Origin: a virus
Lineage: Duplodnaviria > Caudoviricetes
DNA length: 41,921 nt
Reading direction: 5' to 3' (one strand)
Virus record (IMG/VR): IMGVR_UViG_3300031965_001337
Location: 1-41,921 of that record
Part shown: positions 1 to 41,921 of the stretch, piece by piece
Layout of the letters: every line of letters begins with the position of its first letter
How positions within the stretch are numbered: the first letter of the stretch is position 1
Program-made: the position numbers and the translations under genes
Notes under the pieces: model-generated
Seen by the model: only the letters and a program-made list of their open reading frames with translations
Told to the model about the DNA's origin: nothing
Databases searched by the model: none

Positions 1-132
1 ATGGAGCTCAACCCGATCGAGGAGATCATCGCGTCGTGGCCGCTGTGGTCACGGCTGCTGCCCGCCGCCGTGCTCGGCGCGCTCGCCGCGGTCGGCGTCT
101 GGTCGACCCGCAAGGACGTCCGGGGGAAGTAA
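1..132 (+). CDS. small membrane protein (43 aa)
   Basis: ATG at 1, TAA at 130-132 overlapping the next ATG; hydrophobic stretch LLPAAVLGALAAVGVW. Confidence 0.55.
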   Translation: MELNPIEEIIASWPLWSRLLPAAVLGALAAVGVWSTRKDVRGK

Positions 133-704
133 TGGACGACCGCCCGGCGCCCTTGCACGGCAACCTCCGCCTTGCCACGTACTGCGACGGCGACACCGAC
201 TGGTGGCCCGGCTGCGGTTCGTGCGGCGCCTGCGGCGGGCCTATTCCGAAGACGGAGCGCGCGCCCCTCGGCGGCAGCGCCCGCCAGCCGGCGCGCTTCT
301 GCCGCCCGGCCTGCAAGCGCTGGTGGCGCGACAACCACCACTGGCCCTCGGCGCGCCGGGCGTGCCTCAAGCGCGACCGCTTCACCTGCACGCGCTGCCA
401 CCGCCGCGCGACGACGTCGGCCTCGCGCCGGCGGCCCGGCCGCATCGAGCCGGCGGGGCTCCCCAACGTCCAGCTGGAGGTCAACCACAAGACGCCGCTC
501 GCGGACGATCGTGGTGGCGGCAGCCACGGCGGCGACGGCTACAAGACGGGCTGCCAGCACCACCAGGACGGCCTCGAGACGGTGTGCGACGGCTGCCACG
601 CCGAGATCACGACCGGGCAGGGCCGCGAGCGCCGGGAGCGCGCGGAGCGCGCGCCCGGCCGCGTCGTGCGCCCGGAGGTCGTAGGACCAGGAGGGCGCGT
701 ATGA
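132..704 (+). CDS. HNH endonuclease with N-terminal Cys-rich zinc-binding region
   Basis: RRACLKRDRFTCTRC...LEVNHKTPL...LETVCDGCH HNH pattern; FCRPAC zinc motif; start coupled to upstream stop (TAATG). Confidence 0.8.
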   Translation: MDDRPAPLHGNLRLATYCDGDTDWWPGCGSCGACGGPIPKTERAPLGGSARQPARFCRPACKRWWRDNHHWPSARRACLKRDRFTCTRCHRRATTSASRRRPGRIEPAGLPNVQLEVNHKTPLADDRGGGSHGGDGYKTGCQHHQDGLETVCDGCHAEITTGQGRERRERAERAPGRVVRPEVVGPGGRV

Positions 705-1666
705 GCACGCCGACAGCGCCGCGCACGACCACCAATCTGAAGTCGATCGCCGGCGGGAAGGCCTACGGCGAGCACACGCGGGTGCTCGCACCGTCCGTGA
801 ATGGCGGTCCGCAACGCGCCGCCGATGACCTCTACCCGGTGCCGGACGACGACCGCTTCGAGGAAGCCGACTACATGGCCGCGCCGGATCTCGGCGAGGT
901 GGCGCGCGCGCTGATCAAGGCGGAGCCGGCGCGGTTCGACCACTTCAAGGGCCTGCGCGTCATCTACCTGTGGCGGCGCAAGGGCGGCACGCACGCCGGC
1001 GGCCGCCTGACGCTCGGCAAGTGCCAGAAGCCCGGCGGCCTGCTCGCCTACTTCGCGGACGCCGAGTTCGTCATCTGGGTCGCCGCCGACCACCACAGGG
1101 AGCGCGTCGCCGGCGCACGCGCCGGCGCGACGCGCTTCGAGATCGAGGCCGTCGTCTTCCACGAGATGTGCCACATCGGCATCGAGTGCAACGAGAAGGG
1201 CGAGTGCCGCAACGTCGTCGTCCCGCACGACGTCGTCACCTTCAACGCTGAGATCGCCCGCTACGGCGCGTGGAAGGACGACCTGCGCGCGGCCGCGGCG
1301 ACGTTCCAGCAAATGCCACTGTGGCCGGAGGACAGCGCAGCGACGTTCGTCCGCGACATGCAGGCGATGGTCGACGACGAGCGCAGCGGCATCACCGGCG
1401 TGAGCATGACGGCTGCCGGCAAGACGGCGACGATCGCCGCCCGAAGGAACAAGCGTACCAACGACTCTCAAGGAAAGGAGGTGCACATGCCAGAGATCAA
1501 CGTCAAGCTGGCCGAGGGCCAGAGGGAGAACGTCGAGATCGCCGGGATCACCGTCACGGCGACGGAGACGCCGCGCACGGTCGACGACGAGGCGCTCGAG
1601 GCGCTCGAGGCGGACGACCGCGTCACCGTCGTGCGCGCGACCGACGACGCACCGGCGGCGGACTAA
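701..1666 (+). CDS. putative phage metallopeptidase
   Basis: HExxH motif (VFHEMCHI), LGKC and PHDV..F..EIARYG motifs; ATGA overlap with upstream gene. Confidence 0.75.
   Translation: MSTPTAPRTTTNLKSIAGGKAYGEHTRVLAPSVNGGPQRAADDLYPVPDDDRFEEADYMAAPDLGEVARALIKAEPARFDHFKGLRVIYLWRRKGGTHAGGRLTLGKCQKPGGLLAYFADAEFVIWVAADHHRERVAGARAGATRFEIEAVVFHEMCHIGIECNEKGECRNVVVPHDVVTFNAEIARYGAWKDDLRAAAATFQQMPLWPEDSAATFVRDMQAMVDDERSGITGVSMTAAGKTATIAARRNKRTNDSQGKEVHMPEINVKLAEGQRENVEIAGITVTATETPRTVDDEALEALEADDRVTVVRATDDAPAAD
1487..1666 (+). CDS. possible separate 59-aa acidic protein from an internal in-frame start (MPEINVKL...)
   Basis: strong SD AAGGAGGT at 1475-1482 before in-frame ATG 1487. Confidence 0.5.
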   Translation: MPEINVKLAEGQRENVEIAGITVTATETPRTVDDEALEALEADDRVTVVRATDDAPAAD

Positions 1667-1698
1667 CCGCCCCCGCGTGGGCCCGTAGCCCCATCACG

Positions 1699-1764
1699 TC
1701 TCGCCGCGACGGCCCGAAGCGCGGGCCCGCAAGCGCGGCCAGCGCGCCAGCCAGCGCGGCGAGA
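1699..1764 (+). promoter_or_regulatory. intergenic multi-hairpin RNA structure next to the downstream RBS
   Basis: TCTCGCCGCG (1699-1708) pairs with CGCGGCGAGA (1755-1764); internal CCGC-AAGC-GCGG hairpin. Confidence 0.4.
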
Positions 1765-1782
1765 GGCGGAGGTGCAACGAAA

Positions 1783-2262
1783 ATGGTCCGCATCCGAGTG
1801 CTCGATGTAGACGGCGACGCCGGCGACGTCCAGGCCGTGCTGGACCGGCTGGCCGGGGTGGTGACGGACCGCGGGGGCGGTGGAGACGCGCACGCCGGCG
1901 TGCTGGAGTTGGCGGCGGGTGAGCCGCCGCCTGCCGACGATGCATCTGCGGCCGCGGCCAGCGCGAACGATGCGCCCACCGCCGCGCCGCCCCCCCCCAC
2001 CGAGGTAGCGGAGGCGGCGCAGCGGCCGCCCGGCGCGGACGCCCCCGACATCGAGGACGTGTCGCTCGAGGAGGACGTCGGCGTGCGGTTTGAGGCCGGC
2101 CCGCCGCCGCAGATCCACATCCACCGCCGCGGGCGCGGCCGGCACATGCACGAGTTCGTGCTGCCGGATGGCGCGCCCGCGCGCAAGCCGCACGCCGCGA
2201 CGTGCAGCCGCGAGATCGGCGGTCGACCGTGCGACGAGCGAAGGACGTTCCGGCTGCTATGA
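1783..2262 (+). CDS. hypothetical protein, Pro/Ala-rich middle, His/Cys-rich C-terminus
   Basis: SD GGAGGT at 1768, ATG 1783; stop overlaps next start. Confidence 0.6.
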   Translation: MVRIRVLDVDGDAGDVQAVLDRLAGVVTDRGGGGDAHAGVLELAAGEPPPADDASAAAASANDAPTAAPPPPTEVAEAAQRPPGADAPDIEDVSLEEDVGVRFEAGPPPQIHIHRRGRGRHMHEFVLPDGAPARKPHAATCSREIGGRPCDERRTFRLL

Positions 2263-4190
2263 CGAAGGCGAAGCCGGCGAAGGCCGCGACCTCTCTGCCC
2301 ATCGGCGCCACAATGGACGGCGAGAGCCTCGTCCTGCCCGACGACGCGGTGACGCAGGGCTTCGCCATCCTGGCCCGCCGCCGCAGCGGCAAGAGCACGC
2401 TCGCCGGTGTGATGGAAGAGACGTTCTGCCAGCGCGGCGACCCATGGGTCTGCTTCGACCCGGTGCGCGCCCACTACGGCATCAACTACCGCGACCGGGC
2501 TGGCCAGCCGGCCGAGCCGTCCGGGTACGACGTCCTGATCGTCGGCGGTCCGCACGGCCACGTCCCCCTCGAGGAGCACGCCGGCGCCCAGCTGGCCGAG
2601 GTGATCGTCGACACCGACATCAGCTGCGTGATCGATCTGCGCGATGAGAGCGACGCGGCGACGCGAGGCTTCGTCGCCGCGTTCGCCCGCGAGCTGCTCA
2701 AGATCAACACCACGCCGCGCCACGTCTTTCTCGAGGAGGCGCATGAGTTCGTTCCGCAGCAGCTCTGGGAGAAGGGCAGCCGCGAGCTGACGCAGGTGCG
2801 CTCCGCCGTCTCCCGCCTGATCCGCAACGGCGGCGGTGCCGGCATCGGCTTCACGCTGATCAGCCAGCGTCCGGCCGAGGTGGCGAAGTCGGTGCTGGAA
2901 CAGATCGACAACCTCTTCATCCTGCGCATGAGCGGGCCGAACGACATCGGGGCGGTGAAGGGCTGGTTCGAGCACAACGTCGGCGACCGCGAGCAGCTGA
3001 GCGAGATCCTGTCCACGCTGCCCGCGCTCAACCCGCTGGCCGGTGAGGCCTGGCTGTGCTCGCCGACGTGGCTCCACGAGATCACCCGCGTCAACATCCG
3101 CCCGCGCACCACCTACCACGCCGGCCGCACGCCCAAGAAGGGGGAGCGCCCGGTCGCCCCGAAGCAGGTCGAGCTGGGCAAGGTGATCGAGCAGTTCCGG
3201 GCGGCGGCCGAGCGCCGCCACATTGCGATCGCTGAGGAGCGGGACATCAAGGCGGAGAACGCGGAGCTGCGGAAGAAGGTGGCCGCGCTCGAGAAGGGGC
3301 GTAGTGCGCCCCCCGCCGCACCCGCCGCGGGCGCGCCGCCCGATGAGACACTGATCGAGCGCCGCGTGACCGCCGCCGTGTCGACCGCGCTGGGCGGCGA
3401 GCGGCGTGAAAGGCAGCAGCACGAACGCGCGATCGCGCAGCTCGTCCGGCACGCCGAACGCTCCGTCCCGCCGCTGCGGTCCGCGCTGGACGGCCTGGAG
3501 GGCAGCCTGGGGCGGCTGAGGGTGGCGCTGAACGGGTCGATGGCAGACGGAGCGGCCGCGCCCGCGGCCCCCGCGACGGCTACGGTTCACATGACCGGCT
3601 TGCCGGGCGCGGCGCTCGCCGCCGCGCTGGCCGAGGCGGCCGAGCGGGGCAAAGAGCAGCTTGAGCGCAACGCCCGCGCCCGCAACAGCGACCCCGAGGG
3701 CGGCATCCCTGCCGGCTCAATGAAGATGCTGCGCGAGCTGGCCGCCCGCCATCCCCTGTCGTGGACGCAACGGCAGCTCGGCAGCCTCTCCGGCTACCCC
3801 CACACAAAGAGCACGTACCGGACCTACCGCTCGCGGCTCACCAGCGGCGGCCTGATCGAGGTCGCCGGCGAAGACGTCTCGATTACCGCCGCCGGCCTGG
3901 CCCTCTTCGGCGATGCGATCCCCGCAGCGCCGCCCGATCACGCTGCCGTGATGGCGATGTGGCGAGCCAGCCTGCCCGCCGGCTCGTACGCGATGCTGGA
4001 GGCGGTGGTGGCTGCCGGGCCGGCCGGCCTGACGCAGGACGAGATGGCGCAGCGGTCCGGCTACGACCGCTGGTCCAGCACGTACCGAACCTATCGCTCG
4101 CGGCTGACCAGCAACGGCTTGGTCCAGATTGCCGGCGAGACGGTGCGCGCGACCGACACGCTCTACCCGGAGGGAGGGCAGCTGCCATGA
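2259..4190 (+). CDS. DUF87/HerA-like P-loop ATPase with coiled coil and two C-terminal winged-helix repeats
   Basis: Walker A ARRRSGKST, Walker B VFLEEAHEF, SQRPAEV motif; duplicated STYRTYRSRLTS.GL repeat. Confidence 0.8.
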   Translation: MTKAKPAKAATSLPIGATMDGESLVLPDDAVTQGFAILARRRSGKSTLAGVMEETFCQRGDPWVCFDPVRAHYGINYRDRAGQPAEPSGYDVLIVGGPHGHVPLEEHAGAQLAEVIVDTDISCVIDLRDESDAATRGFVAAFARELLKINTTPRHVFLEEAHEFVPQQLWEKGSRELTQVRSAVSRLIRNGGGAGIGFTLISQRPAEVAKSVLEQIDNLFILRMSGPNDIGAVKGWFEHNVGDREQLSEILSTLPALNPLAGEAWLCSPTWLHEITRVNIRPRTTYHAGRTPKKGERPVAPKQVELGKVIEQFRAAAERRHIAIAEERDIKAENAELRKKVAALEKGRSAPPAAPAAGAPPDETLIERRVTAAVSTALGGERRERQQHERAIAQLVRHAERSVPPLRSALDGLEGSLGRLRVALNGSMADGAAAPAAPATATVHMTGLPGAALAAALAEAAERGKEQLERNARARNSDPEGGIPAGSMKMLRELAARHPLSWTQRQLGSLSGYPHTKSTYRTYRSRLTSGGLIEVAGEDVSITAAGLALFGDAIPAAPPDHAAVMAMWRASLPAGSYAMLEAVVAAGPAGLTQDEMAQRSGYDRWSSTYRTYRSRLTSNGLVQIAGETVRATDTLYPEGGQLP

Positions 4191-5929
4191 CGGCGAAGCG
4201 TACAACTAGGCGGACCAGAGCGCGGCCCGGCGGCGGCGGGGTGGCCACGGCCGGCGCGCTTGCGGTGCCACAGCTGCCCCTGGCGGATTTGGATATTGTC
4301 GAGCTGCCGCTCGGAGACCTCGAGTCAGCGCCATTCCAGCACCGCACCGAGGATGCGGAGGCGCTGCAGGAGCTGGCTGCGTCGCTCGCGCAGGACGGCC
4401 AGCTTGAGGCGATCATCGCGCGGACGATTAAGGACGCCGGCGACGCCGGCCCGAAATACGAGATCGTCGCCGGCCACCGGCGCGTAGCGGCGCTGCGGCT
4501 GAACGGCGCCACGGCGGTCCGCGCTCAGGTCCTCGACCTGGACGACGAGCAGGCCTTCCGCGCCGCGCTCATCGACAACATGAAGCGCAACGACCTTGAG
4601 CCGCTCGACGAGGCCCGCACGTTCCACTTCGGCGTCTCGGAGGCGGGCTGGACGGTCGAGAAGATCGCCGACTGGATCGGCCGTCCGCGCGACTTCGTCA
4701 ACGGCCGCCTGCGGCTGCTCAAGCTCGACCCCGCGGTGCGGCGCCTGCTCGAGGACCGCGCCATATCGATCGCGGCGGCGGAGCTGCTTCAGACGGCGGC
4801 ACCTATCAAGGGCGCGCTGCCGCAACTCGTGAAGCGGGTCGAGCCGGGGGACACGGTGCACGACATCGAACGCGAGGTTGAGGCCATCTTCCGCGACAAT
4901 ACGATCCCACTCGGCAAGGAGACACCGTTCGCCTACGAGGAGGAGTGCGCGCGGCTCGGCTGCCTCGGCAAGAACCCGGCCGGCGCTCCCGTCTGTCTGA
5001 ACCGCGCCAACTACGTGCGGCTCGCCGTCGAGCTGAACAACGACGCGATCGCGGCCGCCGTCGAACGCTACCGTGCGGCGCACAAGGATGCGGCGGACCT
5101 CAAGGTCTATTACGAGCTATCCGCCGTCGAGCCCGGCTGGCACAGCTACGGCTACCGCCCGCCCGCGGTGAAGGGCTACCCACCACCGCCGGCCAGCGGC
5201 AAAGGCATCATCGTCAAGGTGCCGGACGAGCGCTCCGAGTTCGCGCAGGGGAAGATCCCGGTCGCGCTCCTGAGCGAGCGGCAGACGGACCGCTACGGCG
5301 TCACGCAGCAGACGCCGGCGCAGAAGGCGAAATCGGCCGCGACGGCCGACACGCGTCGCCGGCACACGCTCGCGCTCCAACCGCTGCTCAAGGACGCGAT
5401 GCAGGCGGCGGTTGACGAGCTCTGCCGGCAGCCCGCACGCGCGCTGGCCGCCGGCATGGTCACTCGCTACCGGGTGAGCGATGACCTGCAGCTCGAGGGC
5501 GACATACGCCGCGCGATGGATGCGCTCAAGATCAAGCTCCCCGGCGGCCCCAGCAGCGGCGACGGCCTGGTGCAGCGGCTGGCGTCGCTCGACGTGGCGC
5601 GGCTGCACCGCATCATCGCCGCCGCGAAGGTGTGGAAGCTGGACAACCCGTATGACTACGCGACGTGGAGCGCCGGCGGCGGCACGGCGGTCATCAGCGC
5701 GAAGCGCCTGCGCGGCTCACTCGCGGTCCTGCTGGGCGCTAACAGGGCGGCGCTCTTGCTTAGCCACGCTGATCGCCTGCAGAAGCAGCTGGCGACGGAG
5801 GCGAAGGCGACGGCGAAGGGGAAGGCTGCACGGCCGGCGGAGACGAAGAGCGGTGGCAAGAAGAAGGCGGCCGCGGCCCGCCGCCGGTCAACGAAGAAGC
5901 GCGCTAAGCGTCGCGGAGGGGCCCCATGA
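4187..5929 (+). CDS. parB: ParB/RepB/Spo0J family protein with Lys/Arg-rich tails
   Basis: LQELAASL...GQLEAII...YEIVAGHRRVAA, DNMKRNDLEPLDEA, HTH WTVEKIADWIGR. Confidence 0.85.
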   Translation: MTAKRTTRRTRARPGGGGVATAGALAVPQLPLADLDIVELPLGDLESAPFQHRTEDAEALQELAASLAQDGQLEAIIARTIKDAGDAGPKYEIVAGHRRVAALRLNGATAVRAQVLDLDDEQAFRAALIDNMKRNDLEPLDEARTFHFGVSEAGWTVEKIADWIGRPRDFVNGRLRLLKLDPAVRRLLEDRAISIAAAELLQTAAPIKGALPQLVKRVEPGDTVHDIEREVEAIFRDNTIPLGKETPFAYEEECARLGCLGKNPAGAPVCLNRANYVRLAVELNNDAIAAAVERYRAAHKDAADLKVYYELSAVEPGWHSYGYRPPAVKGYPPPPASGKGIIVKVPDERSEFAQGKIPVALLSERQTDRYGVTQQTPAQKAKSAATADTRRRHTLALQPLLKDAMQAAVDELCRQPARALAAGMVTRYRVSDDLQLEGDIRRAMDALKIKLPGGPSSGDGLVQRLASLDVARLHRIIAAAKVWKLDNPYDYATWSAGGGTAVISAKRLRGSLAVLLGANRAALLLSHADRLQKQLATEAKATAKGKAARPAETKSGGKKKAAAARRRSTKKRAKRRGGAP

Positions 5930-6522
5930 AGATCTACCTCGCGGCGCGCTACAGCCGCCGCCCGGAGCTGCAGCGGTACGCGCGCGAGCTCGTCCTGCTC
6001 GGCCACCACGTGACGAGCCGCTGGCTGACCGCCGAGCACGCCGTCACGGACGAGCAGCTGGTCGACGCCGGCGCAACGCTCGACACGCTGCGCCTCGGCC
6101 GCCAGTACGCGCGCGGCAACATCGCCGACGTCGCGCAGGCGCAGCTGCTGATCGGGTTCACGGAGGGCCTGCCCAGGCCGATCGTCCCGGGCGCGGTCAT
6201 CGGCGCCATCGAGCTCGTGCCGTACGGCGGCCGCCACACCGAACACGGCATCGCGCTCGCGCTCGGCCGCCCCTGCTGGCTCGTCGGCCCGCGCGAGAAC
6301 GTCTTCCACACGCTCGCCGACGGCCTGTTCGACACCTGGCCCGAGGCGGTCCGCGCGCTCGGGCTGATCACGGCGAGCGGCCTCGAGCCGAGCGCAGCGG
6401 GACGGCTCGGCTGGGTGGGGGAGGCGGCGGCGCCCGCGGAGGATCATCAGCTTCGGCCACACGACGCCCGCGGGGAGGCCTTGGTGCGGCCCGCGCTGGA
6501 CCCGGCGGGAGCGGCGTCGTGA
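5926..6522 (+). CDS. nucleoside 2-deoxyribosyltransferase-like protein
   Basis: MKIYLAARY N-terminus, GGRHTEHGIALALG, ENVFH motifs. Confidence 0.7.
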   Translation: MKIYLAARYSRRPELQRYARELVLLGHHVTSRWLTAEHAVTDEQLVDAGATLDTLRLGRQYARGNIADVAQAQLLIGFTEGLPRPIVPGAVIGAIELVPYGGRHTEHGIALALGRPCWLVGPRENVFHTLADGLFDTWPEAVRALGLITASGLEPSAAGRLGWVGEAAAPAEDHQLRPHDARGEALVRPALDPAGAAS

Positions 6523-6767
6523 CGCAGATCCGCGACGGCCAGGGCCCGCGCTACACGTGCCTCGGGACGCGGCGCGCCGGAGGGGAGGACCTGACGCGCC
6601 ACCGGCACGACGCGGACGCGGGCCCGCCGGCGCAGCCCGCCCTCGAGCACGAGCACACGCTCGGGCGGGGCCACCACCGCCACGCTGGGCCGAACAGCCC
6701 CGTCGTGGCCATCACGACGCCCGTCGCGGCTGCTCGCCGCGAAGAGACGAGGGAGCCGGCGCCATGA
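6519..6767 (+). CDS. hypothetical His-rich protein
   Basis: GTGA and ATGA coupling on both sides. Confidence 0.4.
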   Translation: MTQIRDGQGPRYTCLGTRRAGGEDLTRHRHDADAGPPAQPALEHEHTLGRGHHRHAGPNSPVVAITTPVAAARREETREPAP

Positions 6768-7072
6768 GCATCATGCTGAAGCCCCACGTGGTGCGCTTCT
6801 CGCCCGGCTACGAGGGCCGCAGTAGCGGCGCCAGCGCGCAGCACCAGGACGTGGTCCAACTCGGTACGGCCGCCCCCGTCGGCGGCATGGGCGCGGAGAG
6901 CCTCTGCTGCCAGTCGTGCGGCGACGCGCTACACGACGACCTCGCGCTCATTCACCGCGGCCGGAACCTGCGCGGCGACACGTTCGAGAAGGTGTACCAC
7001 GCCCGGCACGTGCTGGGCGGCCGCGACGCGCCGGAGCTCGCCGGCGGCGATCCTCACGGAGTACCGTCCTGA
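6764..7072 (+). CDS. hypothetical zinc-binding protein
   Basis: CCQSCG...YH..H motif; translational coupling. Confidence 0.5.
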   Translation: MSIMLKPHVVRFSPGYEGRSSGASAQHQDVVQLGTAAPVGGMGAESLCCQSCGDALHDDLALIHRGRNLRGDTFEKVYHARHVLGGRDAPELAGGDPHGVPS

Positions 7073-7254
7073 TGGGCGGCAGCAACTACGGGAAGCTCCA
7101 GAACCAGCGCGCGCGCAAGCGCGTCCTCGCGGACGGCCAGGGCGCGACGCGGCGGCGGCCGAGCCACCGCACCAACTCGCCCCGCCACAAGCGCGCGTTC
7201 CGCGACCTACGACGGCAGCGCGCGCATCGAGATGGAGACGGCGTTGGGCGATAA
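7072..7254 (+). CDS. small basic hypothetical protein
   Basis: TGATG coupling; Arg-rich 60 aa. Confidence 0.35.
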   Translation: MGGSNYGKLQNQRARKRVLADGQGATRRRPSHRTNSPRHKRAFRDLRRQRAHRDGDGVGR

Positions 7255-8356
7255 GACGGGCATCGGCTGGACCGACGCGACGTGGAACCCGATCGCTGGC
7301 TGCACGCGCGTCTCGCCGGGCTGCGCCAACTGCTACGCGCTGACGCTGCACAACCGGCGGTACAAGGCGAACGTGAAGGCGGGGATGATGTGGAGCGGGC
7401 TGCAGGAGGAGGCGCCCCGCCGCCGCATAGTGGGGAGCGAGGGCTGGCCGCAGAACGTGAAACGGGTCGGCCCCCCGCCGGAGGGCTGGGCCGCGCGCGG
7501 ACGCTCGCTCGGCGTGCGAATGCCCATGCCGCCGCAGTACGACCTACCGTTCACGAAGGTGCAGCTGCTGCCGGAGCGCCTCGACCAGCCGCCGCGCTGG
7601 CGGCGCCCGCGTCGCATCTTCGTCAACAGCATGAGCGACCTGTTCCACGAGGACGTGCCCTTTGAGTTTATCGACAGGGTGTTCGGTGCCATGCTTGCCG
7701 CGAAGCGCAACGGGCACAGGTTCCAAATCCTGACGAAGCGCCCGGAGCGAATGCACGAGTACGTAACGCGCGAGTGGAAACGAACCGCCTGCGGCGACCG
7801 CTTCGAGGAAACGTACAGCCACGTCTGGCTCGGCGTCTCGGTCGAGGACCAGGAGCGCGCGGACGAGCGCATCCCGCTGCTGCTCGACACGCCGGCGGCG
7901 GCGCGGTTCATCAGCGCGGAGCCGCTGTTGGGCGCGCTGGACGTGACGCCATGGCTCGGCTGGGACGCCTGCCAACCCGGTGAGGTCTGCGGAAGACACG
8001 CTCGCCTGTCCTGGGTGATCGCCGGCGGCGAGAGCGGCGGGCCGCCCGAGCGACGGCTGGTGCAGGAGTGCGCTCACCGCGGCTTCCAGCGCGCGAACGA
8101 CCTCGAGGTCCTGCCGTGCAAGGAAGACTGCTACCGCTGCCACGGCGCGCAGTGGGAGCCGACGCCGGACGGGCTCGCTTGGGTCAGTTCGCTGCGCGAC
8201 CAGTGCGCCGCCGCCGGCGTCCCCTTCTTCCTGAAGCAGTGGGGCGGTCTGCGGCCCACATCGGGTGGAAGACTTCTCGATGGCCGCGAGTGGAATCAGT
8301 TCCCTGACGGGACGGGCAGCGGGAGCGTGGCAGCGATCGCGAAAGCGGCGGGGTAG
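7232..8356 (+). CDS. DUF5131 (phage Gp37/Gp68) radical-SAM-like protein
   Basis: IGWTDATWNPIAGCTRVSPGCANCYA, IFVNSMSDLFH, FQILTKRPER, WVIAGGESG, FFLKQWG. Confidence 0.93.
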   Translation: METALGDKTGIGWTDATWNPIAGCTRVSPGCANCYALTLHNRRYKANVKAGMMWSGLQEEAPRRRIVGSEGWPQNVKRVGPPPEGWAARGRSLGVRMPMPPQYDLPFTKVQLLPERLDQPPRWRRPRRIFVNSMSDLFHEDVPFEFIDRVFGAMLAAKRNGHRFQILTKRPERMHEYVTREWKRTACGDRFEETYSHVWLGVSVEDQERADERIPLLLDTPAAARFISAEPLLGALDVTPWLGWDACQPGEVCGRHARLSWVIAGGESGGPPERRLVQECAHRGFQRANDLEVLPCKEDCYRCHGAQWEPTPDGLAWVSSLRDQCAAAGVPFFLKQWGGLRPTSGGRLLDGREWNQFPDGTGSGSVAAIAKAAG

Positions 8357-8369
8357 ATCGGGAGGTTCG

Positions 8370-9038
8370 ATGGTCTGGCTCAAGATGGACGATGGCTTCG
8401 CCGAGCACGAGAAGGTGACGGGGCTCTCCGATCGCGCGTTCCGCGTGCACGTCGGCGCGCTCTGCTACGCCGCGCGGAGTAACACGGACGGCCGCGTGCC
8501 GAGGTCGCATTTGGCCGTCCTGCGCGGGACGGTGCGCCATGCGGACGAGTTGGTGGCTGCCGGGCTCTGGGATACGAGTGCTGGCGGCGGTTGGAGCATC
8601 CACGACTACCTGCAATACAACCCATCGGCGGCCGACCTCGCGCAGCGCAGCGCCCTCGCCCAGCGCCGATGGGCGCTCAACCACAACGACGACCTCCGCG
8701 AGGCGATCCGTGATCGCGACGGCGACCAATGCCGCTACTGCCGCCGCACGGTCAATTGGCGCGACCGGCGCGGGCCCGCAGGCGGCACCTACGATCACGT
8801 CGTCCCCGTGACACAAGGCGGCGCAGACGACCTGGAGAACATCGTGGTCGCCTGCAAGGGCTGCAACTCGGCCAAGGGGGCGAGGACGCCCGCCGAGGCC
8901 GGCATGGAGCTGGTGCCACCGGTCGTCATGCGGCTGCCGCTCGAGCTGCGCGGCGAGCTCGCGGACGGACGAACTACACCCGACCTACACCCGATCTACA
9001 CCAAACCTGCACCCGATCAAGCCCAGGGGCAGATCTAA
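8370..9038 (+). CDS. replication-initiator-type N-terminal domain fused to an HNH endonuclease
   Basis: MVWLKMDDGF..H.K and WSIHDYLQYNPS motifs of phage replication proteins; RDGDQCRYC...DHVVP...NIVVACKGCNSAKG; SD GGAGG. Confidence 0.75.
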   Translation: MVWLKMDDGFAEHEKVTGLSDRAFRVHVGALCYAARSNTDGRVPRSHLAVLRGTVRHADELVAAGLWDTSAGGGWSIHDYLQYNPSAADLAQRSALAQRRWALNHNDDLREAIRDRDGDQCRYCRRTVNWRDRRGPAGGTYDHVVPVTQGGADDLENIVVACKGCNSAKGARTPAEAGMELVPPVVMRLPLELRGELADGRTTPDLHPIYTKPAPDQAQGQI

Positions 9039-9110
9039 CCTGAGGTTGTTCTATGCCTTTTCTAGACAACCCGTACCCGTACCCGTACCCCGGATCCCGA
9101 TCCAGATCGG
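8972..9110. repeat. putative replication origin: iteron-like repeats, inverted repeat, (CCGTAC)3
   Basis: ACTACACCCG / ACCTACACCCG / ATCTACACCAA / ACCTGCACCCG tandem 11-mers; GGTTGTTCTA...TAGACAACC inverted repeat; lower GC; lies between replication genes. Confidence 0.55.
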
Positions 9111-9186
9111 CAAAGAACCGTGATCTTCCGGCGGAGGGTCTCTCTGCGATCGTTAGCGGCAGCGGCCCGCAGGGAGAGGCCCCCCG

Positions 9187-9993
9187 ATGACGATGACGCC
9201 GGTGACGCGGAGCATCTGGGAGATGTGCCAGGACACCTTCGGGCGCATCCCTGCTCAATGGCGAGCGCAGATCGAAGCCCTCGACCTTGCCTTCACCAAC
9301 GCGCAGCTCGAAGAGGCGTTCGCCATCACGAAGCACCACCAGGGCAACAACATCAAGTACGTGGTTACGTGCCTGGGCGGCCTGCGGGACAAGGCGGCGG
9401 CAGCCGCGCCGGCCGCGCGGCCGAAACGGCTCCACTGCGACCGCTGCCCGCGGACCGACTACGTCGACCGCATGACGGTGCACGACGGCCAAGCCATCTG
9501 CGAGCGCTGCGCCGAGGACGTGCGCGACCGCGGTGCGTTGACGCCGAGGGCGGACGCGGACATGGAGAACGTCGTCGTCGGGCGCGCACGGCTGCTCGAG
9601 CTGCGCGCCGAGCAGCCGTGCCGGATCATCGGCACGCCGCTGCGCTGCAACGAGACGCCGGAGGAGCAGGCGTGGGTGAAGCGCTGGTACCGGCTCGTCG
9701 CCGATGTGCGGCAGGCGGCCCGCCGGAAGGCGCCCTACATGCCGCCGTCGCAGCTCGAGGCGGAGGTGAATGAGCTGCTGGCCCACCGCCAGCCCGAGCT
9801 GGGCCGCTATCCGGCGCGGCCCGACCCGCTGTGGGCTGTGTCGCTGCGAGGACGGCGGGCGGAAGAGGCGGCTGGGGGCCGCGCAGCGGACGGCGCGGGG
9901 CCTGCGGAGCCGCCGATGTCGGCGAACGCGCGCTACGTGGCCGCGTACTGGGCCGGCGTGAAACGCGCGCTCGGCGTGGAGGTGACGGCGTGA
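9187..9993 (+). CDS. DnaD-like domain replication protein with zinc finger
   Basis: LEEAFAIT...NNIKYVVTCL resembles the DnaD/DnaB_2 motif; CDRC...CERC; SD GGAGAGG. Confidence 0.6.
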   Translation: MTMTPVTRSIWEMCQDTFGRIPAQWRAQIEALDLAFTNAQLEEAFAITKHHQGNNIKYVVTCLGGLRDKAAAAAPAARPKRLHCDRCPRTDYVDRMTVHDGQAICERCAEDVRDRGALTPRADADMENVVVGRARLLELRAEQPCRIIGTPLRCNETPEEQAWVKRWYRLVADVRQAARRKAPYMPPSQLEAEVNELLAHRQPELGRYPARPDPLWAVSLRGRRAEEAAGGRAADGAGPAEPPMSANARYVAAYWAGVKRALGVEVTA

Positions 9994-10301
9994 CGGCCGA
10001 TACCTGGCAGCGGCCTGCAGGCGGCGCCCCGGTGACCGTTCCGCGCTACAGCGCGCCGGCCGAGGACGGCCCCTATCGCTGCGCGCCCTGCCATAAAGAC
10101 CCGCGATCGCGTTGCTCGACGTGTGGCTGCTACCGCTGCGGGACGACGACGCGGCGCCACAACCCGGCGGAGTGCGCGTCGCCGCTGCTCTGCGGCGCCT
10201 GCTGGCGCGAGCCGGCCGAGTACGACATGGGCGAGGCCTCCGGCCGGCGCGGACTGATCGGGGCGCGCTGCGCGCGCGAAATGGAGGAGCCGGGGTCATG
10301 A
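9990..10301 (+). CDS. Cys-rich zinc-finger protein
   Basis: several CxxC pairs; GTGA/ATGA coupling. Confidence 0.5.
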   Translation: MTADTWQRPAGGAPVTVPRYSAPAEDGPYRCAPCHKDPRSRCSTCGCYRCGTTTRRHNPAECASPLLCGACWREPAEYDMGEASGRRGLIGARCAREMEEPGS

Positions 10302-10708
10302 GCATACGGGGGAACATCTACTGCGAAGTTTGCGCGCGGTCGATGGTTCGGCTGCACGATGAGGTGCTGTTTACGAGCCCAAGGCGAATGGGGGAGGCGC
10401 ACGTCGGGACGCGCTTTCCCGGGCGTGATTATCGCGGCCAGGTGACGCTGAACGGCCAGAGCCTGAAGAACTGCGTCGAGGCTTTCGCCGGGCGAGACGG
10501 GTTTGTGCTGCTCGTCCATTGCCTGGTGCCATACAGCGCGCCGTGCCCGCAGTGCAAACGAATGCTTGTAGACGGCGGCTGGAGTGTGGAGCGCGGCGAA
10601 GTCGTGTTCTCATTGGAGCACGATGAAGAGGAGGTGTCGGAGATGAACGAGCAGACACACGCGGCAGCGCCGGCAGCGCCGGCAGCAACAAGCGGAGCGA
10701 GGGCCTGA
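10298..10708 (+). CDS. hypothetical zinc-binding protein
   Basis: CEVC and CPQC motifs; SD GGAGGAG. Confidence 0.55.
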   Translation: MSIRGNIYCEVCARSMVRLHDEVLFTSPRRMGEAHVGTRFPGRDYRGQVTLNGQSLKNCVEAFAGRDGFVLLVHCLVPYSAPCPQCKRMLVDGGWSVERGEVVFSLEHDEEEVSEMNEQTHAAAPAAPAATSGARA

Positions 10709-11382
10709 CATGGCGGCCCACAGAGCGCCTACGCCGGCTGGGAGCGCGCGTTGCGCTCGCCGCCCTGACGGTGGCGTTCTGTGCGGCGGGAGGAGGTGCT
10801 GATGGAGATAGCGCGAGCCTTTACGCACGACGCGGCGATCCTGCTGTTGGGGGTGTTGACCGCCTACGGGTTGCTGAAGATCCTGCGGGCGCTACATGGG
10901 CGTACTTCGGCCGGGACGTCGGCGAGCTGGAAGTCGGACGACCCGGCATGGCGCTGGTGGATTCGCAAGATCGCCACGCGCTGGAAGATGTGGCACGTGA
11001 GCCGCGACCTCTGGCGGATGCACACAACGCCGGAGGGCCCGCGGCGGCCATTGGCGCCTTCAGCGCCGGCTACCTCGAGCACGGAGGACGCGCGGAGTGG
11101 CTGACCCACTTCCTGGCCGACGTGATGCCCTGCGAGGGCGGCGGCGATGACGAGCCGCAGCCGTGGTGGCTCTTCGGCGACTACAGCGGCAGCGGGTACG
11201 TCTCGCCGGCGCAGTTCGACGCGGGCAGCTGGGCGACGGCCAGCGCGGCGACCGGGCGCACCGACCCGCACAACGGCTACGACGTCGGCGCCAATGTCGG
11301 CTGGTGGTCCGCGCACATCGAGCACCCGGGCGGGACCGGCGGCTGGCCGACGTGCTGGTGGAGAGGAGTAGTGCCACCATGA
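10705..11382 (+). CDS. secreted Rpf/lytic-transglycosylase-like protein, probable CTG start
   Basis: C-terminal domain VMPCEGGG...SGYVSPAQFDAGSW...GGWPTC parallels Rpf CESGG..GYYGGLQF..TW..WP.C; N-terminal RLRRLGARVALAALTVAFC signal-like peptide lies upstream of the first GTG. Confidence 0.65.
   Translation: MTWRPTERLRRLGARVALAALTVAFCAAGGGADGDSASLYARRGDPAVGGVDRLRVAEDPAGATWAYFGRDVGELEVGRPGMALVDSQDRHALEDVAREPRPLADAHNAGGPAAAIGAFSAGYLEHGGRAEWLTHFLADVMPCEGGGDDEPQPWWLFGDYSGSGYVSPAQFDAGSWATASAATGRTDPHNGYDVGANVGWWSAHIEHPGGTGGWPTCWWRGVVPP
10802..11104 (+). CDS. nested out-of-frame membrane protein (100 aa)
   Basis: SD AGGAGGT at 10791; TM segment AAILLLGVLTAYGLLKIL; GC-rich third positions in this frame. 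Confidence 0.45.
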   Translation: MEIARAFTHDAAILLLGVLTAYGLLKILRALHGRTSAGTSASWKSDDPAWRWWIRKIATRWKMWHVSRDLWRMHTTPEGPRRPLAPSAPATSSTEDARSG

Positions 11383-11567
11383 CGATCTACCAGGAATGCG
11401 TCCAGGAGCTGAAGGCGGCCGGCGCTCGGGTCCACGACGGCTACGACGTCGTGATCGTGCGCATCGGCGATCGGCGTTTTCCCTTCGACCGCTGGCGCTT
11501 CAACCTGTTCTGCGCGCGCGTCCACGAGCGCACCGAGCATCGCTGCGAAGCGGCGGCGGCCACGTGA
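11379..11567 (+). CDS. hypothetical protein
   Basis: SD GAGGAG; ATGA and GTGA coupling. Confidence 0.55.
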   Translation: MTIYQECVQELKAAGARVHDGYDVVIVRIGDRRFPFDRWRFNLFCARVHERTEHRCEAAAAT

Positions 11568-11923
11568 CGCAGCACCATTGGGCGTTCAACGGGCTGGTCG
11601 GTGAACCGCTCGGCGCGGCGGCCATCCGGAAGCTGCTCGCCGACCTCGTGCGCGTCATCGACATGGCGGCGATCGCCGAGCCGATAGTCTACATCGACGG
11701 CAGCGGCTGGCGCGGCCTGCAGTTGATCGCGGAGTCGCACATCTCGATCCACGGGCAGGGCCGCGACTGCGCGGTCGACGTCTTCTCCTGCCGGCCGTTC
11801 GAGCCGCAGCACGTGCTGTCCTGTCTCGCGCAGTGGATGCCGGGCCGCTGGGTCGGTCAGTGGCTTGAGCGCGGACTGAGCGGCCCACGGCCGGCGCGGA
11901 CGAGACTGGAGCTGGTGGCGTGA
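11564..11923 (+). CDS. speD: S-adenosylmethionine decarboxylase-like pyruvoyl proenzyme
   Basis: LIAESHISIH self-cleavage motif and DVFSC motif. Confidence 0.85.
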   Translation: MTQHHWAFNGLVGEPLGAAAIRKLLADLVRVIDMAAIAEPIVYIDGSGWRGLQLIAESHISIHGQGRDCAVDVFSCRPFEPQHVLSCLAQWMPGRWVGQWLERGLSGPRPARTRLELVA

Positions 11924-12819
11924 GGAACAGCAGCGCGCGCATCATCGCCGACGTTCACATGTTGGCCGGCCGGCTACGGCGCCCGCCCTTGTTCAAGGAT
12001 TGGCTCGCCGCCGGGCTCGCGCCGCGCGCGCTCGGGACGTTTACCAAACGCTTCGGCTCCTGGGACGGAGTCCTCGCCGCTGCGGCTCTTCCGCCGCCGG
12101 ATGCCGAGCCGATCTGGCAGCACAGCAACGGCCGCCTCTATTGGACGGATGCCCGGATCGCCGACGCGCTGCGCCGCGTCTACCAACACCTCGGGCGGGT
12201 CCCGCACTGGCGCGACTGGTGGGCGTACGCCCGCGCCGGCTGGACACTGCCCGGCTCGCGGCTACTGCAGCGGTTCGCACGGACGAAAGGGAGAGGGCTG
12301 TTCCAGCGCGCCCTGATCCGAGCCGGCGTCCGCCTGCGCCCATCGGACGGTAACGGGAGGCCGGTCTGGAACGAGGCGAGCTGGTCAAAACAACAGGATG
12401 GGTTCCTCCTCCAGAACGCGGGCGTCCTGACGCTCAACGAAATCGCAGCCTCCCTCGGTCGCAGCTACGCCGCGTGCCGCCGGCGGCTGTTCGACCTGGG
12501 GACGACGGCGCGGGGAGCGCGCGGCTGGTACACCGGCCAGAAACTGGCCCAGAAGCTCAACTGTCCAGTGACGCGGATCTACCGCGCACTCGAGACAGGC
12601 CGGCTCAAGGGCGTGAAGCCACCCGGTCGGACCTACTGGCAGATCGACCCGGCGAGCGTCGACCAGGCGCGCGAGTGGCTGTGTGCGCCGAAGCGGACGC
12701 ACAAGAGCACGCCGCCCGCGACGACCGACTGGTACGCGACGAACAACGTCCGGCGCAATGGCGCGGGCAAGATCGTCGGCAAGCGTCGCCGGCGGAAGCG
12801 CGAGCGGATCGCGGCATGA
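11920..12819 (+). CDS. multi-domain DNA-binding protein (homing-endonuclease-associated repeats, Myb-like HTH, excisionase-type HTH); candidate late regulator
   Basis: KRFGSW..VLAAA repeat, WSKQQDGFL...EIAASLGRS, YTGQKLAQKLNCPVTRIYRALETGRLKG. Confidence 0.6.
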   Translation: MRNSSARIIADVHMLAGRLRRPPLFKDWLAAGLAPRALGTFTKRFGSWDGVLAAAALPPPDAEPIWQHSNGRLYWTDARIADALRRVYQHLGRVPHWRDWWAYARAGWTLPGSRLLQRFARTKGRGLFQRALIRAGVRLRPSDGNGRPVWNEASWSKQQDGFLLQNAGVLTLNEIAASLGRSYAACRRRLFDLGTTARGARGWYTGQKLAQKLNCPVTRIYRALETGRLKGVKPPGRTYWQIDPASVDQAREWLCAPKRTHKSTPPATTDWYATNNVRRNGAGKIVGKRRRRKRERIAA

Positions 12820-13235
12820 GCCCGCGAGCAGCGCCCCACCCGTGCGGAGAGCCGGGCTGTCGCGTGCTGCTGGCGGCCGGCGTGTCGCGCTGCGAGGATC
12901 ATCGCGCCGAACGTGTCCGGCCCAACGCGAACGAGCGCGGCTACGGCGCGCGCTGGGAACGCGCGCGGGCCGCGTACCTCGCGCTGCACCGGTACTGCGT
13001 CGACTGCAGCGCGGCCTCGACGACAGTCGACCACAAGCGCCCACACCGCGGCGACGCGACGCTCTTCTGGGACGAGGACAACTGGCAAGCAATGTGCGGA
13101 CCTTGCCACAGCAGAAAGACCGCGCAGCGCGACGGCGGGTTCGGCCGAGCTCGCAGGGGGAGGGCGGATCGAATCTCTAGAACGAAGCGACACCCGACCG
13201 TCGCGCAGCCTCGCGGGGGTGGCCGCAAGTTTTGA
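12816..13235 (+). CDS. packaging-associated HNH endonuclease (HK97 gp74-like)
   Basis: RGYGARW...CVDC...VDHKRPHRGDATLFWDEDNWQAMCGPCHSRKT; directly upstream of terS. Confidence 0.9.
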   Translation: MSPRAAPHPCGEPGCRVLLAAGVSRCEDHRAERVRPNANERGYGARWERARAAYLALHRYCVDCSAASTTVDHKRPHRGDATLFWDEDNWQAMCGPCHSRKTAQRDGGFGRARRGRADRISRTKRHPTVAQPRGGGRKF

Positions 13236-13246
13236 AAATCGGGGGT
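13157..13246. other. probable cos (genome end) region
   Basis: position between packaging HNH and terS; GGGG..GGATCGAATCTCT...GACCG...CGCAAGTTTTGAAA resembles the layout in HK97-like cos phages. Confidence 0.45.
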
Positions 13247-13248
13247 GA

Positions 13249-13710
13249 ATGAAAAACGTGGGGCGTCGAGGGCCTCCACCGAAGCCGACAGCGGCCCGCC
13301 GCCTGCAGGGGAACGCGGGCAAGCGCCCGTTGAACCAGCACGAGCCGCAGCCGGCGCCCGGCTCGCCCCCAAGGCCCGCCTGGCTGCCCTCCCGGGCACG
13401 GCCGTGGTGGTCCCGCCTCATCGAGCAGCTCGAGCCGCTCCGCGTGCTGACCCAGGCGGACGTCTTCGCCCTGGCCCAGCTGGCCGACGCGCTCGCGGAG
13501 TGGACGGATGCGGCGAAGGGCAAAGGGAAACCGGCCGTCGTGGACAAGGCGATGCGGCGCGCCTTCACACTCTACAACCGCTTCGGGCTCACGCCGGCCG
13601 ACCGGACCCGCCTGATCGCCCGCCCGCTCGAGGAAGCCGACCCCCTGGATGAGCTGCGCGAGCGCCGCGACCAGAAGGCGGCGGCCCGCCGAGGCCGGGC
13701 GCCCCGATGA
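13249..13710 (+). CDS. terS: terminase small subunit, P27 family
   Basis: RRGPPPKPT..RLQGNAGKRPLN, P.WL, FGLTPADRTRL. Confidence 0.92.
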   Translation: MKNVGRRGPPPKPTAARRLQGNAGKRPLNQHEPQPAPGSPPRPAWLPSRARPWWSRLIEQLEPLRVLTQADVFALAQLADALAEWTDAAKGKGKPAVVDKAMRRAFTLYNRFGLTPADRTRLIARPLEEADPLDELRERRDQKAAARRGRAPR

Positions 13711-15461
13711 CACTCACGACGAAGCGGCGGACACCCGCCGCAGCCTCGGCTTCGCCCACCCGCCCGCCGCGCCGGACCCCTCCCCTTCACCCCGTCACCG
13801 CGTACGCGCGAGCCGTCGTGGACGGGAAGATTGTCGCCGGGCAGCTGGTCAAGCTGGCCTGCCGGCGCCACCTCCGCGATCTCCGTGATGCCGGTCGCCG
13901 CGGCCTCGTCTTCGACCAGGATGCGGCGACCGACGCGATCGCCTTTTTCTCGCGCCTCCGCCAGAGCAAGGGCCGGTGGGCTGGTAAGCCGCTCGAGCTG
14001 CGGCCGTGGCAGTCGTTCGTCATTGGCTGCGTGTTCGGCTGGTGCTGGAAGGCGAGCGGGCTGCGGCGGTTCCGGACCGCGTACGTCTCGGTCGCCCGCA
14101 AGAACGGCAAGACGACGCTCGCCGCCGGCGTCGCGCTCTACCTGCTCGACTTCGACAACGAGGCCGGCGCAGAGGTGTACAGTGCGGCGACGAAGCGCGA
14201 CCAGGCGCGCCTCTGCTGGTCCGACGCCCAACGGATGGTAGCGCGCACGCCGGCCCTGAAGCGCCGCATCCGCATCATCGAGTCGCGGGCCAACATGCAC
14301 GTGATCGAGACGGGGTCGAAGTTCGAGGCATTGGGCGCGGACGCCGACACGCTCGACGGCCTGAACCCGCACGCCTACATCATCGACGAGCTGCACGCGC
14401 ACAAGACGCGCCGCGTCGTCGACGTACTCGAGACGTCGACCGGGGCCCGCGAGCAACCGCTGGCCTTCTACATCACGACGGCCGGCCTGGAGCGCGAGTC
14501 GATCTACGCCGAGACGGACGACTACGCGAAGCGGGTGCTCGAGGGCGCGGTCGAGGACGATGCGTACTTCGCGTACATCGCCGCGCTGGACAAGGACGAC
14601 GACTGGCGCCACGAGCGCGTGTACGCCAAAGCCAACCCCAGCCTGGGCGTCACCCTCGCGCTCGCCGACCTGGTCGCCGAGCGCGACAAGGCGATCGTGA
14701 CGCCGGGCCGGATGAACGCGTTCAAGCGCCTGCGCCTGAACATTCGCACGGGCCAGTTCGAGGCCTGGTTCACGCCGGAGCAGATCGACGCCAACCGCTA
14801 CGAGTTCGAGGAGGCCGACCTGGCCGGCTGGGCCTGCTTCGCCGGCCTCGATCTGGCCAGCACGACCGACATCACCACGCTCGTGCTCTGGTTCCCGGAC
14901 GCGGAGGATGGCGGCGGGTGGATCCTCCCCTACTTCTGGGTGCCGGAGGAGGCGGGCCCGCGGCGTTGGGAGCGCGACGCCGTCCCCTACCCGGAGTGGA
15001 TCGAGCAGGGCTTCCTGAAGACGACGCCCGGCAACGTCACCGACTACGACGTGATCCGCGAGGACATCCGCGAGCTGGCCGAGCGGTACGGCATCACGGA
15101 GATCGACTTCGACCCCTGGAACTCGAGCCAGCTGATCAACCAGCTCCAGGAGGACGGCGCAACGTGCGTGAAGATCCGCCAGGGGTTCGCCACGCTCTCC
15201 GCGCCTTCAAAGCAGCTCGAGGCGTTCATCGCCTCCGGGAAGGCCCGCCACAACGGCCACCCCGTGCTGCGCTGGATGCTGCTCAACGCCCAGAAACGGG
15301 AGGACGAACAGGGCAACATCAAGCCGGACCGGAAGCGGAGCGCGGAGAAGATCGACGCCGTCATCGCGCTCGTCACCAGCCTCGCCCGGGCGATCGACCA
15401 GCCGGGAGACGGCCCGTCCGCGTACGAGCAGATGGTCGAGGAAGGCGAGGAGCTGCTGTGA
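13707..15461 (+). CDS. terL: terminase large subunit
   Basis: VARKNGKTT Walker A, IIDELHAH Walker B, ITTAG, GLDLASTTD nuclease, KIDAVIA. Confidence 0.97.
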   Translation: MTLTTKRRTPAAASASPTRPPRRTPPLHPVTAYARAVVDGKIVAGQLVKLACRRHLRDLRDAGRRGLVFDQDAATDAIAFFSRLRQSKGRWAGKPLELRPWQSFVIGCVFGWCWKASGLRRFRTAYVSVARKNGKTTLAAGVALYLLDFDNEAGAEVYSAATKRDQARLCWSDAQRMVARTPALKRRIRIIESRANMHVIETGSKFEALGADADTLDGLNPHAYIIDELHAHKTRRVVDVLETSTGAREQPLAFYITTAGLERESIYAETDDYAKRVLEGAVEDDAYFAYIAALDKDDDWRHERVYAKANPSLGVTLALADLVAERDKAIVTPGRMNAFKRLRLNIRTGQFEAWFTPEQIDANRYEFEEADLAGWACFAGLDLASTTDITTLVLWFPDAEDGGGWILPYFWVPEEAGPRRWERDAVPYPEWIEQGFLKTTPGNVTDYDVIREDIRELAERYGITEIDFDPWNSSQLINQLQEDGATCVKIRQGFATLSAPSKQLEAFIASGKARHNGHPVLRWMLLNAQKREDEQGNIKPDRKRSAEKIDAVIALVTSLARAIDQPGDGPSAYEQMVEEGEELL

Positions 15462-15850
15462 GCAAAAAGGCCAAGGGAAAGAGAACGGGAGCCGGATTCG
15501 TAACGGCCGCGGGCCTGGCGAAACTCATACGCGCGCGAGACGCCGCCAGCCGTGCGCTGGCGAAGATCCGGTCCAGCCTTCCGCCGCCGGCACTGTCCGC
15601 CCGCGCGCGGCCTTGGTGGGGACGCGTCAACGAGCACCTCGACCCGCTGCAGATCCTTACGGAAGCGGACATGGACGCGCTCGTTGCGCTGTGCGAAGCC
15701 TTGGCGGAGTGGCAAGACGCGGCGAACGGAAAGGGCACGCCGGCCAGCGGCGCGAAGGCAATACGCCGCGCCTTACCGCTCTACGAGCGCTTTGGATTGA
15801 CGCCGGCTGCACGAGGAAAGCGAGGGCGGCGGGGGCTTGTAAAGCGGTGA
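15458..15850 (+). CDS. second, terminally altered P27-family small terminase paralog
   Basis: 46/71 identical residues, ungapped, to the TerS core at 13249 (manual count); GTGA coupling to terL. Confidence 0.8.
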   Translation: MSKKAKGKRTGAGFVTAAGLAKLIRARDAASRALAKIRSSLPPPALSARARPWWGRVNEHLDPLQILTEADMDALVALCEALAEWQDAANGKGTPASGAKAIRRALPLYERFGLTPAARGKRGRRGLVKR

Positions 15851-16395
15851 GCGGTGACTTCCTACGCTCACTCATCGCCCAGGGTGAGGAGTGCCAGGAC
15901 CGTCTCTTGTATGCGGTCTACTGCTTGTTGGACGAACACGGGGATGAATGTTCGTGCGGCGCCACCGACGGCAGCTTGGTCGAGGAAATCGAGGCCATCG
16001 CCTTGAAGACGATCCCGCTATGTAGGAGTGAACTGGAGCAGCTCGCCGACAGCGTGGATGAGGTCGCAAACTTACGAGCAGAACGTGACCGCGCTCAGGC
16101 CCGGCTTGCCCGGAGGACGCGAACGATCCCCAAGAGAGTCCGCGAAGCCGTCCTCGTGCGGGACGGGAGGCATTGTCGGTACTGCGGTAGAGATGTCGGA
16201 GACGCAGCCTGGCTCGATCATTATGAACCTGACGGACTGAGCACCGAGGACAATCTAGTCACGGCCTGCAGAACCTGCAACCTCACAAAGGGCCCCGTTC
16301 GGCCGAGAGCCCTGAAGAGACGACGCGGGATGGCATTGTTGGGGAGACGCCCTGAAACCCCACCTCTCTGGGAGGAGGAGAATAGCGTTGCCTGA
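15847..16395 (+). CDS. HNH endonuclease with N-terminal coiled coil
   Basis: IPKRVREAVLVRDGRHCRYCG...LDHYEP...NLVTACRTCNLTKG. Confidence 0.85.
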   Translation: MSGDFLRSLIAQGEECQDRLLYAVYCLLDEHGDECSCGATDGSLVEEIEAIALKTIPLCRSELEQLADSVDEVANLRAERDRAQARLARRTRTIPKRVREAVLVRDGRHCRYCGRDVGDAAWLDHYEPDGLSTEDNLVTACRTCNLTKGPVRPRALKRRRGMALLGRRPETPPLWEEENSVA

Positions 16396-16585
16396 TGAAG
16401 ATCCCGCGCGCCGAACCTGCACCATCGAGGAGGCAGCGCTGTTGCTAGGTATAGGGCGCACGTTGGCGTACGCGCTCGCCAAGCGAGACGAGTTCCCTGT
16501 GCCGCTGATTCGGCTCGGCCGGCGAATTCTCGTTCCAAAGCGGGCGCTGCTGCGCCTGCTGGGCGAAGAGGATGACTCACAATGA
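16388..16585 (+). CDS. excisionase-type (HTH_17) DNA-binding protein
   Basis: TIEEAALLLGIGRTLAYALAKRDEFPVPLIRLGRRILVP; SD GGAGGAG, TTG start. Confidence 0.88.
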   Translation: MPDEDPARRTCTIEEAALLLGIGRTLAYALAKRDEFPVPLIRLGRRILVPKRALLRLLGEEDDSQ

Positions 16586-16881
16586 CGGTCGTGCCGGCCT
16601 CTTTGATAAAGCGCCTACGCCGTGGTATCATATGGGCGGCGAAGGCGGCAGCCCGCGCGGGCAGCGCAGCCCGGCGGATCGCCACCGACACCGACACCTA
16701 CTTTTTCGGCGGCCTCCTGCTGGTCGCCACTGGAGTCGGAGCGATGCACTCGATCCCGCTCGCCGCGATCATCACGGGCTGCGCGCTCATCGCCTTCGCC
16801 GTCTGGATGACGCCGCGGGCGGCGGGGCGCAGCCGAGCCGGGCCGTCCGGAACCGCCCGGTCGCCTGAGGAGGAGCTCTAA
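16582..16881 (+). CDS. small two-TM membrane protein preceding portal
   Basis: hydrophobic FFGGLLLVATGVG and IPLAAIITGCALIAFAVW. Confidence 0.65.
   Translation: MTVVPASLIKRLRRGIIWAAKAAARAGSAARRIATDTDTYFFGGLLLVATGVGAMHSIPLAAIITGCALIAFAVWMTPRAAGRSRAGPSGTARSPEEEL
16603..16631 (+). promoter_or_regulatory. sigma70-type promoter upstream of the portal operon
   Basis: TTGATA-17 nt-TATCAT with extended -10 TG. Confidence 0.5.
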
Positions 16882-16884
16882 GGC

Positions 16885-18900
16885 ATGGGCGTGGTGGCCG
16901 AGATGGCGGAACGCCGCGCGCTCGTCCTCAACCCGAAGCACCCGCGCGATCCCGCCCTGGCCGAGTGGTTCGGCGAAGGGCGGGAGACGGCGGCCGGCGA
17001 GACGGTCACCCCGACCACGGCGATGCGGGCCTCGGCCTTCCTCGCCGGCGTCCGCTACATCGCGGAGACGTTCGCCTCGCTCCCCGCCCACCTATACCGG
17101 CGCGGCCGAGACCCGCGGGCGAAGGAGCGGGCGGTCGACCGGCCGCTCTACAATCGCCTGCACGACCAGCCCAACCGCTGGCAGTCGAGCTTCGAGTGGC
17201 GCGACATGCAGCAGCACCACGTCATGCTGCGTGGCAACGCCTACGCCGAGCTCGTGCCCAGCACGGAGCTGCCACCGTTCGAGATCGTCCCGCTGCACCC
17301 GGACCGCGTCACGCCGTTCTGGGCGCCCAGCGGCGAGCGCGCGTATCAGTACCGGCCCCCGTTGGGCACAGCGGACGGCCGGCCATCGCGCGTCATCCTG
17401 CAGGCGGAAATGCTGCACGTGGCCTTCATGCCCGACGACGGGCTGGTCGGCGTGTCCGTGCTCAAACACGCGAAGGAAACGATCGGCCGCGCGCTGGCCG
17501 CGTCCCGTTACGCATCCCGCCTGTATGCTGGCGACAACATGCCGCGCGGCGTGCTCACCCACCCCAAGTCGCTGAGCAAGCCGGTCCGGGAGGAGCTGCG
17601 GGAGGAGTGGGAGAAGCGCCACCGCGGCGCCACCAACGCGAAGCGGATCGCCATCCTGGCCGAGGGCATGAAGTTCGAGCCGACCGGGATGACGAATGAG
17701 GACGCGCAAACGATCGAGTTCCTCAACTTGGACGTCGCCGACATCGCCCGCATCCTGCGCATCCCGCCGCACAAACTGGGCGACCTGACGAAAGCGACGT
17801 TCTCCAACATCGAGCACCAAGCGATCGAGGCGGTCGTCGACACCATCCGCCCCTGGCTGGTCCGGTGGGAGCAGCGCATCAACCTCGACCTGCTCACGCC
17901 GGCCGAGCGCCGGCAATACTTCGCCGAGTTCCTCGTCGACGGCCTGCTGCGCGGCGACACAGCGTCGCGCTGGGACGCGTACGCGAAGGGCTGGGGGATC
18001 GGCGCCTTTTCGCAGAACGACATCCTGGAGTCGGAAAACCGCCCGCCCGTCGAGGGCGGCGATGAGCGGTTCGTGCCGCTGAACATGCGCCCGCTGTCCC
18101 AGGTCCTCGCCGAGGGCGGCAGCGGTCGGGGCGGCAACCCGCCCGCGCCTAGCCCGCGCGCGCTGCCCGGCCGGAAGGAGACGCGGAGCCTGGAGCACCT
18201 CCTGCGGCTGCGCGACGCCTACCGGCCGCTGTTCGCCGAAGCCGCGCGCCGGACACTCCGGCGTGAGGCGGACGCGATCGAGCGGCAGTTCCGCAAGATG
18301 GTCGGCGCACGCAGCACGCGCAGCCTGACCGAGTTCGACGGCTGGGTCGACCAGTACTACGAGGGCTTCAGCGACGTCGCCGGGCAGGGCGTGCTGCCCG
18401 TCGCCGCCTCATACGCGGACGCGGTCCGGACGCCGGCGGCCGAGATGGCCGGCGTCGAACCGGACGCGGTCGACCTCGGTGTGTTCGCGGCAGCCTACGC
18501 GGCAGCCTACGCGGTGCGCCACATCGCCCGGTCGAAGGAAGGCCTGCGCGCGGCGCTGACCGGCGACCCGGAGGCGGTCCTCAACAACGTGGACGGGCTG
18601 CTCGCCGGGTGGCGCACCGATCGCGCCGACAGGATCGCCGCCCACGAGACGGTCCAGGCGGGGAGCGCGTTCGCGCGCGAGTCGTGGCGCCAGGTGGGCG
18701 TCACGCGGCTGACGTGGGCGGCCGCCGGCGGCGCCTGCCCGCTCTGCCAGTCGCTCGACGGGCAGACGGTGGGCATTGAGCAGGAGTTCGTGAGCGCGGG
18801 CGACCTCGTCGCCGGCGACGGGGTTACGACGCTCGTGGCGAGCAAGACGTTGCACCCGCCTCTGCATCAGGGGTGTGTGTGCTCGGTAGTGCTGAACTAA
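16885..18900 (+). CDS. HK97-family portal protein fused to a MuF-like (minor head protein) domain
   Basis: LHDQPN, LRGNAY, PLHPDRV, DIARILRIPPHKLG..KATFSNIEHQ; C-terminal RIAAHET..A, ACPLCQSLDG, HPPLHQGCVC. Confidence 0.92.
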   Translation: MGVVAEMAERRALVLNPKHPRDPALAEWFGEGRETAAGETVTPTTAMRASAFLAGVRYIAETFASLPAHLYRRGRDPRAKERAVDRPLYNRLHDQPNRWQSSFEWRDMQQHHVMLRGNAYAELVPSTELPPFEIVPLHPDRVTPFWAPSGERAYQYRPPLGTADGRPSRVILQAEMLHVAFMPDDGLVGVSVLKHAKETIGRALAASRYASRLYAGDNMPRGVLTHPKSLSKPVREELREEWEKRHRGATNAKRIAILAEGMKFEPTGMTNEDAQTIEFLNLDVADIARILRIPPHKLGDLTKATFSNIEHQAIEAVVDTIRPWLVRWEQRINLDLLTPAERRQYFAEFLVDGLLRGDTASRWDAYAKGWGIGAFSQNDILESENRPPVEGGDERFVPLNMRPLSQVLAEGGSGRGGNPPAPSPRALPGRKETRSLEHLLRLRDAYRPLFAEAARRTLRREADAIERQFRKMVGARSTRSLTEFDGWVDQYYEGFSDVAGQGVLPVAASYADAVRTPAAEMAGVEPDAVDLGVFAAAYAAAYAVRHIARSKEGLRAALTGDPEAVLNNVDGLLAGWRTDRADRIAAHETVQAGSAFARESWRQVGVTRLTWAAAGGACPLCQSLDGQTVGIEQEFVSAGDLVAGDGVTTLVASKTLHPPLHQGCVCSVVLN

Positions 18901-18990
18901 TGAACATGTTTCCAGATACGATTGTTCAGGATGCGAGAGATGACCAAACGCAAACAGCCCCACGACCGATCTGCAAAGGAGGAACACTCG

Positions 18991-19605
18991 ATGACGACAC
19001 CAACCAGGGAAGAGACGATCGAGCGCCGCATGGTCGCGCTGACCGAGCTGCGCGTCGAGCCGGCCGGCGATGGTGAGGCGGGCATCGGGCGGCTGCTCGG
19101 CCACGCCGGCGTGTTCAACGTGCTGAGCGAGGACCTGGGCGGGTTCCGCGAGCTGGTCCAGCCGGGCGCGTTCATCGAGACGATCGGCGCGGACGACATC
19201 CGCGCGCTGTTCAACCACAACCCGAGCGCCATCCTGGGCCGGAATAAGGCGGGCACGCTCCGGCTCGCCGAGGACCGCGTCGGGCTGGCGATCGACATCC
19301 TGCTGCCCGACACGAGCGTCGCGCGCGACCTGCGCGAGTCGGTCAACCGGGGCGACGTCACGCAAATGTCGTTTGGCTTCCGCGCGCTCGATGACATCTG
19401 GGAGCACACGGCGGAGGATGAGCCCGACCTGCGCCGGCTGCGCAAGGTGCAGCTCTTCGACGTTTCGCCCGCCACCTTCCCGGCCTACCCGCAGACCGAT
19501 ATCGCCGTGAGGTCGCTCGAGGCGTGGCGGGCGGAGCGGGATGCCGCAGCGCGGACGGCGTCCACGCCGCGGCTGGATGCGGCGAAGCGGGCGCTGCTGC
19601 GGTAG
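18991..19605 (+). CDS. HK97-family prohead protease
   Basis: GHAGVFN..SEDLGGFRE, ALFNHN, MSFGF, LFDVSPATFPAYPQT; SD AGGAGG. Confidence 0.95.
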   Translation: MTTPTREETIERRMVALTELRVEPAGDGEAGIGRLLGHAGVFNVLSEDLGGFRELVQPGAFIETIGADDIRALFNHNPSAILGRNKAGTLRLAEDRVGLAIDILLPDTSVARDLRESVNRGDVTQMSFGFRALDDIWEHTAEDEPDLRRLRKVQLFDVSPATFPAYPQTDIAVRSLEAWRAERDAAARTASTPRLDAAKRALLR

Positions 19606-19614
19606 GGGGCAGCG

Positions 19615-19829
19615 GTGGAAAGCGAACCGTTCGTACGCGTCTTGTCGGTGATCTGCCCAGTCCATGGAGAAAGGCTCGGCTCATCTGATCACGTGCAGCG
19701 CCTAACTACATCAGTCCTGTGAGGCGAATCACCGGTGCTGACGGCGCTGGGCCGCAGAGTTGCCGAGACTGCCTGAACGACGGCCGGCCCGAGCCTCACG
19801 GGCTGCTGTTCGCCACAGTCCCCCTCTAG
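19615..19829 (+). pseudogene. frameshifted small zinc-finger ORF (CPVH ... CRDC)
   Basis: GTG 19615 frame gives VICPVHGERLG and stops at 19722; the -1 frame continues ...QSCRDC... to TAG 19829; same GGGGGCAGCG upstream as the zinc-finger ORF at 26574. Confidence 0.4.
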
Positions 19830-19863
19830 CTCAAATCGCGGCGTAAACCGGCATCCCTCCCCC

Positions 19864-19893
19864 TTGACAACCATTCGCTAACCTGCCTATACT
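19864..19893 (+). promoter_or_regulatory. sigma70-type promoter upstream of major capsid gene
   Basis: TTGACA-18 nt-TATACT. Confidence 0.75.
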
Positions 19894-19899
19894 GGCACT

Positions 19900-20053
19900 C
19901 AGAACAAAGGGCGCGCTCCTCGGGGCCGGGATGCTGGCAAGCCGCTGACGCGGCGCCCGACAGGCGCAGACAGCAAGCCCACCCGCTGACGCGAGGCGCT
20001 AGCTGTCGGCAACCGTGAAGAACGGTGCCGGTGGCTAGCGCCCTTTTTGTTTT
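19900..20053 (+). ncRNA. structured 5' leader (attenuator-like) of major capsid gene
   Basis: duplicated GCAAGCC..CGCTGACGCG..GGCGC unit; alternative pairings with the terminator stem. Confidence 0.55.
19995..20053 (+). terminator. intrinsic terminator in capsid leader
   Basis: GGCGCTAGC (19995-20003) / GCTAGCGCC (20034-20042) stem with inner stems, then CTTTTTGTTTT. Confidence 0.75.
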
Positions 20054-20087
20054 GCCCCGGCGCCACGTAGGAGGAGGGCAACACAAC

Positions 20088-21707
20088 GTGAAGCTCCAGA
20101 GGCTCCCAACAACCATCAGGCTGATTATGCTGGCCGCACTCGCGGCGCTCACCACCGCGATGCGGTCGGCGCTCGAGCCGGCGCAGCGCGTGGGCTGGTG
20201 GAACTTCCGGCGCGATGTGCGCCGGCGCGCCGGCCTCTACATCGCGGCCTGGCGCCTGCAGCTGTTCGCCGCACTCCGATTCGCCAACGCAGAGCTGGGG
20301 TCGGTGGCGCTCGGGTCGAAGATCCGCGAGCTGCGCGAAAAGCGGATGACGATGATCACGTCCGCGCGCGAGCTCACCGACAGGGCGCACGAAGAGAATC
20401 GCGACCTGACGACTGAGGAAGAGGCGAAGTTCAACGCCATCTACGGCATCGGCGGCGACGTCAACACGGAAGGCATCAACGCGGAGGAGCGGAGCCGCCG
20501 CCTCGGCGAGCTGGGCCGCCTCGATCTCGCGATCGAGCGCGAGGAGCGGCAGCTCGAGGCGGAGCGGGATGCTGCGACCAACGCGCTGCAGGGGAACGGC
20601 AACGGCGGCGGCGCTGGCGCATCCGACCCGGCCGGCGACCGCCGCGGCAGCGTGCTGCCGGAAGCGGTTCGCCAGTGGCAGGCGAAGCGATCGGGCGAGT
20701 TCCGGTCATTCCTCAGCGACGACGACCGGAACGGCAAGTACGTCTTCGAGCTGCGCCACCTGAACGACGAGGAGCAGGCGGAGATCCGCACCGCCGTCGC
20801 CGCGCTCAGCCCGGTAGAGCGGCGCGCGCTCCAGGCGGACCAGGACATCATGGGCGGCTACACGGTGCAGCCGGAGCAGTTCGTGCCCCGGCTATTGCAG
20901 GCGGTGGACGACGCGCTGTTCATCCGCGGCCTCGCGACCGTCATGCGCCTCGAGAACGCGGACAGTCTCGGCATCCCGTCGCTCGACACCGACCCCGATG
21001 ACGCCGACTGGACGGTCGAGCTCGGCACGGGCAACGAAGACTCTGCGATGCGCTTCGGCAAGCGCGAGCTGAAGCCCCACCCGCTGGCCAAGCGGATCAA
21101 GGTGTCGAAGACGCTGCTGCGCCGGTCCGTGCTGCCGATCGAGAACATCGTGCTGGAGCGCCTCGCGTACAAGACGGGCGTCACGGAGGAGAAGGCGTTC
21201 CTCACCGGCAGCGGCGCGCTTCAGCCGCTCGGCGTCTTCACCGCGAGCGCCGACGGCGTCCCGACCTCGCGCGACGTCAGCACCGGCAACACCACGACCA
21301 GCATCGCGGCCGACGGGCTAATCGAAGCCAAGTACTTCCTGAAGGCGCAGTACTGGCCACGGGCGGTCTGGATGTTCCACCGCGATGCGGTGAAGCAGAT
21401 CGCCAAGCTGAAGGACGGCGACGGGCAGTACATCTGGCAGCCCGGCCTCCAGGCCGGCCAGCCGGACCGTCTCCTCTCCTTCCCGATGCGGGTGAGCGAG
21501 TTCGCGCCCAACACGTTCACGACCGGCCTCTACGTCGGCATCCTGGGCGACTTCGCTCAGTACTGGATCGCCGACGCGCTCTCGATGGAGCTGCAGCGGC
21601 TGGTCGAGCTGTACGCGGAGACGAACCAGACCGGTTTCATCCTGCGCAAGGAGACGGATGGCATGCCCGTCCTGTCCGAGGCGTTCGTTCGGGTGAAGCT
21701 GGCCTAG
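20088..21707 (+). CDS. HK97-fold major capsid protein with long N-terminal extension
   Basis: delta-domain coiled coil, GGYTVQPEQF, EEKAFLTGSG..QPLG, LKDGDGQYIWQPG, GDFAQY; SD GGAGGAGG before GTG 20088. Confidence 0.96.
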   Translation: MKLQRLPTTIRLIMLAALAALTTAMRSALEPAQRVGWWNFRRDVRRRAGLYIAAWRLQLFAALRFANAELGSVALGSKIRELREKRMTMITSARELTDRAHEENRDLTTEEEAKFNAIYGIGGDVNTEGINAEERSRRLGELGRLDLAIEREERQLEAERDAATNALQGNGNGGGAGASDPAGDRRGSVLPEAVRQWQAKRSGEFRSFLSDDDRNGKYVFELRHLNDEEQAEIRTAVAALSPVERRALQADQDIMGGYTVQPEQFVPRLLQAVDDALFIRGLATVMRLENADSLGIPSLDTDPDDADWTVELGTGNEDSAMRFGKRELKPHPLAKRIKVSKTLLRRSVLPIENIVLERLAYKTGVTEEKAFLTGSGALQPLGVFTASADGVPTSRDVSTGNTTTSIAADGLIEAKYFLKAQYWPRAVWMFHRDAVKQIAKLKDGDGQYIWQPGLQAGQPDRLLSFPMRVSEFAPNTFTTGLYVGILGDFAQYWIADALSMELQRLVELYAETNQTGFILRKETDGMPVLSEAFVRVKLA

Positions 21708-21774
21708 TAAGGCCCCGGCGAAGGGGGACACCAGGAAGCGGTTAGCAGGAACAGCTGGGAAGGGAGCAACACCA

Positions 21775-22230
21775 GTGCAGCACCTCACGAACAAGGTCAA
21801 GACGATCCGCGTGCACGCGCCGGTCGCGGCGGGCGCCACCGACATCACCGACTCGGCCGTCATCGACATGCAGGGGTACGAAGGCGTCCGCTTCATCGTG
21901 GGCTTCGGCGCCATCACCGCCGGCGCGGCCACGTCGGTGAAGGCCCAGCAGGCCACCGCGAAGACGAGCGACACCGCGCTCACCAGCGGTGCCGACCTGC
22001 TGGGGTCGAGCATCGCCGTCGCCGACAGCGACGACAGCAAGCTGGTCATCTCCGACATCCTGCGGCCGCGCGAGCGGTACGTGCAGGTGCACGTGCTGCG
22101 CGCGACCCAGAACGCGGTGGTCGACCTGATCATCGCCGAGCTGTACGGCGCGCGTAAGCTCCCGGTCGCGAAGGACACGACCGTCGCGAGCCAGGAGACG
22201 CACGCGTCGCCAGCGGAGGGCACGGCCTAA
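21775..22230 (+). CDS. capsid-associated (decoration/cement-like) protein
   Basis: VIDMQGYEGVRFIVGFG...RYVQV beta-rich protein right after capsid gene. Confidence 0.65.
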   Translation: MQHLTNKVKTIRVHAPVAAGATDITDSAVIDMQGYEGVRFIVGFGAITAGAATSVKAQQATAKTSDTALTSGADLLGSSIAVADSDDSKLVISDILRPRERYVQVHVLRATQNAVVDLIIAELYGARKLPVAKDTTVASQETHASPAEGTA

Positions 22231-22243
22231 GAGCTGACGACTT

Positions 22244-22342
22244 GAGGTAACTCCGAGTCCTTCCACGGGAGGACTAGACCGGGCGGGCTGGGTAGCAATG
22301 GGGTAGCAGGCAACCCACCCTCCGACGCCCACCCGCCCGGTC
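22244..22342 (+). other. intergenic multi-hairpin element
   Basis: GAG-GTAA-CTC; AGTCCTTCC/GGGAGGACT; GACCGGGCGGG (22277-22287) / CCCGCCCGGTC (22332-22342). Confidence 0.45.
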
Positions 22343-22361
22343 GCAGCAAAGGAGAGGAACG

Positions 22362-22814
22362 ATGCCACCAGACGGAACGTACCAGCCCAAGGTGTACCGC
22401 AAGCAGGGCGGCGACGAGCAGGTCATCGCCAGCGGCGGCAAGATCACGCAGGAGGCGGGCGGCAGCTTTGTCCAGCCCGTCGCGCTGAAAACGCTCGACT
22501 ACACCGTGCTCGCCAGCGAAAGCGGCACGACCTTCAAGATCGCCACCGACGCCAAAGTCTTCACGCTGCCGCCAACGGAGGCTGGCCTGCGCTACACGTT
22601 CATCAACAGCGGCGCGGACGGCGCGGTCCTACTCGCCATCTCGCCCGCAGCGGCGGACGCGATCCACGGCCGCGCGCTCACGTCGGTGGACGACAAGGAC
22701 CTGCTGAACACCAAGGTCACGGCGAAGGAGGGCGACTCCGTCACGCTCGTCGGCGACGGCGTCGACGGCTGGTTCATCGTCGCCGTCGAGGGCATCTGGG
22801 CGAAGGAAGCGTAA
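22362..22814 (+). CDS. virion structural protein (head fibre/decoration-like)
   Basis: YQPKVYRKQGGDE, FTLPPTEAGLRYTF, GDSVTLVGDGVDGW; SD GGAGAGG. Confidence 0.6.
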   Translation: MPPDGTYQPKVYRKQGGDEQVIASGGKITQEAGGSFVQPVALKTLDYTVLASESGTTFKIATDAKVFTLPPTEAGLRYTFINSGADGAVLLAISPAAADAIHGRALTSVDDKDLLNTKVTAKEGDSVTLVGDGVDGWFIVAVEGIWAKEA

Positions 22815-22823
22815 AAGGCCGAG

Positions 22824-23246
22824 ATGCGCACGACGCCGTTCCCGAACATCGTCCAGCAGGCGGATGCCGCGCTCAACGACTCGGACAAGACGCTGGTCGT
22901 CCCCGCCGGCAAGCAGTGGGGCCTGCGCAGCGTCTACGCCAAGCTGATCAGCACCGCCACCGTCGGCAACCGCCAGCTCGACGTGCTGATCACGGACGGC
23001 AGCGACAACATCGTCGCGAAGTTCGTCGCCGGCGCGGTGCAGGCGGCCAGCCTGACGAGGGAGTACATCTTCGCGCCGCAGCACCCGCAGGAGGCGGCGT
23101 TCACCGGCGGCGTCATGCTGCGCGCGTTGGCCGGTGAGATCGTGCTGCCGACCGGCTATAAAGTACGCGTGTTCGACAGCGCGGCGATCGATGCCGCAGC
23201 GGACGATCTGACGGTGAGGCTGCTCGTCGAGGAGATGACGGACTAG
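22824..23246 (+). CDS. hypothetical virion protein
   Basis: VVPAGKQW beta-sandwich-like; strong GC3 bias; head module. Confidence 0.6.
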   Translation: MRTTPFPNIVQQADAALNDSDKTLVVPAGKQWGLRSVYAKLISTATVGNRQLDVLITDGSDNIVAKFVAGAVQAASLTREYIFAPQHPQEAAFTGGVMLRALAGEIVLPTGYKVRVFDSAAIDAAADDLTVRLLVEEMTD

Positions 23247-23264
23247 CCGAAGGAGGCAGAGCGG

Positions 23265-23573
23265 ATGGCGATGCGAGTGCGCATGAGGACCACCTACGCC
23301 GGGCCAGCCGGCACGGCCCGCGCCGGCCAGACCATCGAGCTGGAGGACGAGCAGGCGGCAGCGCTGCTCTCGGCCGGCTACGCCGAGGAGGTGGTGGAGC
23401 CGGCGGCCGAGGCCTCCGGTGCGGCTGACGCGACGCCCGCCGACGAGACGGCGACGATCGACCAGCCGGAGACGACGTCGACGCGAACCCGCCGGCCGAC
23501 GCCGAAGGGCGGAGGCCGGCGTAGCGCGCCGCCTGCCTCCGCCAGCGGGACCAGCGACCCCGAGGAGGAGTAA
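23265..23573 (+). CDS. small head-module protein with disordered tail
   Basis: MRVRMRT..AGP...GQTIEL...A..L...GYAE motif; SD AGGAGG. Confidence 0.65.
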   Translation: MAMRVRMRTTYAGPAGTARAGQTIELEDEQAAALLSAGYAEEVVEPAAEASGAADATPADETATIDQPETTSTRTRRPTPKGGGRRSAPPASASGTSDPEEE

Positions 23574-23579
23574 CGCGCC

Positions 23580-24212
23580 ATCGCGATCGGAGACAGCTAC
23601 GCAACGGCGGCCCAGTACCGCGCGCGCACCACGAAGACCGGCGCCACGGATGACGCGACGGTCATCGAGCCGGTGCTCGCCGCCGTGTCGCGCCTGATGG
23701 ACCGCGAGTGCGGGCGCCACTTCACGAAGGACGCGGCGGTCGTCGCCCGCCTCTACGACGGCAACGGCTGCGCGGTGCTGCGCGTCGACGACATCGCGGC
23801 GACGGCCGGGCTAATCGTCAAGGTCGACCTGAACGGCGACTACGACTTCGCCGACGCGGACGAGACGTTGACGATCAACACGCACTACTGGCTCGCGCCG
23901 GCCAACGCGGACAAGGAAGCGGAGGCGGAACCGTGGACACGGCTGGAGATCGTCCCGGACAACGCGGTGATCAGCATCTGGCCGGCGCAGCAGCGGGCGG
24001 TGCAGGTGACGGCCGCGTTCGGCTGGCCGACCGTACCGGGCGGGATCCGCGAGGCGACCATCATGGTGGCCCGCGAGATCCGCGACCTCGAGCAGGCCGG
24101 CATGACACTCGACCTGCAGAATATGGACCAGGTGCAGCAGCTCGCGCCCCAGGCGTTCAGCATGATCCAGCGCATCAAAGCGCAGTACGGGAAGCTGGCG
24201 GTGATCTCGTGA
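23580..24212 (+). CDS. head-tail connector (adaptor) protein, probable ATC start
   Basis: (I)AIGDSYATAAQY...LAAVSRLMDRECGRHF...YDGNG...VTAAFGWPTVP..IREAT; in-frame stop at 23571 and SD GAGGAG 9 nt before ATC. Confidence 0.8.
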   Translation: MAIGDSYATAAQYRARTTKTGATDDATVIEPVLAAVSRLMDRECGRHFTKDAAVVARLYDGNGCAVLRVDDIAATAGLIVKVDLNGDYDFADADETLTINTHYWLAPANADKEAEAEPWTRLEIVPDNAVISIWPAQQRAVQVTAAFGWPTVPGGIREATIMVAREIRDLEQAGMTLDLQNMDQVQQLAPQAFSMIQRIKAQYGKLAVIS

Positions 24213-24727
24213 CGCGCATGTCGGTCGAGGTCGAAGGGATGGAGAGGCTGCTTCGCAACCTGGACGGCGCGGTAGAGCCGGTGTACGGCATGTTCCGCGA
24301 CGTCGTCGACTTCGCCGAGCGCGAGACGGAGGCGGGAGCGAAGCCCCACCCGGTCGACATCGGCAAATTGAGCCGCGGCAACAACATCCGCAGCGAGCTG
24401 GCGCCCCCCGGTACGCCGCTCGCGCAGCTGCGCGGCCGCGTCTACACGAACAGCCCGATCGTGGTGGCGGTGGACCAGGGGCGCCCGCCGGGCAAGATGC
24501 CGCCAATCCGCCTGATTGAGACGTGGGCGGCCCGCCACGGGATCGCGTTCCACCCCGGCCGGGGCCGCAGCCAGCCCAGCGGGTTTCGGATGGCGCGCGC
24601 GATGGGCCGCCGCGGCACGCGCGGCGTGGAGTTCTTCAAGCGCGCGGCGGAGGCGACCGAAGAGGTGATCGAGCGGAAGACGCCTGATGTAGCGCGCGAG
24701 ATCGAGCGCCGCTGGGGGCGGCGCTAA
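24209..24727 (+). CDS. HK97 gp10-like tail completion protein
   Basis: VEVEGMERL, PVDIGKL, GRPPGKMPP...WAARHG, RRGTRG..FF. Confidence 0.75.
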   Translation: MTRMSVEVEGMERLLRNLDGAVEPVYGMFRDVVDFAERETEAGAKPHPVDIGKLSRGNNIRSELAPPGTPLAQLRGRVYTNSPIVVAVDQGRPPGKMPPIRLIETWAARHGIAFHPGRGRSQPSGFRMARAMGRRGTRGVEFFKRAAEATEEVIERKTPDVAREIERRWGRR

Positions 24728-24730
24728 AGC

Positions 24731-25165
24731 ATGGCCTGGAAGCCTGACATCAGAGACGCGCTCGCGGCACGATTGCTGGGTGTCGCCATCACGCTGCCGT
24801 CCACACAGTCGATCGCGAAGGTCTACGCGACACCCCCCGCGACTATCCAAGACGTGCCCTGCTTCATCATCTATCCGCCGCGCCGGGAGGTGAATCGCTC
24901 CGCCGGCACGCGGCAGGTGCTCTACACGGTGCGCTGCCGCTGCCTGGTGCTGGACGCGGACCTCGATGTCGCGGCTGACCTCGCTGACAGCTTCTCAGAG
25001 GCCACGATTGTACGGATGGAAGGCGACTTCAAGTTGGCTGAGGCTCCCGTTGTTGGGCAGACCTGCGAGGAGCCGGCAGCCTTTCGCTATGGCAATACGC
25101 AGTATGCCGGCTTCGATCTGTTGCTGAGGTTGAACGTCTGGGCGGCGATGGCACCCACGCCGTGA
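24731..25165 (+). CDS. putative tail terminator protein
   Basis: size and position before tail tube; IRDALAARL...P..IIYP. Confidence 0.6.
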   Translation: MAWKPDIRDALAARLLGVAITLPSTQSIAKVYATPPATIQDVPCFIIYPPRREVNRSAGTRQVLYTVRCRCLVLDADLDVAADLADSFSEATIVRMEGDFKLAEAPVVGQTCEEPAAFRYGNTQYAGFDLLLRLNVWAAMAPTP

Positions 25166-25188
25166 TGGGCTGAGGGAGGAATGAGACC

Positions 25189-25476
25189 ATGTGGAAGTTC
25201 ATAGCAGCCGGTGACGGCGACAACGCGGCGGCGTTCGCGCTCGGCGCCCACGCCCGCGACCTGACCGACGAGGAGTACAGCGCGGCGGACGCGGCCGGCC
25301 TGCTCGGCGACGAGGCGCGCGCTCTCTTCGAGCACGTGCAGGACAGCGGTGGACCCCACGACGGCGACGCCGGCAGCGGCAGCACGCCCGCCGGCAGCGT
25401 CCTCGCCGCCGGCTCCGAGGCCGCACCCCCGCCGGCAACACCACGCCCGCGCCCGGGCAGGAAGGAAGGTGACTGA
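25189..25476 (+). CDS. small hypothetical protein
   Basis: SD GGAGG; ARDLTDEEY motif; TGATG coupling to tail tube gene. Confidence 0.6.
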   Translation: MWKFIAAGDGDNAAAFALGAHARDLTDEEYSAADAAGLLGDEARALFEHVQDSGGPHDGDAGSGSTPAGSVLAAGSEAAPPPATPRPRPGRKEGD

Positions 25477-26555
25477 TGGCAACGGGAGGAATCCGGGGTC
25501 TACGCAAGGTCCAGCTGGGCAAAGAGGCGACGAAGGGCACGTCCGTCCCGGCGACTGAGCTGCTGCTGGCCGAGGCGGAGGTCCGTGCCAACTTCCCCCT
25601 GTACCGCAACCAGCACCCCTTCGGCATCATGGGCGAGTTCGGCGGGCCGACGAAGACCCTTGCGAAGGACGTCGACATCGGCCTGAAGATGAACGGCGTC
25701 AGCTACGAGCAGCTGACCTGGCTGCTCAACGCGTCGCTCGACGTGCCGATCGACGGCGGCGCGGCCGTGCCGCCGCCCTACCACCACGTCTACGCGAGCG
25801 GCATCGGAGCGGGCGCGGCGCTCATCGAGACGGGCCCGACGCTGCCCGACTCGCTGACGCTGGAAGGCATCTGGACGGACGGGACCGACCCGGAGGAGGT
25901 CGAGATCCCGTACTGCATGGTGCGCTCGCTGACGCTCTCCGGCGACCAGAACGGCGAGCTGCAGGTGAGCGCCGACCTCTTCGGCCGCGACATCGTCGAC
26001 GCGCCCGTCACCGCGCTCGCGCTGCCGACCAACCTGGAGCCGATCGTCGTCGCCGACGGCATCTTCTACATCAACACGACGATGGCGCTCGCCGCGCCCG
26101 CGATCGCGCTCGGCACCTGGGCGGCGCCAGCGGCCGGCTCGTGGGCGGGCAAGATCATCAGCTTCAACCTGGAGGTGGCGACCGGGTTGATGCCGTTCCA
26201 CGGCGTGCGCGGCGCGCTCACCTTCGACCGCCACCAGGAGATCGGCAACAAGAACTTCCGGCTCACCGTGCGGGCGCTGCAGGACGCGGCCGCGTCGAAC
26301 AGCCCGGCGGCCGAGCGAGTCGCGGCCGCGGCCGGCACCATGCGCTTCGTGACGCTGAACTTCGTCGGCAGCGGCAATAAGAAGTTCCGCTTCGCGGGCG
26401 CCTGCAAGCACGAGCAGGGCGACTTCCTCACGATCGGCGAGCAGGACGGTCTCGATGTGGTGGAGATGTCGTTCATCGGCCACTACGACCCGACGGCGGG
26501 CACGCTCGGACGGATGCAGTTCGCCGTGGCGAACGATGAGGCGGCAGCGCCATAA
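25476..26555 (+). CDS. major tail (tube) protein
   Basis: KVQLGKEATKGTSV N-terminus, SLTLE, VRSLTLSG..GELQVSADLFGR; position. Confidence 0.8.
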   Translation: MATGGIRGLRKVQLGKEATKGTSVPATELLLAEAEVRANFPLYRNQHPFGIMGEFGGPTKTLAKDVDIGLKMNGVSYEQLTWLLNASLDVPIDGGAAVPPPYHHVYASGIGAGAALIETGPTLPDSLTLEGIWTDGTDPEEVEIPYCMVRSLTLSGDQNGELQVSADLFGRDIVDAPVTALALPTNLEPIVVADGIFYINTTMALAAPAIALGTWAAPAAGSWAGKIISFNLEVATGLMPFHGVRGALTFDRHQEIGNKNFRLTVRALQDAAASNSPAAERVAAAAGTMRFVTLNFVGSGNKKFRFAGACKHEQGDFLTIGEQDGLDVVEMSFIGHYDPTAGTLGRMQFAVANDEAAAP

Positions 26556-26573
26556 CGGGGGGCAGCGCCTCCC

Positions 26574-26825
26574 GTGATCGGCTTCGCCGTCGAGCTGCGC
26601 TGCCCTGATTGCCGGGCGTTCTTCGGCACGATCACCATGAGTCCGACTGCGCCCGGCGTCATGCTGGGGCTCCACTGCCGGACCCGCGCCTGTCGCGGCA
26701 AGCAGCAGGTGGTGTTCTACGTCGACGCCGGCCGGGCCAGGGCCTTGACAGGCGACGAACGGGCTGCTATTGTGGCAGGGCAAGAGGGCGCACTCGCCAA
26801 CGCGCCTGACCATATAGGAGGCTGA
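26574..26825 (+). CDS. Com-like zinc-ribbon protein
   Basis: ELRCPDCRAFFG...LHCRTRAC resembles Mu Com-family CxxC...Cx(n)C. Confidence 0.65.
   Translation: MIGFAVELRCPDCRAFFGTITMSPTAPGVMLGLHCRTRACRGKQQVVFYVDAGRARALTGDERAAIVAGQEGALANAPDHIGG
26745..26773 (+). promoter_or_regulatory. sigma70-type promoter inside the Com-like ORF
   Basis: TTGACA-17 nt-TATTGT with extended -10 TG. Confidence 0.7.
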
Positions 26826-26833
26826 GCCGCTAG

Positions 26834-26875
26834 AGCGGCCCGAACATCCCAAGGGTGTCGGGCCGCTTTTTGTTT
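26834..26875 (+). terminator. intrinsic terminator upstream of tail chaperone gene
   Basis: AGCGGCCCGA (26834-26843) / TCGGGCCGCT (26858-26867) then TTTTGTTT. Confidence 0.8.
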
Positions 26876-26907
26876 GCGAGCAGACGGAAAGGGAAGGAGC
26901 AATCAGG

Positions 26908-27447
26908 GTGATCGTCACGAAGCTACAGCCAGAAGAGCGGGAGGTGCCGCACGAGCCGGGCAACTACCTCTCGTTCCGCTGCCTCTCCGGCCTTCAGCTC
27001 GAGGAGGCGGAGGCGGCGAGCACGCGCGAGCTGGTCGAGCGCATGGGCGCGGAGACGCTGCACGCGTTGCGACCGCCCACGCCGCCCGCCAACGGCGCCA
27101 AGGGCCGCGCAGCTGCCGCCGTGGACGAAGTCGACGAGGCGCGACGGAAGGACCCGCTCATCGGGTACAGCCCGGCAAAGCTTATCGAGTTCGGCCTCGT
27201 CTCCTGGCGCGGCCCGAACTACGACGACGTGCCGATGCCGATCGCGGCCGCCAGCCGGGCCGGCGACGCCTCCGTCGCGGAAACGAAGGCCGGCCTGCTC
27301 GACAAGCCGACGCTGCGCTGGGCCGCGCTGCAGGTGCTCGAGGTGAGCCGGATCACGGAGGGGGAAGGGTCGAGCTCCGGGCGTGGTTCCGACCGAACGA
27401 GCGTTACGGCCGCCACCCCCCGGAGCGACTCGGAAGAAAGTGGCTAG
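26908..27447 (+). CDS. tail assembly chaperone
   Basis: between tail tube and tape measure; GLVSW motif; slippery site near 3' end. Confidence 0.7.
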   Translation: MIVTKLQPEEREVPHEPGNYLSFRCLSGLQLEEAEAASTRELVERMGAETLHALRPPTPPANGAKGRAAAAVDEVDEARRKDPLIGYSPAKLIEFGLVSWRGPNYDDVPMPIAAASRAGDASVAETKAGLLDKPTLRWAALQVLEVSRITEGEGSSSGRGSDRTSVTAATPRSDSEESG

Positions 27448-27635
27448 CCATCGTCGAGGCGCACCAGCTGTTTCGCGCCGAGGTGCGCTTCACGCTGGCG
27501 GAATGGGATGAGCTGCCCAACACGGTGCGCGAGGCGGCGCTGCTCGTGCGGCAGTGGACGGAGGAGCTGAAGAACGATGCAACGGACCGCGCGATCGCGG
27601 AAGCGAAGGCGAAGTCGCCGAGGCGGCAGCGCTGA
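27360..27635 (+). CDS. -1 frameshift extension of the tail assembly chaperone (G-T type)
   Basis: G-GGG-GAA at 27360-27366 in chaperone frame; -1 frame open to 27635 (FTLAEWDELP...). Confidence 0.6.
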   Translation, partial: GGRVELRAWFRPNERYGRHPPERLGRKWLAIVEAHQLFRAEVRFTLAEWDELPNTVREAALLVRQWTEELKNDATDRAIAEAKAKSPRRQR

Positions 27636-27657
27636 GGGATAGATGTGACGGTGACTG

Positions 27658-30600
27658 ATGGTGACCGCGGCTGAGCTGGCCATCCTGATCCGCGTGCGCG
27701 ACGAAGCGAGCGCGGCGATCGCGCACGTCGAGGGCAAGACGCAGGCCCTCGGCGCCAGCATGCAGCGAGTGGGCGGCCAGATGCGCACGGCCGGCCTGGG
27801 TATGACGGCCGGGCTGACGCTGCCCATCCTCGGTTTCGGCGCAGCTGCGATCAAGTCGGCGTCTGATCTGGCCGAGTCGGAGAGCAAGGCGAACGTCGTG
27901 TTCGGCAAGTACGCGTCGGCGGTGCAGGCGTTCGCCGGCACGTCGGCCGAGGCGTTCGGCATCTCCAAGCAGCAGGCGAACGAGTACAGCGCGACGCTCG
28001 GCAATATTCTGCTCTCCACCGGGCTGAACCAGGAAGCGGCGACGGGCATGTCGCTCGAGATGGTGAAGCTGGCCGGCGACCTGGCCTCGTTCAACAACCT
28101 CGACGTTGATGTCGCGCTGGAGAAGATCCGCGCCGGCCTCGTCGGGGAAGTGGAGCCGCTGCGCACGGTCGGCGTGACACTGTCGGAGGCAAAGGTGCAG
28201 GCAGCGGCATACACCGCTGGGATCGCGGAGCAGGGGGCGAAGCTGACCGAGGCGGAGAAGGTGCAGGCACGCTACCAGGTCATCCTCGCGGAGACCGGGA
28301 CGGCCCACGGCGACGCGGGCCGCACGATAGGAATGGTGGCGGGCCAAACGCGCGTCCTGCAGGCGCGGTTCGCCGATACGAGCGCCGAGCTCGGCGAGAA
28401 CCTGATCCCGCTCACCATCGCCCTGATGGACAGGCTGAACGACGGCGTCGACGTTGTATCCGATCTGTCCGAGCAGTTCGAGGGCATGGACCCGCAGCTG
28501 AAGAAGATCGCGCTCGGCTTCGCCATCGGGCTCGCCGCGGCCGGCCCGCTGCTCTTCATCCTCGGTTCGCTGGTGAGCAGCATCGCTGTGCTGATCTCGA
28601 TCGTCGTTGCACTCGCCTCACCGTGGACACTCGTCGCGCTGGCGGTGCTCGCCGCCGCCGCCGCGATCGCGCTCTTCGTCATCCCGAACGAGAAGCTGCC
28701 CGCCGTGTTGTTGAGGGTAAAGCTGCACGTCATCGAACTGGCCGAGTGGCTCGTCCGCCTGGGCGAGACACTCCTCAACATGACGAATCCGATCGGCGCA
28801 GCAGCAAACGCGCTCGGCTTCTTCGGCAAGGCGGCGAGCTTCATCCCCGGCATCGGCGACGAAGTATCGGGTGCCCTGGGCGCGGTCCGGGACGGTGTGG
28901 ACAAGGTCAACCCGGCCGCCTATGCCGCTGGCTTTGCGATGGACTACTTCGAGGGCCAGGCAGCCGAAGCAAGGGCGGCACTGGCTGGACTCGATCCTCA
29001 ACTTGCTGCTACGAACATCGGCCTGCTCGTGACCAACAGAAACGCCATCTTCGCCGCGCAGGGCGTTGCTGGACTCATCGCCGCAGTTCGCAATTTGTCG
29101 GGTGGAGCTGCCGCGCCGACCGCGCCGCCTCCCGTATTCATACCGCCACCCATCCCGGTGCCCGACCTCTCCCCAGTCAGCGGCGCGGTCGGGGAAGCGA
29201 TCGACCTGATCGCGCTCGCGTGGGCGGAGGGCGCGCGTCAGTGGATGGAGGCGGTCGAGCGCGGCGTGCGCGACGGGAGCATCCGCATCCGCGATGTCCT
29301 GCGGCTCGGCCTGGGCGACGCCGGCCGTTCCGCCATCGCCGAGATGGCGCGCGTGCAGGACGAAAACGAAGAGGTGTGGCGGATCATCGGCGACACCGTC
29401 GAGCGCGGCATCATCCGCATCCAGGACGTCGCGCGCCTGCTCGAGCTCGGCCCGTTCGGCGCCCAGGCGGCCGAGGACTTCCTGCGCGGCATGGAGGGCC
29501 TGCCGTCGCGGACCCGCGACGCCATCTTCGCCAAGATCGAGGCCGAGGCGCTGAAGGCGGGCATGGACGCGGCCGTCGCCTTCGTCGAGAAGTGGGAAGA
29601 GGGCATCGCCGGCCTCGAGGACACGCTCGCCGGCGCTGGCTCGAAGCTGTCGCAGATCCTCGGGCAGGAGACGGTGGAGAGCGCGACGCAGCGGCTCGAC
29701 ATCCTCAAGCTGCAGCTGGCCGAGATGGACGCGCAGGGGGCCGCTGAGGCGGCGCGGGAGGCGCGGGCGAGCCGCATCGCGGAGATCGAGCTGGAGATCA
29801 ACCGCGTGCGGGAGTCGGGCGCGGCGCAGATCGCACAGCTGGAGGCGGCGCGCGCGGCCGCCGTGGACCGAATCAAGGTGTCGGAGGGGCAACTTTCCGA
29901 GCTGCGCAAAGCGCAGGCCGACGCGGCGCGCATCCTCGGCCTCGAACAGCAGTTGCCCGATCAACATCCGCTGGTGCGGGCGGCACAAGACCTGCAGGCG
30001 GCGCGGGACAAGCTGGTTGAGCTGGAGGCGGCGGGGGAGCGCACGGGCCGCCAGCGCGGCCTGGTGAGGCGCCTCGAGAGCCAGTTCCAGGTGGCCGAAG
30101 GTTTCGTGGAGCGCGAAGCGGCGGCGAAGGAGCGCGAGATCGAGGCGGCCAAGGCGGCGGAGCAGACGATCGAGGCGCAGCTCGCCGACGTGCGCGCCCG
30201 CACGGAGGCGCAGATCGCGCTGCTGGAGCGGGAGAAGACGGCGCTGGACAACACCGTCTCGGCGGAGGAGCTGCACCTTCAGCAGCTGCAATCGCAACGC
30301 GCGGCGCTCGAGGAGCTGACCGACCGCCGGCGGATCGAGGCGGAGCAGATCGCGCTGCAACTCCAGCTCAACAATGGCCTCCTGCCCACACAGGCCGAGG
30401 TGAACGCGCAGGCCGCCGACCACATCGCGCTGATGGAGGGCCTGCGCGTCGTCTACGAGAACTTGACGGGCGGCATCTTCCGCACGCGCGACGCGACGCT
30501 CCTCCTGGGAGCGGGCATGGACGACCTCGCGCGCATCATCCTGCTGATTGCCGAGGGCATCCTCGACCCGGACATCCTGCCGTCGATCGGGCGGAACGCG

Positions 30601-30756
30601 ACGTCGGCCGGCCGGCGGACCGCCGGCGCTGGGGCGGGTGGCAGTGCGGGCAGCGCAGGCGCCGGCTCCGGCAACGTCTACATCCAGCGCCTGGTCGTGG
30701 ACGGCAACCTCCGCGAGTCGCTCGAGGGCCTCGGCCTGAGCTTCGGCAGGGTGTAG
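27658..30756 (+). CDS. tape measure protein
   Basis: ELAILIRVRDEAS, MTAGLTLPI, ASDLAES.SK..VVFG, LAGDLASFNN, hydrophobic region, long coiled coil. Confidence 0.93.
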   Translation: MVTAAELAILIRVRDEASAAIAHVEGKTQALGASMQRVGGQMRTAGLGMTAGLTLPILGFGAAAIKSASDLAESESKANVVFGKYASAVQAFAGTSAEAFGISKQQANEYSATLGNILLSTGLNQEAATGMSLEMVKLAGDLASFNNLDVDVALEKIRAGLVGEVEPLRTVGVTLSEAKVQAAAYTAGIAEQGAKLTEAEKVQARYQVILAETGTAHGDAGRTIGMVAGQTRVLQARFADTSAELGENLIPLTIALMDRLNDGVDVVSDLSEQFEGMDPQLKKIALGFAIGLAAAGPLLFILGSLVSSIAVLISIVVALASPWTLVALAVLAAAAAIALFVIPNEKLPAVLLRVKLHVIELAEWLVRLGETLLNMTNPIGAAANALGFFGKAASFIPGIGDEVSGALGAVRDGVDKVNPAAYAAGFAMDYFEGQAAEARAALAGLDPQLAATNIGLLVTNRNAIFAAQGVAGLIAAVRNLSGGAAAPTAPPPVFIPPPIPVPDLSPVSGAVGEAIDLIALAWAEGARQWMEAVERGVRDGSIRIRDVLRLGLGDAGRSAIAEMARVQDENEEVWRIIGDTVERGIIRIQDVARLLELGPFGAQAAEDFLRGMEGLPSRTRDAIFAKIEAEALKAGMDAAVAFVEKWEEGIAGLEDTLAGAGSKLSQILGQETVESATQRLDILKLQLAEMDAQGAAEAAREARASRIAEIELEINRVRESGAAQIAQLEAARAAAVDRIKVSEGQLSELRKAQADAARILGLEQQLPDQHPLVRAAQDLQAARDKLVELEAAGERTGRQRGLVRRLESQFQVAEGFVEREAAAKEREIEAAKAAEQTIEAQLADVRARTEAQIALLEREKTALDNTVSAEELHLQQLQSQRAALEELTDRRRIEAEQIALQLQLNNGLLPTQAEVNAQAADHIALMEGLRVVYENLTGGIFRTRDATLLLGAGMDDLARIILLIAEGILDPDILPSIGRNATSAGRRTAGAGAGGSAGSAGAGSGNVYIQRLVVDGNLRESLEGLGLSFGRV

Positions 30757-30767
30757 GGGCGCGCGCG

Positions 30768-33700
30768 ATGCCATACGACTGGGCGCCAACGCACTTCGAT
30801 GGAGTGAGCCTCACCGCGGCGCCCTTCTCGTTGGCGCCCCCCGTCTTCGACGCGCTCAACGGGCCGCCGAAGCTCCAGACCTACCAGGCGATCGAATCCG
30901 CCATTGTCGACCTCGGCTCCCGCTTCGTGCGCGGGCAGCCCGAGCCGGCGGTGTGGGAGCTGCACGTCTTCCTGGACGCGACCGACGAGGCGCAGCTGGA
31001 GACGCTGCGCCGGACCTTCTCGCCCGAGCGCGGGCTGGTCTTCCTGCGGGCGGACGACGGCGACGCGGTGAACTGGCGAGTGGCCTGCTTCGTCGTGGGT
31101 GTCGACCGTCTCGACGCACCCCACTGGCTGATCCGGCTCTACGTCCCCGATCCCGCGTGGGAGGAGAACGCGGCCACCACGTCGACGCAGCCGAACATCA
31201 CCACCAACCCATTCGACTTCGTCGTCACCAACAACGGCGATCGGCTCGCCCGCCCCGTCGTAACCTTCGCGCCGGACGCCGTGCAGCTCGATCCGGCAAT
31301 GGACTTCACGATCTCTTTCCGTGGCTGGGTGGCGAACAGGTCGCCGTTCGCGCTCGTGGACGTACCCGTCATGTTGCTCGACTTCAACCACGCGGCGAAG
31401 TACTCCGTCGGCGCCAGCACGCGGCTCGTCAACCAGGTCGGCGGCATCACCGCGACGGCGGCGATCATCCCCTACGATACGACGGCCGGCGCGTGGTTGA
31501 CCCCCGGCGGCTTCGGGCTCATCGACAACGAGCAGTTCTACTACGACGCCTTCGACGGCGTCCAGTTCAGCGGCTGCGTCCGCGGCGTCGGCGGGACTGT
31601 GGCGGCGACGCACGCCGATAACGCCGTGATCACGCGGAGCGACGCACTCTTCAACGGCGAAGACATCCGCGTATTCGCCGAGGGGGAGGAGATCGAGTCA
31701 CACGTCGCCGGGCTGCGCACCAGCTCGTGCCGGGTGTGGGCGCCCATGTCGATGCCGGCCCGCCGACTGCTCCACACGAGCGAGGCCTGGACCGCCAGCG
31801 CCCCCGCCGACGGCGGTGAGGCGCTGTTCGACGAGGGCGTCGCCGACGTGCCGGACGATGGTGTGTTTTTCATCCTGAACTCGTCGAACGAACTCGTCTC
31901 CTATACGAGCCGGGACGTGGCCGCCGGCAAACTGAAGGGATTGAACCGCGAGACCTGGTTCACAGCCGCCGGGACGAGCGCCGCCGGCGTCGCGTGCTAT
32001 CTCGTGAGCCATCCGCAGATCGTGGTAGCGATGGGCCGGAGGAGCATCGGCGGCACGAACGCCTGGCCGGCCGGTTCGGTCACGCCACCGCCCGCGCCAC
32101 GCCTGCTCGATCGCCGGCCTGCGTTCCAGCTCGGGAACAGCAACAACTCGCAGTGGCGCTACGGCGACACCGCGTCCGACCCCGACACCGTCTTCTTCGA
32201 CCCGGACCGCCCGGACCGCCCAGCGTCGTTTGTCCCCGTCTCGGAGATCCCGGCGGGCGACAAGAACGACGCGGCCGGCCTGCGCCTGGAGACCGCGCTG
32301 GCGCGCGCCGGTTGGACGGCTGACGTGCCCGTCGCCGGCAAGCCCGACACCCCGCGACTGTCGCTGCACACGCCGGTGGGCATCGAAGCGGTCGCGAGCG
32401 GGATCGTCTATGACGCGCAGCAGCGCCGCAACGTCCGGCTTCGCATCCTCGGACGCGACGCAACCGGCTTCGAGACGGAGCTCGCCAACAAGTACGACGT
32501 CGCTGAGGCGCTCGTGACGGCGCAGGCCGTCACGCCAGCGAAGGTGCTGCACGAACTCATCCTCAACGCGGTGAGGTCAGCGACGACTGGGAGCGGCCGA
32601 GGCGTGCCCGGTGGTGGCTTCGACCTGCAGCTGGAGGGCCAGTTCTACGCTACGCGTTTCACCCTGACAAACGATACGAAGTTCAAGGCCGTGCAGATTG
32701 CCCTCAAGGGCGCCGGCGCGTTCCGGGTCGGCATCTACGACACGTCGGGGGCGAGCCCTTTTGAGGGGTCTCAGTTGGTGCAGTTCGTGCACAGCAGCCA
32801 GGGCACCGGCCCAAGCTTCGCGATCAATCTGAGTGCCATCACCATCATCGAGTACCGGAACGACGCCGTGGGCGAAATGCTGTTGCCAGCGGGAACCCAC
32901 TGGCTACTGGTTGCGCTGACCGTCGACGCCACGACACCAATCGAGTTTGGGGGGCTCGGCATCGGCGCGGACGTGAAGTGGTCTGGCTACCACAGTCAGT
33001 GGCACCTCAACAGCATCCCCGATGATGTGAAGACGCTCGGCGCGACCGACATCGTGGGCGACCACGTCAACGGCGCCCTCTCGGCGGTCGCGACGTCGAT
33101 CCCAGTCAAAACGACGGCGGGTCAGATTTCCGGTCCTGGCCTCTTCTCTTCCGGCCGCGCCTGGATCGAGGATGATACCTCCGGCAACCCGATGGAGAAG
33201 ATCTCCTACTCCGGGCGGTCAAAGACCGACCTGACCGGCGTGGTGCGCGGCATCGAGGGGACCGCTGCCGTCGCCCACGCGGACGGCAAGCGTATTATTC
33301 AGGCGGACGAAACGGGGGCACCGGCGTTCTGGTTTCGTTTCGTCCACGAGGGCGCGGGGCCGATCCAGGAGGAGGCCGGCGCCCTCGTGGAATCCGGCGA
33401 GGCCTACATCGACAATCTCATCCTCGAGCTGAACGACGCCGCCGCCGACCCGTTCACGCCCCTCGTGGCGGGGATCGAGGTGGCGACGTACCACCTGAAC
33501 GGCGAGCTGAAGAACGTGACGAACGGCAAGGGCTTCGCGCTCGACTTCTGGTGCCCACTGCAGGCCCAGGGCGGCGGGCCGGTGGTCGTCACGATCGACG
33601 CCGAGCGCCGCACTGCCAAGTTCACGCAGGGCAGCTGGACGCTGGCGATCGCCGGTGCCGTTACGCCGCTCAACGACTCCGACTGGCTGCCACTGGAGCC

Positions 33701-33779
33701 GGGCGCGAACACGCTCCGCTGGACTGAGGCCGCGCCGTCGCTGGACATCGTCGCCACGTTCCGGGGGAAGAAGGGATGA
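30768..33779 (+). CDS. large distal tail (Dit-like) protein with inserted domains
   Basis: follows tape measure; VTNNGD..ARP and WLPLEPGANTLRW Dit-like ends; three RG..GT.A..H type repeats. Confidence 0.7.
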   Translation: MPYDWAPTHFDGVSLTAAPFSLAPPVFDALNGPPKLQTYQAIESAIVDLGSRFVRGQPEPAVWELHVFLDATDEAQLETLRRTFSPERGLVFLRADDGDAVNWRVACFVVGVDRLDAPHWLIRLYVPDPAWEENAATTSTQPNITTNPFDFVVTNNGDRLARPVVTFAPDAVQLDPAMDFTISFRGWVANRSPFALVDVPVMLLDFNHAAKYSVGASTRLVNQVGGITATAAIIPYDTTAGAWLTPGGFGLIDNEQFYYDAFDGVQFSGCVRGVGGTVAATHADNAVITRSDALFNGEDIRVFAEGEEIESHVAGLRTSSCRVWAPMSMPARRLLHTSEAWTASAPADGGEALFDEGVADVPDDGVFFILNSSNELVSYTSRDVAAGKLKGLNRETWFTAAGTSAAGVACYLVSHPQIVVAMGRRSIGGTNAWPAGSVTPPPAPRLLDRRPAFQLGNSNNSQWRYGDTASDPDTVFFDPDRPDRPASFVPVSEIPAGDKNDAAGLRLETALARAGWTADVPVAGKPDTPRLSLHTPVGIEAVASGIVYDAQQRRNVRLRILGRDATGFETELANKYDVAEALVTAQAVTPAKVLHELILNAVRSATTGSGRGVPGGGFDLQLEGQFYATRFTLTNDTKFKAVQIALKGAGAFRVGIYDTSGASPFEGSQLVQFVHSSQGTGPSFAINLSAITIIEYRNDAVGEMLLPAGTHWLLVALTVDATTPIEFGGLGIGADVKWSGYHSQWHLNSIPDDVKTLGATDIVGDHVNGALSAVATSIPVKTTAGQISGPGLFSSGRAWIEDDTSGNPMEKISYSGRSKTDLTGVVRGIEGTAAVAHADGKRIIQADETGAPAFWFRFVHEGAGPIQEEAGALVESGEAYIDNLILELNDAAADPFTPLVAGIEVATYHLNGELKNVTNGKGFALDFWCPLQAQGGGPVVVTIDAERRTAKFTQGSWTLAIAGAVTPLNDSDWLPLEPGANTLRWTEAAPSLDIVATFRGKKG

Positions 33780-33788
33780 CGGGCTGAG

Positions 33789-34895
33789 ATGGGCGCCTCC
33801 GCCGTCGCCGGCATCGCGGTCAAGCTGCGCGATCCCTTCCCGCCACACCGCGCCCTCGCCTCGGCGAAGGTGCCGGCGATCGACTACGGCTTCATGCTGA
33901 TGCGGTCCGGCAGCGCGCAGTTCACCGTCTCCCGCGCCGACGATAATTCGCCCTACTCGTGGGCGCAGGGCAACATGGTATCGGTCGAGCGCAGCGATGG
34001 CCTGCTGCCCTGGTATGGCTTCATCACGAACCGCCAACTGGACAGCGAGTCGGGCAGCGCGCAGATCACAGCGGTCGACTACGCCGGCGCCCTCTTCGAG
34101 CGGGCGGCGACGCCGAAGGACTGGCCGCAGGAGAAGAAGTCGGCCGGCGAGTGGGTCCGCTCGCTCGGCCTCTGGGCGAACAGGGGACGGCCGCCGCTCC
34201 TCGTGGACGTGCGGGGCGTCATCGGCGGCGGCCCGGTCCAGTTCGCGCCCGCCGCCGAGAGCTTCACATCGCTGCTCGATACGATGGCGCGTTCTGCCGA
34301 CTGGGAGTGGGCGGTGCGCTACGAGGGTATCGACGGGCCGCAGCACCGGGCGGCGCTCGTCTTCAGCGAGCGCGTCGGCCGCGACCTGAGCCGGCAGGTC
34401 GTCTTTCAGGAGGGCCGTCACTTCGCGCGGGCGCGCATGACGGAGGACGCGCAGGGCGTGCTGGAGAACGCCATTGCCCTTGGCGGCTCAGGCGCGGTCT
34501 CCGGGCGCGCCGCCGTCGCCGTCAACCCGTCCTCGACGGGCGCGCCCGGGGTGGACGGGTTTCCGCTCATCGGCCTGAAGACGACGCCCTCGTCCCCCGC
34601 GCTGGCGGGCACCCGCGTCGCCATCGAGCAGGCCGTGACGAACAAGGAGGCGTTGGCGAAGATGGCGCAGAACCTCCACCACGCGGCCGACTCGGTCGTC
34701 GAGCAGGTCTCCTTCACGATCGCTGAGACGGAGACCGATATGCGGCTCCTCGAGGTCGGGTCGCTCTACGGCGTGCGCTTCGCCGACCTGTCGCTGGGGC
34801 TGGCGGTGCACCGGAAGGTTCGCTTGATTGCGCTCAAACTCTCGACCGACGGGCAACACGACATCGAGGCGGAGGTGCTGTCCAGTGCCGCATGA
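33789..34895 (+). CDS. baseplate hub (Tal-like) minor tail protein
   Basis: GSAQFTV, WYGFITNR, ITAVDY, VGRDLS..VF, LEVGSLYGV; follows Dit. Confidence 0.65.
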   Translation: MGASAVAGIAVKLRDPFPPHRALASAKVPAIDYGFMLMRSGSAQFTVSRADDNSPYSWAQGNMVSVERSDGLLPWYGFITNRQLDSESGSAQITAVDYAGALFERAATPKDWPQEKKSAGEWVRSLGLWANRGRPPLLVDVRGVIGGGPVQFAPAAESFTSLLDTMARSADWEWAVRYEGIDGPQHRAALVFSERVGRDLSRQVVFQEGRHFARARMTEDAQGVLENAIALGGSGAVSGRAAVAVNPSSTGAPGVDGFPLIGLKTTPSSPALAGTRVAIEQAVTNKEALAKMAQNLHHAADSVVEQVSFTIAETETDMRLLEVGSLYGVRFADLSLGLAVHRKVRLIALKLSTDGQHDIEAEVLSSAA

Positions 34896-34986
34896 TCCGA
34901 TCCTCGTGGCGCGGGCGAACGCGGGCCGGCTGCCCAGGCTGATCGCTGCGATCAAGGGTCTCGCGGAGAAGGCGGGGCGAAGATGA
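34885..34986 (+). CDS. 33-aa micro-protein (VPHDPILVARANAGRL...), paralog of the 37677 C-terminus
   Basis: SD GGAGGT 8 nt before GTG; DPIL.AR...L..L......K..RR shared with 37677-37889. Confidence 0.55.
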   Translation: MPHDPILVARANAGRLPRLIAAIKGLAEKAGRR

Positions 34987-34993
34987 GGCGACG

Positions 34994-35491
34994 ATGACGA
35001 TCCGCCGCGCTACCGCTGCCGACCGCGCGCTCATCATGGGTCTGCTCGATGCGCTGCCCGAAGAGTTTCACGTGCCGTGGCCGGAGCCGGAGACGCCCGT
35101 AGACCCACCTCCGGCCCCCTACTGGATCACGTCGCCGAAGTGCCACGTTTGGGTCGATGACGCGATCCCCGCCCTCTGTCGCATCGACGCCATGCCGGAG
35201 CGGTTGGCAGCCGGGGTCATCTGGCTCCTGCCGCGGGCGGAACTCAAGGCGGATAACTGGCGACCTCTGATGCGACTGTTGCGGGCGACTCTCGCCGATG
35301 TGCTGCTCGGCCAGCGACAGGCGGGCGGCTGGACGGTCTCGGCAACGTTCGTCGCAACGGCGGACAACGCCGAGGAACTGTGTCGTTTCTGGCAGACGAA
35401 GTTTCCCGGGGCTGCCGTTCGTCGCCGACCCGATCTTCGCTTCGAGATCGTGTGGAACATGCGTGACGCCGCCCGTCAGGTGGTGCCCTAG
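34994..35491 (+). CDS. hypothetical protein, possibly GNAT-fold
   Basis: MTIRRATAADRALIMGLL start and DNAEELCRFW motif resemble GNAT motifs. Confidence 0.45.
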   Translation: MTIRRATAADRALIMGLLDALPEEFHVPWPEPETPVDPPPAPYWITSPKCHVWVDDAIPALCRIDAMPERLAAGVIWLLPRAELKADNWRPLMRLLRATLADVLLGQRQAGGWTVSATFVATADNAEELCRFWQTKFPGAAVRRRPDLRFEIVWNMRDAARQVVP

Positions 35492-36679
35492 ATGACGCTC
35501 GTAGGACGGGGCGGGGTTGCGCCGGAGTGCATCCACGCCGGGACGTATGCGGTCGCCTCTACCGTCCCCGCGTCCTACTCGGTCGTCACCACGCCCGCGC
35601 CGAGTCAGGGGCTGGGACGCTTCAAGGCGGTCAATCCTGCGGCGACATGGTGGCTCCAGCGGTCGGGGATGACGTTTGCCGCTCAGCCGTGGACGTGGCT
35701 GGTACAGCGCGACTTCCGCGCCGTCGGCACGTTCTCCGCAGGGAGTAACTTCTGCATCGGCATCATGAACTTCGAGGCTTTGGGTTTGCGCGGGTTCGGG
35801 CAAGCGAGCGGTAAATACAAGGTGGCGTTGGTCGACCTCACGGGCGCCGCGCAGGGCACGAGTACGACGGAGTACGCGAGCAATGTTGACATCACGATCC
35901 GCGTCCAGTGGAACGGGAGTGAAGCGAAGGTCTGGATCAACGGGCTGCTGGAGATCACCGTGGCGACGACCGGCCGCCCGACTACTGGACAGATGATTCT
36001 TTGGTGGCTCGCTAGTGACATGGCGACGGTGACGAAGTATTGGGGCGTGTATTCGGTGGCGACAAGCGACACTGAGGCAGATCGTATCGGCACGAACCTT
36101 CGTCGCGGCCGGCTCGACCCCACCGGCGACACGACGGAAGACGACTTCGGCCAGCAGGGTGCATCGTGCGTAGCGGGAGACGCCACGTTCTCCAACTGGG
36201 ACGACTACGCGGGCGGGGGTGCGCCGGATGACGCGACGACGTTCAACTGCGGTGCGACGCTAGGCACGAAGCAGGTCTCGTCGCTCTCTACGGTGACAGT
36301 CGCCGACGTGGTGCTTGGCGTGGCCGCGCGCTATTGGGCACACGCGAACATCGGCGACAAGGGCCATGTGCAACTCCTGGCGCGTCTCAAGTATGCGGGG
36401 AACGCTATTGACGCCGCCGACCCGCTGGAGGCATCAGCTACCTGGGTGGGATGGGCCGAGTGGTTCAGTACGCCTCCTGGTGGTGGCGCGTGGTCACAGA
36501 CGATCATCGACGGCCTTGAGTGCGGCTGTTCTCGATTCGGCTCGGCAGCCGCCAATCTGGACGTCTCGGCGATGGCGGTCGAGGTGTTCTGGGTGGACGC
36601 AGACCCGCCGGCGTACCTCGACCTGGAGCACGACGTCGCGCGTGGAAGCAGGCGCGGCGTTCTGAGAGGGGTCGCCTAG
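35492..36679 (+). CDS. tail-associated beta-sandwich (LamG/lectin-like) protein
   Basis: IRVQWNGSEAKVWING, PGGGAWSQT.IDGLECG motifs; tail module. Confidence 0.6.
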   Translation: MTLVGRGGVAPECIHAGTYAVASTVPASYSVVTTPAPSQGLGRFKAVNPAATWWLQRSGMTFAAQPWTWLVQRDFRAVGTFSAGSNFCIGIMNFEALGLRGFGQASGKYKVALVDLTGAAQGTSTTEYASNVDITIRVQWNGSEAKVWINGLLEITVATTGRPTTGQMILWWLASDMATVTKYWGVYSVATSDTEADRIGTNLRRGRLDPTGDTTEDDFGQQGASCVAGDATFSNWDDYAGGGAPDDATTFNCGATLGTKQVSSLSTVTVADVVLGVAARYWAHANIGDKGHVQLLARLKYAGNAIDAADPLEASATWVGWAEWFSTPPGGGAWSQTIIDGLECGCSRFGSAAANLDVSAMAVEVFWVDADPPAYLDLEHDVARGSRRGVLRGVA

Positions 36680-37561
36680 ATGGAGACATTACGTAAGTAC
36701 GGGGTGGCGACGACGATCAGGCTCCCGATGGTCAAAGTGAACGTCCGCGACTTCGCGGTAGCCGCCGACTGGACACCCGCCGCCGGAGATGTGCAGCTCA
36801 GCAAGGACGGTGGGGCGTTCGCCAACATCGGGACGCTCCCCACGCACCTAGGCAAAGGTATCTGGACCTACACCTTCACCGCGACCGAGCTACAGGCGGC
36901 GGTGATCGCCGTCGTTGCCGTGGATACCGCACCAAAGGTCATCGAGGATCAAGCGTTTCTGATTGGCACCTACGGCAACGCCAGCGCCCAGCACGCGCTC
37001 GACCTCGACACGATCATCGAAAACCAGGTCTGGGACGCCGGCGCCGCCGGCCACCAGGACCCGAACAGCATCGGACACCGCATCTGGCAGGGCATCCGCG
37101 CTGCTGCGGCCCAGGCCGCGACGTCCACCTCCATCACGCTCGACGCCGCCGCCAGCTCCGTTGACGACTTCTACAAGGGCGCGCTCATCGTCACCAAACA
37201 GTCCGGCGCCACCGGCTCCGGCCAGGCCCGCCTCATCACCGCGTACAACGGCACCACCAAGGTCGCCACCATCACGCCCGCCTGGGTCACGACGCCCGCG
37301 TCCACGATCGGCTTCGTCATCTTCGGTGTCCCAGACGCCGACGCCATCGCAGACGCCATCCTCAAGCGCCCCATCTCCAACGTCGAGCCGGCCGGGACCT
37401 TCCGCACGCTCTACGGCGCCGTCGCCGCGCTCGTCAACCGCCGCCGCATCAACGCCGGAAACCTCGAGGTCTTCAAGACCGACGGCGCCACCCTCCTCGG
37501 CACGCTCGCCGTCACCACAGACGCCGCCCAGGACCCCGTGAAGGAGCTCGACACCGTATGA
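36680..37561 (+). CDS. tail fibre/baseplate-associated structural protein
   Basis: AGDVQLSKDGGAFAN, ASSVDDFYKG, GSGQARLITAYNGTTKVAT. Confidence 0.65.
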   Translation: METLRKYGVATTIRLPMVKVNVRDFAVAADWTPAAGDVQLSKDGGAFANIGTLPTHLGKGIWTYTFTATELQAAVIAVVAVDTAPKVIEDQAFLIGTYGNASAQHALDLDTIIENQVWDAGAAGHQDPNSIGHRIWQGIRAAAAQAATSTSITLDAAASSVDDFYKGALIVTKQSGATGSGQARLITAYNGTTKVATITPAWVTTPASTIGFVIFGVPDADAIADAILKRPISNVEPAGTFRTLYGAVAALVNRRRINAGNLEVFKTDGATLLGTLAVTTDAAQDPVKELDTV

Positions 37562-37680
37562 TCTGCCTGCTCCTCGTTCTCTACTTCACGATCGCGCCGG
37601 CCATCATCATCGCCGACGCCGTCGCCTTGGCCATCTCCCCTCCCCGCGCCGGGGAGGGGCCGGGGGAGAGGTTCCAATGA
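37558..37680 (+). CDS. small hydrophobic peptide (40 aa)
   Basis: ATGA overlaps at both ends; MICLLLVLYFTIAPAIII. Confidence 0.35.
   Translation: MICLLLVLYFTIAPAIIIADAVALAISPPRAGEGPGERFQ
37635..37671. repeat. REP-like palindromic element
   Basis: CTCCCCTCCCC-GCGCC-GGGGAGGGG-CC-GGGGGAGAGG. Confidence 0.5.
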
Positions 37681-37889
37681 ACTCCCTCGCCTTCGCGCAC
37701 TCGCTCTTCCTCGGCGGTGGCGCTGGGGTCGCCCCCGTAGAGCGTCCGTCCCGGCTCGGTGCCGCCTCCGGCGGCTTACGGGAGCGCGCCGTCACCGCCG
37801 ATCCGATCCTGCTGGCGCGGCCACACGGGGCAGGCCTCCGCGCGCTGCTCCGGTCCGCCGCCGATCTCGACAAGAAGGCGCGTCGGTGA
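37677..37889 (+). CDS. small hypothetical protein
   Basis: C-terminal half similar to the 34885 micro-protein. Confidence 0.5.
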   Translation: MNSLAFAHSLFLGGGAGVAPVERPSRLGAASGGLRERAVTADPILLARPHGAGLRALLRSAADLDKKARR

Positions 37890-37907
37890 GCGCGTGGGGA
37901 GGATGAG

Positions 37908-38264
37908 ATGGACAGCATCATCGCGGTAGCCACCATCGGGTTTGTCGGGAGCATCGTGAGCGCCGTCGTGCTCTACACGAACCGCCGGCGCAACGGGTCC
38001 GGGTCGGGCTCGCCGCGCAGCGCGATCGATCCGGAGCACGCGAAGAGCGGCGAGCTGGCCGCCGCCTTCTGGCTCCAGCAGTTCAAGTTGGTCTATGACA
38101 CGCTCAACCTGCACGCGGCGAAGATGGAAGGGTTCGGTGTGAAGATCGACGCGCTGCGGTCTGAGACGCAGCACGGCTTCGGCTGCAGCAACACACTGCT
38201 GCAGGACATCCTGCGCGAGCTCCGCTACGACAACGGCAGGAGGGAAGGGAGGCACGAGCGATGA
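37908..38264 (+). CDS. single-TM coiled-coil membrane protein (lysis module)
   Basis: N-terminal TM followed by RRR; SD GGAGG. Confidence 0.65.
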   Translation: MDSIIAVATIGFVGSIVSAVVLYTNRRRNGSGSGSPRSAIDPEHAKSGELAAAFWLQQFKLVYDTLNLHAAKMEGFGVKIDALRSETQHGFGCSNTLLQDILRELRYDNGRREGRHER

Positions 38265-38449
38265 AGTTCATCTGGAACGCGAAGAGCGGCGAGATCCACC
38301 GGCTGGATGCCGACGGCCGCAGCCTCGAGGCGTGCAACCTCGACCAGATCGAGACGCGGGAGGAGATCGAGGAGGACGAAGCGCTGCGGTTGCTCGCCGA
38401 TGGCAGCGGCGATCGCTGCGGGCATTGCTGGAAGGAGGACGAGGACTGA
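38261..38449 (+). CDS. small acidic His/Cys metal-binding protein
   Basis: EIH...EACNLD...RCGHCW; SD GGAGG; coupling both sides. Confidence 0.65.
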   Translation: MKFIWNAKSGEIHRLDADGRSLEACNLDQIETREEIEEDEALRLLADGSGDRCGHCWKEDED

Positions 38450-38733
38450 TGGAAGACACAACCGTACTGGGCGGCCTCGCCGCCGTCCCGATCATCACCG
38501 CGCTGCTGCAGGTGCTGAAGCCGCTCATGCCGGCCGCCTGGGTCGCGCGGGTGACGCCGGCCGCGGCTGTCGCGATCGGTGTCGGGTGGAACGTCGGCCT
38601 GGCCGCGTCGACCGGCGAGCTGACCGGCACCACGCCCTTCCTGGGCGCAGTGGTCGGCCTGGCGGCGGCCGGCCTGTACTCGGCGGCCCGGCCTGTCCGG
38701 GAGGCGCTGAGCGGCGGGACTGGCGGGCCGTGA
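38449..38733 (+). CDS. holin (3 TM)
   Basis: VPIITALLQVLK...P..AVAIGV...GAVVGLAAAGLYS; upstream of amidase. Confidence 0.8.
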   Translation: MEDTTVLGGLAAVPIITALLQVLKPLMPAAWVARVTPAAAVAIGVGWNVGLAASTGELTGTTPFLGAVVGLAAAGLYSAARPVREALSGGTGGP

Positions 38734-38855
38734 GCGGGCACGCGAGCGCGGCGGCCGACGCCCTGGCGTGGGCGTTCGCGCCGTGCCCGCCGCTGTGGGC
38801 CGCGCTGGCGCTGTGGGCGAGCCTGCTGGGGCTGCGGGCGCTGCCCGATTGGTGA
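38730..38855 (+). CDS. small membrane peptide
   Basis: GTGA and TGATG coupling; hydrophobic. Confidence 0.35.
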   Translation: MSGHASAAADALAWAFAPCPPLWAALALWASLLGLRALPDW

Positions 38856-39064
38856 TGGGCGGCGCCATGCTCGACCTGGTGCGCGTCGCGCGGGCACGGA
38901 AGGCGCTGCTCGACGCGCTGGCGAGTGTGCCGGCCGGACACGACTACGCGCGGTCCGCGTGGTCGTACAACGAGACGGACTGCCTCGCCGAGCGGCTGCT
39001 GCTGCGCCGCGCCGCCTGGGTCGAGGACGGTTGCATGTTGAGCGAGGAGATAAGACGGCTGTGA
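38855..39064 (+). CDS. hypothetical protein
   Basis: coupled at both ends. Confidence 0.4.
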   Translation: MGGAMLDLVRVARARKALLDALASVPAGHDYARSAWSYNETDCLAERLLLRRAAWVEDGCMLSEEIRRL

Positions 39065-39723
39065 CGTTTCCAGCACAGTACCCGAACGCGATCGTGGTGG
39101 CCGCCCATCCGACGAACATCTTGCGTCCGGTGAACAAGCCGAAGGCGCTGTTCCTGCACACGCCGGAGGAACCGGTAGACGACTACGAATCTACGCCGCG
39201 CTGGTTCCAGCGTCCGAACATCGGCGGCTCGACGCACTACTACGCCGACTCGGACGGCGACATCTACCAGATGGTGCCGGAGGAGAACGGAGCGATCGCG
39301 AACGGCCTGGAGGGGAAGCCGCGGCCAGCGTGGGCGGACGCTACGTCGCTCAACTACCAGTCGCTCTCTATCGAGATCGAGGGCTTCGCCGCTGCGATGC
39401 ACCGCACGTGCCCGCCGGGCAGCCGGCAGTGGAACGCCGTCAGGACGTGGATCGTCTCACGGGCGCTCGTCTACCGCATCCCGATCGACCGCGCGCACGT
39501 CATGGGCCACTACGAGGTGTCGAACCAGCGCAGCGATCCCGGCACGCTGAAGATCGACCAGCTCGTCGCCGACGCGGCGACGGTCGCGGCGCGGCTGATC
39601 GCGGCGACAGCCGACGTGCGGGCGCACCTAGCGATCCGGGAGGCGCTCTCGCGGGCGTGGGAGCAGGGCGACTGGCGGATGATCCACCGGCAGCTGCACG
39701 TGATCGGGGTGGCGCTGGACTAG
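39061..39723 (+). CDS. endolysin, N-acetylmuramoyl-L-alanine amidase (Amidase_2)
   Basis: FLHTPE, STHYY, NYQSLSIE, GHYEV...SDPG; SD GAGGAG. Confidence 0.9.
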   Translation: MTFPAQYPNAIVVAAHPTNILRPVNKPKALFLHTPEEPVDDYESTPRWFQRPNIGGSTHYYADSDGDIYQMVPEENGAIANGLEGKPRPAWADATSLNYQSLSIEIEGFAAAMHRTCPPGSRQWNAVRTWIVSRALVYRIPIDRAHVMGHYEVSNQRSDPGTLKIDQLVADAATVAARLIAATADVRAHLAIREALSRAWEQGDWRMIHRQLHVIGVALD

Positions 39724-40148
39724 TCGGCTACGCGGACGCATTCCTCGATCAAGATCTCGCCCGCGCGCCCGATGTCCGGGCCTCCCACGCCGGTCGCTAG
39801 CGCTGAGACCTCGGTCTGCGCCGCCTCAATGCTAGCGAGGCGCGCCTGGAGCTCCGCGGCCGACAGTTGCGACTCGTCGACCTCGGGTACGCGTTGAACG
39901 ATCAAGGCGATCTGAGCATCGTTCAACGCGCGGGCGGCCTCTTCCCCAGAGAGCCCGGCCAGCCCGGCACACAGGCTGCGCGTGGTGGGATCGAGCAGCG
40001 CGGACCGCATCGAACTACGGTACTCCGACTCGCTGACGTCCCCACGAGGTAGGTGCAAGACGGAATCACCACCCGCGTCGTCTTCGGAACAGGCCCAAGC
40101 GATCGCCGCCAGGGCAACGAACATTGCCGTGAGAATCGCGCGCATCAC
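39720..40148 (-). CDS. lipoprotein, candidate superinfection-exclusion protein
   Basis: MRAILTAMFVALAAIAWAC signal ending in Cys; SD GGAGG; co-oriented with repressor and integrase. Confidence 0.7.
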   Translation of the reverse strand: MMRAILTAMFVALAAIAWACSEDDAGGDSVLHLPRGDVSESEYRSSMRSALLDPTTRSLCAGLAGLSGEEAARALNDAQIALIVQRVPEVDESQLSAAELQARLASIEAAQTEVSALATGVGGPDIGRAGEILIEECVRVAD

Positions 40149-40179
40149 ACCAACCTCCCTTCGGTTCCTGCGGCGCCCA

Positions 40180-41037
40180 TTATAGCCGGTCGGCCAGCGA
40201 AAGGCGACGCTGCTGCTCGACCGCGCGGAGCTCCTCGATGGAGCGCTGATAGTAGCGGACCATCTCCAGACTGTGGCCGTCGACGGCGGCCACGCCGATC
40301 TGGTCGGCGCCCGCGCCGATGAGATCGCAGATCCGCGTCACCCGCAGCCGGTGCGGATACACCGCGCCGGGCGGCAACCCGGCCCGGCCGGCCATGCCGT
40401 CGAGCAGCCGCTTGAGGCTGCTCTTGCTCAGCCGCCAGAGGTGATCGTCGCCGTTGCGGAGCTCGCCCAGCGCGGCCAGCGCGACCACGCCGACGGCGAC
40501 GAGGCGCGGGCGGCCGCCCTTGCCGTCGCGGATAACGATCGTCCCGGTCCGCCAGTCGACGTCGCGCCCGCGGATCGCCAGAGCCTCGGACCGGCGCACG
40601 CCGGTATCGAGCATGGTGAGGAGGAGCGCCCGCTGCTGCGGCGTCTCGGCCGCGCGCAAGAGCGCCCGCAGCTCGGCCAGCGTGAGCGGCGGTCTCGCCG
40701 GCGGCAGGACCTTCCGCATCTTCAGCCCGACCGTCGGATCGCGCCGGACCAGCGGCGGCCGCCGCTCGGCCTGGGCCCAGCGAAAGAAGGACCGCAACGC
40801 GGAGATCCGCGTGTTGACCGTCGACGACGCGCGGCCGAAGCGCTTGCGCAGCACCGTGATGTGGCGAGCGACGAGCAGCTCGTCGACGTCGGCGAGCGCG
40901 TCCACGCGGACGGCGCGAGAGAACCTATCGAGGTGACCCAGGTAGGTGGCGGTGGTCTGTTCGGAGCGTCCTTGCTGGCCTAGGAGGTAGAGGCGGTAGC
41001 CGTCCCGCGCCGCGATCCACCAGGCGCGTTGCGTCGT
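40180..41037 (-). CDS. int: Xer-like tyrosine recombinase/integrase, probable ACG start
   Basis: YRLYL..QGRSEQT..TY..HL..F N-domain, TVNTRISALRSFF, TGVRRSE, GKGG, HRLR, GH, Y; SD AAGGAG before ACG codons. Confidence 0.88.
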   Translation of the reverse strand, partial: TTQRAWWIAARDGYRLYLLGQQGRSEQTTATYLGHLDRFSRAVRVDALADVDELLVARHITVLRKRFGRASSTVNTRISALRSFFRWAQAERRPPLVRRDPTVGLKMRKVLPPARPPLTLAELRALLRAAETPQQRALLLTMLDTGVRRSEALAIRGRDVDWRTGTIVIRDGKGGRPRLVAVGVVALAALGELRNGDDHLWRLSKSSLKRLLDGMAGRAGLPPGAVYPHRLRVTRICDLIGAGADQIGVAAVDGHSLEMVRYYQRSIEELRAVEQQRRLSLADRL

Positions 41038-41291
41038 CCGTTCTCCTTCGGCGGGTCTGCTGCCAAGAGCGACAACGAGGCCAGCTCGTCGGCAGGGATG
41101 TCATACAGGAGGGAAAAGGCCATAATGTGCCGTCGCCGGGGCTCCCCACTGATGCCTTCCTCGATGGCGTAGATCGTTCCTCGTTTGATGGGGCGGCCGA
41201 GACGTTCGCTCTCTTCAGCCGCCTCATCGAGCGTCCAGCCCCGGCGGGTGCGCTCCTCATAGAGCCTCTGTCCGAGGGGCGGTCTCTCCAC
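40980..41291 (-). CDS. XRE-family HTH repressor (CI-like), likely leaderless GTG start
   Basis: LGQRLYEERTRRGWTLDEAAE...TIYAIEEG...P...FSLLYDIPADEL. Confidence 0.8.
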   Translation of the reverse strand: MERPPLGQRLYEERTRRGWTLDEAAEESERLGRPIKRGTIYAIEEGISGEPRRRHIMAFSLLYDIPADELASLSLLAADPPKENGRRNAPGGSRRGTATASTS

Positions 41292-41298
41292 AGCCCTA

Positions 41299-41327
41299 AT
41301 TCTAGGCCGGCCAATGCGCTTTGTCAA
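41299..41327 (-). promoter_or_regulatory. leftward sigma70 promoter for repressor operon
   Basis: TTGACA-17 nt-TAGAAT on the minus strand; GTG start 7 nt after -10. Confidence 0.8.
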
Positions 41328-41357
41328 ATTGCGTTGAAAAGTCGCCATCATCCCCCC

Positions 41358-41386
41358 TTGACAACAGCTATTCAATGTGCTTGAAT
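41358..41386 (+). promoter_or_regulatory. rightward (early lytic) promoter
   Basis: TTGACA-17 nt-TTGAAT; divergent from repressor promoter. Confidence 0.55.
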
Positions 41387-41388
41387 AG
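41368..41388. promoter_or_regulatory. operator-like palindrome
   Basis: CTATTCAA-TGTGC-TTGAATAG perfect inverted repeat over the rightward -10. Confidence 0.7.
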
Positions 41389-41449
41389 GCTCCATGACTA
41401 CGGCACGGATGCCTAAACGCGTTATCGAAGTTGGAGCGGAAGGAGCGCC

Positions 41450-41659
41450 ATGCCCGACAACACCGCCAACTACAACATCACGCCCGGAGAGTGCGAACGA
41501 ACGATCGGCCACTGCTGGGGTCCAACCGTCACGATCACGCCACTTGCTGGACCTATCGCCCAACGGATGGGCGGCAAGTCGGAGTCCAGCCAGATGTGCA
41601 GGCACTGCGGCGCAAGGTCGATCAACAGGACGGTTCGCGAAATCGTTCGGCACGGCTAA
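41450..41659 (+). CDS. small zinc-binding protein
   Basis: C...GHCW...CRHCG; SD AAGGAG. Confidence 0.6.
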   Translation: MPDNTANYNITPGECERTIGHCWGPTVTITPLAGPIAQRMGGKSESSQMCRHCGARSINRTVREIVRHG

Positions 41660-41663
41660 CGCA

Positions 41664-41921
41664 TCAATCCGCCACACGGGCAAGGAAGAACGGGATGCCG
41701 TCCCACTCTTCGCCGCCGGCGACCGTTCGCATCGCCATGACGCTGATCACGATCTGGCCATCGACGACGGCGACGTTGTGCGAAACGGGCCGCCACCGGC
41801 CATGCTCGAAGCTGTCGAGGTCCTCCGCGAGGCTGTTCACCATGTCCCGCCAATCGGCCGGCTTACCGAGATCGACCGAGCCGAGCGGGACCGCTCTACC
41901 CAGGAGTACGTAGTCGTCCAT
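41664..41921 (-). CDS. hypothetical protein
   Basis: 85-aa ORF with GC3 bias; ATG at window edge. Confidence 0.5.
   Translation of the reverse strand: MDDYVLLGRAVPLGSVDLGKPADWRDMVNSLAEDLDSFEHGRWRPVSHNVAVVDGQIVISVMAMRTVAGGEEWDGIPFFLARVAD

What the first reader, a model, noticed from the sequence alone, without database searches (positions are those of the whole stretch)
19605..26907. Twice-repeated zinc-finger / promoter / hairpin / terminator module gating head and tail genes (candidate antitermination system)
Seen: two late-region loci (19605-20087 and 26558-26907) share one layout. Each has GGGGGCAGCG, a small Cys-rich ORF, a TTGACA promoter at or near the ORF end, GGCA..AGGGCGC, CCGC-N4-GCG hairpin(s) (GCCGC-TGAC-GCGGC 19941, CCGC-TGAC-GCG 19983, GCCGC-TAGA-GCGGC 26826), a terminator ending CTTTTTGTTT, then a structural gene. 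At 26826-26839 the small hairpin and the terminator stem are mutually exclusive. Known: Mu Com is a zinc-finger RNA-binding activator; BglG and ANTAR proteins antiterminate by stabilising hairpins overlapping a terminator. Inference: strong host promoters are held off by terminators until the Com-like protein binds the hairpins.
Basis: partly seen in the sequence, partly recalled or inferred. Interest (0 to 1): 0.85.

Follow-up and report, generated by a model that had tools for sequence, protein, structure and literature searches.

The report
Two RNA gates for virion genes
This uncultured phage has a consensus promoter and a predicted transcription stop signal before its capsid gene and again before its tail-building genes, but the two are different RNAs: the tail one carries a hairpin shaped like the target of phage Mu's Com protein just behind a small zinc-ribbon gene that likely opens it, while the capsid one is an uncatalogued either/or fold shared with five related phages and likely opened by another, still unidentified factor.

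Summary
The promoter-leader-terminator layout is real at both sites (2 observed, 0 in 200 shuffles), but it is not one module repeated.

Leader 1 (before the capsid gene) is a ~155-nt RNA found in six related phages. It has no Rfam match, no Com motif, and no zinc finger beside it: the Cys-rich ORF at locus 1 is not supported.

Leader 2 (before the tail chaperone) follows a genuine four-cysteine ORF whose 3' end holds the promoter. It carries a Com-operator-like hairpin overlapping the terminator. The closest relative has two Com-consensus hairpins there; five other tube-bearing relatives lack the cassette. The protein is not shown to belong to the Com family.

Best model: a serial cascade. 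An unknown factor opens gate 1, the zinc ribbon is then made, and it opens gate 2. All mechanism is inferred; no RNA data were available. This scan has reported Com-gated terminators in other genomes; I found none in six literature searches. New variant of a known kind.

The parts
18922..19605 (+). Prohead protease gene, upstream boundary of gate 1
   Evidence: PF04586 E 4e-45
19606..19863 (.). Window-specific 258-nt spacer; not a zinc-finger gene
   Evidence: No score on zinc-ribbon profiles; in 5 of 5 relatives with leader 1 the -35 box lies within about 20 nt of the protease stop or overlaps it; same letters in run X1's contig, which may be the same source data
19864..19893 (+). Promoter P1, TTGACA-18-TATACT (predicted)
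   Evidence: TTGAC box at the same place in L001, L010, L014, L125, L105
19913..19967 (+). Leader 1 domain 1: closing stem with two inner hairpins (three-way junction; includes the GCCGC-UGAC-GCGGC hairpin)
   Evidence: Folds in truncated leaders; 2 of 4 counted outer pairs and 2 of 5 pairs of the first inner hairpin change on both sides
19969..20007 (+). Leader 1 domain 2: predicted antiterminator, basal helix GACAGC/GCUGUC, conserved core CCCRCC...GCGC..AG, variable apical loop
   Evidence: 100% of cells paired, 4 of 6 pairs compensatory in 5 phages; core invariant columns in 6
19995..20053 (+). Predicted intrinsic terminator T1; its 5' arm is the 3' strand of domain 2
   Evidence: MFE fold in 5 of 5 full leaders; terminator state 4.5 kcal/mol more stable than forced antiterminator
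20089..21707 (+). HK97-type major capsid gene (539 aa from GTG 20089)
   Evidence: PF05065; P0003 539 aa
25476..26555 (+). Tail tube gene, upstream boundary of gate 2
   Evidence: PF18906 E 1e-5, under cut-off
26574..26825 (+). Four-cysteine zinc-ribbon-like ORF (83 aa), candidate antiterminator protein
   Evidence: Family of 21 with C35, C40 invariant and C10, C13 nearly so; AlphaFold beta-rich model, pLDDT 78.7
26745..26773 (+). Promoter P2, TTGACA-17-TATTGT, inside the ORF's 3' end (predicted)
   Evidence: L-T invariant in 21 of 21 and L-T-x6-[IM]-hydrophobic in 20 of 21 family members; G001 has a promoter in its ORF end in another frame
26824..26839 (+). Com-operator-like hairpin GA-GCCGC-UAGA-GCGGC; first GA overlaps the ORF's stop codon
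   Evidence: Only such hairpin with a U run behind it in the window; two changes from the Com bipartite consensus (PMC6483171)
26835..26875 (+). Predicted intrinsic terminator T2
   Evidence: 6.8 kcal/mol more stable than the fold with the small hairpin forced
26908..27635 (+). Tail assembly chaperone with predicted -1 frameshift extension, first gene behind gate 2
   Evidence: Position between tube and tape measure; GGGGGAAG at about 27360; homologue in G001

Best explanation
The phage places a consensus sigma-70-type promoter and a predicted intrinsic terminator before its capsid gene and again before its tail-chaperone gene, and these likely act as two different RNA switches in series: an unidentified, probably phage-made factor would hold the conserved antiterminator stem of leader 1 and let transcription into the head-neck-tube block, whose last gene, a zinc-ribbon protein, would then bind the Com-type hairpin of leader 2 and open the chaperone, tape-measure and later genes. 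SHOWN by sequence or comparison: both promoter-terminator layouts; the overlap of each small fold with its terminator's 5' arm; covariation of the leader-1 antiterminator; the two leaders being unrelated; the zinc-ribbon ORF starting upstream of P2, so that it can only be made from transcripts that have passed T1 (no other consensus promoter lies between). INFERRED: that the promoters fire and the terminators stop RNA polymerase; that termination is the default state; that the zinc ribbon binds RNA and binds this hairpin; that a protein holds domain 2 of leader 1, in the manner of a RAT hairpin.
For: Layout beyond chance. Leader 1 is present before the capsid gene in W, L001, L010, L014, L125, which form one capsid clade (SH 94), and in L105 (E 3e-4). 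Truncated leaders fold the antiterminator in 5 of 5 and full leaders the terminator in 5 of 5. The named structure has 8 of 19 pairs changed on both sides, 92.6% of cells paired against 18-49% for slid controls, 0 of 500 shuffles reaching the covariation score; the same switch strand keeps 100% pairing in the central 5 terminator pairs. For gate 2: the syntenic, terminally repeated relative G001 has a four-Cys ORF after the tube, a promoter in its end, and the only tandem pair of Com-consensus hairpins on the forward strand of its 39 kb, the second forming the terminator's 5' arm. The architecture GA-stem-loop ending in GA-stem with a U run behind occurs once in the window, once in G001, both at leader 2, and never in the G002 contig that lacks the cassette; shuffles give 0.03 and 0.02. 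Com binds CC(N)2-3GAG in a hairpin loop, with a bipartite GAG(N)2CC consensus (PMC6483171, first part of text and passages). Zinc ribbon and leader 2 go together: both present in 2 of 7 assessable tube-bearing loci, both absent in 5 of 7.
Against: Only two phages give DNA for gate 2, so there is no covariation test. The window's hairpin departs from the Com consensus (4-nt loop; G for the first C of each CC; no strict bipartite match), the relaxed bipartite pattern occurs 7 times in the window, and the architecture test was defined after seeing both cases. The protein has no PF10122 hit; its likeness to Mu Com is one 15-column knuckle at probability 27%, and even its likeness to the G001 protein is weak (probability 1.7%). 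The L-T-x6-I/M signature could also be a helix cap rather than a promoter. Leader-1 statistics rest on five related sequences and a structure derived from them; the terminator pairs do not beat the shuffle control (109 of 500); L010 and L125 have weak U runs. No candidate ligand for leader 1 was identified among genes shared by the window, G001 and the G002 contig.
Confidence: 0.5

Rival explanations
1. One zinc-ribbon protein opens both gates by reading C-UGAC-G / C-UAGA-G type hairpins, as a positive feedback loop.
For: In the window both leaders hold GC-rich hairpins closed by C-G with U..GA-like loops; the window and G001 each carry both gates and the ORF; leader-1 domain 2 has CC...GAG flanking its apical hairpin in 5 of 6 members.
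Against: Leaders unrelated; loops not conserved; no Com-type hairpin architecture in any of 6 leader-1 copies; the 46.7-kb G002 contig has leader 1 but tube directly followed by chaperone, and no hit to the family profile or PF10122 over cut-off, though it has another small zinc-ribbon ORF far upstream and the profile is narrow; the GAG also pairs with the terminator base.
Confidence: 0.15
2. Leader 1 is a small-molecule riboswitch or a host-protein site (two structured domains followed by an expression platform), tying capsid synthesis to host state; gate 2 is as in the best model.
For: Riboswitch-like anatomy: promoter, three-way junction, internal-loop stem with invariant core, overlapping terminator; kept at 52-69% capsid identity; no adjacent regulator gene.
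Against: No Rfam match at gathering or E 10 level; sequence conservation is confined to about 12 positions of domain 2; no convincing host-gene copy in 150 further genomes of G002's class (4 weak hits, none with the leader layout).
Confidence: 0.12
3. Gate 2 is opened by the ribosome, not the protein: on long transcripts a ribosome ending at the ORF's stop (26823-26825) covers the terminator's 5' arm 10 nt further on, while P2 transcripts lack the start codon and terminate.
For: Stop codon overlaps the hairpin and lies 10 nt from the stem; classical translation-coupled attenuation (established knowledge).
Against: In G001 the ORF ends about 75-90 nt before the hairpins; four cysteines are conserved across 21 proteins, which a mere leader ORF would not need; it leaves P2 without a purpose.
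Confidence: 0.1
4. Both terminators are overridden by processive, lambda-Q-like antitermination loaded at the promoter DNA, or are simply leaky and set gene dosage; the alternative folds are incidental.
For: Consensus promoter plus short terminated leader is the lambda pR'-tR' layout (established knowledge); many other capsid relatives have promoter-leader-terminator units of unrelated sequence; G001 has a further promoter-terminator before its packaging genes.
Against: Compensatory changes in the antiterminator helix are not needed for a plain terminator; promoter spacers share no sequence by eye; no Q-family hit among the 51 ORFs scanned.
Confidence: 0.13

Closest known systems
Phage Mu Com and its operator in com-mom mRNA (PF10122; PMC6483171, first part of the text and passages read; PMC3299994, passages read)
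   Same: Small four-Cys zinc protein encoded just upstream of its presumed RNA site on the same transcript; hairpin with GA before the stem and GA at the loop's 3' end, closed by C-G, overlapping an inhibitory stem; 9-nt period between the two GAG in the window.
   Different: The inhibitory stem here is a predicted transcription terminator, not a translation-inhibition structure; targets are tail genes; promoter is consensus and lies inside the gene; Cys spacing is C-x2-C-x21-C-x4-C against C-x2-C-x16-C-x2-C; the window's loop is 4 nt.
BglG/SacY/LicT antiterminators with RAT hairpins (recalled, not tested against sequences)
   Same: Leader 1 domain 2 is a stem with internal loops and a variable apical loop whose 3' strand is the terminator's 5' arm.
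   Different: No CAT/PRD-type protein among 51 ORFs scanned; no Rfam match; an extra three-way-junction domain precedes it; it gates a capsid gene.
Lambdoid late control: pR', 6S leader, tR', Q (recalled)
   Same: Consensus host promoter held off by a terminator in front of virion genes.
   Different: Two internal gates instead of one at the head of the late operon; covarying RNA alternative fold; no Q hit.
P2 Ogr / P4 Delta late activators (PF04606; Cys spacing and DNA site recalled)
   Same: Small phage C4 zinc protein with a C-x4-C second knuckle near late genes.
   Different: No PF04606 match in the window or G001; no TGT-N12-ACA within one mismatch in the 60 nt before five promoters; promoters already have a perfect -35 box.

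Membership tests
Com (Zn_ribbon_Com, PF10122) | Match to the family profile | tested here: not met
   No hit at E<=1 for 10 members of A2 and 13 further family proteins or in six frames of G000 and G001. Caveat: a Com-looking ORF of L144 (my judgement) also missed PF10122, so the model is narrow.
Com (Zn_ribbon_Com, PF10122) | Four zinc-binding cysteines in two knuckles | tested here: met
   C10, C13, C35, C40 conserved in the 21-member alignment; spacing differs from Mu Com.
Com (Zn_ribbon_Com, PF10122) | Profile or fold likeness to Mu Com | tested here: inconclusive
   hhalign probability 27% over 15 columns; fold searches gave no E<=0.001 and best Z 3.9, rmsd 4.5, 61 aligned.
Com (Zn_ribbon_Com, PF10122) | Operator CC(N)2-3GAG in a hairpin loop next to an inhibitory stem | tested here: inconclusive
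   Met in G001 leader 2 (two hairpins); variant with 4-nt loop in the window's leader 2; absent from leader 1 of the window and G001.
Com (Zn_ribbon_Com, PF10122) | Binds its RNA and activates translation | not testable with these tools
   Needs binding and reporter assays; anatomy points to termination control instead.
RAT/BglG-type antitermination | Antiterminator hairpin overlapping a terminator's 5' arm | tested here: met
   Leader 1 domain 2.
RAT/BglG-type antitermination | RAT sequence and a CAT-domain protein | tested here: not met
   No Rfam hit; no such Pfam domain in 51 ORFs scanned, chosen from 251 listed.
ANTAR tandem-hairpin system | ANTAR protein and twin conserved hexaloop hairpins | tested here: not met
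   No ANTAR domain in the 51 ORFs scanned; loops are 3-4 nt and vary.
Ogr/Delta activators (PF04606) | Profile match and TGT-N12-ACA site upstream of late promoters | tested here: not met
Described RNA families (Rfam 15) | Covariance-model match at gathering score | tested here: not met
   0 in the whole window; best E 2.7 for 19800-20120.

The most novel reading that the evidence does not exclude
Late genes here are timed by a two-tier, RNA-level cascade on always-on host promoters: an uncatalogued two-domain leader (three-way junction plus internal-loop stem) acts as a sensor switch for capsid transcription, possibly a phage-borne riboswitch for a host signal, and its output includes a new zinc-ribbon RNA-binding antiterminator, with specificity shifted from Com's, that licenses tail completion and lysis only after head genes are on.
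Probability: 0.2. Interest if true: 0.85.

Novelty: new variant of a known kind. Interest (0 to 1): 0.58.

Why it matters
Many temperate phages lack a recognisable late activator. If true, this shows late genes can be timed by stacking RNA switches on constitutive promoters, with Com-type zinc ribbons acting on termination rather than translation, and it would give an order (heads and tube first, chaperone, tape measure and lysis later) built into transcription. Both gates are under 200 nt with consensus promoters and an 83-aa protein, so they can be tested directly in laboratory reporter strains, and the window/G001 pair offers a natural specificity swap. Leader 1 adds a new conserved RNA motif whose ligand is an open question.

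Tried and rejected
Locus-1 ORF as a broken zinc finger: rejected. GGGGGCAGCG, AGGGCGC and UGAC loops as shared signals: rejected. Model R2 on 199 of the roughly 217 capsid-relative loci (seeds and mostly duplicates left out) gave one new member, L105; the 21.8-bit hit in L060/L067 lies far upstream of the capsid start and was not counted. Searches for DNA around the zinc-ribbon family failed: viral scans gave nothing or 4 spurious antisense matches; 400 Chloroflexota genomes gave one stop-ridden hit; none in GenBank phages. 400 further genomes of G002's class held no other member of the capsid clade. Fold searches with the AlphaFold model, the PDB sequence search and the Atlas gave only generic zinc-ribbon neighbours; this excludes nothing. 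A hairpin hiding the capsid Shine-Dalgarno site is predicted in several members (pairing 0.41-1.0) but equally in 53 control loci, so it was dropped. No RNA holder listed. Literature: six full-text searches returned no paper on Com-type control of terminators, seen as listings and abstract starts only; PMC10690425 was read as passages, and three leader-1 motifs were not found in 6 of its supplements, but 3 large files were not searched and may hold this RNA; bioRxiv supplements were not available.
Full report
Setting. The window is a whole 41.9-kb virus record classed as a provirus, 69.6% G+C, with an HK97-type head module, tube, tape measure and amidase. Its closest relative, G001 (L001), is a 39-kb record with terminal repeats, syntenic over most of its length, capsid 69% and tube 28% identical. 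The nearest prophage in a named genome lies in a Dehalococcoidaceae MAG (L125), so a Chloroflexota host is plausible but inferred; L105 lies in an Actinomycetes MAG.

What holds. Two consensus promoters (19864, 26745) are each followed by a long GC stem and TTTTTGTTT, a 9-mer found nowhere else on the strand. The combination occurs twice and never in 200 dinucleotide shuffles. The leaders fold better than shuffles (z -2.8, -2.6). Run X1's contig has the same letters at both loci, though it may be the source data.

What fails. The two loci are not one module. Leaders and cassettes align at background level and a leader-1 covariance model does not see leader 2. The locus-1 ORFs have one and two cysteines; no frameshifted read-through scores above background on the zinc-ribbon profiles. 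The 258-nt spacer is peculiar to the window: in 5 of 5 relatives the promoter abuts the protease stop. The short shared words are common in this GC-rich sequence.

Gate 1. Among capsid relatives the leader is found in L001, L010, L014, L125, which with the window form one clade (SH 94), and in L105 from another branch. Cut just after the switch strand, 5 of 5 fold a 5' multi-stem domain (three-way junction in four, differently drawn in L014) and a second stem with internal loops; at full length 5 of 5 fold the terminator, which takes that stem's 3' strand. The basal helix of the second stem is paired in every cell with 4 of 6 pairs compensatory; overall 8 of 19 pairs change on both sides, and slid controls pair at 18-49% against 92.6%. 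The terminator's central five pairs are also 100% paired, mostly through G-U wobble, but the terminator set does not beat its shuffle control. The apical loop varies; the invariant part is CCC.CC and G...GCGC..G around the internal loops. These counts rest on five related sequences and a structure drawn from them.

Gate 2. ORF 26574 belongs to a family of 21 proteins, modelled as a beta-rich domain plus a helix. Its end encodes the promoter in frame, and 20 of 21 members keep L-T-x6-[IM]-hydrophobic, the translation expected of TTGACA-17-TATNNT; a helix cap could explain part of this. G001 has a four-Cys ORF in the same place with a promoter in its end in another frame. Mu Com binds CC(N)2-3GAG in a hairpin loop, with a bipartite GAG(N)2CC consensus (PMC6483171; first part of the text and passages). 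G001's leader holds the only tandem pair of such hairpins on its forward strand, the second forming the terminator's 5' arm. The window has GA-GCCGC-UAGA-GCGGC, the same architecture with a loop one base shorter. That architecture with a U run behind occurs once in each genome, at leader 2, against 0.02-0.03 in shuffles, and not in the G002 contig; the test was framed after seeing both cases. Terminator folds are favoured by 6.8 (window) and 11.3 kcal/mol (G001). ORF and leader are both present in 2 of 7 assessable tube-bearing loci and both absent in L119, L125, L327, L342, L352; L029 is cut off and was not counted. Against: the protein is not shown to be a Com, its kinship to the G001 protein is weak, and no more DNA contexts could be fetched.

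Mechanism. The ORF begins upstream of P2, and no other consensus promoter lies between T1 and it, so it is likely made only once T1 is passed. L125's contig keeps gate 1 without gate 2. The simplest reading is a series: an unknown factor stabilises leader-1 domain 2, the head-neck-tube block and the zinc ribbon are made, and the zinc ribbon binds its hairpin to open T2. The anatomy is shown; firing, termination, binding and order are inferred. Rivals are one protein for both gates, a metabolite or host ligand for gate 1, ribosome occlusion at gate 2, and Q-like or leaky read-through.

Novelty. It works like Com-operator control moved to termination, and like RAT antitermination, but fails or leaves open membership in each. 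Six literature searches found no description; PMC3299994 (passages) describes Com homologues only before mom-like genes. This scan has noted Com-gated terminators and terminator/antiterminator leaders before virion genes in other genomes; those notes are unchecked and are not counted as support. What this case adds is the split into two unrelated gates, a zinc-ribbon family outside PF10122, and a new covarying leader. Verdict: new variant of a known kind, interest 0.58.

Noticed in passing
window 16603-16631 (+): Third promoter-like site (TTGATA-17-TATCAT, with TG) just after the small HTH_17 gene 16388-16585 and before the portal gene; a T5 run at 16702 but no strong stem seen.
   Followed up: no
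window 41098-41390: Divergent promoter-like sites (41327 minus strand, TTGACA at 41358 plus strand) between oppositely oriented ORFs that are also in G001; likely the immunity switch region.
   Followed up: no
window 20089-20312: The capsid ORF as called carries about 75 extra N-terminal residues relative to relatives, whose capsids start at the 'IRELREKR'-like motif.
   Followed up: no
window 15552-15850, overlapping ORF 14006-15850: A second terminase small-subunit-like stretch behind the large subunit, followed by an HNH ORF.
   Followed up: no
window about 27355-27370: GGGGGAAG slippery site in the tail chaperone; GGGGGAA also seen at chaperone ends of L125, L327 and L342.
   Followed up: partly
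L001 2900-3260: G001 has a further promoter and U-tailed hairpin before its packaging genes, right after an ORF that looks by eye like a RinA/ArpU-type late regulator (label recalled, not tested).
   Followed up: no
L013, L060, L118, L160, L327, L342, L367, upstream of capsid: Other capsid relatives carry promoter-leader-terminator units of unrelated sequence; L342 has a tandem repeat in its leader, L327 an HTH-type ORF before the promoter.
   Followed up: partly
L144 8386-8830: Dehalococcoidia prophage with a Com-looking ORF (C-x2-C-x15-C-x2-C), then a TTGACA box and a leader holding CC-CC-GAG before a U run; no PF10122 hit.
   Followed up: partly
P0128 (protein only): A 152-aa protein with two tandem copies of this zinc-ribbon domain, on a 71-kb contig.
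   Followed up: no
window 11396-11923 and 7232-8356: S-adenosylmethionine decarboxylase-like and DUF5131 genes, both shared with G001.
   Followed up: no
window 20021-20081, run X1 record 7: A short low-depth contig in the same run matches the end of terminator 1 and the region behind it with few differences, hinting at another relative with this leader.
   Followed up: no
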